A DNA stretch of 63,989 bases, the filler included, from Thelocarpon superellum (Eukaryota): the NCBI GenBank assembly GCA_026025795.1. It is 5 parts of 5 records of this genome, joined end to end, with 100 filler letters (N's around TTAATTAATTAA, not from the genome) between each part and the next. Parts side by side here need not be neighbours in the genome. Positions count along the whole stretch, not along the records: positions 13,183 to 26,229 come from JAPEUG010000466.1; 4 more parts are not named here. The stretch is one strand, 5' to 3'. Position numbers and translations under genes: made by a program. Of the stretch, positions 1-63,989 are shown one piece after another (within the stretch, counting starts at the first letter, position 1; each line of letters begins with the position of its first letter). The notes beneath the pieces are model-generated. The model was not told the origin of the DNA. It saw only the letters and a list, made by a program, of their open reading frames with translations, and did no database searches.

Positions 1-629
1 CGACCCAAAAGCAGCTAAATGAGCTATTTGAGGCAGTGGGGCCCATCGACGTCGCCGCAATCCCTCTGCGCACGAACGCCGGTCAGATTTTGGTCCGGAT
101 CGAATTCGAAATCAAAGCGGTCGTCTTTGCTCAGCCATGCAGCCGCGGCTCGGTTCGTCTAGCTTGCGCCACGCTGCGTCTCTATGATTGGCCCAGGAGG
201 CTCGGTAACGGAGGCGAGTCCACTCTAGCACCAGACGCGAAGGATGCGAAGGTTGGGTACTGGTCCACGCCGTTCGTCTCCCAAGCTTGTCAAACAAATG
301 TGACCTAACAAGAACCGAGCGGGATGGTGAGGGGCCCCGTCTGACCGGAGCAATCGATGACACCTGCCCTGCGATGATGGCACCGCCGGGGCAGAAGTGG
401 GATACAAAGAGGCACGATGACACTCGATGTGTTACTGATCAACACAGGCAGCCCGTCGCAACCATCACGAGTCTCCTTCCTTTGTTTCCTCTGTATCATC
501 TGAGTCTCATCTCCGCGTTTTGTTTCTACCTCGCCAAGGTATACGTTGCCTCTCCACATCTCTGTTCCTTTTCTACTCGACATCCACCGCCACGATCATC
601 ATCGGACGCGTCACGCATCTCCTCGTATT

Positions 630-1712
630 ATGCATTCGATCGCTCTTCTTGCCGCCCTCGCAGCCCTCTCGGGTTGGACGGTGTATGCGCTGCCGGTGAG
701 TGCGGACGGCCTCAACGTCACCGAGCAAATTGCGCTGGTCCCCGTGAACCGGGGGACGACGAACCCGAGCAGCCCGTCGGGGCAGGTCATCGCCCTGGCT
801 GGCGGTGGCAATCCCAACAGCCCGCCGCCGCCGACGAACTCGCCGAACCTCATCGCGGGGCTTCAACACATCAACTTCCTCGAGAACCTCGAATCCAACT
901 TCTTCGAGATCGGTATCGCCAACTTGACTAAGTGGGGTGTCGACCAGAGCTACATCAACACCGTCGCCAAGGTCGCGGCGCAGGAGCTGATCCACGTGGC
1001 CACGGCCGAGACCCTCCTGGGCCACTTCAACCAGCCCACGATCCCCGCCTGCGCCTACGACTTCCCCGTCACGACGGCGGACGAGTTCTTTGCGCTCGCG
1101 GACAAGATCACGTCGGTGGGCATTGGTGCGCTGAACAGCCTCACCGCGCAACTGGCGACGTCGGATCCGGCCTTCGTCGGCAGCCTGGCCAGCGTCATCA
1201 CGGTCGAGGCTCGCCACGATGCCTTCTTCCGCATCACGCAAGACGAGCTGCCTAACCCGTGCCCCTTCGACACGCAGATCTCCGGCGGCTGGGCCCTGAA
1301 CCTCGCCAATCAATTCATCGTCCCCGGCTCATGCCCCGACTTCCCCGATTTCACCATCCTGCCCCCGATGACCACCTCGCAGATCAATGGCGCATCACCC
1401 GACCAGGTGCATATCAGCACGGCGGATGCGGTCTCGGTGAACTCGCCGTCGGCGCGGCCACAGACGATCGAATTCACCTTCCCGACCTCGGTCAACACCG
1501 GCGGGCAGCTGTTCGTTGGCTGGATCAACCAGGCCGACGTGCCCGTCTTCACCGACGCCCAGCTCACCAGCGCCGGCACGGTGACGACCAGTGTGCCGCC
1601 GCAACTCGAAGGCCTTGCTTTCGCCGCTCTCGTCAACAACAAAAACGCGCAGAACGTTGATGATCTGACGAGCAATACCCTCGCCGGCCCCGCCATCGTC
1701 CCCGTGTCTTGA
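630..1712 (+). CDS. Secreted ferritin-like domain protein (Rds1/LsdA-like)
   Basis: Intronless ORF from ATG 630 with a hydrophobic signal peptide (MHSIALLAALAALSGWTVYA). Ferritin-like carboxylate/His motifs: LENLESNFF, QELIH, CAYDFP, TVEARHDAFFR, PFDT and FIVPGSCP. Confidence 0.75.
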   Translation: MHSIALLAALAALSGWTVYALPVSADGLNVTEQIALVPVNRGTTNPSSPSGQVIALAGGGNPNSPPPPTNSPNLIAGLQHINFLENLESNFFEIGIANLTKWGVDQSYINTVAKVAAQELIHVATAETLLGHFNQPTIPACAYDFPVTTADEFFALADKITSVGIGALNSLTAQLATSDPAFVGSLASVITVEARHDAFFRITQDELPNPCPFDTQISGGWALNLANQFIVPGSCPDFPDFTILPPMTTSQINGASPDQVHISTADAVSVNSPSARPQTIEFTFPTSVNTGGQLFVGWINQADVPVFTDAQLTSAGTVTTSVPPQLEGLAFAALVNNKNAQNVDDLTSNTLAGPAIVPVS

Positions 1713-3251
1713 TCCCGGCCGGAGCGGGTTCGGCATGTGCAGTACTCAGTTTCCTTTCCATATCACTTAATTTGGCGGCATAGCGAGGCGTTCATGAGGC
1801 CGGACATGAACATGGCGCAGCGCATCATGGGATACCATAGCACGTTACCGTCGAAACAGTCTTAGTATCTACCCATAGCTTTCTACCAACATTGTTCATT
1901 CGCCATCGACCCTGTCTTCAAGATGGACACTGCTCCACAGGATATCCCGCGTATCGATCACAGGTGTCCCGCTCCCATGGGGATGCCACTGCCTGCCGGA
2001 AGGGCATACCAGCGGCGACTACTACCAGGACTACCACGCATATTGACGGTCGAGACAACGCCTTGTCGATTGTGATGCTTCGCGTGGTCAGGGGTATAAG
2101 ACGGAGCCGATGGGTGGAGGAAGAGAAGGTCCAAGGGTTCCAGGCGGCGACACTGCCTGCATGAAGAGGACGTTTGGGGGTTCGTGACGGAGAGCCTGCC
2201 CGTGTGAAGAGCAGGTCGGTCCCAGATTCTATGATCCAACCCTCATGAGAAGGTAAGACACTGTCGAACGCCACATAAGATCATCGAAATGGAGTTTTGG
2301 TCACGGCCCGGCTGCAGGACGGGAAGATCTCGCTTTCGTCGCGCATCGTCGTGAAGTGGGTTAAGGAGAAGGTCCTGATACGTGTACCGTGTCAAGCCGA
2401 CGGGATTCTAGATCTCCTTGACACTTGGTATTATCAATCGACTCTCGGATATAGGCTCCCGCCAAGAGCAAAGGAATGACTGCTGACGAGAGAGAGTGGG
2501 CTGAGTGAAGTGTCCAGTCGAAGAAGAGTCTGGACATCAAGGGTCCCGAGCGACGTTGGTCGCGGCGACGTGGAGTGAAGTGGGGGGGGAGGCGCACTAG
2601 TCCCTAATGGGAGCAACCATCACCCGCTTTAGGATGAGGCTTGGGTCTAGATCGACGCCAGACTTCACCACGCCGTGCGGCTGGTCGTCGTCTCATCCGT
2701 CGCGCTGTGCTTTCAGGATACGATGCAGACCCGTCGTCGGAAGCCGACCCGACGAATGGGATCGGTGGGGTCAAGAAGGAAATTCATCCGGACATCTGCG
2801 TGGCGACGCAACCGGAGCCCTGGGACATGCAGCTCACGTCCTCGGGATTCCAGGAGCCAGCGACCGGCACCGGTGACACGGCCTTAGAGTTGCCGCGCTC
2901 GAGTCCAGACCGGCGGATGTCATCGAACTTCTCGCAGGCACATGCGTAACATCACCTGGCGACTCCACGGCCATCTCCGGAGCTTGACAGACGCCCCAGA
3001 CATTCCGTGGCGGCCTCGCACAAAAAGCACCGTCGTCTTGCAGGGTGTGTCACGCGTGGGCTACAATCTAGAGCGAGATTCCTAATCCTTGCCAGATCAA
3101 GCTGCTGAACTGTTGTGTGATCGAGCACGGAGATGATGGGAGGCGACGATTGATAATCGGCCCTGTCGTCGGACCAGCTGCAAGGACAAGTATCGTACGA
3201 TCTTGCACCCTGCCGCCACCGCCAACCCTGCTTGCTACTTCCTACTAGTAA

Positions 3252-3362
3252 CGAACGTGCGCCCTACCACTAACATTACTAACATACTACCAACCATTAC
3301 TCGTGGTAACCATTACTCGTGGATAGCAATGGTAGTAATGTTAGTGTTAGGGCGCACGTTCG
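3252..3362. repeat. 111-bp foldback element with 34-bp terminal inverted repeats (MITE-like)
   Basis: The left arm CGAACGTGCGCCCTACCACTAACATTACTAACAT matches the reverse complement of the right arm with 2 mismatches. There is an internal tandem of AACCATTACTCGTGG x2. Confidence 0.7.
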
Positions 3363-4871
3363 GGGTCCAGAGGATGTGTCTTGATCCCAAGGCTACTGCC
3401 CATCCGAGACAAGGTAGGACGCCTGGGCGCGCCAACGGGTCAGTGTCACCTGGAACGGGCGGTCTGGGTTCCAGCCAAACGCCTCCAAACGCCGAGACAA
3501 ACCCTTTCTAGGCCGTGCTCCGTGCTCCGTGCCCATTGTACAGTGCATATCTCCCGCGCTCCCGCTCTCGCCGCTGGTCTGCACCTGCGCCCCAAGCACT
3601 TCTCCGGAGTTGTGGTGGCATAAAATGCCTGGCAATGTCCCGCATCGGAAACGCGGATTCCAACGGCACGGCCGGACGAATACGGCCGTGGACGTAATAA
3701 AAGACCTCGGTCATGTGGCGCTGGTGATTCATAGTGGAGGCGGTGTCGGAAGGCAACGCTGTTGTAGGAGACTCGCCAACTAAGGGCCAACGAAAGTTCC
3801 GGGCAGATTCAGGCGACCCGGCCCCCGTGGCCCGTTCTCGCACCTCGAGCCTCCCCTCCAAGGCCTGAAATGTGAGCCACTCAGAGAGACGTGTTTGGAT
3901 GGCGGCCGCTTCCGCTTCGGGCTGTCCGTCGGGCCGGCGCGGTAGAGGGCGAGCCACGGCTGTGACTGGCGCAAGCCAGCCGCCATGCCTCGTATCGCCA
4001 ACGCCCGCCCGTCCCAGGTCGTCGGGGATGCTCGGCGTGCGCGCTGACACCCATCTGCCCCAATCTGGTCACGCGGGGAAGCCACGGCATTCCGGGGCCA
4101 CGGATGCGGACGGCAGCCCCGCCCTCCTTGGACTAGCCCCTGCTCCCGGCCGCCCTCGCGACGCCCATCAGCTAGCCCTCTGGTGTAGACATCAGATCTC
4201 TTGAACCGCCAGCTGCTCGTCATTCGTCGGACGCGTCAGGGACCTAGACCTCGCCAATCGCTCCGGGCCGCCCCAACGCGCTGCCGGCGATCTGCCACTG
4301 CGAAAGCCTCGTCTCCGGTCGGTCGGCGGCCTATCCATCCTCCCCAGCCCGGCCGACTTGGGGAGGAATCGAGCCCGATCGAGCTTCGCGCGACCGAATA
4401 CAGACGAGGCCAGCGGGTTAGTGGTAAGTTGATGAGAGGCGCTCCACCACCCTCGTCCCCACCGGGTCCAATGCCGATGCTCTCATCGGATCGTACCTGA
4501 TTGGAGTGACGGGAGGTGCCACACGCCCATCGGGGCCTCCAGTCCAGACCGCGCCTGGACCGGAAGATGGCGGCCGCTCGTCCCTTCCTTCCATCTCTCC
4601 CGCTCCCGTGAGATCGTGCGTTGGTCCCGACAGTCTGGGCACGTATAAAGCGAGCGAGGGTTGCGGAGGTGGAGGTGCGAGCATCTGGTGCAACTCTTCT
4701 TCCTTCGACACCATGCTCATGTACCGAGGCTCCCCTTTTGCCTCCCGCCGCGTCCTTCCTGTCCGCGCGAGCAGCCCGTGGTCTCGCGATGCCCCTGCTG
4801 CTGCTCCGACTACTTCCGAAGGCAAGACTGACGATGGCACCCGACCGACCAAGTTGCCCTCGCCATTCAAG

Positions 4872-6064
4872 ATGTTCGTCAACGCCGTGTACTACCCCAA
4901 TTGGCACGTGTATCGGCAGAAACCGCCGTCGTCGCTCCCGCTGGACAACACCTCCCACGTCTTCTATGCTTTTGCGAGGTAGGTGGGCAAGCGGACCTCG
5001 TCGGCGGTGGACTCTGACCTGTCCGCAGCGTGGGACCCGACGGGACCGTGGCGGTGAGAGCACGCCGTGAGAACCAACGCCACGTTGCGGCTGACCCGGC
5101 ATAGCTGAGCGATCCCTGGGCGGACGCGCAAATGGAGGTGGACGGACAGCGAGGCTGCTTGCGAGCCTTCGTCGCGCTCAAGCAGCAGTACCGCCACCTG
5201 AAGCTGGTCCTCTCCGTGGGCGGCGCCAACTCCAGCCAGCATTTTGCCGCCGTCGCCGCTGATGCGTCGACGCGCACGCGCTTCGGACAGAGCGCACACG
5301 CGCTGGTGGTGGAGTACGGACTGGACGGAATCGATGGTTAGTGGAGTGGGCCTTGTCTGATCGTCCCCGTGGCTCACACAGTCCTGGAAGTGGACTGGGA
5401 ACATCCCGCAAACGCCGAACAGGGGCGGCACTACGTGCAGCTGCTGCGAGCAATCCGCGAGAGCCTCCCCGCTCCGGACTTCCTACTCACGTCGGCTTTG
5501 CCTGCGGGCCAATGGGCGTTGCAACACATTCATCTTGGCCACGCCCAGACGTACCTCGACTTTGTCAACGTCATGACCTACGACTTCTCCGGGCCCTGGG
5601 TCGATGTTGCCGGTCATCACGCCCAGCTCTTCGCCCCCGCTCATCCCCACAACGATGCCGCGAGAATCTCGGGTCAGACCGCAGTGGAGTATATGCGTGG
5701 GCACGGGGTGCCGGCTGAAAAGCTTGTGCTCGGCGTCCCGAGCTACGGACGGTCCTTTGTGGGCGCCTCGGGTGTCGGCCAGCCCTATTCGGGTCATGCC
5801 GGCACCGACGGCACGTTCGACTATTGCGACCTTCCACGTCCCGGGGCGCAAGAGTTCATGGACACCACGGTCGTGGCGGCATCTTGCGTGGGTGGGGATG
5901 GTGGATTCGTGAGCTACGACAACGCCGACTCGGTTCGGCTGAAGGCCGCGTTCGCCGTCGAATACTCGCTTGCCGGGCTCTTCTACTGGACGGGGACCGG
6001 CGATCAGAAAGGATCCGGCAGCTTGGTCCGCGCTGGATTTGCCAGGTTACATGAGGAATTATGA
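4872..6064 (+). CDS. GH18 chitinase, no signal peptide (4 exons)
   Basis: Exons read MFVNAVYYPNW...SHVFYAFA, then a ~25-nt exon (SVGPDGTVA), then LSDPWAD...KLVLSVGG. The catalytic DGIDVDWEHP is rebuilt across an intron, followed by VMTYDFSG and LAGLFYW. An upstream in-frame ATG at 4713 is possible. Confidence 0.9.
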
Positions 6065-6421
6065 GAAGTGATGAGATGGACTGGCCAACCCACCTCATGT
6101 TGATACCGACGGCTGTGGTGGCATCCTCTCTGCGTTGGTGGAATCATTGGGTCACCGTACCAGTTTATATACGCTCACCCTATCTAGTCGCCTAGAAACG
6201 TACGGTATGAAGTACAGACCACCGTAGCAGTATCTTCACTGGTTCACCCCGTCTACAACACCTCGCTGAAGAAGGAATGGGACTCCCATTGCCTCGCTCC
6301 CCCCTCGACGGTCGATCGTGTGCTCTCAAACAGCCGGGGCGAGACAGCCTCATGTGACGAGACCGCTTGTGAGATCACGTAGCACCCAAGGGCCGGTGGA
6401 GGTACGGGCCTCGAGACCTCC

Positions 6422-9400
6422 ATGCCGCCCGTAAACAGCGTGGCTGCAGCGGCGAACTCCCTGGCCTCTGGTGGGTCGTCCGCGGGAGCCCGACTACTCG
6501 TAGGGTTCAAGCTGATGCTTCGTGCGTGCCGCAGCCGATTATGACCCGATTGATCACCTCAATGCGATCTTTTCCCATCCCTCCACGCTCACCTCCGTCT
6601 CGACCACGTCGGAGGCCCTTCGCAGCTATCGAGATGAGCTGGACCACGACATCGCCACCCTCGTGGCCACGCAGTCCGACAAGGACATGGCGAGCGTGCG
6701 ACGTATCCAGGAAGCCAAGGCGGACCTTGCGGACCTCTTTCGAAAAATCGAAGACGTGCGCGAGCGAGCCATCCAGACGGAGCGCGCTATTACGGAGATG
6801 ACGGCCGACATCAAGCGACTGGACGGGACGAAGCGGAACTTGACCCTGTCCATGACCGCGCTCAAGCGACTTCAGATGTTGACCACGGCATACGAGCAGC
6901 TTCGGGGCCTGAGCAAAACGCGCCAGTACCGTGAATGTGCCCAGCTGCTGCAAGCCGTCATCCAGCTGATGGCACACTTCAAGTCCTATCGGTCCATTGA
7001 CCAGATTGCCACGCTCAGCCGCAACGTGGCTGATTTGCAGCGGGAGCTCCTGGAGCAGGTCTGTGAGGACTTTGAGCTCACCTTCGTCCAGGGTGAGATC
7101 GCGCAGCGTCGGGCCACTCTGGCCGAAGCGTGCTTGGTGATGGATGCGCTCGGCGACAACGCCAGGTCACGATTGATCAGCTGGTACTGCAACACCCAAC
7201 TCCGGGAGTATCGGCAGGTCTTTCGTGGGAATGACGAGGTACGTGCGTGTGGAAGATGATGCGAGACGAGGTCTGATGGATTACAGGCCGGCTCTCTGGA
7301 TAACATCTCCCGTCGATACTCCTGGTTCAAACGGATGCTCAAGACGTATGACGACGAGCATGCGGCCATCTTTCCAGCGGCATGGAAGGTCAACGAGATG
7401 CTTGCCAATACCTTCTGCGACGGTACCCGTGACGACTTCAAAGGGATCTTGTCCCGTGCGATGCGCCGGGAAGATGGTCAAACATTGGATGTGAACTTGC
7501 TCTTGTCTTGTCTCCAGGAGACGCTCGACTTCGAGCAAAGTCTCGAGCGACGATTTGCCAGTGATGTAAGCCTACGCACGCACCCGTCATCCTTGATCAT
7601 CGGTTCATTGGCTGACCTCGCCAGTCTCGCGCTTCCACCGATACCGTGAACTCGAAAGACGATAAGCCGATTGTCGGTCGAGCCATCTCGGAGGCGTTTG
7701 AGCCGTATTTGAGCCTCTGGGTGGAATCGCAGGACAAGTGAGTTTTGTTCTACGAGGGATTGACGTTGATGCATGATGCTGACGACGTAGACAATTGGCG
7801 ACCATGATACCCAGATATCGCCAGCAACCGCCACTACCCCCGGACGAAGACTTCTCCCCACAATCGGTCATTCCGTCCTCGGTGGAACTGTTCCAGTTCT
7901 ATCGTCTTACATTGGCTCAATGTGCGAAGCTGTCGACGGGTCCCAGGCTAGTAGAGTTGTCGCAGACGTATGCAAAGTATCTGGACGCATATGCCGAGCA
8001 GGTGTTGCTGAACTATCTCGCCGACCGACCGGGGGGTCAAGTTCCCTCACTGGAACTCGTCATTGTGGTGCTGAACACTGCAGATTACTGCCACACGACT
8101 TGTGGGCAGTTGGACGAGAAGATCAAGAGTCGTGTTGATGAGGAACTCCGGTCAAAGATCGATCTGCAGAGCCAGGCAGATGCGTTCATGGGCATTGCTA
8201 GCGCTGCTATACGGGCCTTGGTACGCATGGTCGAGGTTGCGTGCGAACAGACGTGGCGCGAGATGCGCAACACGGCGTGGAGCAAGCTGGACAGTGTGGG
8301 GGACCAAAGTGCCTACGTGGCGGAGCTTCTGAAGAACGTCAAGACCAAGGCGGCCGAAATCTTGCTGCTGTTGGGGAAACAGCAGTACGCACGAGCTTTC
8401 TGCGACAATCTTGTCGAGCTCCTCTCGAACACGTACCTGACCAACATTGTGCTATGTCGACCCGTGTCAGAAACTGGCGCGGAGCAGGTAGGGAGTCATG
8501 AGTCTGGAAGTTGAACAATGTCGCTGAACATATGCAGATGCTCCTCGACATTTACGTGCTCAAGAAAGGGTTCGAGGAACTGCTGACCATCAACGCCGAG
8601 GCGGGAACAGCGCCTCCAGCAAGGTAGGGAACGGTTCCACCTTGCAAGGACAAGAACAAGAGCAAGAGCCAGCACTGACTTTGTCTAGCTACGTCAAACG
8701 CGTCCACCAAAGCATGACGAAGATGGACCCACTGCTCAAGACGCTGCAAGTGCGCGCCAGTCCCGCCGAAGGACTGGTGCAAGCGTATCTGATCCACGTT
8801 GCGGACCGCAAGGAGACCAACTTCCGCAAAGTGCTGGAAATCAAGGGGATCCGCAAGCCAGCGGACCAAGCACACCTGGTCGAGCTCTTCCAAGCGCACA
8901 GCGCCTCATCATCGCACGAACACACCCTCGTCCAATCCTCACCTCTCCTCACCCCTCTCAGTCTCCACGCCACGAGCGGCACTTACTCGTCCAATCTCGG
9001 AGGCAGCACCAACCTCAGCGGCGGCGGCGCCGCCGCCCTCGCCAACTCCACCGCTCATCCGCGCTTCGACCCCAGCACGATCGGCTCGGCGCTGATCTCA
9101 GCGGCGCGCGATGGCGTCGACAGATTCGGCACGGCATCTGGCCATCCGTCCGGCGGAAGCGCCACGCCACACTTCGGGGCCAACAACTCCGCGTCGGCCT
9201 CGACCTCCACTCAAGTCTTACCGGGCTCGTCATCCTCAGCTTCTTCAAAGTATGACTCCAGCGGTCTTCCGTTCCAGAACGGCAGCACCGATAATACCTC
9301 CCACGATCCGTCCACGACCGCGCCAGTCACGGGCGGAACGAAGCTGAAAGGAATGAACATGAACATGAACATGAACATGAATGCCTCAGCTGCTGGAGCA

Positions 9401-9499
9401 TCACTGAATGACAATCTGCGTAATCTGGGCAAGTTCTTCCGGCGGGACCTAGGCGGAGCGGGTTCGGTTGGTGGTGGTGGTGGGGGAGGGAAGAAGTGA
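6422..9499 (+). CDS. VPS53: GARP complex subunit Vps53 (multi-exon)
   Basis: Motifs DYDPIDHLNAIF, MTADIKRLDGTKRNLTLSMTALKRLQML, AGSLDNISRRYSWFKRML, NTADYC and ETGAEQMLLD. GT-AG introns near 7239, 7566, 7738, 8488 and 8623. The start codon is uncertain. Confidence 0.9.
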
Positions 9500-9837
9500 G
9501 CGAGGAGGTCTGTGCGGACGTGTGTGTGTATACTTATTTATGTACATTTACTTACATATTTATACATTTATTCATTCATGAGGCGAGATACGACGCACGC
9601 TATAGTTCACGCGTAGGAGGAGCTGCAGAGGGAGAGCGGAAGAAAGGCAAGGGAAGGGAAAGGAAAGGAAAGGAGTAAAGGAACGTAGATACGAAATCTA
9701 GTGGTGACTTTGACTTTATGTCAATTTGACTCATCTAGCTATGGTCATAGCTCTATGCAATTCCCCCCGTCACCCCCATCACCCCCATCACATATCATAA
9801 TGGGTGGTAGTTGTAGTGGTATTGGTATTTCATCGCA

Positions 9838-9892
9838 TGAGTGCGCGAGTGAGTCAGTGCGCGAGTGAGTGAGTGAGTGAGTGAGTGAGTGC
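9838..9892. repeat. (GAGT)n microsatellite in a low-complexity intergenic region
   Basis: Run gagtgagtgagtgagtgagt is seen directly between two convergent stop codons. Confidence 0.8.
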
Positions 9893-9906
9893 GCCAGTGC
9901 CAGTAA

Positions 9907-12779
9907 TCACGCATCGCCGTGGGTTTTAAAGGCGAGGGGGCTGGAAGGGATGGGCATCGTAGCGCTGAAGGGGAGAGAGGGAGAATTGGAGAAGGAAGGA
10001 GATAAAGAGGGAGAAGAGGAAATCGAGTGGGGGTTTATTCCCAGTAGCGTCATCCATCCTCCACCACCTCCACCTCCTCCTGCTCCTCCTCCTTTCTCTC
10101 CACTTCCATTTCCTGTTGCATTTCCTACCATTTCTTTTTCTCGTTCTCTCTCTTGTTCTTGTTCTCCACCTACGCTCCCACTGCCCGGAGTAGAAGGAGC
10201 CGTAGAGGTACCACCAGTCCCAGTGGAGGGAGAAGAGGGCGAGGAAGAATGGGAGTGAGAGGTAGAGTGAGAGTGAGGAGACGATGAAGACAAAGACGAG
10301 GATGAAGAGCGCACGAAGAATTCCCGATACGCGTACCCCGCTTCGTTCAGATGGGCGCGTACCGCTTTGCTGATTTTGTCTTTGGCTCCGCTTGTTCCAT
10401 TCGCTGCATTTCCTCCACTGCCTCCAGTACTGGATGAGATCGGATTGGTACTTGTGGGCGTGGACTGGCTTTGCTTCGTTGATGTTGCTGAAGAAGATGA
10501 GGATGACGGTGACGGCGATGATGAGGTCATCGTTGCAGCTGCGCTTGTGCTCGTCACCATCGAAGACGATGGAGACGATGAAGAGGGGTGGTTGGGCCCA
10601 CTGATAACGTAGATGGTGAGATGGGGATGAGTCGTCGCAATCGATTGTTGCTCCGCGAGCACCCGGTCAAGATGCTCAATGGCTTCGTCGGGATGAAGAC
10701 CTGCCATCATGTACCCCAATCAGTTCTTGACGGAGGTAAGGTCATATAGCGGTGGCTTCATTACCGTGAAGATCGACATATATCTCTGCATTCCCCCCCT
10801 TGGTACCACCATCCGCTAGACCCCGCTTTCCCTCGTCGTAGAGATGACGTGCTGCTTCTCGATGAGCTTTTCGCATTAGGTCGTTCTCACTCTGGCCTCG
10901 GAGACTTAGTGCTTTGGCTGCCCGTGCGTCGTTTCGATTCCATGCCTGCGCAGCACTATCACCCCAGGATCGTCAGCTGCAATGAACTATCCCATCCCTG
11001 GTATGATCTGGTTACCTCTGGAGAAATTTGTTCCGTAATCCGCCGTGCTTGATCGCTTCGTGTCGGAGCTTAAGATATGCCTTGTTCGCACGATCCGCCG
11101 TCTTCAGCCATGGGATATGTTGCGGTGGTGGGATTGCCAGAGCCGTCGCGCTGTTCTTCCTGATGATCGTGGCCGCTTTGCTGGATTTGACATTTCGTTG
11201 GGGTGAGATTCGGGCCACGTCGGCCAGAGAACTGGACGCACTGTCTTTATGCTCCTTTTTTTCCCGTGGGCCATGTCCGTGTCCGCCTCGTTTACCATGG
11301 TGCTTCTTCCCTGTCTTGGTGCTCATCGTACTCAACGACGGAAAAGCCTCCGTGTCATCTACCGCCGGTACCCCGGGCACGCCCTCGTGCAAGTTTCCTC
11401 GACTGCCTGGTCGAGAGTTGTTTCGCAGGGACCGATCGCTCCCTAACGGAGACTGACCCATGACAGCCGGAGGGGCACCGCCAAATGTCTCCGCTCCATA
11501 CATACTTGGATATGGGAGGGTGGTGTTCGCCGTCTCATAGGCTGACGGCCATTGATCCGGGGAGAGGGACTGCAAGGAAGGAAAGGATTGATAGTCTTGG
11601 ATTTGGAAATTCGGTTGCACCTGCATCGGCGGCGGCGTGGTCGGGTTATTCTTCTCGTCGACCGCAAGACGGCTGAGGAGAGTAGAGGGATCGTGCGAGA
11701 AGACACAAGTGTCGCCGGCGAGACAACTTCCCATGACCCAATACCTAAATCATCAGCTCTATCGTCAAGGATCGCCCGAAACGAGACGAGACGAGACGAG
11801 ACGAGACGTACTTGCAGACGTGGGTGCTCAAATCATGGCTGAAGCGGCAGTCGGCCCGAAGGCAGGTGCCGGTCGACAGCCAGAATCGGCACAAGATGCC
11901 ACTGCGTTGCTGCGACGCCGGAGTCACGGGCCGTTGTGGACCTGGGCCCATGGATTTTCCCACCAGCACCGTGCCCGCCTCGTCCACGGCTCCAGCCGAA
12001 TTGGGGAGAGATTCGGCCGAGTGGTCATCCATCAGATTGAGGATGGTGGCGCTCAAGTCGTAGCCGTTCATCTCGAGCGCTCGCTCAATGTCCTCATCTG
12101 ACTTCCCCTCGCCCATGACGGAGCGGAGGATATCATAGGGGCTCATATCGACCTGTTGCGGCTGCACAAAGGCCGCCGCCCCACCGTTGAGATTGCTCTC
12201 GTTGGCCGGCGTGCCCCCCAAGGACGAGGCGACGCTCGCGCTATCATCGTTGACCAGCCAGTCTACATTGTCACTGGCGTAGCCCTCATGTACGTCCGCG
12301 GCGGGTGTAGTCTCCGTCGGGAACTCATACGCATTCAGGTTGGGACTGTGCGGGATGCGTGGGCTGGAAAAGGCGGGCCGGGGGGAGGGTCGGGGCGAGG
12401 TGAAGGGGGAGGCGGCGGATGAGCGAGCGCGAGTGAAGGCGGGCGGGGCAACGCCGAAACCGGGAGGGGTTTGGATGGTTCGCGACAGGCCTGGCGACGA
12501 GGCCGTAGGGGTGGAGCCACGGGGAAGCTGCCATGAGGCTGGCGACGGCCGTCGCAAGATGGTATGACGAATGGGCGAGGACGAGGCCGATCCCGATCCG
12601 ACCGAGGCGGCATCACGGAAGCGCCACAAGACCCCCAGTACCGCGTTCTCACGCGCGCTGCCGGCCAAGGTCGTCTCCTTGCCGAGGAGATCTTCGAGCT
12701 TATCGGTCTTGTCCTCCTCCTCCAATGATGCATCCTGGAGGATGGGGAGACAGAGTTCGTACACGGCGTCTGACACCAT
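9907..12779 (-). CDS. CCCH zinc finger + DUF1771 + Smr domain protein, with PAM2-like and CUE-like segments
   Basis: Starts MVSDAVYELC. PAM2-like LNGGAAAFVQP. Two CCCH fingers: CRFWLSTGTCLRADCRFSH and CKY..MGSCLAGDTCVFSH. DUF1771-type AAQAWNRNDARAAKALS exon. Smr motif YVDLH/GLHPDEAIEHL is rebuilt over an intron. Confidence 0.85.
11781..11808. repeat. (GAGAC)n pentanucleotide repeat inside an intron
   Basis: acgagacgagacgagacgagacgagacg lies in the intron within the second CCCH finger. Confidence 0.8.
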
Positions 12780-13082
12780 CGTTGGCTGGACGGCGGTCAC
12801 GATGGCGATGGCGATGGCGGCGGGGCGGACTAGCGAGTGCACTGCTCGTCGATGAGGCCCTGGCCGGGGTTGACGAGCGATGGCTGGGTGAGATCGCTGG
12901 CGGCGCTACATGGTGCGTGCCGCCGTTGAGAAGCTTCGAGACGGGAAGCCTGTCAACCTGCACAGGGCTACGCCCAAGATGGCGATGGTGTTGCCCCCAA
13001 GTGCGAGATGGAAAGGGCATCTCATGGACGGAGTTCGGGGAACACGAGCTCCTGGAGTGAAGCTCGAGGTTACGGCTACGAT

Positions 13083-13182
13083 NNNNNNNNNNNNNNNNNN
13101 NNNNNNNNNNNNNNNNNNNNNNNNNNTTAATTAATTAANNNNNNNNNNNNNNNNNNNNNNNNNNNNNNNNNNNNNNNNNNNN
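13083..13182. other. Artificial contig linker (N44-TTAATTAATTAA-N44)
   Basis: 100-nt N run with a central six-frame-stop 12-mer. Confidence 0.97.
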
Positions 13183-14845
13183 GCTGGACGCCTTGTCGAC
13201 AGGCCTCGCCAACCCGGCCGCGTCAGGTCCGGCGTGGCAGGGCATCTTCAATATTCCGGTACATTCCGCTCCTCTTCTCATCGCCCGTGGCTCGGATGCT
13301 GACTGGCGACTTAGGTTTGTGACGTCGGTGGAGCCGCAATTGCCGGGATTCCCGATGCTCAATATATCCTGATGCCGTACAATGGCTGGGAAAGCCGCCC
13401 GCACTATTGTGGGGCCATCTGCTCCAACGACGTGGCCAAGACAAAGCGCTTCGTCACGGCCGCGAATATGGATAACTTCAAGTCCCCGACCCGCTACTGT
13501 CCAAAAGACAGCTCCCAGTCCTGGATGAATTGGCGTGCGTGATCGAAGCGGCGCCTGGGGCCGCCGGAAGAGCGGGGTGAACGTGTGCTGGTCGTTGGTG
13601 GAGAGGGGAAATGGTTCCGGCGTCGCGGCAATCCCGTTTCCAATTGTCCAGTCTCTTCATTCCTTCATGTATTGATCTTTGGAGGACCATTCTCGACCGT
13701 AGATACTACATTTTATCGCGGGGGTTTGACCAGCGAGCATGGTCTCAGATGTACGGGTACTCGGTTTCGTCCCCATTCAGACACCGTCATGTGACATCCG
13801 TTGGCCCGGAGAACGCCGAGAAGAGGCTCGAGAATGTCGCCCAAGCTCGCTCGCCAGTTAAGACACAGCTAGCCCGGGCAGGACGGCGTAGCGAAGATGA
13901 CACCGCCAAGCCGGACACCCCAGGGGCGGAACCCCTAGGGGTGGAACCCCTCGCCCCAGTGTCGGCCGGCTATCACCGGTAGATGGATGACCGCAGACTC
14001 TGTGCACGCCGACCATGGCACAAGATCTCATCTCAGACGCAGTTATCCTTGCTTTGTATTACGTCGCTGGCCATGCTGCCACTGGCTGCGGCATCTCTGC
14101 GGCGCCGGTGAGTGACCACAAGTTCCCCATGCTGGTTGCACCGGTCCTTCCGCCTGTTGCACATCTGTCCGCTCCGAGTCACTGTCCGAAAGGGTCATGA
14201 TGAAGTCACGTCGGACGTTCTGCTTGATCAAGTAGGACAGCATCTCACCATCAGCCCGCGATGCGCAAGCCATCCAAGACCATCGGTCGACACCCATCAC
14301 CCCCACTCCGGGGGTTTTCACCGTGATGGAGTCAGGTCATCTGCCACTCTGACGTGTTTCTCTCGCCGCTTTGGCCGCGCTGCACGGCGAGCAGCGGGCA
14401 GCGGGCAGCAGGCAGCAGCAGGGACAAGCATGCAGCATGTCAGAACCGGTGGATGCTACCACGGATACGCTGAGCCGATGGCATGTCGGGCATGTCGGAA
14501 GACTTGTTGCAGTTGCCTGTGGCCCTCCTGGTCACACCATCCATCAGATCATGGACCGTCGTGTCCACTCTCGCTGCAACCTGCCGTATCTCGCCTGGTG
14601 GTGAGACGGCACGAAGGGGATCGAGCTGAAAGGGGACCTTCCTGAACCGCCTTGCGTCCCGTTATGAATATCATCGCCGAGCAGTCGAGCCCTGGACGCT
14701 CCTTGGGCCGTCCGCTCTTCATCTCCCACCATCCCCCTTATTTCAGGCCGCGCGATTCGTGTGTTTTCAGTCGCAACACAGATCTATTTACATCGAGCAA
14801 TCATCTACACGTGCCATTCTCATCACCACTCCGAACCTTGACACG

Positions 14846-17644
14846 ATGAAGCAGCCCGCGCACAACCTCCTGCAGGTCCTCAAGATCGCTGCGTCCGAGC
14901 CGGATGCCGGCATCACCATCTATCCGCCGGGCAGCGCGGGCAAAACCGGTGCGGAACGCCGCCTGACCTATGCCGACCTCCTAGATCGCGCGCAGGCCAA
15001 AGCGGCGCTCATCCACCAGATTGATGGCACCACCCCAGCTTCCATCATCCTTCTCCATTTCGACAACCACTGGGATAGTCTTGAGTGGTTCTGGGCGGTC
15101 GTCGCCGCCGGCTTCCTCCCGGCCATCTCCACGCCCTTTGTCAACGACCTGGACCAGCGTCGGAAGCATCTCCTTCATCTCCAGACCCTGCTGAAGGCCC
15201 CCGTGGTCCTCACGACGAAGAAGCTCGTGCCGGAATTTCTCGGTCTCGAGCAATTGAAACTGCGGCCCGTCGAGGACCTCCGCGCTTGTGAAGGTGCCGG
15301 GGTCACGGGAGGCCCAGACGGCAGCACCAAGGAACCCGACGACCGCGCCGTGCTCATGTTGACGTCGGGGAGCACGGGTCATGCCAAGGCCGTGAGTCTT
15401 CGACACGGACAGATGATCAAGGCGGTGCAAGGGAAGAGCGCCTTCCACGGCATCACGCCCGCTGACCCGTTCCTGAACTGGATCGGCTTGGATCACGTCG
15501 CCGACTTGACCGAGGTGCATTTGCAGGCCATGCAGCTGTGCGCCGACCAGGTGCACGTCCAGGCCGCCGACCTTCTGGTCGAGCCATTGATCTTCCTCCG
15601 CCTGCTCCAGAAACACCGAGTGGGCTACACCTTTGCTCCCAACTTTTTCCTGGCGGCGCTGCGACGGTGTCTGGATGAGGGCAAGGCGGCGAGCCCGGCG
15701 GCGGCCGAGTCTTTTGACCTCTCGTCTGTGAAGAAGATCATTTCCGGGGGCGAGGCAACCGTGGTCGAGACGTGCGCGGGCCTGGCGGCTCACTTTCGGG
15801 ACTTTCGGGTCCAGCAGGACATCATCAGTCCGGGATTCGGGATGACGGAAACGTGCGCCGGGTCCATCTACAACACGGCTTGCCCCACCTACGACCTAGC
15901 CCACACCTTGGAGTTTAGCTCCTTGGGTACATGCATTCCCGGCTTGACCTTACGTGTCGTCGACGGCCAAGGACAGGCGACGGCGGTCGATGAGGTGGGC
16001 GATCTGCAGCTCTCGGGTCCCATCCTCTTCCGGGAGTATTATAACAATCCGGCGGCGACGGCGGAGGCCTTCACCTCCGACGGCTGGTTCATCACCGGCG
16101 ACCGCGCCACGATTGACGCCGACGGGAACCTGAATCTGGCCGGCCGCACCAAGGAGAGCATCATCATCAACGGGGTCAAGTATTTTCCGCACGAGCTCGA
16201 GGTGGCCATCGAGGCGGCCGAGGTCCCTGGCATCACCCCCTCGTACACCGTGGTCTTCCCACACCGCCCGCGTGGCTTCCAGACCGAGGTGCTCTGCGTC
16301 GTGTACCTGCCGACGTACGAGGCGCACGACGTGGCCAGCCGGACCGAAACGGCTGATGCCATCGCCAAGGTGTCGGGTCTGATCTGCGGCGTGCGGCCGC
16401 ACGAGATCATTCCGCTGGAGCAACGATTCTTGCCCAAGTCGTCCCTCGGCAAGCTCTCGCGTGCCAAGATCCGCACCGCCTTCGAGAGCGGCGAGTACCA
16501 GACCATTCAAGATGCAAACCACCAGGCCATCCAGGCGTACCGTCGCGCGCGGCGCGAGAAACCCGGCAGCGAGCTCGAACAGACGGTGCTCAGCGTGTTT
16601 GGCGACATGTTCCAGCTGCCGGCCGACGAGATCGGCGTCGACAGCAGCCTCTTTGATCTCGGGGTCAGCTCGATCGACCTCATCAGCTTCAAGCAACGGC
16701 TGGAGAAGCGGCTGGGGCTGACGACGGAGATACCACTGATCACGGTCTTGACCCACCCGACGATCCGCGGCATGAGCCAGGCGTTGGAGGACCTGCAGAA
16801 GCCGCACGAGTACAGCCCGGTGGTGCCGCTCCAGACGCGCGGCGACAAGACGCCGCTGTGGATGGTGCATCCGGGCGTGGGCGAGGTGCTGGTCTTCCTC
16901 AACCTGGCCAAATACGTGACGGACCGTCCCATCTACGCGCTTCGGGCGCGCGGCTTCGACGAGGGCGAGGCCTTCTTCAAGGACATCCCCGACGTGGTCG
17001 AGACCTACCACGCGCACATGAAGCGGGTCCAGCCCACGGGGCCGTACGCCATCGCCGGCTATTCCTTTGGCGCGATGCTGGCCTTTGAGGTGAGCAAGCG
17101 GCTGGAGCGCCAGGGCGACGAGGTGAAGTTCCTGGGCTCCTTCAACCTGCCACCGCACATCAAATATCGCATGCAGCAGCTTGACTGGACCGAGGTGGTG
17201 CTCAACCTGTCCTACTTCTTGGATCTCATCTCGGAGGAGTACGCGCACGAGGTGTCGGCGGAGATGCATCGACGGACGCCGGAAGAGGTGCTGGACCACC
17301 TCATGCGCCTGGCGCCGCCGGCGCGGCTGGAGGAGCTGTCGTTGACCAAGCAGAAGCTGTCGACGTGGGCTTCGCTCGCGGAGAATCTGCAGGCGGCGGC
17401 GCGCAACTACGACCCCTCGGGCTCGGTCGCGTGCATCGACGTCTTCTTCGCCATCCCGCTCAAGGCGGTGGCGAAGAACAAGCAGGACTGGGTGCAGAAC
17501 TACCTCAGCAAGTGGAAGGACTTCTCCCGCTCCGCCCCGCGCTACCACGAGGTCAATGGGGCGCACTACACGATGATGGGCCCCGAACACATTCTCTCCT
17601 TTCAGAAGAAGTTGAAGGCCGTCTTGCACGAGCGGGGGTTGTAG
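14846..17644 (+). CDS. NRPS-like A-T-TE arylpyruvate-dimerising synthetase, quinone-synthetase type (atromentin/polyporic acid synthetase-like)
   Basis: Intronless, 932 aa from ATG 14846. A domain: LTSGSTGHAK, WIGLDHVA (Val in place of the amino-binding Asp), GFGMTETCAG, WFITGD, LPKSSLGK. T domain: FDLGVSSIDL. TE domain: GYSFG, GSFNLPPH, GAHYTM. No C domain. Confidence 0.93.
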   Translation: MKQPAHNLLQVLKIAASEPDAGITIYPPGSAGKTGAERRLTYADLLDRAQAKAALIHQIDGTTPASIILLHFDNHWDSLEWFWAVVAAGFLPAISTPFVNDLDQRRKHLLHLQTLLKAPVVLTTKKLVPEFLGLEQLKLRPVEDLRACEGAGVTGGPDGSTKEPDDRAVLMLTSGSTGHAKAVSLRHGQMIKAVQGKSAFHGITPADPFLNWIGLDHVADLTEVHLQAMQLCADQVHVQAADLLVEPLIFLRLLQKHRVGYTFAPNFFLAALRRCLDEGKAASPAAAESFDLSSVKKIISGGEATVVETCAGLAAHFRDFRVQQDIISPGFGMTETCAGSIYNTACPTYDLAHTLEFSSLGTCIPGLTLRVVDGQGQATAVDEVGDLQLSGPILFREYYNNPAATAEAFTSDGWFITGDRATIDADGNLNLAGRTKESIIINGVKYFPHELEVAIEAAEVPGITPSYTVVFPHRPRGFQTEVLCVVYLPTYEAHDVASRTETADAIAKVSGLICGVRPHEIIPLEQRFLPKSSLGKLSRAKIRTAFESGEYQTIQDANHQAIQAYRRARREKPGSELEQTVLSVFGDMFQLPADEIGVDSSLFDLGVSSIDLISFKQRLEKRLGLTTEIPLITVLTHPTIRGMSQALEDLQKPHEYSPVVPLQTRGDKTPLWMVHPGVGEVLVFLNLAKYVTDRPIYALRARGFDEGEAFFKDIPDVVETYHAHMKRVQPTGPYAIAGYSFGAMLAFEVSKRLERQGDEVKFLGSFNLPPHIKYRMQQLDWTEVVLNLSYFLDLISEEYAHEVSAEMHRRTPEEVLDHLMRLAPPARLEELSLTKQKLSTWASLAENLQAAARNYDPSGSVACIDVFFAIPLKAVAKNKQDWVQNYLSKWKDFSRSAPRYHEVNGAHYTMMGPEHILSFQKKLKAVLHERGL

Positions 17645-19130
17645 GCCAGGCGTCTGAGGAGATCCGACATGCGCGCTCGTCTGCGGCCAACCTTTCTTCC
17701 TCCTCGCCCCTCGTTTTGTGACCACTGCCGTCCACTGGCACTTTCCTTTTCAGAAATAGATTCGCCGTACACGTACACGTGCGCCCTGCGCCATCTCCAA
17801 TTAGACTTTGCCCGTCGAGCCTGGCTCACAATCCGGTGCGGGGGGTGACATCTCCATGGCTCACGGTGATGGGTGGTGGGCGTAGCTCCATCTACGCGGT
17901 GGAAGATGCCGCCCGTAGCCGCACAGCCGCCGACGTGAGACCTCCTGATCCACGACACACGAGAGTGGCAGCGACTCGTGGCGGAGGCAGCAGAGACAGC
18001 CTGGCTGGCACGAGATGACGAGGCCCTGCATGAGGCTGGCGGGCTCTCATCCCGTTGGTGCCACGAGGTGCAGCTTGGCGTGAGACCCGGGCGCTTCCAG
18101 ACGCATCATCCGTCCTTTCGGCCCCTCTCGACCTCACCACTAGCGATGATGGTATCACGCGAATCTCATCTCGACCCGGCGAGCCACCGATGCCTCATGC
18201 ATCATGTACCATGCAGGCCACGATGCCCACGCCGCTCAGCCGATCTGCGGCGGCATGGTCCCGGGCCTGATCGTCGTCGTCGGCGTCATGGTGGTGGTAA
18301 GAGCGTCGGGGGCCGAGCTGAAAGAGTGCCTTGACGTCCAGCGCCGCCCACGGGTGCATCGGGCTCAGGGGCCAAGCCGCTTTACGTTGCACAAGAAGAC
18401 AGATTGAGGTCCTTATCAGGTCACCAAGATGGATTCCGTGCAGGAACCCGTGGGAGTCCCGGTCCTGCCATCGTCGTACCCCGGGCACGTTGACGGAGGC
18501 TTCGGCGCTCCTCGGAAGCCACACGCTCTGGTCTGACTCATGTCCGTTGGCCTGACTCTCTCGAAGTCCACGAGGAGGATGAGATTCATCAGCACGCGGC
18601 GAATCTCACCGCTGCCACATTCTCTACGGGGCCGGTATCCTGCCTGCTCCTGTCATCGCGTCATGGATGGCGATGGACGAGATGTCCGTGCTCGGACGTG
18701 ACGTGCAAGCTGGCGCTCGAGGCGTCGTGGTCCTCCCCCTTTGGTTCGCTCGACAAGACATCTCTCGGTGCAAATGTCCTGAAAGGGCACCGTCCACGCA
18801 TCCACCATTGCCGTGTGAGTGCGAGGTTGCACCGGTGGCTGAGGACGTCTCGCTCAGCCCTGATGGCTCCTTTTCCCACTGACGTCAAGACGGAGCAGGC
18901 TGTGGCATTCACGCGCGGTTCTCCGGTGATGAGATTGCGTCTCTTCCTCTTCTCTCCCGCCACTATATGGCTAGCGCTCGTCCGGCCTGGTGAAGATGCA
19001 ATGGCTTCATGTCTTACTCCTGTCACTTGCTAGTCGCCGCACCTCGTGGACGAAGATATTTTCGATCTCGATCAACTCGAGAGAATCCGACGCCCTTGTT
19101 CCCGAACCCCTTCCCCTCCAATTGCCCACC

Positions 19131-21786
19131 ATGCTGTTCTTCGCGCTTCCCACGCTCACGATGCTGCCCTTCGTGCTGATCATCCTGGCGGTCACGTCGG
19201 CCCGTGGCGATACGCTGACGCAACAGGCCACAAACGGTGATTGCCCTCTGTCGTACGACTTGACCTTTTTGGACACTCACCCATTACCCTGGCGCTAGGT
19301 CTCTCCTTGCTCGGAACGCTGAATGCCTCGACGCTGCCGCAGTCGCTCAATGCGGGTAGTGTACGTTACCCGTCCTGAGCTTCTCGAATGGCGCCTAATC
19401 CACCTGGCAGTCTTTCCCCGTCGCCTTTCCTTGGGGACAAGCCACGGCGTCCAACACGAATCCCTCTACCGACGCGCCCAATACCGGTGGGTGGCGGCAG
19501 CCGGCTGGCTCTGGCAGTCAACGCTGATCTTGCAAAAGGTGTGATTCGCAAGTATGATTTCACCATCTCCCGGGGTCAATTGGCCCCGGATGGGTATCTG
19601 AAGGACGTTGTTCTCATCAATGGAATGTATCCGGGGGTGAGTGATGTTGTTCGTCAAGCGATGTCCAGGTATCCAGGCACTGATTGGTTCCAGCCTCTCA
19701 TCGAAGCCAATTGGGGCGATACCATTCAAGTGACCGTTCACAACAACATCTCCGCACCGCAAGAAGGCACTTCTCTCCACTGGTATGGCCCACTGATCTT
19801 ATTGTGGCCGAAAACGCACTAATCAGAACAGGCACGGGTGGGTTCTAGGACGAGGCGGCAGCATTGGGCGTCGACTGACGCTGTCCAGGTTCCTCCAGTC
19901 GGAGACTCCGTGGTATGATGGCGTCCCCTCGGTACAGCAGTGCCCGATCGCTCCCGGGTCGAGCTTCACCTATAAGTTTCGCGCCGAGCTGTATGGAACG
20001 ACGTGGTAGGCAAGTCGGACGACTTGGTCAGGACGACGGTTGACCCAGGCTGCTAGGTATCACTCGCACTACTCAGCACAGGTAGGACGCATCTTCTCAT
20101 GAGATCGAATCCATCTAATGATTCTAGTATGCGGCAGGCGTCAACGGGCGTATGTATCGGGAGTCGAACATGTTTGGTCAGGTACTCACAATGGACAGCT
20201 TTGATCGTCTATGGACCAACGCAGGTTCCATACGACACTGACCTGGGTCCCGTGTTCATCAATGACTGGTACCACGAGTGCGTTGAGAGGCTCCTCGAGG
20301 GAATGCGAATAGTAACAGCGGAACAGAGACTATTTTGATTTGGTCAAGCTGGTCACGCAGATCGGCGGGAGCCTGACCATTGTGCGTCTACCGTTCCATT
20401 CATCATCCGACCTAACTCCATGTGTAGCCTACGCCGCTTGCGCCCAACTCGGACAACAACTTGATCAACGGGAAGATGAATTTCAGCTGCCCGTCGGTCA
20501 CGGATGGCACGCCCTGTCTGTGATCTCTCCTTTCTCACTTAACGCACGTCTGACCCATGCGACAGGCACGAACAACGCCCCGCTATCGAAGTTCAAGTTT
20601 CAGAGTGGCAAGACTCATCGACTGCGATTGATCAACTCTGGGGCCGAGGGGATCCAAAAGTTTAGCATCGATAACCACACGCTGACGGTGATCTCCAACG
20701 ACTTTGTGCCGATCCAACCGTACAACACCAAGATTGTGACCTTGGGGGTGGGTGGATACACGCGTGCACATCTGATGGAAGAGAGGGACTGACACGCGCA
20801 GATTGGCCAACGCGTTGACATCATCGTCAAAGCCACGGGGAAGCCCACCGATGCCGTGTGGATGCGTTCGTTCATCACGGCCTGCGCAACAGCGAACCAG
20901 CCTCTGGCCTTGGCCGAAGTGTTCTACGAGAAGGCCAACATGACTGATACTCCGAAGACTACGGCATGGAACGACACGACCGACCCATGCGCGAACGTGA
21001 GTTCCACCACCCGTCTCATGGCCGCTCCGTCGCATCTCTTCCAAGGCCCATCTGACATCCATCCGATGCAGGACCCGCTCAACGAGACCGTGCCCGTGTA
21101 CCCCATGACGCCAGACCCCCACCCCGCCACGACACAGGTCATCACCATCTCCGGCGGGTTCAACTCGTCGGATCACTTCAACTTCTTCATGAACAACGTG
21201 ACCTTCCGCGCGGACTACAACCAGCCGATCCTCGGCCTCTCGCAAGCGGGCAACGACAGCTATCCCTACGACCCCAACTGGAATGTGTACGACTTTGGCA
21301 GCAATAAGACGATTCGCTTTATCGTCTACAACAACTTCCCGGCGGCACATCCAATGCATATGCACGGGCATAACATGTACATCCTGGCCACGGGGCCGGG
21401 GCTGTCGTGGGACGGCACGGTGACGAATCCTTCGAACCCGCTGCGTCGCGACGTGCAGATGCTCCCGGCCTTTTCCCACATGGTCGTGCAGATTGATGCG
21501 GACAATCCAGGCGTCTGGCCGTTTCATTGCCACATTGCCTGGCATGTTTCGCAGGGACTGTACATCAACATCCTGGTGGGTCACATCTGGCATCTGGCAT
21601 CTGCCTTCCATCATTTGCCTTTGCATGAGCGAAGAGCGCGAACGACTGACGCACATCGGTACTTAGGAACGGCCGCGCGACATCCAGAAATACACGCCCA
21701 TTCCCGGCGTCTTGAAGCAGACGTGTAAAGCATGGAATGCCTTTTCGGCCACGGGCTATGATGGGGAGATTGATTCAGGGTTGTGA
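19131..21786 (+). CDS. Secreted multicopper oxidase / ascomycete laccase (AA1), ~15 introns
   Basis: Signal peptide [21 protein letters not shown]. Copper motifs HWHG (split by a 6-nt exon), [18 protein letters not shown] and [15 protein letters not shown]. Ends in the ascomycete laccase signature DSGL* (TGA 21784-21786). Confidence 0.92.
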
Positions 21787-24057
21787 ATGGAGAGTGACAT
21801 TGCGGGCAGACTGCTACTAGACTGACTGAACTGGGGGAAGTGTGATGAAGAGCGAACTGAACAACCACGACACCTGTCACCACGGAGCAAAAAGGAGACG
21901 TGACAAATAGACCGATATGACATTACATGAGAGTGAGAATGGGGAAGACGAAGAGGAAGACCGTAAACCTGTCTAGGTCACCGCCTTTCCAGTACTCCAG
22001 TACAAGGGGTCGAATCACGAGATGGGGTAGTTGGAAGGGGCGACAATCCCGCTACGGGTCACGTGGGACGGATGCCTCAAGCAGTAGAGTATCGCAGGTC
22101 AAGACGGCATGGCTCTCTTCAAGACTGGCGCTTTTCTCCTCTTCCGCATGAGTCACGACAGACGAGCGAGGAGAAAAGAGCCCGGTGGTCCGACGGGAAA
22201 CTAGTCCAATGAAATTCCCTGACACACATTATAGTAACAACCAGTCGGGAGAGGAACAGAAGGGGGCGGACTCGCATCCGAGAAGAGGAAGGTAACAACC
22301 TGTCGAGTCGAACATGTCTTGAACTTCCGTCCTGTGCCGTACTGTACTGTATCCAAGGTACGACGCAACGCGACGAAGTAGTCACAAAGGTCGCGCGTGT
22401 GTTTTCTTCTCGTGTTCATGTTCGTATCCACCACGCCCCGCCCCGTGTCGTATCGTGCTAACTAGTTGCTTAGGTAGTGCTCGTGTAAGCGACGGGGCAT
22501 GGAGTGACGAGTCCCGTCTTGTCTTCCTCGAAGAAGGGCCGGAGGAAGGAGTGTTGGGGGCATGACGGACGGGACGGGACGGGCGATGGTAGAATAACTC
22601 CAGTACGACACTGATGGCACGATGGCACGAGCAAGGACAGGGAGGGGAGGGGAGGGCAGACACAGCGTCGGTCAGTCATGGTGTCACGGTAGTAGCTGGG
22701 CGATGATAGGTGAATCTGCGGCTGCGTCGTACTCCTCGTCTACGTATGAGAGGAGGTGAGCTCTTCCGGTCGTACAACGTAGAGACCGAGTGGTCTCGAA
22801 ACGAAGTCACAGAAGTCACACAGGATATGCTTTACCCCCGTCAGACAACTTCAAGAAGCAAGGCCAGCAGTGGTACCCCCCACCCTCTCCTGACCCGGCC
22901 CCACAGCGCCCGAACCTTTTGGCGGCTGATCCTCCCCTTTTCGTGCATATCAGATACATAATCCATCGTCATCGTCGTCGTCGTTGTCACCATTGTTGGA
23001 TGCACCATGGTTTCCTGTATCTTACTGGCACTAACAGTCCTTCATAAGATACGTGACGTATCGTCGGACGTATTGCTGCACCCGCACGCGCCTCTTCCTC
23101 TCCGCGGACCTTCATCACACATAGACATTCATCCAGATGCGAGAGACAGACGTACTGTGCCTATCCGCAAGGGACTTGCATACGTCACGACCGACCCACT
23201 TACCCACCTACCCACCCATACACTATGCGGTACTCCAACTCAGTCGTACTCCTCGTTACCTCGAGCTTGTGTCACGGTCTTTCCCCCGGTTCTTGGATGG
23301 TATCCTCATCCGTGGCTGGATCATGTACTCGTCCGCCGATTGAACCGAGACTTGTCCTCGCACGCGTAACCATAGGCGTATCAGCCAGCATCATGAACCG
23401 GGCGAAAAGGACTGAAAGGAGGGGACGACGATTGGTTGAAGATTGATCCAGAACGTCCCCCACCAGATCGTCCATCTTCCTCTTCCCCCCCACCCCCCTG
23501 TCGTGGATCATGATCGGCGTCAAGCACGACCCCTGGATTCGGACGAAGGCCTTGTCGGAGCAGTCGGCCTCCGACCTATACCCCACGAACACGATACTTG
23601 CCAAGGAAAGAGAAAGGAGGTAAGAGACATGGCACAGTTCTCTCTGGTGCTCCCGCTCTGTGGCCGCTGTCTGCCTTCCGTCGTCCGTCGTCCGTATTTG
23701 TCCGCGGCCCGTCCCCCACTGCCAGTGTTCCGTCCGTAGCAGTCCGGGTCCGTCGTCCGTGGCCCCGACTCCGACTCCGTTGCCGACGCCGGTGCCGGCC
23801 GAGGGGGTAAATGCCACGCCGCGGGGTAGTATAGACGAGGGGGGGAAACCTTGGCTTCCAATCAGGGCAATGATCTCATGATCAAACCGCTTGAACCTTG
23901 AACCTTGGATTGAAGATATATAGAACCATAGATAGATCACTAACATCACTCACCACCGTGATCCATCCTCGAGTGCCAACGAGTTCAACCCATCGCTTCG
24001 TGCCAGTCGCAACAGCTGATATCTTCAGACCAAATTTCTTCACGAATCCCTCCCACC

Positions 24058-24943
24058 ATGGCCGAATCGGACAAGAAGGACGTGGCGTGGTATCAAGCCG
24101 AGATCGGCGGTATCCCTGCGCCCGTGCGCAAGCTCTTCGAGACGTACAGCGGCATCGCGCCGGACCGCGTCGAGCCTCACATCTTGGAAGTGGTAGGTGG
24201 CATGGCTCCCTTTCGGGAGCACAATGACGAGGACATCAGACTGATCTGATCTACCACAGCGTGACCGGGCCTGGAAGGTCTGGCCCTATCCCTGCATCGG
24301 GCTCTTCCGCTTCCTCGATCTCGGCATCAGTGAGTCGCAGTCGTATCCGGAGATCATCGACCGCCTCAAGCATGGCGAGTGCCTGCTCGACCTGGGATGC
24401 TGCTTCGGCCAGGAAATCCGCAAGCTGGTGGCCGATGGCGCGCCGTCCGAAAACACCTATGGCGCCGACCTCCACGGCGAATTCATCGAGGCCGGATACG
24501 ACCTGTTCCAGGACAAGGGCAAGCTGAAGACCAAGTTCCTGACGGCCGACATCCTGGACCCGTCCTCGGCCTTCACGCAGCTGGATGGGAAGCTAGACAT
24601 GATCTGGGTCGGGTCCTTCCTGCACCTCTTCGGCTGGGACGACCAGGTCAACGTGGCGACGCGCCTCGTCCAGCTGCTCCGGACTCGCAAGGGATCCGTG
24701 GTATTCGGACGCCAGGCCGGCAATATCACGCCCGGCGAGATCCCGCATTCCGCCAATGCCGGCGGCACCATGTACCGTCATGATCCGGCCAGCTTCGAGA
24801 AACTGTGGCAGGAGGTGGGCAAGGTCACCGGCACCAAGTGGAACGTCAAGGCCCGTCTGGAGGAGATCAAGGAGGGTCCCAAGGGCGGCGCCTGGAATGA
24901 CCCCAACGCTCGTCTCCTCCTCTTTGCCGTCCATCGGGAATGA
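24058..24943 (+). CDS. Class I SAM-dependent methyltransferase, AusD/Trt5/AdrK-like family
   Basis: One intron (24193-24259). The spliced protein has RDRAWKVWPYPCIGLFRFLDL, SAM motif LLDLGCCFGQEIRKLVADG, GSFLHLFGWDDQ and YRHDPASFEKLW. Confidence 0.88.
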
Positions 24944-25444
24944 CGGCTCGACTGAACCACGGGCACCGACTTGGAAGAAGCTTTCGGTCTGGTCGAGTCC
25001 ACGGAAGGCACCGCTGGATCAGTAGCTCCATAGCTAGTCCGCAGAACCATGGTCTTCACTCAGAGTCCTGATAGAAGGTCACAAGCAGTGAAAATGAGAG
25101 GATCGACTTGGTTAGGATTCCGCATGTTCAGAGTTCCTCCGTTCCTTGCCGAGTGATCTGTGAGATGGTTAGGGGCAAGTATCAGACTTCTGGTGAAGTC
25201 CCGGCGGGATAGATCGAGCGCTAAGAAAGACCCAATTTTGCGGCGTGACTACTGGCGCCCCCCAGCGAGTCGAGACCGGATGCCGTCAGGGGAAAGCAGA
25301 AGGTGTAGGAATCAGGGCTGAATTGCTAATCTACGCGTAGTCTGGGATAGTAATAGGAGTGGGCACGTGACCAGACCACGTGCGCGCTCCTACAAAGGTA
25401 TAATTCGTCCGTTCCCCGCCTACGGGGAAGAACCGATCGCTTAC

Positions 25445-25481
25445 CTTCATCTTCATCTTCATCTTCATCTCCATCTCCATC
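25445..25481. repeat. (CTTCAT/CTCCAT)n hexanucleotide microsatellite
   Basis: cttcatcttcatcttcatcttcatctccatctccat is seen directly. Confidence 0.8.
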
Positions 25482-25913
25482 CGCATCTGTGGTCTGATGC
25501 TCGGTTTGAATACTGACACGTCAACTCCTACAGGTCGCTGGCTGATGACATTTCGCCAACGACCACACGGCTGATCAAGCCCGATCACGTGGATGATGTT
25601 GGCCCACGTCGGTTATGTGGAAGACGAGTAGCATCATGGCCACGAGTACTGCTATTTACGACCTACTACGCCTACTAGGTGTAGTAATAGTAAATTTGTA
25701 ATCATAGCAATAGTGCTGCTTATAGCAATAGCGAAGTGTTGTCAGTGAGGGGTCGGCGGTCGAGACTGAGATTCGCAATGCACTTGATCAACACCCGTCC
25801 AACACCCGTCAAACACTCCACTCATCAGCCACGCGGGCTTTTGACAACTCTGTACTGGTCAAAGACTAATGGCGTCTTGCTGGAACCTCCCTTCGAGGAC
25901 CCTTTCGTGCGAA

Positions 25914-26077
25914 TGGACGGCGAGACAGCGGAGCTGGTTCTGGCGCTGCAAAAGCAGGACTTAGAGGAGCTTCTCGTACTCATAAAGGCAAAAGAGAAGG
26001 CAGGTCCTGTGCCAGATTCTCAGCTCTCAATGCAGCTCTACCGCGACGAACTGCACCACGGCGAGACCGTCCTCTGA
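25914..26077 (+). pseudogene. Possible truncated N-terminal fragment of a fungal IBR/RBR-type E3 ligase
   Basis: MDGETAELVLALQKQDLEEL..KAKEKAGPVPDSQLSMQLYRDEL resembles the helical N-terminus of fungal IBR-finger proteins. It stops after 54 codons near the contig end. Confidence 0.35.
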
Positions 26078-26229
26078 TATAAAACGGGATGGGTTAGTTT
26101 CAGGACCAGAATCGGGATCTGTACAGGGCCGGTTAAGAGGTGGGAACAAGGAGAGGCTTACTGTAGGAATCGGGCACAGGACCAGCGCGCCACGCTAGCC
26201 AAAGGACACAGCCTCCTTGAAGGAGGCGT

Positions 26230-26329
26230 NNNNNNNNNNNNNNNNNNNNNNNNNNNNNNNNNNNNNNNNNNNNTTAATTAATTAANNNNNNNNNNNNNNN
26301 NNNNNNNNNNNNNNNNNNNNNNNNNNNNN
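26230..26329. other. Artificial contig linker
   Basis: Same N44-TTAATTAATTAA-N44 structure. Confidence 0.97.
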
Positions 26330-27284
26330 GCACCTGGCACCTGTTCGCGGACATGCGCACGGCAAACAGTGGGCGACCGTAGGGTACAGCGAGAGATGGC
26401 TTTTGTGCATCTGCATAATCGCACAGGCACGGGCGCGCGGTCCTGTCAGTGGCAAAATCGGTTGCGCCAGCAAGGGTCATCCCAGCCGGACCGCGTGCTC
26501 TCGTTCTCACTACTGCACAGGTACTTGGTACGGGAACGTGGTCTGCACAGGTATCTGACTTGGTACAGGAACGTGGACCGCACCAGCGCATCGTATGGGA
26601 AGGCAGTCAAAGCGATCGAACTGCATCAGTACCCGTACTAGGACTTGGTACGAGGACGAGAGCGTGAGGGTCAACGCGACCGAAAACCCGAGCCAGACCG
26701 TGTCCTCTCCCTCGGCTCTGCCGGCACCAGGCGAGCACCGGCGCCATACGCCAAGGACGGCCTGTGCGGAGAGCAGGTACGAATACCACCCGCAGGTGTA
26801 GGCAACGCGGACCAACGGTGCATCCGGCAGAACAGGCGACGGGATGGCGTGAAGGGCGATATTGTACTTGAGGGAGAGACCGTGGTTGGTCCACCCATGC
26901 CCGTGCCCGTGCCCGTGCCCCTCCCTTTTCGTCCGGCCGGATCGTGGTGGCCCAGGAGCTACGGTACGATGGCGCTGCATCATGAGGCGGTCCTGTAATA
27001 TTTGCCAGTGAAATACACTACCATACGAGTATACGAGCACGGGCCGGCTGCCTTCGAAGTTTGGGCGGTCAGGCATCATGGCGCGCCGTGGGTCATGGAC
27101 GAACCGGAGAAGTTTTGGGCCCAGATATGTGAGTTTGGCATAGATAAGGATGCCATGTAGAGATGCATCGTCCACGACGGCGAGACGTCACGTCGTGCTC
27201 ACGTCACGTCGTGCTCATGCCACGGGACGTGGGCGTGGCGTGGCGGCCGCGGTGGATGAGGAGGGTGGGACCACGCCCACTTCA

Positions 27285-30200
27285 TCAAACGCCATCGGTC
27301 GACGGGATGCTCCCGGCATGTCCGAGACTCCCTGCCTCATCACCCAGCTCCCTCTCCCCCGCCGCCGCCGATGGAGCACGTGAGCGTGATCGTTCGACGC
27401 GTTCCGCGCGCTCGCGCATTCGCTCCTGCTCCGCCGCCATGACCCGGGCCCGGCGGTCAAGCACGTCGTCGCGTTGGACGACGCTCTTCAAGGCTTCGCT
27501 GGCCTGGAGGAGCCCGTCGATGCTGATGGCGTGATTGGTCATCTGGTGATTGATGTAGCTGTACGCCCGCGCCGGCGTCTTGCAGTCAAGCAGGGCGGGC
27601 TCATTGAGCTTCAGCAGGGCCAGGGCCACCTGGAAGAGGAAGGTGGAGCCATCGTTGGTGCACAGCACCACGTCCCACACCCGGAACAACGCCTCGGCCG
27701 AGAGACAGTCGGTGAAGACGGACAGGAACCATTGGAAGGTGAGGGCCTCGAGCTCGATGCCGAGGGCGTCCAGGTGGGCCGATAGAGTGGGCAGGACCTC
27801 CGTCACGTAGCCTCGCAGGACCTGTTGGTCGGCGCGACTGGCCAGCAAGGAATGGTCGTAATAGTGGGGGGGCAGGATGTTCTCGATCATGCTCGTCAGC
27901 ACCCAAAATGCATCTTCCGCCGTGGGCATGATGAGGAGCAACGAGGCCGTGATGAGGTTCATGCCCTGGCAGTAGCCGACGTTGGGATTCCGGTGCGAGT
28001 AGGCCCGCAGCACCTCGTCCAGCTTCGCCACGCCGGGCCCCTTGCGGAAGAAGATGTTGTCGGTGAGGGTACGATGGATGTCCATGCCGATCTGCACCAC
28101 CACGGCCACATCGTCCGCGCCGTTCTTCACCAGATCTTCGTACTGGCCGGGCACGCGCAGCGCCGATGCCCCGCTACACTCGGCCCAGATCTTGGCGCGA
28201 TAGGCCACGGGGATGCCGCCGAGCACCAGGCCCTTGAACTCCCGCCACTTGGCCCGGCCAACCTTGCCCTTGTTGCCCAGGCCGGCCACGCCCACCATCT
28301 CCCCGTCCGCCAGGGACACTTCTGGCATGACCGCCTTGCTCATTCGGCCCTCGCCCCCGACTCCGGCCGCGGCTTCGCCTTCTCGTCGCCGTTCCGCTCG
28401 CACCTTGCGGAGAAACTCGTTCCACTTGACGGTTCGGTCCCGCTGCAGCGAGTCGTGCAGCTCCGTGAGCTGCTCGAGCAGAAGCCGGACCGGTTCCGGC
28501 GTGTCTTTGGGCGCCAGGGCGAGATCGGTAGGCCCCGTCGGAATGTCTTTGGCAAAGGTCGCGCTCTCCACCACGATAGGGGAAGTAAGCGGGGGCGGGA
28601 TCGCACTCGCCGATGGCAGCGGACCTCGTCCAGGTCCGACGATTGGCGCAGGCTTCGCGGTACCATCGGCGTCGACGGTGCGGAGGGTGAGGATGGCGCC
28701 AGCGGACGGTGTGTGAGAGAGGAGCTCGGTCGGATAGGTGGCGGTCTTGAGAAAGTCCTGCCATCCTTTGATGGGGTTGGACCGACCTCGCTCAACCTCC
28801 GTCGATCGGCCGGTGGTCGGTCGTGAGCCGTGTTGCGAGCCGGAATGGGTTGACTCGGTCTCGATGGGAGAGCCTCTGTCGCTCTCCGTGTCTACCTCCG
28901 CCCGGGCGAAGGAGGTCCGCGAGGGACTCAGCATCTCAAGCTTGCCCGCCGGGCCTCCCTCGCCGTTCGTCCGCTCAGCCGCCTCCCGCTGCCGCCGCTT
29001 CCGACGGTGATCGTAAATGAAGCCGAAGCGGTCGGTGAGATAGTCGGTGGCATGATAGGCGTGGTAGGTTTGGAGCAGCGTCGGGGGCCGGGAGTCGGGC
29101 GGAAGGATCGTGTCCATCTCCACTGGCCCCACGTTGCTAGATTGATGCAGCACATCAGAGCCATGCGGGCTCGAAGTTCCAGGCATCGACGTGGCCGAGG
29201 TCGGGGCTTTGACCGTGCCATTCGGGCCCAGATGCGAAGCGGCGGTGGAACGACGGGGCTTCTGCTCGCTCGACGGCGGGCCTCGTGTCCGCGGCTGAGG
29301 TGTGTGGCCCGAAGTGGCCGAGCCAATGGAGCTAATGGACGGCTGCCGCGAGCCCCGCGAGCCCGGCGGATCTCGCGGCAGCATGGGTTCACGCTTGCCG
29401 CCCTGCGGATTTCCGGCCACGAGCTTGAGGGCCCACGCGGCGACGGACGAGGCAGACTTGTTAGACTGCGCGTCCGAGTCCAGGTCATCCGTCGGGACCG
29501 TCTGCGACGTCTGCGAGACCGCCATCGGCTGGCTCGTAGGCGGGTTGAAGCTCCGCGAGCGTTCCATCTCTGGGGGCTGGAAGAGGTTGCTCTGCAGCCC
29601 TTTCCGACGAATGCCGCCGGTGCTCGGCATCCGCGCTTTAGGCGTCGCCTCCGTGTCGTCGCTCAAGTCACGCACCGTGCCGGGAGCGTCCCCTCCCTTG
29701 CGCGTCGTCCCAGCGCCCCCCAAAAGGTAGTCTCGCCATCCTTTGGCCGGCGGCCTTGACCGAGCGTTTGGGAGGCGAGGTGGATCGAGGATCCCCGAGA
29801 GATGCTCCGATGCATCCGGCGGCCGCTCATCCACGTCCGAGCCGCCCCGGCCCAGGTAGCCGGAGCCGAAGATATCGGCCGGGCCGACATCTTCACTCAT
29901 GGCTTGACCCATCAACTCATCGATGCCGTGGTCGGCAGGTGGTAGCTGGTCGGCATCGTCGCTTCTTTCGGAGTCGACGACGGAGAGGGACTTCTCGTTT
30001 TCGCTCAGGCGGGTTTCAATGTCCTGATGGGAGACTTCGCAATCACGGAGCATCTTGCGCAGAATCCGCTCCCGTTCTTCGGCGCGTCGTCGTAGGGCGG
30101 TGGCCTGGGCATCTCGCTGTGCCAGGTCCTGCGCCAGTTGTCGGACGAGGGCGATCGCGCCATTACGGGCAATCAGTCGTTCGATATGTTCGTCGGTGGT

Positions 30201-30650
30201 GTAGTGCAGGGCGCCCGGGACGTGGTGGAGGTGGAGCGGGGTGTCGTCGAAGAGGGCGGAGCGGGACGGGGTGGACGGGGCGGGGGTCATGAGTGTGTCG
30301 ACGGATGGGGGGGCGTAGGCGGCCGATCGCTGGGGGGAGGTCGGGCGTGAGGGTCGAAGGGCGTTGGGCGGAGGATGGGGTCGTAGATCGATGGGCGATG
30401 AGGGCGGCGATAAGGATGGAAAGGAGGTCAAGGACTTGTCCGAGGGCGAGGCCGTGGGGATGATGGAGGCACTGGGCTGGTTCCGCCGTGCTTTCGTTCG
30501 GGCCCGGCTGGAGCGCCGACTGGCGTTGGAGGCGTTGGACTGGTAGGATGACGTCCGTTGCATGGCGCCATGCTCCGTCGTTTCCATCTCGTCCGGGCCG
30601 GTCGATGCTTGTGCCTCGAGGATCGCATCGGGAGCGCTTCTAGGGATCAT
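27285..30650 (-). CDS. TBC-domain Rab GTPase-activating protein
   Basis: Long ORF with LTDRFGFIY, GGIPVAYRAKIW, IGMDIHRT (Arg finger), VGYCQGMN (Gln finger) and FQWFLSVF..RVWD. The start codon is uncertain. Confidence 0.9.
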   Translation of the reverse strand: MIPRSAPDAILEAQASTGPDEMETTEHGAMQRTSSYQSNASNASRRSSRARTKARRNQPSASIIPTASPSDKSLTSFPSLSPPSSPIDLRPHPPPNALRPSRPTSPQRSAAYAPPSVDTLMTPAPSTPSRSALFDDTPLHLHHVPGALHYTTDEHIERLIARNGAIALVRQLAQDLAQRDAQATALRRRAEERERILRKMLRDCEVSHQDIETRLSENEKSLSVVDSERSDDADQLPPADHGIDELMGQAMSEDVGPADIFGSGYLGRGGSDVDERPPDASEHLSGILDPPRLPNARSRPPAKGWRDYLLGGAGTTRKGGDAPGTVRDLSDDTEATPKARMPSTGGIRRKGLQSNLFQPPEMERSRSFNPPTSQPMAVSQTSQTVPTDDLDSDAQSNKSASSVAAWALKLVAGNPQGGKREPMLPRDPPGSRGSRQPSISSIGSATSGHTPQPRTRGPPSSEQKPRRSTAASHLGPNGTVKAPTSATSMPGTSSPHGSDVLHQSSNVGPVEMDTILPPDSRPPTLLQTYHAYHATDYLTDRFGFIYDHRRKRRQREAAERTNGEGGPAGKLEMLSPSRTSFARAEVDTESDRGSPIETESTHSGSQHGSRPTTGRSTEVERGRSNPIKGWQDFLKTATYPTELLSHTPSAGAILTLRTVDADGTAKPAPIVGPGRGPLPSASAIPPPLTSPIVVESATFAKDIPTGPTDLALAPKDTPEPVRLLLEQLTELHDSLQRDRTVKWNEFLRKVRAERRREGEAAAGVGGEGRMSKAVMPEVSLADGEMVGVAGLGNKGKVGRAKWREFKGLVLGGIPVAYRAKIWAECSGASALRVPGQYEDLVKNGADDVAVVVQIGMDIHRTLTDNIFFRKGPGVAKLDEVLRAYSHRNPNVGYCQGMNLITASLLLIMPTAEDAFWVLTSMIENILPPHYYDHSLLASRADQQVLRGYVTEVLPTLSAHLDALGIELEALTFQWFLSVFTDCLSAEALFRVWDVVLCTNDGSTFLFQVALALLKLNEPALLDCKTPARAYSYINHQMTNHAISIDGLLQASEALKSVVQRDDVLDRRARVMAAEQERMRERAERVERSRSRAPSAAAGERELGDEAGSLGHAGSIPSTDGV

Positions 30651-31485
30651 ATGGCCAGCCGGGGGTGCTGGTATTGTCACGATGAGATGGGATGGCGGGG
30701 CCCGACATGAGGGTGGATGCGGTGTTGACGCTGGGCATGTAAATCTGGTTTCCGCGATCCAGATATGCAAGATGCGTATCTTGTCATCTCGTCATCTCTA
30801 CCAAGGTTACAGTTGCCTACGGCGGCAAAGCGACCTTGCCCATGCCACTTCCACCTTGCACGCACACGTCTCATCCGATGCAAGGCACGTGGACGGCTAC
30901 GTTCCGGCGGACTCCAGCGACGATGCGATGGATGAGTCCGACTTCCAGGCAGCCTGGCGCCCTCAGACCCGAAGCCCGTGATGTGGGGGAATGCCTTCCT
31001 GCATGTCACTGCCGTGCCGACCCGTTATAAATGGTATTTTGACGGTGACGCGTCTGCTTCTTATGACATTATTATTGGTCGAAAACTGTAGAGTGTGCAT
31101 GTTGAAGGTCGCAGTTTTGATATTGCTCATCGTTGTTGCAAGGATGAACTGCTTGGACTCACTTGCATACCTTGCGTAGCATGCATGACCAGACGGGCGG
31201 GGGTCCTTAGGGATGAGGCTCGCAGCTGGCGGCTCATGTTAGTCACCATGTCACCCTGTCATCTTGTCACCCAACCGGCAATCAACGGGGTAACTAATCG
31301 CTAATCATCGCTCTACGCGTACCCAAAGATGGAGACGGCCGTGGCTGATGCGAGGCCGGACCGAGTGGTCGCCTGTGCCTCGGTTGTTTGGTGCCACGCC
31401 AACTATGCGTGATGGCTCCAGAGTCGAAGAGGGACAGGATCCGGACACCTCCACTTCTTCCTCCACATTCACGTCCAGAGGCAAA

Positions 31486-32620
31486 ATGACGTCGGCACCG
31501 AAGAAAAGATTGCAGCTCCTCAGCGAGCAATTACAAGTGCGGCCGCGGGACCCAGGCACGTTCGAGGACTTGCCCAAGGTGCTGAAGATCGCCGCGGATA
31601 TGGCGGGGCAGTAAGCTTCACCACCTTTGTTTGGAGTGCTCCATCGTACCGTGGCTTCGCGGGTGCCGCGCTGACGATAATCTAGGAGAGTAAAAGACAA
31701 AGTCATCATTGTCACAGGTGCGTTGGACACCCAAGGTCCCATCTCCACCTCTACCGGATGCTGACCCGCTCCAGGAGCCAATTCTGTCAAAGGGATTGGT
31801 CGTGCCAGCGCGCATCAATTCGCCCTGAACGGCGCCCGAGCTATCTATCTCTGCGATTTCATTGACAACCATCTATCCGCCCACCAGCGAGAGATTCAAT
31901 CCCTCCACCCTGGCGTTGAGATCCACACGCGTCAGTTCGACGCATCCGACAGTGCGGCGGTAAAAGCGGTGGTGGACGAGGCCCTGGAGCGCTATGGCCG
32001 GCTGGATATCTTTTTCGCAAATGCGGCCATTCTCGGCACGCCCAAGGTCGTCTCGGAGATCAAGGATGACGAGTTCATGCGGACGATGAAGGTAAACGTC
32101 TTGAGGTACGGACATGGCCCCGCCTCCTGGCGTGACAGGGAGCTCACATGAGGCCCGCAACAGCGTCTTCCTGGCCACAAAGTGGGCCGCCCCAGCCATG
32201 CTCCAGACCAGCACTGAGAAGCCTCATCCGAGCGGCTCGATCATCGGCACGGCGTCGGTGGCGGGGCTTCGATCTAACGCCGGGTCGAGCGACTACTCGG
32301 CGAGCAAAGCAGCGGTCATCTCGCTGATGCAGACGACGGCGTGGCAGCTCTCGGGCACCGGCGTGCGCTGTAATGCCCTCTGCCCCGGCCTGACGGAGAC
32401 GGGCATGACGTCCGACATGTATGACGCGGCGCGAGCCCGGGGTTCGGAGCAGAAGATTGGCCAGCTGAACCCGACGCGGCGCGGGGCTCACGCCGATGAA
32501 GTCGCCCGTGTCGCCCTCTTCTTGGCCAGTGACGAGGCTAGCTACGTCAACGGCCAGGCGTGGGCCGTCGATGGTGGCCTGAGCTCTGGCCATCCTGTCG
32601 TGCCGGGCAAGCTTGCCTGA
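31486..32620 (+). CDS. Short-chain dehydrogenase/reductase (3-oxoacyl-ACP reductase-like), 3 introns
   Basis: Spliced KVIIVTGANSVKGIG, GRLDIFFANA, catalytic S..YSASK and ASYVNGQAWAVDGG. Confidence 0.88.
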
Positions 32621-32868
32621 GCTCCTCTTTCCCGATCGGTGGTCATGTACCATCCGAATGTGATCTCATTCGAGAATATATCTCTCGCAAAAGCACAAAT
32701 CTAGACTATGCCTGCGTGGTCCATCACCCAAGTACGGCTCAAGGTCCTGGACTTGGAGACCTTGCTTAGCGGTGGGGTATATTATCCTGTCTCAATCTGG
32801 ATGCGTCAATGACACACGAACGTCACAACGCCGGTCCCGTTCCATTTCAGGGGTCGTGGCTTGACATG

Positions 32869-34053
32869 CTATCCAGCATCCAGGGCACGAGGGTCTAGAT
32901 CTTGGTGCAAGACATCGAGCACCCTTCGCTCATCGATGAATCCTAGCGGATTTGCAGCCATCGTCAGTTCAGGTGCATTCGGCTTAGGCTCGAACCCATC
33001 CTGGCCCGACGACGCGAAACCGGTCAGGCGCTCCATGGTCGAGTCGTCCGCGTCAGGACGGCCTAGATACTCCGACTCGCTCACAAAGCCTTCTGGCAGC
33101 AAATCAGGCGCGGAGGGCAGAACGTAGATGGTGGGAAACTCGAGCACTCTCCGGTCTCTGAGGCACTCCGATAAGGCCATGGTATGGGGGAGGGGAATGA
33201 GCACGCGCACGGTGCAGGGCGTGCGCGGGCGGAGCAGGTAGAAATGAGGTGTCGAGGAAGGAAGTGCGGGCGATGGCTCCATCGGCTCACCGTCAACCTT
33301 GCGCTTCTTTGCCAGACGTTGTCGCTCTTCTATCAGTCGCTCGTGACTTGCTTGCATACTGCTGGTCTCGAGCATTGAAGACACAGTGCGTGTCTCCGCT
33401 TCATCGATCCATTCTACGGTCCAGGATAAGCACTTCTGCCTGTGCATCGTTAGCGGTCGGTGGCGGACAGGCTCGACGTGCTAAATCGCACCTGCGGTTC
33501 CAGTGCGTCTGATTCTCTCGTTGCCGCTGCATCCCCTTAGGAGCGCGGTCCATAATCACGCCGCACCGGGCGAGGGCTGCGGTCATATTGACCTCTCCTC
33601 GTTGCAGCGGTCGACGTGCACCGCTGCGGGCTTGTTCACTCGCATCGAGGTCGATACCGCGGGCTGCTACATCGTGTTCGGTGGCCTCGAGATGCCGTTC
33701 GACGCCGACCAAGAAGTTGAAGTCGCGGTCGATGCCGGCCGGCGTCGCCAGATCCTCCCGCTTGACATAAGCGGCCGGATCGCGAAGGCCGGAGCATTGG
33801 GCCCAGAGCTTATGACGCTTGGAGCAGGCCAGCGAACAGGAGCGTAGGGCGCATCGTGGGCACCGATACTTGGGCACATTGGCATTACTGACGTAGGGAT
33901 CAGCATTAGAAGCGCGTCAGCAGAGTTTTGCGTCCGCGGCAGAATAGGGTCGCGGGTCGCATCAGCTATTGCATTTGAGCGGGACGCAAACACTCACCAT
34001 ATTGGGCACAGGTCGGTCAGGAGAGGCTCGTCGGCGGCGTCGGCCGTGGCCAT
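32869..34053 (-). CDS. BCD1: Box C/D snoRNA assembly factor (zf-HIT protein)
   Basis: Exon 1 LTDLCPIC joins exon 2 KYRCPRCALRSCSLACSKRHK..CSG.RDP (HIT zinc finger). Further motifs DRDFNFL, PKGMQR, WTVEW and VLEFPTIYV. Confidence 0.87.
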
Positions 34054-36459
34054 GGCGTGCGCGACGTGGGATGCGGAGGGGTGAGAGCCAGCACGAATAC
34101 GGATACGGTGCGGATACGGGTACACGGGTCTGAGTCCCAACACGAGCGTTCCTTCGTTCAAAAGGCGGGCCCCTTGGGATGGCAGCTACCAGAAGAGCAC
34201 GTTACTGGCAGGCGTAGGAGACTTTGCCCAGTGCTGAAAGAATTTCCACCCACGAGCGAACGACGCGTGCGTCTTGGCGTTGGGGAACCGGGGCTGGTGG
34301 CTGACCGGGCCCCACGTTCGGACGACTGCAGGTGCGCCGTCGTGCCAATCAGACGGATTGCTCCTGCCTTAGTGGCGGCGATGGCGCACAAGCGAGAGTG
34401 CCTTTGCTTTCGATCGTCGCTCGGCATGAGAGCCACGGGTGTACCAGCGTGGGTGGAAGGGCTGCCAGAAGTGCATGCCGGCGGGGGCGGTTTGGACGAG
34501 TACGAGTCCTCGTACCTGAGAGCAAAGTCTACCATGCACGCTGTCCAAGTAGGAGTAGTGGCCGGAGGAGGGAACGCAAGTCCATGGAACTTTTCGCATT
34601 ACTGGAGCACTTTGGTGGCACGCGTGACGGCGTTCGCCCTGTGCAGGTTTGCCTCCAGGCAGATGACTTGTTACTCCTCTCGTGACATTTCTTGGCCGCA
34701 CCGTCTGGACCAACGATGCACAACATCCGCTCCAACAATTCCACTATGGGCCCGGGTACCGTGGTACGAGGACGATACGCTGATAAGTTAGATGGGTTGG
34801 CGTGTGTTAGCTCGGCCTTGGGTTCATGAGCTCCTGGCCTCGTTGGACTGGGGAAAGGGCGAGGTTGGCTTCCTTGGGAAGCCAGCGAAACCCCAATTCC
34901 GAGCCACGAGGGCTGGGGGACGGTCGAGGCTGGGAGGGCGCCCAGGAGCCCAGGCGCCCAAGGTATGACACAACGGCGTGGGGACCAACCAGGGCGTCCC
35001 GCCATTATCGCCTAAGACTGCCTGGCCCGTCGTGCTCAACGCTTGTGTTCAGCACGACCCCCGAGCAGTACGCCGCACCCACATCACTCGGAGCACCATT
35101 CAGCACTTCGCCCTGGTGCACGATGCAACGCCGTGGCACCGTGACAACTCGGTGGCATTTATCATCAAGTCCTTGTCAATGGTCGATCGAAGGGTAGTGA
35201 TGGTACTACTACTTCACGTAAGGGCACTAGCACGGCGAATCGGTAGCTGTAGTGCCAGTGGACGGCGTTGGGATGGTGCTCATTCGCTGCGAAGACTTCA
35301 GGTACTCCCACCCGCGTAAGCTTTTGGACGGGGAGCAGTGGAGCAGTGGAGCCGATGGTCGCCCAGCGGCCATGGCAAAGTATCGTGCGCCCGCAGGCTG
35401 CAGCCCAGGCAGCCGAAGAATTGGTCCACGCGAAGCGGCGAAGCGAGCCGGGGGGGAAGGAACCGTGTGCTTGGACCGGTCGCCCGCGTGTGCTTGCTGA
35501 CGCCGTCGCCTTTCTAGCACACGCCGCACGATGATTCGTACGGGGCAATCCGAGCCCTCGTTCCTGAACCTAATCGAGAGCCGGACAGGGAAGCTTTTGC
35601 CTCTGCCCGGTCCTGCCCATCCCCTGTCCTTCCCACCATCTCGTCGAGCGGCCTCTGGGACCATGCTCCGGCCGCGTACAGTACTCGCACCATACCCGTT
35701 CGCTCTCGCTCCCCCCACCCCGGTCCACTATCGACCCCTCCCATCCTTGACCCACCCCAGCGAGATTATTATCCTTCCCGTCTTGCTTGGCCTCCCTATC
35801 ACCAAGCTCAGTCCGAGGGACTCGTACTCGGGCCCGTGCCATCCCATGCCATGAGGGGGGAGAAGTTACCTTCCGGCCCAGGGTCATGGTGGGCACAAGC
35901 GGCCGCCACTAAAACACCGGCCTCAGCAGGGAGCCAAGGATGCTGGAGCTAATGCGGCCGGTGCGGCCACTGGGCCCCGGTGAACCCTCAGTCAACCCGA
36001 GTGCTAATGCGGCAAAGACGTTCCTGGGTCGGACCCGGCATCGCTCATCTCTCCCGGTGCCCGCGGCCTCTCCTGACTGGAGAGCCGGAGACCGGACGAA
36101 CATGGCTTGGATGATGGTTCGAGCGTCGCTCACCGTCGCCCTCTCGCCGCCTCTTCACTCGTTGTATCGGTACTTGTAGGTTGTAGTACTGCTTTTATCT
36201 ATCCTTCGCGCCCACCTCCTCTCCGCCCTCATCGTCGACCGAGCTGTCTCCGTCAGGCCGTGATCCCCTTCCTGGCCTTTGATCACCGCGAGCCTCCTCG
36301 ACGCCCGACGTCATGGGCCCGTCACTCCACAACCACTCGTCCTTTGTGCGGCCGCGCACCCGTGATCGTGATGGCCGACCGGAAACGCGAGAACAGAGCG
36401 ATCTGGGTCTGGTCATTCCCAGTCGGACCTCATCGCTGCACTCCCGCATCACCCAGCCC

Positions 36460-39349
36460 ATGCCCTCGAGCTTTGCCGTGAAGCCGTCCCAGCGCACGCC
36501 CAAGACCCTGACGCATGCCTACATGGTGTGCGGCGTGGGTCGAGAACCGTCGCAGTGGGTCAAGGCTCCCGCCCCCGCCCAGGGCAAGATCCAGCACATG
36601 AAGGGCGCCGTGGGCCAATTCTGGCTCCCCGAGATCCTGGGCAGCAGTCCCCGGATCGAGCAGGACAACGAGGGTGCTCGTGCCTTGCATGCGGCCATGA
36701 GGGTAAGCTTGTTGAGTGCGGGAGCGATGTTGTGTAGCTAACACTCCGCCAGGCCTGCTTCCCCCACGATGTAGAGATCTGCACCGGCCGAAGCCAACCG
36801 CACTGCGTCCACCATGCATTCGTGCTGCAGCAAGACTCCTCCCATACCCTCTACGGCATTGCCCTGCGGGTGTGGTCTCGTGCGGATGAGAAGCGTGCGG
36901 AGACCATCCGTGACCTCCGCAAACGCACCGAACCTGACTTCTACGACTCGCCGGATGAGACCTACTGGATCCCATATTGTCTCAGCTTCCTCTCCCGGTA
37001 CCCGCTGTACAACTTGCTCGGTGACTATCTCCGCGGCATGTGGATCCACTGGAACAAGGCCACCAACCTATTCCACGCCGAGGAGGTGTCGCGCATCCTC
37101 AGCTTCCCAGCACCCCGCCTCAATGACCTGGTACGGATCGACATGAAAGATTATGCCCTGTGCTACCAGTTCCCTTCGTCGCCGACGGGCTTCCAGAACT
37201 TCGCCATGTGGCCGCTGTTCAGCTGTCTCTCGATCCCCAACATCGTCGGGGTGGTGGAGGCGGCCCTGTCGCCCACGCGCCGCATCATCTTCGTCAGTCA
37301 TTACCCGGCCATGCTCACGATTGCGGCCGAGACGATCCGGTACTTTGTCCGGGTGTACGAATGGAGCGGCTTGTACGCCCCTGTCGTGCATGCCCGTCAC
37401 ATCAAGGAGCTGGTGCAAGAGCCGGGCCCCTACATTTTGGGCGTCACGGCCGAGTGCCGCACGCTTTTCACGGCACCGACCGACGCCCTCGTAGTCGACC
37501 TTGACCGCAACTTCGTCCTGACGTCCAGCCCGCCGACGGCTCTGACGGCCGGACAGCGCAACAAGATGGTGGACCGTATGACCAACGCGCTAGCCGGTGA
37601 CGTGACTCCATCGGGGGTGCCACAACATCTGCGTTCGGCGTACGGCGGCGGGAAGTTAATTCCGGCCGGACAGATCATTGTGATGCGTGGTGAGGTCGAA
37701 AGCGTGCATGAGCCCGATTGGTGGAACCAAGACTCGGTCATGAGCGTGATGGACCACGTGTGCGAGAAGATGGTGAGTACTCCGACTGAAGCCAGAGCCG
37801 GAGCCGGAGCTGACAGATGTCAGGGTCGGAACACGGGCATGAAGGCTCTCTTCGGGGGAGCGGTCAAGAAGCCACTGATGACCAAGGTGTCCATGCGACA
37901 TCTGAACGAGATTGTGCGGGAACGCAACCAGTACTCGCGCGATGCTCTCGAAGCATGGCAAGACTTTATCAATCTCAAGGGGCGGATGGACACGGAGTTG
38001 TCCAAGGTCACGAAGCGCAACAACTTCCTGGTCGAGGAGCTCGAGAGCTGGAAGCAGCAGGTAAATCCGCCGAAGACATTATCGGCTTCAGTCGCTGATA
38101 AACCCCACAGTTCCTCAAATTCCAGGCGTTCGTGGAGCAACTCACCAAAGAGACGCAAGAGCTCAAGGTCAAGATCGAGAACCACAAGCGCGAGAACCGC
38201 CGTCTCACGAATCTCATCGATCAACAGAAAGACGACGCGGCGCGTCTCACGATGCGTCTGTCCGGCACGGAGAAGCAACGCGACGACGCGCTGGAAGCAC
38301 TCGTGTTGCAACAGGAGATTGCCGAGGAGCTGGAGCGCGAGCGGAAGCGCAACAAGAAGGAGCTGTCGGCGCTGCACCATACCAATCAGACCATCTGCCG
38401 GCAACGCGACGAGGCGCAGCGGGTGGTGGTGCACCTGCGCAGCCTCATCGACGGGCAGGCGCACCACATGGAGCACATTGTGCGGACGCTGAACCGGACA
38501 CCCGAGCTCCAGAATTACATCGAGGAGGGCTTTGAGGATGTGCCGGAGGAGGGCGAGGAGGGCGAGATGGGCGAGGTGGCGGTGGCGGCGAACAAGTCGG
38601 AAGTGACGCTCAAGGGCGCGGGCGTCGGCTTCAACTCACGGGCGCCGTCGCGCTCGTATAGCCGGGCCAGCACGATCGACGGCAAGCCCCTGGACGGCGA
38701 AGACGTCAACCCCGAGATGGAGCGACGATTCTTCAGCAGTCCGATCTCGAACCGGCGGCTGTCGCAGATGAGCATGGCGGACGTGGCGGACCGACATCTC
38801 CGCGACAAGACGGACGCCATTGCGGACATCATCCGCAACATCTCGGACCAATGTGCGGCGGCCGTGCAAGGGCTACACATGGCGCAGGACGCGGACAACG
38901 AAGACGAGCGCAGCTCCAGCAAGGCCTCGGGCCACGACTCGGGCGTCGACAGCGAGGGCTCGGAAGTCGAGAGCTCGGATCACGGCGAGGGCGAATCCAG
39001 CCTGCTCAGCCCGCACGCACACGCGGCCAACGGCCAGTCCAACTCGTCGGCACCGCCCACGCCCGATCTGGTGTACCGATCGTCGACGTCGCTGTCGATG
39101 AACTCGCAGTCGACGACGCCCGAGCGACACTCGCAGACGATCTACGCGTCGGACGTTCCGACGAAGATCGTCGAGGCGGACGACGAGCGTATGGAGGAAG
39201 AGGATGCGGCCAACGACGAGGACTCGACCCCTCATCCCCAGGGCGTCGGCATGGTCGAGAACTCGCCCAAATTGACGAAGCAGCATTCTGCTAGTCTCAT
39301 GCGTCGACCTGGTGGAGCTCGTATCTCTGCCCTTGGTGGCCAGTCTTGA
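36460..39349 (+). CDS. DENN-domain protein (putative Rab GEF) with C-terminal coiled coil
   Basis: uDENN region AYMVCGVG..FPHD..HHAFVL..TLYGIAL; DENN region IPYCLSFLSRYP, RRIIFVSHY, PGPYILG, LVVDLD; long coiled coil after 38110. Introns near 36703, 37773 and 38061. Confidence 0.85.
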
Positions 39350-39363
39350 GTCACCTCTGAACC

Positions 39364-39463
39364 NNNNNNNNNNNNNNNNNNNNNNNNNNNNNNNNNNNNN
39401 NNNNNNNTTAATTAATTAANNNNNNNNNNNNNNNNNNNNNNNNNNNNNNNNNNNNNNNNNNNN
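39364..39463. other. Artificial contig linker
   Basis: Same N44-TTAATTAATTAA-N44 structure. Confidence 0.97.
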
Positions 39464-40113
39464 GTGCCGATGCGACGGAGGAGTGAGTGGGGCGTTGCGG
39501 GCGTGGCGCTGGCCTCGCCCCAGACCTAGCCTCGCTGCTTCCACGTCGGCGGGCAGTCGGGCGGGCTTGGGTTGGAAGGAACCGACCGGTTTTGGTCCTG
39601 GGGGTACGAGCATGACGGGACCACACTGCTAAGTGGTGCCCAAGCCGCGTCGGTGCAGCGGGGGTGATGTGAGTCGGTCGGCGGGGTCTCGTCAGGCGTC
39701 GTCAGGCGGCAACCTCGTATCATACGCAGCCCGCTCTTGTCTCGAGGTGGTGGGCCAGTGCTGCAGGATGGGAGACGGGATCGTTTCCGTCTTCCGTCTT
39801 ACATCTTCATCCCGAGGCGGGCAGCAGAAGTCTGTGGCAGTCGGGAGGTGCCGATATCACCCAAAAATCTGGCGTAAAGTTTTGCTGGCCGCTTCGGCCC
39901 TTCTTAGCATCACGGGTAACGCCTGCAGATGGTGCGAATGCGGCACCAGCGTCTCGTCAAGCATGGATGTTGATCTCGGGTGGAAGTAGACGTATGAAGT
40001 ACATGGAAGACGTAAGGTCTGGAAGATAAAACGTGGGCTGGCACTGCGAGGCCCATTTGAGGAAAAAGTTGGGGAATGGTGGGACAGGTGGGCCAGGAGG
40101 AAGTGCGGATCAA

Positions 40114-43100
40114 TCACCGCTTGCGCTTCTTGCCCGTATCCTCGTCGTCCAAGCCACTCTCCTTATCCTTCTTCTTGGCCTTTTCCTCGAGATCGTCCCA
40201 ATCCTCGCCCATGCTCTCGTCGTCGTCGCTGCCCTCGGCGCTCCCGTCGGCCGAGGCATCCTCGTCGAACTCGCTGTCTTCCTCCGACGACTCGTCGGAC
40301 GCGGCCAGCTCCGAGTCGGACATCTCAAAGGCCGACTCTTCCTCCTCGGACTCGGCGTCTTCGTCGTCCGACTCGGCGGCGATGAAGGACCAGCCGCCAT
40401 CGAGGAAGAATTGATGCGGGTCCGCCGTCACCGTCTTCATGATGGTGGCCCAGTTCAGGTTCAAGGGGCCCTCGGAGAAGGGGATGTTGACCGAGTCCAG
40501 CCAGTCCTTGACGTTCTCCAGCGACTCTACCGGGATGGTGTTGACGTGCACCACCGGCCGATTGAAGTCCTTGAAGACGAAGACCATGTCGAAGTTCTTG
40601 AGCCCGAACTGCACCCGCTCCAAGTGCGCCACCTCGATCTCCTCGAGGGTGATGACGAAGAAGGGCGGCTCCGTCAGCTGGACGAGGCAGTCGGTCGAGG
40701 GCTGGACCAAGACGTTGGATCGGTGCGGGACGCCGTGGAAGGCCAGCTCGCGGAAGGGAATGTCGACGTCGACCTTGTCGTTGCGTCCCGCCTCGGAAAT
40801 CTTCTCGGCGAAGCTCTTGAACTCTCGATCGAGGGCGGCACGGCGCCGACGCTCTTCCTGCTCGGCCTCAAACTCCTCTTCATCGCCGTAGCGGTGCTTC
40901 CGTTTACGATTGCCCGTCTCGTCGAATTGGATGTCGGTGGCCTCGCGGTAGAATTGCACGTCCCTGGTCTTCTTCTTTCCCAGCACGATGGGATTCCGGA
41001 GGTGCACGTGGATGATGACGATGAGCTCGTGCGCGCACGGCTGGAAGAAGAGGTGCTTGACGTTGTTGAAGAGGATGTCGACGCGCTGATCCGGCCGCAG
41101 TGGCGACTGGTACCGCAATCCGTTCTGGTGGATCTCGATCTCGCCCGGCACGCGTTTGCCGTCCATCGCCGGCCGTACGTAGACCTCTGGGAGACGCTGT
41201 GGTCGCCGATCTGCCGTCGCAGTTAGTGCCATGTGCCTAACCACATCCGCAGGTGCGCCACTCACTTCGAATCTCCACGAGCTTGTCCTGCTCCACCACA
41301 TCCTCCATCTCCTTCTTCTCCTGTTCGCGCTTGAGCGCATTCTTTCGCAGCTCCGTGATTTGCTGGCTGATATCTTGCATGCGGTCGGCGTCCTTGGAAC
41401 GGAAGGTCAGGCTCCGCACGAAGTGGGCCGACGGATCTTCAAAGGGCTGGTCGTCCTTGCGGCCGACGCCTTGGCCGGGCGACAGGAAGTTGATGCGGAG
41501 GTAGGCGAATTCGCCCTCGTCATTCTTGCTCGCGTTTTTGATGGTGTTGATATGGAAGGGCACGGGCCGACCCATGATGGGCAAGATGATGGTGCTGTTG
41601 CGCGGATCCAAGACGATCTGCAGCTCTTTCACCTTGGATGGAAATTGCCCGTCGCGCTTGTAGGACTCGAAGCGCTTGAAGGCCTTCTGTGACGCGCCCT
41701 TCTCCTCCCCTCCGGCCACGGCGTATCGTGCAAGACCTTCCTCCTGCTTCTTTCGCGCGAGCTCCTTCTGATGCTCGCGGCGCCGGGCCTCGGCGCCCTC
41801 GTCGACCTGGGTGCTGCGCTCGCCGCGCAGCTTGGTCTTGGTAATGTTCTGGGTTGCGACGGCGCCGACACGCGGGTCCTTCTTCTCCTTGGGCTTGGGC
41901 GCGGGCTCCTCGTCCTCGTCCTTGAAGAAGAAAGAGGTGGATTCCAGATCCGAAGGGGCGTCGGCGGTGAAGACGACGGCATCGGACCGGGTCACTCGCA
42001 CGGTGTCGGTGAGGACCAAGGCGTATTTGGCGTTCTTCTTGTCCGACGGATCCGGGTTGTCAAGATCCGTGAAGCCGGTGGTGATGCTCAGCGTCATGCC
42101 ATCTTTGAGCACACGTGTATTCTTGCCGTTGAGGAGCAGGGTGTTGTCGCGCGTCTCGATGCCGATGCCGGCGCCAACGTTTCGCACAAAGTGCTTCTCC
42201 AGCTCGGGCTTCTTCGACTTCAGCAGGCCAACGGCTTTGTTGTAGATGTCCTTGACCACCGCACCGTCGCGGACCTCCTTGATGACGGTCTCATGCAAGG
42301 TCAGCAAGAGCTTGTAGTTGTTCTCCTGCGATTTCTTGGGGTCGACGAGGTAGGTGCGTGCAATGAGGGAGCAGTAGGTGCGATATCGCAGCCCGAGCCC
42401 GGCAACGATGACGCCAGCATGCAGGTTGTTGGAGTCCGCTTGTGCGCTGAGCTTGAGGTCGTAATTGCCCCCACTCTGTACGACAGGCCCATACGTCCAA
42501 TCGAGCTGGCCCGGGTCGAAGTCGCTGGGCAGCTTGGCGACCTTCTTGAAGAAGGCAGGATCGTCGATCTTGCCGTCGACCTTGCCTGCTAGGACACTGT
42601 GCGAGACTTTCTTCTCGGCGTCTAGGATGTCGGACATCTCCTCAACGAAGAAGGGATTCATGATGGCCACGCAGGCTTTGGAGGCATTCCGCATGGCACG
42701 CTACCGGTGGGCATGGTGGATCAGCAAGGATGCAGAGGGTTCGCTCGGCCACCTGGGGGCATACCAGCTCATTCTCGTCCTTGACGGCCAACGCTGCGGA
42801 TGACAGTGCGGGGGCAATATCGACCTCCTCCGTCGTCGCCGAGATCTGTCCAAACGCAGTCTTCCACTCATCCACGAAGGGGCCGGCCGAGGTGTCTTTG
42901 GCGATGGTGCCGAGCTTCTTCTGTCGCGTGGGTCAGTCGTGCGCCTCATCTTCCAATACAAGTTGGGCTGAAGGTTACCCCCGAGGCTTTGATCACGTCG
43001 ACGATCTGTTGGAATAGCTTGGTGTTCTGTTCGGCGTCGCGGCTGCGAACGAGAATCTCGAGGGGAACCTTGCCGCTCTTCAGCGGCTCCAGATGCTTGG

Positions 43101-43483
43101 CTGGGAAGGTGATGCATCAGCGAGGCCACGATGGGGGTCGTTCGCCCTGCTCCGTACCTTTTTTTGCCGTCGTGACGACGTAAAACTTTTCGAGCGTGAA
43201 CAGGAAGAGCGTGGCGGGAAATTCGTAGCCCAGCAACCAGAACTGTATCGATGACCGGGGATGAGACTCCACTACCCAGCAATTGGAGGAAGGGTCAACG
43301 TACGTGCATGGCGTTATTCTTAGCGAATGCGTTGGATTCTTCCGTCTTGCCCATGAGTATCAAGACGGACCCGACGCCGCCGAACATCGCGTCGCCGGCG
43401 CGTCGATCTGCCTTCCATGCCGAGACAAAGTGCGACAGGCGGTCGTGGAAGATTTGCTTGTCGATTCGGATTTCGTCGCCCAT
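40114..43483 (-). CDS. SPT16: FACT complex subunit Spt16 (multi-exon)
   Basis: Motifs [61 protein letters not shown] and NLNWATIMK, followed by an acidic tail ending KKRKR. Confidence 0.97.
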
Positions 43484-43878
43484 GGTGGCGCCTCCAGCGA
43501 AGCCGACTACTGTGGAAGTAAGGTTGAGGTAGCTGACGCGGGAGGCGGGTGGTTAAGAGTCAAGGTGAGGGCCGATAATTCCACGGGTCTGAGTCAAGAA
43601 CGAGGCGTGCGACGTGCAACGTGAATTTGGAGGCGCCTCTGGCAGCTGGACCAAATCCAACTAACCGCTTTGGGTAAATTGATGTGAAGGATGATCTCTG
43701 ATTACCTAAGGATCACCGTGGGTCGAAAGAATCACGCGTCCCGTCTGCCGGTGAGGTGGAGGAGAGGCGGCCCGGACGGGGAAGTGGAAGATGGTGACTC
43801 TGCTGGTGTATTGGTTCCTTTTCTCTTACGGCACTTTGATGGCGAGATGAGCTTTGAAACGGTGCTACCAGTCAGACC

Positions 43879-45352
43879 ATGACCACGCCGCTCGATGTGG
43901 CTCCCACAGACGGGGAGCACCCCCGAGTGCCTGGGGACGGGGAGCACCTCAAGAGGGACCGGTCACGTAATGCGGCCACTGGAGCGTCGGCCGCTGGCAT
44001 TCGAGCGGTGACCACCCAAATGGTGGCCTTTTACTTTCGAGCTCCCGCAAAGGCCTTCTTTCGCACGAGAATAGAGTGAGTGAGGTGACGTTGGCACGAC
44101 CTGGTGGGAGGAGCAAGCTGATCGATCTGCAGCTACATGGTACGCGTACTTCTCTCAGTGCCCGCAGGGCCGAAGGCTCACCTGTGCTCAGCATCTTGCC
44201 CGAGCCGTCAACCCACGCATCCAGGCCAAGGAGCCATGGTCATGGAGGACCAGCACGCCGGGCCTGCTGGCTCACGCTGTCCGCTCGCAGGGCTGGACAT
44301 TCATTCCCAACCAGGTGCTCCCGCCACTCATTGCCAACGTCGGGTGAGTAGAATGAGGGCGAGCCATCATCGCTGGAGGATCACTGAAACGTGGCTCCAG
44401 CGTCGGCGCCGTCCTGTACACGTCGTATCTGCAGTTCCTTGGAGCGCTGTACGAGCCCTCCTCGCACCCCACCAAGCGCGTCTCACCGCCCCCACCGGCA
44501 TCAGCCTCATTCATCGCCGGCTTCGCGGCGGGCTCCGTGCAATCTCTCGTGGCAGCGCCGCTCGATGCACTGCAAGTGCGGTTCAAAGCCAGTGAGATTC
44601 TCGAGGGCCGATATCAGAACATGTGGCACTACGGACGAGACAAGCTTCGCGAGATCGGTGCACGAGGCATCTTCGCCGGCTGGACCCTTTCGTTCCTCAA
44701 GGAGTCCCTCGGCTGCGGCATCTTCTTCGCGACCTTTGAATACGTCAAGCAACAAGCCTTCTTCTCCTACCTTTCCTACCACTACCGACCACAGCATGCG
44801 TCTATGGATCTCCCCAGCTCTTCCTCTTCCACCTCTTCTTCCTCTTCCACTTCCACCTCGCCACCACCTCCCACAGCCATCATTCGCCCACACTTCACCA
44901 TTGAACCGACCTTCCTCCTGCTCGCAGGCATCACGGCCTCGTTGGCACAGCAAACAATGCAGTATCCTCTGACGCAGCTCCAAACGCTGTACTACAGCCG
45001 GCTAGAAGCCCTCGACCACCTGGCGTCAGGCCCGCACCCGGGGCGCCAGACGCTGCAAGGGTACTATGCGGCGTACACGACCACGCTGCGGCAAGCACGA
45101 CGACGCGCACAGCGGCTGGCGCACGGTCGGTCGCTCGCACGTGGATGGGCGCTCTGGCTCTACCGTGGCTTCTGGAAGGCCTCGCTCCGTCAGGTGCCCA
45201 GCACTAGCGCCGGGCTGGTCATGTTCGAGCTCGTGCGGAGAAAGTATGGCGCTCTGGATGATGGCGACGTTGATCAGATCCGCATCCATGAGCATCTTCA
45301 TGGGGAAGGGAGTAGTGTTGGCGACGGTGGCGTTCAGATCTTGCTCTCCTGA
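43879..45352 (+). CDS. Mitochondrial carrier-domain protein (multi-exon)
   Basis: Motifs AFYFRAPAKAFFRTR, FIPNQVLPPLIAN, AGFAAGSVQSLVAAPLDALQVRF (Px[DE]xx[KR]-like), GIFFATFEYVK and LYRGFW..RQVPSTSAGL. Confidence 0.8.
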
Positions 45353-45902
45353 AACGGAATCCATGGACATGCGTGGATATGCGTGGACATGCATGGACAT
45401 GCATGTATGGTATGGAATTAGCCATCACCAGCTGTCGCATTGAGTTGAATGAGCTTGGAGTACTCATACCCTGTCTTGGTGTCCATCAACGGCGGCTGAT
45501 CCAGCGGGTACATGACGACAGCGATAACGCATACCCGAAATGCATACCCGAAACGCGTACACGTTCCCTGCGCTACGACTTGGTTACTCGGGAACATGTA
45601 CTCGTATGAAATGCCTTCCTACATTTCTTAGCGGCCGATAATGCGAGGTCAGCTTCCACGGGCACAATCACCGCGTTACATACCGTATCCTGACAGACAC
45701 TGCGGACGAATCCTTTGTCATTTGCGTATTCTCTGTACCAAGTCTATATCATATGTCCTGCGTTGTATGAGGGCACCTCACGTCTAAGCAAGCCGGCAAC
45801 TATGCCGTTCGTCCGCATGGGCGGGCAATGGTATCGACACCAAGCCGACCAGCCAAAGACGACGATGACGAGGAGTCATGGACATGGCAGGGTGGACACG
45901 CG

Positions 45903-46164
45903 CACTCACTCCCTCCCTCCCTCACTCACTCACTCACTCACTCCCTCCCTCCCTTACTCACTCACTCACTCACTCCCTCCCTCACTCACTCACTCACTCA
46001 CTCACTCCCTCCCTCCCTCCCTCCCTCCCTCCCTCCCTCACTCCCTCACTCACTCCCTCCCTCACTCGCTCACTCACTCACTCACTCACTCACTCACTCA
46101 CTCACTCCCACCCTCACCCACCCACTCACTCACTCACTCCCTCCCTCCCTCACTCACTCACTCA
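45903..46164. repeat. Compound (CACT)n/(CCCT)n microsatellite, ~260 bp
   Basis: Interleaved cactcactcact and ccctccctccct runs. Confidence 0.95.
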
Positions 46165-47188
46165 CAGACACAATCCTCCTTTCCATCGCTCTCCTGCTAG
46201 ATACCTGCCAGCCCGATCATCCAAAGAAGTCCTCTTGTCTTTTCTCCCTTCCGTGCATATTCTTTTCCCCCCCTTCTCTCTTTGCACCACGCATCTCACG
46301 CTCCTCCTCGGTGGTGCTCCTTGTGTCCTCTCTCGCTGGCGCCGTCCCCTGCCAAGATCACTTCTAGTGGACTTGGATTTTCATCGTTTGGGTGATGGCC
46401 CACCGAGATCTGGTCGCTGATCCCGATGCTCTAAGCGACGGTGGGTTTGACGGTCTGCTCCTCCACGTTCAGAGCTCCACGTCCAGAGCTGTCCAGACCG
46501 TCTGAGCACCATTCGGCGGATATCGTGTCTGACCAATTACTGGCGAATCATCGTCGCAGAAGCTTGTAAAACCTCCAGCGCACGGACATTTCTCAAAGCT
46601 GGGCTGGATGCCTGTGGTTGGTCCCTCAAGAGATGCGGTTCCCCTTTGGAAGAAACGTGGTACGGAGGCCTCGTTGGCGACGGGAACCAGCTCGCGCTCC
46701 TTCTCTGCGCCCGCGGCCAGCTACCATCGACCGGGTTCTTCTGGTCCTTTACCCCCTACTTACACGCTCCCAGGTCGGTTCCTGATATCCATGAGGCGCC
46801 TGCCACAATGTATTCTTTCGTCGCTCGCATCTACGGTCCCGAGGAGTCCGTCTTGAACGGCCCATTGAACGGCCCATGGACGCTGCTGTCACTGCAACCT
46901 GTCAAGTGAAAGGTTATGAAGCTCCCCTTCACCGACTCTCGGCATGCCAGTGCCGCTGGCGGCACCAAGGAAGAGCGGCGACGTCCGGGTGAGATGAGGG
47001 CAAGGGTGCCGCAGATATTTGTACGTTCGACGCATGTATATAGATCTCTACGCGCCTCTGCCTCTCTGTCTCCACGTAAACGCCGACCGGTCGTCTCCGA
47101 AAGACAAGCAAGATGCGCCAACCGCGAGCAGAGCAGAACGCCAACACCAAGCCCGATGAGACGTACCCGCACGACGTACGCACATACA

Positions 47189-49660
47189 TCAGGCACCGCG
47201 TCGCGCCGTCGTACTCATCAGCGTAATCTTCTTGCCCTTCTTCTTCTTGTTGGACGAGGAGGCGGACGGTGGATTCAGGGCGGACATGGAGTTGGCGTCG
47301 CCGTGGATGGACGCCGCTTGGAGTTGGGCTATCAGCTCGCTCTCGCTCTGCAGCACGTCTGGCTCCCAGCCTTGCAGCCAGCCATCGTGATCGGACATGT
47401 CGTGGTCATGCGTGTCCGCGGCCGAGGTCGGTGGGGAGGCGGGAGCGACGGCGGCCGTACCCCAGACGGTGCGCGGCGCCACGGGACTCGAGGAGGGAGA
47501 GGCCAAGGAGGCAAAGGCGGAGCCCTGGTAGGTACGGGCCGAAGGCCAGGGCGGCGAGGAGGACGTGCCGGAAACGTCAATGCCAGCGGACGAGCTGAGG
47601 GCTGGCGCTCGACTGGCCACGTCATCCGAGAAGGTGTCGCGGACGGTGCTAGGGCGTTTCCGCCGCGCCGCCGCCCATCGTTTGTCCTCCTCCTCCTTTT
47701 CTGCCTGCACGCGTTGCTTCTCTTCTCGCATCTCTTTCTCGTGATTCTTCTTGCGCCGTCGCTCAAGGTCCGGCTGGAATCGATGCAGGATCTCGGATAC
47801 CACCACGTCGGTCCAATCGCACTCGAGGAAGGCCACCTCGCACCCCTGTGGAAGGTGGGCGAGGTACTTGGCTCGCCGTCGCAACTCGTCATCGACAATG
47901 TGTCCTGTCGACACGTGTTCCACGCGGGGCAAGATGGTGGAGGGAAAGGAGGCAAAGTTGCCAAAGGCAGCCTTCAGGATGCGGATGTCAAGAGGCGACA
48001 GGTAGTAGTGCAGCAGCGCTTGGTAGAAGTAGTAGGGGGCGTCATGTGGATGACCCTCCGGTTCCTTCATCCGACCGCGCCCCAAATGGGATGGGATGGT
48101 CGAAACTTGTGCGGCCTGCGACAACGGTCGAGCCATCGCGGTCAGACCTGGGGCATCCCGGTCCGCCGGGAGCCTCGGGATGATGCCCGGCAGCGCCGGA
48201 GCATCTGGCGTCGTCGTCGGTGGCTCCTGGCTCCGAGGCGTCGAGTGGCCTCCGGATGAGCTTTGCCCGGATCGAGCGGCATGCTCCACGAGATACATTT
48301 CAGGTACGTCGGCAGCTTCCTCGTGGAAGACGATCGGGGGCCGCTCCGCCCGTTGCTCCACCGAAGATCGAGGCGCGGGTGCGGGCGCAATGGGAGGGTT
48401 CCCAATGCCTCGAGCTCGCTCCTTGGCTTCGCGAATGGCGGCAACGGCCTTCTTGGTCCACTCGGGTTCGTCGCCATAGATCAGTTCGTCCTCCCGTTCT
48501 TGTACTTGCAGCTGCTCGATTTCGCCGTCAAACTGCGCCATCATGTAGTCCTCGGTGGCCATCATAACCCGGGCATAGTCGGACACCTCGGCGGCAAACA
48601 GCCACGGGATGTCGTCGGACCTACCCACGGTGTCGGCCCCATCGCGAGGGAGGGCCAACGTGCTGCCGGGTTGGCGGGTGATGAGTCGCAAAACCACATC
48701 GTCCCCCTCGCGCGGCGGCCTGCTTTCCTGCCCCGTGAACCAGCGGACCGGCCGCGTTTCGGAGACGTACACGCTGTCCCAGCAGATGGGGCACTTCTTC
48801 CATCGCGCCTTCTTCTCTGGCAATGGATTTGTCTCGTCGGTTGAGTGCATGTAGCGGATCAAGCATGGCAGGCAAAAAATATGCCCGCACCGGGCCATCC
48901 GGGGTGCCACGGGCGTGGACAGGCAAATGGGACAGGCCGAGCATTGCGTCTGGGCAGAGGCTAGAATCTGTAGCACGCATGACCATTCCAGATGCACGTC
49001 GGCGTCGATGGCCTGGGCATGGTAGTCGCCGCGCGGATCAACCACGAAGCGGTAGTTGGCATGCACGTATCTGTCAATCGTGAGACTCTTGACACGCGAA
49101 TGGGACCGCTGGTGGGGTGCCAGCCGCTCCCGGCACCAGCCCTACCTGGCTTGATCCACGGCCTGACGGGCGGATCCCACGCCCCAGTTGGGGTGTCGGC
49201 GGGAGAGTCGCCCATAGGGTGGATGAACGGACGTCTGCTGGGGTCGTGGTGGCAGCGAGAAATTCATCAGATGGGTGATGGACGTCTGGCCCTTCCGGCT
49301 GTTGGTAGACTTGATGGCCGCCTGATCGAGGTCAATCGCGCCCCGACGACGTTTTGGTGGGCAAGGGACGCGTCTGGACGATAGACATACCGACTCCGCC
49401 ATGGCATCCTCATCGGCGAACCGTGACTTCTTCTGGCCTCGGTGTTGTTTCCGGAAGGCTTGATTGTTCCTCGGAGAGGGCTGGGAGTTGCGTGACGCAG
49501 ACCCGGCGCTCGATGCGGCAGACGGACCGTTCCGACGCGGCCCGTAGCCCTCTGCACTCGAGGAGGCGTGGGTGGAAGGCTGGGCGAAAGGAAGATTGGG
49601 GGACGACGTGTTGCCGCCCGATTTGGCGGATGTGTGCGTCAGCGGAGCGTTCAGCGACAT
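47189..49660 (-). CDS. MAG2: RING-finger E3 ligase, Mag2/RNF10-like
   Basis: Motifs RKGQTSITHLMNFSLPPR, YVHANYRFVV, RING CPICL..CGHIFCLPC..CPIC, YYFYQ..YLSPLDIRILK and C-terminal KKKKGKKITLMST. Confidence 0.85.
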
Positions 49661-50324
49661 GACGCAGATGCAACGCCGCGAGAACCTCCCAGTCAACTCC
49701 CCCACTGGGTGGAGCGAGAGGCAGGGGACAAGTGTGGCTGAGCGTCCAATTCTACGTCGGTCAGCAGCTCCTCCTGTCTTGCCGTGTTCAGGGTCGTCAC
49801 GCAAGGCCTCTGATGGCCCCGCGATGGGTGGCGGGCAGGGAGAGATGCAAGTGCTGGCGGAGGAGGAGCACAGCGCAGATGGTATCTGAGCGCACACGTA
49901 GGAAGTACAGTACTTCGCACTGCGGAGCGAGGTCCCCTCGATCCCCCCGTAGTCGAGTCACCAAGAAATCGACTAACATTCTCGTGCGGGGCATTTCGTA
50001 GGTCAACTACGATCAAGACGCTGCCACACGGCATCCCAACCTTGATGCAGGGCCCGAGGGCCAAAACACGCTTGTTCTCATCATCTCGTTCCTTACTCGC
50101 CACCGATGTTCACTTTAACGGATCACGACTTGGGCGTCAGCTGAGGTGGCGCGGAGGCTGGAATGGATAATTCACGGTGTGGAGCCTCATCCGTCACGCT
50201 CGCTCGGGTCATGGCTAACTTTAAACCCTGTTGGCTTTTGATCTTCTCGAATACCACTTCATCGGTCGTGCTTCTGTCATTTCCGCAGAACAGATAGTCA
50301 TGGCATCCCGCCCTGCCCCGCTCC

Positions 50325-51266
50325 TCAATGGTATCCCATCCAGCACTTGAGGCCAAACGGCTTCTCGTCAACGCATTCCGCCGCGCCCGCGCCCGCCTCG
50401 ATTTGGCTTTCGAGCAGCGCACGGCAATGTTCATAACAATTATCCGGATTTTTGTAACCTCCCTTGTGGCCTTTGTACCAGCCGCGGTAGTATTTGGGAT
50501 CGAGGGTCGCATTGGTTTGGGCCGTGGGGCAATGAAGACCGTCCCAATTGCTGCCGTTGTAGCTTTGTAAACATGCCTCCCACGGCTCGGGTGAGAAGGT
50601 GCTTGGGTCCATGGGCCCCGCCGTCGCCCAGCAGTCAGGCGCGTTCGCCGGCGAGTTGAGTGAAAAGGGACCGACCTGGACGCCAACGTCGCCCGGCCAG
50701 AAAAAGAAGCCGTTCGCTCCATAGATGGAGTAGGATGAGCGACCAAGAGGATAGTAATTGTATCCCTGGTACCGATCTTGAGGGGCGGCCGTCGCCCTTC
50801 CAACTGCATAGCCCGCGGCGGCGCCAAGTACGCCTCCCGCCACCGCCCCGCCCGCCGCTCCGCCCGCCGCTGCGAGGGCCGGCTTACCCGTTGACGAGCC
50901 ACTCGAAGACCTGGAGTTGCCGGACCCACTCGTACCGGCATTCACAGGGTAGCCCGTAACCGTCCCACCCTTGCTGGCAGGGACGCCCTGCACAACACCA
51001 TTTCCTGGTCTAATTAGCCAGCATCTTACTTCGTCGTGAATGACGCGCTCACCAGATTTGGCCCCCGCGCCTCCCGCCGCAGCCCCCCAGGACCCGCTGC
51101 CGGAGCCAGCGGAGCCGCGTTGCGAAGACGTGCTTCCACTGCTTCCGCGGCTTCCACTGCTTCCGCGGCTGCCGCCGCCGCCGCTGCCACCGTGGCCTCC
51201 CGGCATCGCCTTGGTGCCGACCGCGGCGACAGTGGCCAGGAGAATAGTCAATAGTGAGCTCTTCAT
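50325..51266 (-). CDS. Secreted Gly/Ser-rich protein with C-terminal Cys-rich domain, function unknown
   Basis: Signal peptide MKSSLLTILLATVAAVGTKA, a G/S-rich linker and a ~100-aa domain with 7 Cys ending CWMGYH. A probable in-frame 42-nt intron (GTAAG..CTAAT..CAG) lies near 50988-51029. Confidence 0.7.
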   Translation of the reverse strand: MKSSLLTILLATVAAVGTKAMPGGHGGSGGGGSRGSSGSRGSSGSTSSQRGSAGSGSGSWGAAAGGAGAKSGERVIHDEVRCWLIRPGNGVVQGVPASKGGTVTGYPVNAGTSGSGNSRSSSGSSTGKPALAAAGGAAGGAVAGGVLGAAAGYAVGRATAAPQDRYQGYNYYPLGRSSYSIYGANGFFFWPGDVGVQVGPFSLNSPANAPDCWATAGPMDPSTFSPEPWEACLQSYNGSNWDGLHCPTAQTNATLDPKYYRGWYKGHKGGYKNPDNCYEHCRALLESQIEAGAGAAECVDEKPFGLKCWMGYH

Positions 51267-52473
51267 CGTTAGTATCTGGATGATGCTGCCAGGCAATGAT
51301 CTAGCAAGAACGACTGTGAGGAAGAGAGCGACGATGGTGCGAAGGACCGACAAGAGATAAGAGCGGACAGAGAGCGATAAATGTAAAGAGCGCAATAGAC
51401 GTATAAAGTACCGAATCCCATCGATTGAAGCGTGTATGGTGCATCAGTTATATCATTGGTAGAAATGCCTGACTGGACTAACCCAACATGCCCGATCAGG
51501 CATGAGGATGGGAAGTGAGCGATTATTATGTCCAAACGAACCCACAGAGCGCCTCGTTCTTCTCGTGTCCAATACGATTCTAGTCGCACCGGCAATTGAC
51601 GAGTCGATCCCCCATCCGGCCATCGAGGGCCACTTTGCAGACCACTGCCCGCTCAAGATTGAGGCCTTGATCGAAGTGATGTCGCTTGGACAGGTTGGCG
51701 TTGTGCATCCTCGGTGCATTGGCAGGGGGCAGGCGTCCGCGCATGATGTCTGCAGGACATGAGTGGTTCGCATGGACCTGCAATGGTCAAAGACCTCTCT
51801 CATGCCGAAGGGTACGACTCGGCTACGCCAGCGGGATTCGGCGGAGCTGATTGACGGCTCGAAAGACTGTTCTAGAGCGCTGGTCATCGCGGTGTCTCAT
51901 GCGGATCTCGACAAATGCTGGACCCGGTGCCCGTTCGACGGGGAGAGAGGAATTGAATCGTTCTTGAAGAACTTCGTGTCGCGCTCGCTCTTTGCGTTCC
52001 TCACCCTGGAAGACTCGCGGCCCCGCCCGCGACAGACTTGACCTCGCGTCACGTGGCTCTAATCGAACGCAAACGGTCGAGGTTCGAGCGATTAGTAAGT
52101 GAATCGAAGCAACCGCGGAAAGAGCGCGTGCATCTTATCATATGCTGACCGTAGTCGGCTGTTTCCTTTTGCTCTGCACGAATAGAAGTGGTGGACATTT
52201 CAAGCAGTGTGTCCCAGCCAACACATCATCTCGCTCGTACCTTCCTCCAAGATCTTCGTGATCAAAGAGTAGGAACCCTCATGATCCATCTGCATTTGCA
52301 ACAGAAGTCCCACATTGAATTGATGCATTATGTCGACAATGTCTCAAGAACCGACAACGGAGATCCGACTTGGCCTTGGTAAGCCGCCCACGTTCAAGCC
52401 GTGTGGAGCGTAGACAACGGCGCGCCTGGGCTTGGTCCGAGCGTCTGCCACAGCTACGCGGGTTCGCAGCGCC

Positions 52474-52573
52474 NNNNNNNNNNNNNNNNNNNNNNNNNNN
52501 NNNNNNNNNNNNNNNNNTTAATTAATTAANNNNNNNNNNNNNNNNNNNNNNNNNNNNNNNNNNNNNNNNNNNN
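52474..52573. other. Artificial contig linker
   Basis: Same N44-TTAATTAATTAA-N44 structure. Confidence 0.97.
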
Positions 52574-53497
52574 TGGGCATGACCGATGAGAGACTGGGCG
52601 GTGGGACGAGGAGAGAAGCCTGGCCGTGACGGAATGAGGTTTGACGGGGAGGTGGATCTCTTTCGTCGAAGATGTTTGATCCCAAATTGGCAGGAGAAGT
52701 AAGAGAGGAGACGGACACAACTGCAGTGGCCATCTGGATTGTCATGAAGGATGTCATTGGTTCAAGATAGTCATGCGTTGGGCGAGGATTGGCTTCGCTG
52801 GAGCCGAATCGGAGGAATCGCTGTAACCGCAAGGCTGGAGGACATTGTCATCCCGTCTACCTGACTGCCCGGTGCGAGTGGAGGATTCCTCGACTTCGAA
52901 GGCTGATGAGCCTTCTTCAAGCTTGTACAGCACTCCTCGGGGAGACATCGTGGAAAGAATCACGATCTGTAGTCCTGAATCCGGGTCGATCATGTTCGTA
53001 TCCGGCGAGTCAAAGATTGAGCCGTAGCACAGCCTGCATTCACGTGATGTATCACGTGAACGCATCACGTGAAGTATCCCTGAGTGTTCACCCTCAACAC
53101 CCGCAAACACGGAGGCGTAACTCTTCATTATGCCTCATGGACATGAATAATTCACAAAGATGGCAGATTGCTGTTACATATCAATATACCCACTACATCG
53201 ATAATGCTGTTCAATGTTGGTTATAGCTTGTTTAAGCCGGAATATCAAAGAGTTCATCGGCGGACACATCGCTCGAATTAGCTACATCGATAGCCTCCGA
53301 AGGCCAGGGAGGGGCGATTATAAAATGTCCTCGCTGGTCCACATTCCAAAATCCATCGGGTTGTCATCATCGGTTCCATCTTCCAACAGAACAGAGACCT
53401 GCCTCGCAGTCAAGCACGGTCTCACAGCAACATCCAGCATCACTCGCTCTTCGTCTCCTGCTTTCCCGGTCGGCTTACCACCAATCCATCAAACACC

Positions 53498-54754
53498 ATG
53501 TGCATCCAGATCCTGGGTCGCTACCGCTGTAGCCATGTGACAGAAGACCCCGGCTGCCATTGGTTCTGCTGTCCTTCGGGCTCGATTGCACGGCAGAGCT
53601 CCATCTGTATGAAGCAGCTGACGTACAACTCCGACACCATCTGCACCAACTGCCGCCTAGAACGCGTTCGACAGACCCAGGTGCAGCTGCTGCACTACCA
53701 GGAGCGCTATGACGCTGCGTATGTCCGCGTCGAGCAGCATCCCGGCGGTGGGCTCGGACCCGTGCAAGAGCTCCAGCTCCTGGAGCGAGAATGGATCGAC
53801 GTTCGACGATCGGCCGAGGTCGAACTCCAACGCCTGGAGCGTGAGGGGAGTGCGGATCTCGTGAAGAAGAACTGGCTGATGCGTCAGATGCGTCGGATGG
53901 AGGGTGAGGATCCCTGGGGGCAAGGCCACCATGTCGGTCCCATCTCACCGCACATGACTCCGGGCTGGGGAGCTCGATCGCAATGGGGGATCGCGGGCGT
54001 CGCATCGCTGATGCGGGCGCGGGCACAAGGCGCTCCGGGAGGACAAGCTCATGTGTCGCCACAGGCCGGTCCAATGGCGGCGCCCATGACACCTTCGATA
54101 CCGCTGGCAAATAGCCAAACAAATGCTGTGGTCGACGAGATGCCCAGCTATGCACCGCCAACGTACGCTCCGACGCCTCGTCCCACGCTGAGCATGGAGA
54201 CCGCGGCGTTGGCGGGTAGTCTGGGTCAGCCTCTGGCGGAGGACCGAGAATTCGCCAATCGCATCCAGGCGACTTCCAGCCAGCCAGTGACATCAGCGAC
54301 TCAGCACGGAGTCGGTCTTTTCAGCGATGCACCCACCGGTGTCGCTCAGTGGTCCGCCAACTATACCCAGCCGGCGCCGGCCAACGAAACAATAGAGGCC
54401 CAGACCTTCGAGGTTCCAGGTCGCACGTCACAGATGCCGTTCCAGAACGCACTGATCAACCCGGTGGACGGGTTCCCGTCACTGGAATACATTCCGGCGA
54501 GCCTTTATGGCCAACTGGACCAGCAGTTTACCTTCCAGCCCGGACTATCCCTACCTCAGGATGTCCAGCAGTCAGTAGACCAAGGAGTCGCGAATCCGAA
54601 TGACCACGCACAAACGGACGATGCGGCAAACGACGGGATGAATTGCCACGGAGACTTTGAGCAGGAAAACGGCAATGAGGACACGGAAGATAAAGGTGAG
54701 GAGGAGGATGAGAGTGACAGCGAGATAGATGACGACGAACTAAGTGGATGTTGA
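53498..54754 (+). CDS. Hypothetical protein with N-terminal Cys/His cluster, coiled coil and acidic tail
   Basis: 418-aa ORF in ACACCATG context, with TATAAAA ~180 bp upstream. Begins MC..Y.CSH..C..CC..C..CTNC. Confidence 0.6.
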   Translation: MCIQILGRYRCSHVTEDPGCHWFCCPSGSIARQSSICMKQLTYNSDTICTNCRLERVRQTQVQLLHYQERYDAAYVRVEQHPGGGLGPVQELQLLEREWIDVRRSAEVELQRLEREGSADLVKKNWLMRQMRRMEGEDPWGQGHHVGPISPHMTPGWGARSQWGIAGVASLMRARAQGAPGGQAHVSPQAGPMAAPMTPSIPLANSQTNAVVDEMPSYAPPTYAPTPRPTLSMETAALAGSLGQPLAEDREFANRIQATSSQPVTSATQHGVGLFSDAPTGVAQWSANYTQPAPANETIEAQTFEVPGRTSQMPFQNALINPVDGFPSLEYIPASLYGQLDQQFTFQPGLSLPQDVQQSVDQGVANPNDHAQTDDAANDGMNCHGDFEQENGNEDTEDKGEEEDESDSEIDDDELSGC

Positions 54755-55269
54755 GAGACGGAGACTGGCGACGCTAAATAGACTTGTGCTCGGCGCCTGG
54801 GCGGTGGGGATGGTAGACTGTTTAGGTTCAAGTAGGGAAGCAAAAGGCGTTCACTGATCAACTTGCTGCGAGGCTTCCCTGCTCTCGCGACTTTGCCGCT
54901 TCATTTGTCCGCCTCAAGCATGTCCTTTAACATTGCTGACATTGCTGAGATTCATCGACCGCCTTTTCTGTAATGACTTCAGGCCCTGGAGCAGTCATCG
55001 GATCAGATCGTTGATACCGTTTTCACGCACCATGGCAGTATGCAAGGTCAGTGGTGCACAACGCGCATCCAGCGTTGTTCCCGATGACCTTACATGAATA
55101 GCAGAAGAACAACTGACACAACACTGGGCGGACATTGAATGAATACAGCGCGGACACTGCACGAACATCGCGCGAACGCTTTGCGCACGCCGGACTGGTC
55201 CTGATATAGTCGCAGCGATGGCGCCGATCGCCTCACCTCGCAGGTCGCAGGTCCACAGGGGCGGACGCC

Positions 55270-56145
55270 ATGCAAGTCGAGTACAACAAGATCGCGCACG
55301 AAGCCAGCCTGATCACGACCACGATGGCAGGCCACGGCCAGTCTTCTCTTTCGCGGCGGATGACCATAGGGGGGGTGTATAGGCCCTCAGCGAGCGGACC
55401 ACAAGCATCGGTGCCGGCCTCCGACACGCGTGGGTCGATGTGGCTCATACGAACCCTTCTGACGATATATCAGGGTGGTTCTCCTGCTCCGATTGGGGCA
55501 GGTACGCAGGAGGGCGTATCCTACGCCACCGGGCCAGACGAGCTCGATGAGGCCCAGGAGCGGAGATGCGAGGCAGCCGCGCACCTCTCCCGGAGCCGGC
55601 AGACGCTGCGGCACGAGAACGCTTCCATTCGCACCATTCCCGACCCCTGGCCCCTGCGCGCGGATGACAATAGACAAGGCCGGAGCAGCGCTCCGAGGAT
55701 CCGACCCGGCCTACACCTGCCGATGCCCAAGCGCCGAGAAGTGAAAACGGCAGGGGAGCTCCGAGCCAACCTGGCGGAGATGAAACGAGTCCACGTGACT
55801 CTCGAGATGAGCGCGAGCCGTGATCAGCAATACATCCGCCGCCTGGAGGAGGAGGTCCAGTGGCTGCGGGAACAGCTCACTCAGGAGCGTGTGCGTCATG
55901 CCCGTCAGCCACAAGCCACCCCGTACTCGAGGTCGCCCCTAGGCCATCACACCTGGGATCCCTCCGGAGAATGTGGCGCCGAGGAAGCCGACGAGGACGA
56001 CGTGGACAGCGGGGCCAAGGATAGGGAGAAGTCTTTGGAGAGGGCCCTGGCCGAGGACACGAGGACCGGAGCGGACGCGGAGGATGCGGAGGCATGCCAC
56101 ATCCACCTACCAGCATCCCTGGTGGACATCTCCCGCAACTTTTAA
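55270..56145 (+). CDS. Hypothetical coiled-coil protein (5' structure uncertain)
   Basis: 291-aa ORF with heptad segment LRANLAEMKR..YIRRLEEEVQWLREQL and an acidic end. A possible intron lies at 55430-55473. Confidence 0.35.
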   Translation: MQVEYNKIAHEASLITTTMAGHGQSSLSRRMTIGGVYRPSASGPQASVPASDTRGSMWLIRTLLTIYQGGSPAPIGAGTQEGVSYATGPDELDEAQERRCEAAAHLSRSRQTLRHENASIRTIPDPWPLRADDNRQGRSSAPRIRPGLHLPMPKRREVKTAGELRANLAEMKRVHVTLEMSASRDQQYIRRLEEEVQWLREQLTQERVRHARQPQATPYSRSPLGHHTWDPSGECGAEEADEDDVDSGAKDREKSLERALAEDTRTGADAEDAEACHIHLPASLVDISRNF

Positions 56146-56778
56146 GCGGCTTGGGCTGGTCAGAATTGTCTTGACGTGCGTTGGGCCTCTGAGCCAGCTG
56201 TATACCAAGATGCATTGCATTGGGATGTAGGATGCGGGATATGGGATTTGGGCAGGGTACGAGGTTTAGTCACCGAGAGTAACTCCGCAGTCACGCTCCG
56301 GTTCCACAACAAATAATTGTTGAGTCCGTCGTAGTCATCGACAAGTACGAGCACGAGTATAGGGAGGCCCCACGCTCGCGTACGAGACGCGTAAGGGTGA
56401 CCAGTCGTAGCGACTCGACAAGTGAAGGAGACCCCCAAACACTAGCCGCCTCTGGTCCCTGTGCAGGTGCGAAAGTCGCCGCTCACTCCCGCCAGACCTT
56501 CCGCAGACCAATCCCGCTCAGCCAAAGGCCGTCGGTAACGAGCGGTTTCACAAACGCTCGAGTCCCAGTCTTCAAAGAATTCCTTCGGCAACCGAGTCGC
56601 GTCACGACGTGACCATCACAAGGAAACGCCCGCTCCTCTCCAGTCCTTTCTCGCATCCCCACTCCGTTGTTCTCACCCGAGCCATCCTATCCGCGGCAGA
56701 TCATCCGTTACCAGACTGATCCAGCGACACACCTGGCTCGGTCTTCCTGCTCTCCGCCGTCCCTCGTTCAACCGTTTT

Positions 56779-59700
56779 ATGCAATCAGGGCCTTTTCCAT
56801 CTGACCAGACAACCTCACCGTCCCACTCCACCCCAGATCTCCACGCCCCTTCCTCTCAACATGGATGCTCCCCTTCGTCTCCGGAACTCCCACGCCGTCC
56901 CCGTCATGGTGACCGTGGTCCCACGCGACGTGGCACCGGGTCCAGCACCGGTGGCCAGAGCCGCGCCAGTGGCTCCTCGTCGCCCTCGCAATCCTCGTCG
57001 GATGATGCCTGGGCCGAAGAGCTGTCCTGGCTGAACAGCGCTGCGGCCACCTTGAAGTCGCCGCCGTCTATTGATCGTATCACGGAACATGAGAATGCTC
57101 GATCTCCTCGTCCCTCCCGACCGTCGCAAGGCCCTGCCTTCCAGGTGACCGGCCGTAGCACGACGGAGCTGGATGAGGCATCATCCCTCGCACGTTTTCC
57201 GAATGGTACGACTCCCGTCTGACATAGAGAGACGGGCGCTGCCACTGATCACACCAAACAGAGGTCTTAACGCATCTGCTGTCCCACCTGCCGCCGTCGT
57301 CGCTGGCCACCGTCGCCCTCGTGTCTCGCCAGTTCTACGGCTTGGTCACGACACCTCACGCTTGGCGCATTGCCTTTGCCCGATTCTTCCCGGGGCCTGA
57401 TGCGATGCATGCCGCCGTCGGACTGCAAGACTCCGACCGTCGCATGTTTAGCCGGCTGACCCGACTGGCATCGTGGCGAAGTGAATATGTCCTGCGCACA
57501 CGCCTGATGAGATCCTTGGCACGTGGCAAGCCACTTCAAGGCAGTGCCCCCTCGGCCGGCCGCTCCCCGACTTCGTCCCGTGCTGGTGCGCACCATCCGC
57601 TGAGCCAGGCCACGGTCACGTACAACACCCAGCTCCTGACCACCGTGACCCACATGCACTCCACGTTCGGCACCGGCGCCAGCAAGCGGCTCCCACGCTT
57701 CATCCATGGCGCCGATGAGATGGGCGCCGCTTGCAGCAGTGATCCCCGTGCCGGGAAGGTCGATCAGTGGGGCTTTTCAGACCCGCAAAGCTTTCTTCAA
57801 TTCGCCGACCGCTTCCCTGGTGACGCGCAGTGGGGTCTCGGCGCCGGCGAGGTCGTCGGTGTGCCCAACGTCATGGACGTGAGCCAGCCCTACGGCGTCG
57901 TCTACGGTGAGGGCTCTCCGGGTGGCTTGATTTACTTTCGCGGCGCCGACGAACTACGCGGGCGCTTCTTGCCCGCCTCCACGACCGACGCCGCGCCGGA
58001 AATGGGCATTCCTCACGTCCCGGGTGCGACGGAGTCCATCTGCGCCCTCTGGATGGCCAAGTCGTCCACGATTGTGCACGTGACCAATGGCCTGATCGGC
58101 ATCATGGCCGGATCATCGCAGGGCATCATCTCCGCCTATTCCATGGGTACCGACGGCCTGGGCGACCAACGCCTGTCGCGCGGAGAGGTGACGGCGCGGT
58201 GGGCCGTGAGTCCCGGTGTGCCCATCGTCGCCATCGTGGTCGATGAACTCTCGAGCGCGGCGCGTGCAGCACGTGGCCAGATATGGGCCGTGGCCCTGAA
58301 TGCCCTGGGCGAGGTCTTTTGTCTCACCGGTCGACCACGCCGCCCGGCCAGCGCGCGTGCCACCAAGCTCGATACCGTCGGTGCCGATCGCATGGCCTGG
58401 ACAACCGGTCGATCTGTGTCCTGGAGCTTGCTTGGGCCGACGCGACGCATCCCACGCGTCGACCCCTTTGACACCTCGACGCATGACGGGACCCTGGCAC
58501 CGCGATCATCCAGCGACGCCATGGCCCTATCCACGGCACAATTGGCGCAGGAGACACGTGAGGTGGAGGCATTCTTGCGTCACCCTCCCAAGCATTTTCG
58601 GCGCGTGTGTGAAGGCTGGGACATGCGACGGAAACTGGCGGTGGATTTTGCCGGTCTGGATGGTGAGGGCATGGGACAGTCCATCATCGTCGTATCTAGC
58701 GACGCCGAAGACAAGGCGGCTGGAGTGAAGAGATGGACCAGCTGCGCAACGGCAGCGACGACAACGCGAGAGTGGCATCTGACTCACTTTGATCTGGGCG
58801 GCGCGGCAGAGGAAAAGGTCACCGTCACGGCCATGGACGAGTCCAAGTTCGCTGCCCTCGCGGCGTTTGAAGACCCGGTCTTGGATGCGTCGGACCCAGC
58901 GACGCCGTCGTCTCGCCTGTTTGAGGTCCCCGGTCACCGCGCCCGTTTCTTCGCCGTCGGAACCGCCTCGGGCACCGTGATCGTGTGGGATGTGCGTGCG
59001 CCCACGTCCCGTGCCGCCACGCTTGACAACGTGGTCCTGCCCCTACGAGTCATCCAGACGGAGTCGCCGCAGATCTCGTCCCTCGCCCTGACGTCCTTGT
59101 ACGTAGTCCATGGGGGAAATGATGGCTTGGTGCAGGCGTGGGACCCGCTCGCGTCGTCGTTGCAGCCCATCCGGACCCTACATAGCCGTTTCTCGTCTCG
59201 GGCACGACGCCGGCTCATCCAGGCCGAAGCGTCGGCCCAGGGTACGGGGATCAATCTCTTCGCGGCTGGGGCCATCTGTCTCGACCCAGATCCCTGCGTG
59301 CTGCGCGGGGTGGTGTCGCTTGGTACGCACCTTCGCTACTGGAGCTACAGTTCCTCTGCGGTCGACCAATACTCCGGGCGGAAGCGGCGTCTGCGACGAA
59401 GTGAGCGTGGGAGCAATGGCATGAGCGACCGTTTCTCCGGCACGGGGCGCGGGGCGCTCCACGACTACATCGCCAACGAGAAGCTGGAGCTCGAGCGGGA
59501 GAAGGAGCGGAAACGCCGGGACGCGGATCACCTCGCCGGCCGGTTCGGGGTGGGCTTGCTGGGACATGGAGAGAGTGAGGAGGAGCTCCTCGCCTACGCC
59601 CGTCTGCTGAGTGAAGAGGCGTATGCGCAGGAGGAAGAGAAGCGAAAGAGCGAGAGCGATGGTCACCGCAGCGAAAGTCACGACACCCGGAGCAGTGACC

Positions 59701-60026
59701 CCGTCAGTGCCTTGGGCATGTCTTCTCCGCACGCAGGTGCCGAAGCGGTTGACGCTGACGTGGCCGAGGCCATTCGCTTGTCCCTCATGGAAGAAGAAGT
59801 GGAGCGTGTGCGTGGTGGCAGCGCCCGTGGCAGTCCCGTGGATTATCCCATCCGGTATGTGACGCGTCGCCGCACATCCTCCTCGTCGCCGCGTCACGGC
59901 GTGTCCGGCCAGGAAGCTCGGATGACTGCGGTGGACGAAGACCTTGATCTGGCTCTGCAACTGAGTCTCGCAGAGGAGACGAGTCGAAAGGAAGTGGCCG
60001 GGAAGGGGAAGCGACGTGCTTCCTAG
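56779..60026 (+). CDS. F-box/WD40 protein with C-terminal UIM-like motifs (Pof10-like)
   Basis: Intron 57206-57261 joins LARFPN/EVLTHLLSHLP..VSRQF (F-box). WD repeats GTVIVWD and GGNDGLVQAWD. UIM-like DVAEAIRLSLME and DEDLDLALQLSLAE. Confidence 0.85.
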
Positions 60027-60901
60027 CGGTGAAGTTGGTGTTGTGCGGAGTCGTCCCTGATTGTGTCTTCTCCATATCCTGTTTTAATCCGTTTTTTTTC
60101 GTTCGCTTTCTCTTTCTGCTTTTGCTTTCTGACTCAGTTTGGTTGCTATCGACGTGGCGCTCCCCTTTCATTATACCCGACATTCTCGAGCGCTCCTCCG
60201 TTTAGTTCACTGGCGCCAGTATAGCACAACCCGCATCCCACGTGATCTCCGAGTGATGGCCGGCGCTGGACCGGCGTGCTGTGACAGGACGTTTCAATTT
60301 TCCGGCTGTGGTTTCACCATGCCAAAGGCGGAACAAAGAGAGACACCGACGCTGAGCCATATTGCACGAGAGCTTCGTCCCAAGAAACGTCTTTGTCATC
60401 TCACACGGTGCCTGGCGTGTGCTGATTGCCCCAACTTCGTCACTTCCACACGGGATAGACCAGACGAAGGGCCATGAGGCGGAACAGCACACATCATTCA
60501 CCCTGACACTGCTGAATGCAGTCCATCCTCATCATCGGCGAATCGTCCAGCGTCTTCGATGCGCTACAATGTCCGTGAGAGCTTGATGTAGTCACCGCAA
60601 TTTGTCGAAAAGGATCGTTTCGGCTACGACGACCAAGATTCACCATTGTTCGCGCCCAACAAAGACAGAGCATGCGTGGTGTGAGCAAGACCGAGCACAA
60701 AGGAGGGGAAGAGGAGGCTGGTCTTTTCACGTATATAGAGCCTCGTCTTTCTCTGTTCTCTCTTCCACCTCATCGGTTGTGCTTTGATCAACTTCGACGC
60801 TCTGCCCACACACACCCACACGCTTCTTCGGCAGCCCGTGTATCTTGCTTGGGAAAGAGTGTCGCCTTTCCCTCACGGAAGCGACGAAAGCTCCATCCGT
60901 C

Positions 60902-62797
60902 ATGACGAAACGCTCTCGATCCTCGTCTGATTCGGCCTCGTCTGATCCGCCCTCGTCTCCGCTTGCGTCGAAACGCCCTCGACCGTCCCCTCCTCCACCT
61001 TCATCTCCTCCCATCGTGAAACAGCCTCCATCTTCCTCTCCTACGCCTTCGTCGCCTCCAGCCACGAAACGCTCTCCATCTTCCTTCTCTCCGCGCGTGA
61101 AACGTTCTCACTCCTCTCTTCCCGCCTCGTCCGATTCTCAGGTGCCGATAAAGTCGGAGGCCTCTCGTTCCTCCACTCCGTCGGGCTCGTCTTATCCCCA
61201 GCCGACGATAGAGCCCATTGATTCATCCCCACCCGAATTGCCGGAGTCACCACCGCTGAATGTCATCGATGATGAAAACACCCCGTCTAACATCATTGAC
61301 GATCCAGAAACCCCATCCCATACGGCCACAGTGACCCAGCTCACTACCACTGAAGTGACCCCGTCCAATACGACAGAGTACCGCGCCCCCGCACCTCTCG
61401 ATACCTTTTCAGTATCACCTGGGTCGACGCCACCCCCCGAGGCCCGACGGCCGGCGGATTCTCCCTCGGCCAGCTTCAACGGCCCCGAGACGTCGACGAG
61501 CGCCGGGGGCCCCTTCTTCTCCTCGGAGATCTCCCAGTTTGTCCGTGGCTTGCAGGAGGAACGAGACAACGCACGGCTGGCCGGGAGGTTGGGAGAAGGG
61601 CAAGACGAGACAAGCCCGCCGCAGGCGGTGGGAGACGGGGAAGAAGGGGAGGATAGCAAACGCCCGGCGGAGGCGCTGGGGGATGAACGTCGACAAAAGC
61701 GCGTGCGGAGGATCCGCCTGTTCCCGGAGAACTACACTCCCACCGCCTCCGCGACCGCGGAGGCGAGACGCAAAGACTGGGAGAGCGAGCAGAGCCCACG
61801 GGGCACGCCGGTGCATGGGCAGGACGAGGACTACGATCCAGTAACCAACCGCCGTAGAGCGGCCCCCGCAGCTAGCACAGGCCGACCCGATGCCGATCCA
61901 GCGGCTGAATTACTCTCCGGTCGTCCATATAACTCCCCGCCCGCGATGGAGTACCCTCATCACGCGCGTCCGTCCCCGCCACCGGCGTCGCAGGACGAAT
62001 CGGTGCGGCGCCTCACGAGACTCGGGCTCCAGCAGCTCAACAACGCCATCGCGAGCGCCACCCCACAGATCTATACATCGCTGCTCGGGCCGCTAACGCC
62101 ATACGAGGTCATCAGCCTGATTCGCTCGGACGCGTCGCTCCGAGAGGCCCTGGGGCTGACGGAGGACGAGGTATCCTGGCGAGGTCTTCCCAGCAGCAAC
62201 ATCGGAGCGGGACCCTGCGATGAGCCGGACCACAGTTCCACCGGCAACGCTGCAGCTCAGGAGCGCGGTCAAGCCTGCGAAGGCGCCGCCTGTTCGTGCC
62301 ACGTCTACCCTCATGGCCAGGACCACAAGGTGTGCGAGGCGTGCCGGGAGAAGCACGCGCGCGAGCTGGAGGCCACGGAGACGGAATCGCTGAGTCGGTT
62401 CCGGGCTAGCACGTGCCAGATCTGCGCACGGCGAGAGCTGCGGGCAGTGAGGAAGCAGGAGACGAGTACGTGCTCCTGCCGCGAGGCCCTGGCCGAACCC
62501 TGCCTGTGTCGTACCTGTCGAGAGCGGACCCTCGGCCACCTCCAGGACCAGGCGGATCGGCGGACGGCCGAACTTCTCCGGACCCGTCTGCAGAAGAAGA
62601 AGGCGGTGACGGGAGGGGCGTTGAGGAAGACCCGGGCGTGCTTCTGCGGCCGTGCCCCTGCCCGCACGCAGCGTCAGGTCATGTTCTGCCGGGCGTGCCA
62701 GGGCATCATCACCAATCCCACCAACCGGACGGTGTACAAGCCGGTAGATCCGGAGGACGATCCGAGGGAGGAAGAGCCGGGGCATCTGCTTTCTTAG
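60902..62797 (+). CDS. Hypothetical protein: S/P-rich disordered N-terminus and Cys-rich C-terminal domain
   Basis: Long intronless ORF with TATATA ~170 bp upstream. The C-terminal CxxC/CxC array is CSC, CEAC, CQIC, CSC, CLCRTC, CFC, CRAC. Confidence 0.65.
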   Translation: MTKRSRSSSDSASSDPPSSPLASKRPRPSPPPPSSPPIVKQPPSSSPTPSSPPATKRSPSSFSPRVKRSHSSLPASSDSQVPIKSEASRSSTPSGSSYPQPTIEPIDSSPPELPESPPLNVIDDENTPSNIIDDPETPSHTATVTQLTTTEVTPSNTTEYRAPAPLDTFSVSPGSTPPPEARRPADSPSASFNGPETSTSAGGPFFSSEISQFVRGLQEERDNARLAGRLGEGQDETSPPQAVGDGEEGEDSKRPAEALGDERRQKRVRRIRLFPENYTPTASATAEARRKDWESEQSPRGTPVHGQDEDYDPVTNRRRAAPAASTGRPDADPAAELLSGRPYNSPPAMEYPHHARPSPPPASQDESVRRLTRLGLQQLNNAIASATPQIYTSLLGPLTPYEVISLIRSDASLREALGLTEDEVSWRGLPSSNIGAGPCDEPDHSSTGNAAAQERGQACEGAACSCHVYPHGQDHKVCEACREKHARELEATETESLSRFRASTCQICARRELRAVRKQETSTCSCREALAEPCLCRTCRERTLGHLQDQADRRTAELLRTRLQKKKAVTGGALRKTRACFCGRAPARTQRQVMFCRACQGIITNPTNRTVYKPVDPEDDPREEEPGHLLS

Positions 62798-63218
62798 TCG
62801 TGTTTAGCATGCGTCGTGCTGTGTTCTCTGTGTATTGCGGGAGTGCTCTCTGCTCCTCTGGCGTTGAGGTGGATGTTGTATGAAAGATCCTTTTCCCCAG
62901 AACGTAACTATTCAGAATTTTTGGAATAATATATTGATTCGTTGAAACGGACTGATTTATTGTGAGCCTTCTGACGTCATCTAGCTCGAAGATTTGAACA
63001 CCCCTTGCTTATGGTCCCTTGCATTGAGGGAAGTGATGTATGTTGAGCAGTTGAGCGGAGCTTCTCTTGCCACAACCTCTACCAGACCTCGTCCGAATGC
63101 GGACGAAGTCGTGGTGGTCGTGGTGGTCGTGGTGGGGTCGCCAGGTATTCAAACATTTGACGAGCGATCACGACCCACCACGCATCGATATCACATCGAC
63201 ATCCCGGCAGCGGCCACG

Positions 63219-63989
63219 ATGACCTCCTCCGCGCCACCCTCCGACCCACCATCACGCACCTCGACACCGTCACGGTTCACGGCGCAGAGCTCGACGGCGG
63301 AAGATCTGCTGAAATCGCAAACGGTCGGGCTGGTCCACCTCTCGGACTTCCGCAAACGACGCGCCGAAGCGCTCGAGCAGAAGCAACGCGAGGCGCAGAA
63401 TCGATCGCTGGGCCGTCGTGGAGATGGAGCCGTGTCGAATCCGGGTACGGAGTCGGGGGCTACCGCTCCGGGAGGGAGCGATGGGTACGTGTACCCCTCC
63501 CGCCTTGTCTCGCTCCACAAATTCACATTGCCGAAGCGTTTCGCCCGGAGACTGATGGTCAAAGCATAGAGGCTCGACCCGCCCCGTGACGAAGAAGAGG
63601 AAGAAGAAGAAGAAGGAATGGAAGGTGGCGGCAGAGAAGCTCTCATTCGGGGTCGACGACGAAGAGGAAGGGGATGGCGGACGATCAACGACGGGCCCCA
63701 GCCTCACCAATCTCACCAATCCCACCGACTCCGCCTCGAAGACGCCAGACGGAGCAAGCACCAGTGCGTCCGACGGTGACACCCTGCACCGTGCAGTCAA
63801 GAAGCGACTCGGCCCCAACGCCGCGGTGAAGGTGGCGCCGAAAGCGCTGACGAAAGCGGTCCTGACGCAAGAAGCAGCAACGCGCGAGCAACTACGCAGG
63901 GAGTTCCTGGCGATGCAAGACGCGATCAAGGCGACGGAGATCCTGATGCCGTTTGTCTTCTACGACGGCGCCAACATCCCTGGTGGCGT
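63219..63989 (+). CDS. XAP5: XAP5/FAM50 family nuclear protein, 5' part (runs off window)
   Basis: RFTAQSSTAEDLLKSQTVGLVHLSDFRKRR; intron 63485-63569; then KKRKKKK..KLSF and REQLRREFLAMQDAIKATEILMPFVFYDG. Confidence 0.88.

Follow-up and report, generated by a model that had tools for sequence, protein, structure and literature searches.

The TE domains of NRPS-like enzymes with the domain order adenylation–thiolation–thioesterase (A-T-TE) can yield quinones, furanones or dioxolanones (PMC8403587). AcyN of Ascocoryne sarcoides is such a non-reducing enzyme and makes polyporic acid from phenylpyruvate; in the ascocorynin cluster it is co-expressed with the neighbouring genes for a transcription factor and a DAHP synthase, tailoring is by an unlinked monooxygenase, and there is neither a laccase nor a methyltransferase (PMC9047271). 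In the alf cluster for allantofuranone of Allantophomopsis lycopodina, a polyporic acid synthetase is followed by methylation and an oxidative conversion of the six-membered ring to a furanone; according to the excerpt, this one solved ring contraction of polyporic acid is due to a ring-cleavage dioxygenase acting after reduction and O-methylation, and the same source calls the biosynthesis of variegatic acid, involutin and thelephoric acid enigmatic (PMC12105029). The basidiomycete loci AtrA, InvA, NPS3, CorA, HapA and PpaA1 also encode A-T-TE quinone synthetases, which feed the pulvinic pigments of mushrooms, and the passages of the source that cover them describe no laccase partner and give the enzymes leading from atromentin or polyporic acid to pulvinic acid as not identified (PMC10316625). 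In Aspergillus terreus, the A-T-TE enzyme BtyA is encoded adjacent to the methyltransferase BtyB of about 271 aa (PMC8433890, PMC4274970), and the BtyA product is butyrolactone IIa, formed in a pathway for which the excerpt names no laccase (PMC8433890). Methyltransferases of the NvfJ type from dimethylorsellinic acid (DMOA) meroterpenoid pathways are small class-I SAM enzymes whose characterised members methylate carboxyl groups, and their substrates are terpenoid-polyketide acids of PKS/terpene clusters (PMC6030086).

The window analysed here, a stretch of 63,989 nucleotides from Thelocarpon superellum, consists of five pieces of about 13 kb with a spacer, N44-TTAATTAATTAA-N44, between each, and the second piece (13183-26229, 13,047 bp) bears genes for a synthetase, a laccase and a methyltransferase, all intact (Table 1). 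Like AcyN, the synthetase is an A-T-TE enzyme, but its neighbours are unlike those of the ascocorynin cluster. The proposed route resembles that of the alf cluster, whereas here a laccase is the sole oxidase, and methylation would fall to a 272-aa protein of the NvfJ/Trt5 type. With BtyA/BtyB the locus shares the combination of an NRPS-like enzyme and a small methyltransferase, BtyB being comparable by size and pairing alone, and the ring type of butyrolactone IIa differs from the terphenylquinone proposed below. In contrast to the NvfJ-type systems, the partner is NRPS-like, and an aryl-pyruvate dimer would be the substrate. The product of BtyB is a methyl ester, and Trt5, AusD and AdrK are methyltransferases of DMOA meroterpenoid pathways. 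In Asp-melanin formation by A. terreus, the NRPS-like MelA and its copper-oxidase partner TyrP together give a pigment, a pairing like that of the window, but the oxidase there is a tyrosinase polymerising aspulvinone E, and the window has a three-domain laccase and a methyltransferase.

Table 1. Features of the second piece, in window coordinates.
Feature	Position	Strand	Evidence or remark
NRPS-like synthetase gene, single exon, 932 aa + stop	14846..17644	+	open frame; Pfam order A-T-TE
Adenylation domain, aa 18-399	14897..16042	+	PF00501 (AMP-binding), E 3.5e-39
Thiolation (carrier) domain, aa 579-647	16580..16786	+	PF00550 (PP-binding), E 1.1e-12
Thioesterase domain, aa 670-919	16853..17602	+	PF00975, E 1.2e-29; GYSFG (Ser 740), GAH (His 907)
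Laccase (multicopper oxidase) gene, 16 exons, 607 aa + stop	19131..21786	+	hand-built model, 15 GT-AG introns
Laccase exons 1-8	19131-19236, 19299-19360, 19411-19486, 19539-19636, 19694-19782, 19832-19837, 19889-20005, 20057-20081	+	
6-nt microexon	19832..19837	+	flanking introns 49 and 51 nt; encodes the second His of HWHG
Laccase exons 9-16	20128-20149, 20199-20277, 20327-20381, 20428-20515, 20566-20747, 20802-20996, 21072-21575, 21667-21786	+	
Methyltransferase gene, 2 exons, 272 aa	24058..24943	+	Pfam Methyltransf_25/12/11 matches
Methyltransferase exon 1, 45 aa	24058..24192	+	aligns with N-terminus of T. impressellum P0123
Methyltransferase exon 2, 227 aa + stop	24260..24943	+	Methyltransf_25, E 2.7e-07; SAM-binding motif LLDLGCCFGQ
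Upstream flank to contig end	13183..14845	.	13 ORFs scanned, 0 Pfam matches, no recognisable gene
Downstream flank to contig end	24944..26229	.	no Pfam match, no recognisable gene

Open frames and domain matches agree with the positions and common orientation given in an earlier note on this DNA, and Pfam domains uphold its three family assignments (A-T-TE NRPS-like enzyme, laccase, SAM methyltransferase). That these are the sole recognisable genes on the contig holds at the sensitivity of Pfam, as five flank ORFs and 31 more ORFs of 45-167 aa from flanks and spacers gave no match at E<=0.1; the best Atlas score in the downstream flank was 0.88, under the evidence level of the tool, and the search for tRNA and Rfam families gave no match on the piece. 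The downstream flank contains an ORF at 25694-26077 and a tandem repeat, CTTCAT x6. A promoter comparison revealed no common motif above chance expectation. The contig end, placed about 1.7 kb upstream of the synthetase by the same note, lies 1,663 bp before the ATG. The absence of an aminotransferase gene from the contig is no obstacle, because such genes are often unlinked (PMC8403587).

The synthetase is 100% identical to a stored 932-aa protein (P0002), and the Pfam scan found no condensation domain in it. P0003 of T. impressellum is 73% identical to it, and AcyN (P0051), the sole characterised name among the 120 matches listed, 58%, so that by sequence the polyporic acid synthetase AcyN is its closest characterised relative within this set. 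The TE is the best conserved domain, with 64% identity to AcyN (A 56%, T 55%) and 84% to T. impressellum. In the motif ISGGEA of the adenylation domain, I299 aligns with the same Ile in AcyN, a column that we take to be GrsA residue 299, position 5 of the NRPS code. According to the excerpted source, Ile or Val in that column goes with phenylpyruvate and polyporic acid synthetases, and Asn with 4-hydroxyphenylpyruvate and atromentin synthetases (PMC10316625). The earlier suggestion of a terphenylquinone-type enzyme thus agrees with its nearest characterised relative and with the common Ile, from which a product of this class may be proposed. In the synthetase tree, the window protein falls into a clade of four rows (SH-aLRT 100), sister to Caeruleum, Sclerophora and Candelariaceae (89), and in the midpoint-rooted tree AcyN lies across the root in a different major clade.

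The hand-built laccase model is letter-for-letter identical to the public 607-aa protein P0242 (Thelocarpon superellum MAG, M1838_004201), and therefore the microexon is also present in the public model; both introns flanking it have GT..AG ends and branch-point-like sequences (CTAAT/CTGAC). Pfam detects three cupredoxin domains in the protein (Cu-oxidase_3, Cu-oxidase, Cu-oxidase_2), and none of the four copper motifs is missing (HWHG 143, HSH 187, HMH 496, HCH 552). With a hydrophobic N-terminus (mean Kyte-Doolittle 2.18, residues 2-23), 11 N-x-S/T sequons and DSGL at its C-terminus, it looks secreted and glycosylated.

Over its full length, the methyltransferase aligns with P0123, its orthologue in T. 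impressellum, and the identities of exon 2 are 81% (P0122) and 77% (P0123). Homologues number 283 at E<=0.001, and PF27593, named NvfJ_N in the Atlas, is present in 111 of the 120 matches listed, including the 77% orthologue. NvfJ and other DMOA pathway methyltransferases form methyl esters (PMC6030086). The assignment to the AusD/Trt5/AdrK-type family made earlier is borne out by these relatives, and the protein belongs with the NvfJ/Trt5-type formers of carboxyl methyl esters; on a substrate made by this locus, it may likewise form an ester. Among the 120 matches listed, orthologues of at least 77% identity occur only in T. impressellum and one other genome, the next match has 62%, and none is from Letharia. 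Identity is thus 77-81% where the methyltransferase shares a contig with the synthetase, and 62% outside such genomes.

The three genes are found together elsewhere. In T. impressellum, synthetase (KAI9827478, 73%), laccase (KAI9827479, M1832_004829) and methyltransferase (KAI9827480, M1832_004830, 77%) are consecutive and in the same order on one contig of 489,193 bp. Synthetase and laccase share a contig in Caeruleum heppii (KAI9676977 and KAI9676974; 801,228 bp), in Candelaria pacifica (KAI9720165 and KAI9720162; 358,883 bp) and in a further record (P0006 and P0363; 19,155 bp), and lie apart in Candelina mexicana, on contigs of 10,946 and 1,432,528 bp. The pair is thus linked in five of the six genomes or records holding both orthologues, across Thelocarpales, Caeruleum and Candelariomycetes. 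The six laccases of the linked type form one clade (UFBoot 94 / SH-aLRT 96) apart from paralogues of the same genomes, with unlinked Thelocarpon paralogues as its sister, and the groupings of the laccase and synthetase trees match. Its conservation elsewhere shows that the grouping of the three genes is more than chance, and the trio is a real conserved cluster. The earlier note had proposed examining linkage across fungal genomes and especially in pulvinate-producing lichens; the former shows synteny of the trio and linkage of the pair as described, and for the latter the pair is linked in Candelaria pacifica. Among the 120 laccase matches listed, of 512 at E<=0.001, a laccase of the linked clade was not seen in Pseudocyphellaria aurata or Pleopsidium, nor in Pycnora, Watsoniomyces or Lobaria immixta; the Sclerophora laccase among them falls outside the clade, on a contig other than that of the synthetase.

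Synthetase orthologues were found in Pleopsidium, Candelaria and Pseudocyphellaria, lichens with pulvinic derivatives: rhizocarpic acid is present in Pleopsidium and calycin in Candelaria, and the excerpted record for Pseudocyphellaria lists calycin and pulvinic dilactone. Thelocarpon contains pulvinic derivatives, and a yellow pruina has been described for it. Our literature search found no report of pulvinic chemistry in Thelocarpon, no published lichen pulvinate gene cluster and no precedent for the opening of a terphenylquinone ring by a laccase.

We tentatively propose, at somewhat less than an even chance, that the trio is a small conserved secondary-metabolite cluster for a yellow pigment of the pulvinic acid type made from phenylpyruvate. 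The A domain would activate phenylpyruvate from primary metabolism and load it onto the T domain, as the domains and the Ile common to AcyN suggest, and the TE, by analogy with AcyN, would join two units to the terphenylquinone polyporic acid. The laccase would then oxidise polyporic acid, with two electrons and two protons passing to O2, and the oxidised quinone would rearrange, with the ring opening to pulvinic dilactone, to which addition of water would give pulvinic acid. Polyporic acid is C18H12O4 and pulvinic dilactone C18H10O4, and chemical oxidation of the one to the other is known. Because the dilactone is polyporic acid minus 2 H, an oxidase would suffice without oxygen insertion, and it is this stoichiometry together with the chemical precedent that suggests ring opening by the laccase. 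Finally, the NvfJ/Trt5-type methyltransferase may esterify the carboxyl group of pulvinic acid to vulpinic acid; alternatively, the vinylogous-acid hydroxyl of polyporic acid may be methylated earlier in the cytosol, so that ring opening would give the ester. If methylation is the last step, there is a compartment problem, as the laccase would be secreted and the SAM enzyme cytosolic. Points against the pulvinic reading include the identity to AcyN of only 58%, its position across the midpoint root, the use of a dioxygenase in the one solved ring contraction of polyporic acid, and the unlinked pair of Candelina mexicana. A route from polyporic acid to a pulvinic/vulpinic-type product is nevertheless the best reading, in which product class, ring opening by the laccase and methyl ester formation are inferred.

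The oxidative step could have another outcome. Polyporic acid or a close relative would be made by a real cluster, but the laccase would couple, polymerise or oxidise it to a different, e.g. darker, pigment, and any pulvinic acids would come from an unlinked enzyme or form spontaneously. We regard this as unlikely, though deserving serious attention. A laccase of the linked type is found in Caeruleum heppii too, a species not known to be yellow, and the 120 matches listed contain none of this type from P. aurata or Pleopsidium, both of which produce pulvinates. Moreover, laccases of fungal clusters usually couple or polymerise phenolics, e.g. the DHN-melanin cluster laccase (PMC8403587), and according to the excerpt the conidial pigment of A. 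terreus needs the NRPS-like gene atmelA, the mutant being albino (PMC4274970). However, polyporic acid from phenylpyruvate has no phenolic aryl hydroxyl for typical coupling, and Candelariaceae, which have pulvinic derivatives, share the linked laccase clade. Furthermore, formation of pulvinic dilactone from polyporic acid amounts to exactly a two-electron oxidation.

Distinctly improbable, in our view, is that the synthetase directly makes an acid of the furanone or butyrolactone type, as BtyA does, which a BtyB-like methyltransferase would esterify and the laccase tailor later, bypassing a terphenylquinone. The polyporic acid route is reportedly that of lichen pulvinic derivatives in the tracer work of Maass and Neish and of Mosbach in the 1960s. 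AcyN appears among the 120 synthetase matches listed, and no characterised furanone former, such as BtyA, ApvA or MelA, is among them; the 64% identity of the TE to AcyN points the same way. Nevertheless, the window synthetase belongs to a clade separate from that of AcyN, the ring type is set by the TE and is unreadable from sequence here (PMC8403587), and the excerpted source establishes the BtyA/BtyB pairing, with a BtyB homologue of 271 aa, for butyrolactone II (PMC8433890). That the genes are neighbours by descent only, with unrelated housekeeping or stress roles for the laccase and the methyltransferase, is very improbable: both families are large and common, no shared promoter motif was found, and T. 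superellum and T. impressellum belong to one genus, which makes conservation of the trio between them weak evidence by itself, but against this stand the linkage kept across three lineages, the dedicated laccase clade, the matching trees and the drop in methyltransferase identity outside genomes with the synthetase on the same contig.

With the pulvinic/vulpinic-type product as the preferred reading, the trio would be a candidate, open to experiment, for the genes that underlie the yellow pulvinic and vulpinic acid pigments of lichens.

The synthetase, laccase and methyltransferase genes (see the table) lie intact and co-oriented within 10 kb on the + strand of piece 2 (13183-26229, 13,047 bp), and they are indeed its only recognizable genes, as the earlier note had stated, with Pfam domains in all members of the trio and none in 5 flank ORFs and 31 further ORFs from the flanks and spacers of this piece. 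The distance of 1.7 kb between the synthetase and the contig end, also taken from that note, is correct. No transcription factor or transporter was detected on the 13-kb contig in the Pfam scan of ORFs, an ORF at the 3' end (25772-26077) received only Atlas scores of at most 0.88, and no tRNA or Rfam match was obtained on piece 2. The 800-bp regions upstream of all three genes share k-mers of 7-10 nt no more often than shuffled sequences do (8-mers: 1 observed vs 0.82 expected). Only three short tandem repeats were found on piece 2; CTTCAT x6 (25445-25488) and a 15-nt unit x2.7 (13912-13951), which lie in its flanks, have no obvious role. The window as a whole is not one locus, but five pieces of about 13 kb with spacers of the form N44-TTAATTAATTAA-N44, and what the remaining four contain are housekeeping genes without a part in the cluster (Vps53, GH18 chitinase, RabGAP-TBC, DENN, SPT16, mitochondrial carrier, RING, F-box).

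Positions of the three cluster genes and of the spacers within the window
Feature	Position	Strand	Structure
Synthetase	14846-17644	+	single open frame, 932 aa
Laccase	19131-21786	+	16 exons, 607 aa; model from three-frame translations
Methyltransferase	24058-24192 + 24260-24943	+	two exons, 272 aa
Spacers	13083-13182, 26230-26329, 39364-39463, 52474-52573		

The synthetase has Pfam matches to PF00501 (residues 18-399), PF00550 (579-647) and PF00975 (670-919), and neither a condensation nor a reductase domain was found with Pfam. Its TE domain contains the GxSxG nucleophile motif as GYSFG (738-742) and the C-terminal histidine in GAH (905-907); the aspartate of the triad was not located. AcyN from Ascocoryne sarcoides is the only characterized name among the 120 matches listed (out of 1371 that reached E<=0.001 when 7999 candidates were scored), with 58% identity overall and 56%, 55% and 64% in the A, T and TE domains, respectively. 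A valine at position 1 of the NRPS code is a marker of alpha-keto acid activation. Ile299 in the motif ISGGEA is the same as the AcyN isoleucine in the alignment, and by comparison with AcyN and with the GrsA motif this column is tentatively assigned to code position 5 (GrsA 299). In a PDB search with the A domain, McyG (4r0m), not GrsA, was the nearest solved structure. The polyporic acid synthetases taken for comparison are AcyN, AlfA, CorA, HapA1/2 and PpaA1. According to PMC10316625, position 5 is aliphatic (Ile/Val) in polyporic acid synthetases and Asn in atromentin synthetases, and this residue relaxes or contributes to specificity without fixing it. The published numbering of the residue, Ile298 in CorA and Val302 in PpaA1 (PMC10316625), agrees with Ile299 of the window protein. 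It is the TE domain alone that sets whether a quinone, furanone or dioxolanone ring is formed (PMC8403587). AcyN has been demonstrated to produce polyporic acid from phenylpyruvate (PMC9047271), and in a quick tree of 42 rows, AcyN and the window synthetase clade fall on opposite sides of the midpoint root. We therefore make no firm call on polyporic acid as the possible product, as it is suggested by similarity to AcyN only and the clade differs.

Some orthologous synthetases are much longer (1266-1377 aa). In the protein P0014 from Pseudocyphellaria aurata, about 450 aa of low complexity, with PNG-like units that recur, are inserted inside the A domain (residues ~148-606), and P0012, P0013, P0015 and P0017 likewise carry an insert of about 450 aa; a short Gly-rich loop is all that the window protein has at this site. 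The insert may be genuine, or it may stem from an intron left unspliced in the annotation. Fusion of a neighbouring gene was considered as the source of the added length in the P. aurata protein (1377 aa) and rejected, as the extra residues are of low complexity, lie within the A domain and give no methyltransferase match.

The laccase model contains 15 introns of 46-91 nt, all of them GT-AG, and in the homology search it was identical to a public protein (P0242, MAG hypothetical protein M1838_004201 of Thelocarpon superellum). Pfam recognizes Cu-oxidase_3, Cu-oxidase and Cu-oxidase_2, corresponding to three cupredoxin domains, and all four copper motifs are present (HWHG at 143, HSH at 187, HPMHMHGH around 496, and HCHIAWH at 552); the ascorbase and laccase models of NCBIfam matched below their cut-offs. 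The N-terminus is hydrophobic (mean Kyte-Doolittle 2.18), there are 11 N-glycosylation sequons, and the protein ends with EIDSGL. A C-terminal DSGL plug is a hallmark of ascomycete laccases, and together these features, including the putative secretory N-terminus, indicate a three-domain laccase of the ascomycete type. Two details of the gene structure deserve mention. A microexon of only 6 nt (19832-19837), which sits between a 49-nt and a 51-nt intron, encodes the second copper-ligand histidine of HWHG, and skipping it gives HWYG and thus the look of a dead enzyme. Intron 14 (20997-21071) spans 75 nt, keeps the reading frame and contains no stop codon, and the region therefore reads as one ORF (20793-21728), so that a naive ORF call would insert 25 spurious residues.

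The methyltransferase aligns along its whole length with the T. impressellum orthologue, the motif LDLGCCFGQ is conserved in the alignment, and residues 48-146 of exon 2 match Methyltransf_25/12/11 in Pfam, which represents a class-I SAM-binding core. The proposed assignment to the AusD/Trt5/AdrK-type family is supported, because the homologues carry the domain PF27593, named NvfJ_N in the Atlas, and NvfJ and the methyltransferases of other DMOA (dimethylorsellinic acid) meroterpenoid pathways convert carboxyl groups to methyl esters (PMC6030086). In precomputed annotations, PF27593 is carried by 111 of the 120 listed homologues, including the 77% orthologue P0123 of T. impressellum, and it is present in 33-94% of the members of the nearest Atlas clusters. 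A local Pfam scan of exon 2 gave no PF27593 match, and the N-terminus of the window protein aligns with PF27593-bearing homologues. Based on its family, the enzyme is predicted to methylate a carboxyl group. A PDB search yielded no solved structure for the family, NCBIfam gave nothing useful, and a match to the structure of OspA (E 0.006) was spurious. Among the 120 listed homologues, the highest identities are 81% and 77%, followed by 62% (Lasallia), and in both genomes with the two closest proteins, methyltransferase and synthetase genes lie on the same contig. This drop in identity beyond the synthetase-linked genomes fits a lineage-specific recruitment of the methyltransferase. The C-terminal 75% of exon 2 is matched at 99% identity by P0124, a 171-aa protein from a 1,250-bp contig, which may stem from another assembly of this genome or of one very close to it.

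In relatives, conserved linkage, a check asked for by the earlier note, was found; genes were taken to share a contig on the basis of equal contig sizes and near-consecutive accessions. The whole trio is kept in T. impressellum, where synthetase (KAI9827478, 73%), laccase (KAI9827479, M1832_004829) and methyltransferase (KAI9827480, M1832_004830, 77%) follow one another in accession number on a single 489,193-bp contig, in the same order as in the window. The synthetase-laccase pair is linked in five of six genomes or records in which both genes were found, including Caeruleum heppii (KAI9676977 and KAI9676974, 801,228-bp contig), Candelaria pacifica (KAI9720165 and KAI9720162, 358,883-bp contig), and a 19,155-bp contig with the synthetase P0006 and the laccase P0363. 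In Candelina mexicana, the linkage is broken, with the synthetase and laccase orthologues on contigs of 10,946 bp and 1,432,528 bp, respectively. In a further genome, a 3,181,020-bp contig carries both a synthetase (72%) and a methyltransferase (81%); this methyltransferase, P0122, starts at exon 2, and the proteins of this genome look ORF-called, so that a 16-exon laccase is not detectable there. Judged by this adjacency across genomes, the grouping of the trio is more than chance. In Caeruleum and Candelaria, the accessions are three apart, and therefore two genes lie between laccase and synthetase. The series KAI9676974-77 and KAI9720162-65 suggest a conserved four-gene block, whose two middle genes are absent from the Thelocarpon arrangement.

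The gene trees agree with this linkage. A careful ML tree of 26 laccases unites the six proteins of the linked type in one clade (UFBoot 94 / SH-aLRT 96), which is sister to unlinked paralogues of the same Thelocarpon genomes, and the same clade was recovered in a quick tree of 46 rows (SH-aLRT 80). In the quick synthetase tree of 42 rows, the window protein groups with that of T. impressellum and two other proteins (SH-aLRT 100), and this group is sister (89) to proteins of Caeruleum, Sclerophora and Candelariaceae. In the NCBI taxonomy, Thelocarpon belongs to Thelocarpales, which is incertae sedis within leotiomyceta, and the lineages present in both trees fall into Thelocarpales, incertae sedis and Candelariomycetes. 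The two trees thus agree in indicating matching histories of laccase and synthetase across these lineages. Three or more distantly related lineages of lichen fungi have kept the locus. No member of the linked laccase clade from P. aurata or Pleopsidium was seen among the 120 listed of 512 laccase matches, which is weak evidence because the search was word-limited.

What could the three enzymes make together? Polyporic acid is C18H12O4 and pulvinic dilactone is C18H10O4, a difference of two hydrogens, and therefore no oxygen insertion is needed to get from the one to the other; chemical oxidants convert polyporic acid to pulvinic dilactone, and a terphenylquinone origin of pulvinic acids was already proposed decades ago. 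In our model, the synthetase would dimerize phenylpyruvate to polyporic acid, the laccase would withdraw two electrons from it to give pulvinic dilactone, pulvinic acid would arise from the latter by ring opening with water, and its methyl ester, vulpinic acid, would be the product of the methyltransferase. In another possible order, the vinylogous-acid hydroxyl of polyporic acid would be methylated first, and ring opening would then yield the ester directly, which is attractive because the laccase looks secreted and a SAM-dependent enzyme should be cytosolic. We infer this whole mechanism, including the chemistry of its steps. No precedent for a laccase acting from terphenylquinone to pulvinate was found in the literature searched, and a dioxygenase is responsible for the one ring contraction of polyporic acid that has been solved (PMC12105029). 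The reading that leads from polyporic acid to pulvinate is the best available, and we would give it somewhat less than an even chance. The interpretation as a terphenylquinone-to-vulpinic-acid pigment cluster thus held in part: the cluster is real and conserved and the enzyme families are as proposed, and we infer the product, the role of the laccase and the ester step from them. A more far-reaching scenario, which we regard as rather unlikely, is that the linked laccases are the missing enzymes from terphenylquinones to pulvinic acids, acting by two-electron oxidation without an oxygenase, that the synthetase-laccase pair is an ancient unit, passed on vertically, that underlies the yellow pulvinates of Thelocarpon and Candelariaceae, and that the NvfJ-type methyltransferase was added in Thelocarpon and leads to vulpinic acid.

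Synthetase orthologues with 62-69% identity are found in Candelaria, Candelina, a cluster with Pleopsidium flavum, and Pseudocyphellaria aurata. Rhizocarpic acid has been reported for Pleopsidium and calycin for Candelaria, and counts of literature terms associate Pseudocyphellaria with calycin and pulvinic dilactone. Orthologues also occur in Caeruleum, Watsoniomyces, Pycnora and Lobaria immixta, for which, to our knowledge, no pulvinate-type pigments are known. Thelocarpon contains pulvinic derivatives; in the literature searched, no account of its pulvinic or vulpinic chemistry was found, only a remark on yellow pruina. For Letharia, which is rich in vulpinic acid, no protein was among the listed methyltransferase or synthetase matches (120 each), and of ten clusters checked for this genus, one was named, for Peltigera leucophlebia only.

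With respect to known systems, a cluster built around an NRPS-like enzyme is a known type, but the tailoring pair of this one, a laccase and an NvfJ-type methyltransferase, is found in none of the characterized clusters compared (acy, alf, bty, tdi, ucd and ric). The product of BtyB is a methyl ester. A functional precedent for the partnership with a methyltransferase is given in the biosynthesis of butyrolactone II by the NRPS-like BtyA and the adjacent BtyB, of which a homologue has 271 aa (PMC8433890). PMC12105029, from 2025, calls the biosynthesis of involutin, thelephoric acid and variegatic acid still enigmatic, and states that no ring-contraction enzyme had been reported for NRPS-like products before AlfB. 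We found neither a lichen pulvinate cluster nor a quinone-to-pulvinate enzyme in the literature searched, and a published cluster may exist in subscription journals or bioRxiv supplements.

The locus is compact, one of its genes is intronless, and it yields a concrete hypothesis that can be read out by simple mass differences. Vulpinic acid, calycin, rhizocarpic acid and the variegatic acid of mushrooms are pulvinic derivatives, and they are classic pigments and toxins. If the more far-reaching scenario is true, the cluster would provide the first genetic basis of the pulvinic acid pigments of lichens and the first enzyme for the conversion of a terphenylquinone to a pulvinic acid in any fungus. 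The cluster would also help to explain which partner of yellow lichens makes the pulvinic compounds.
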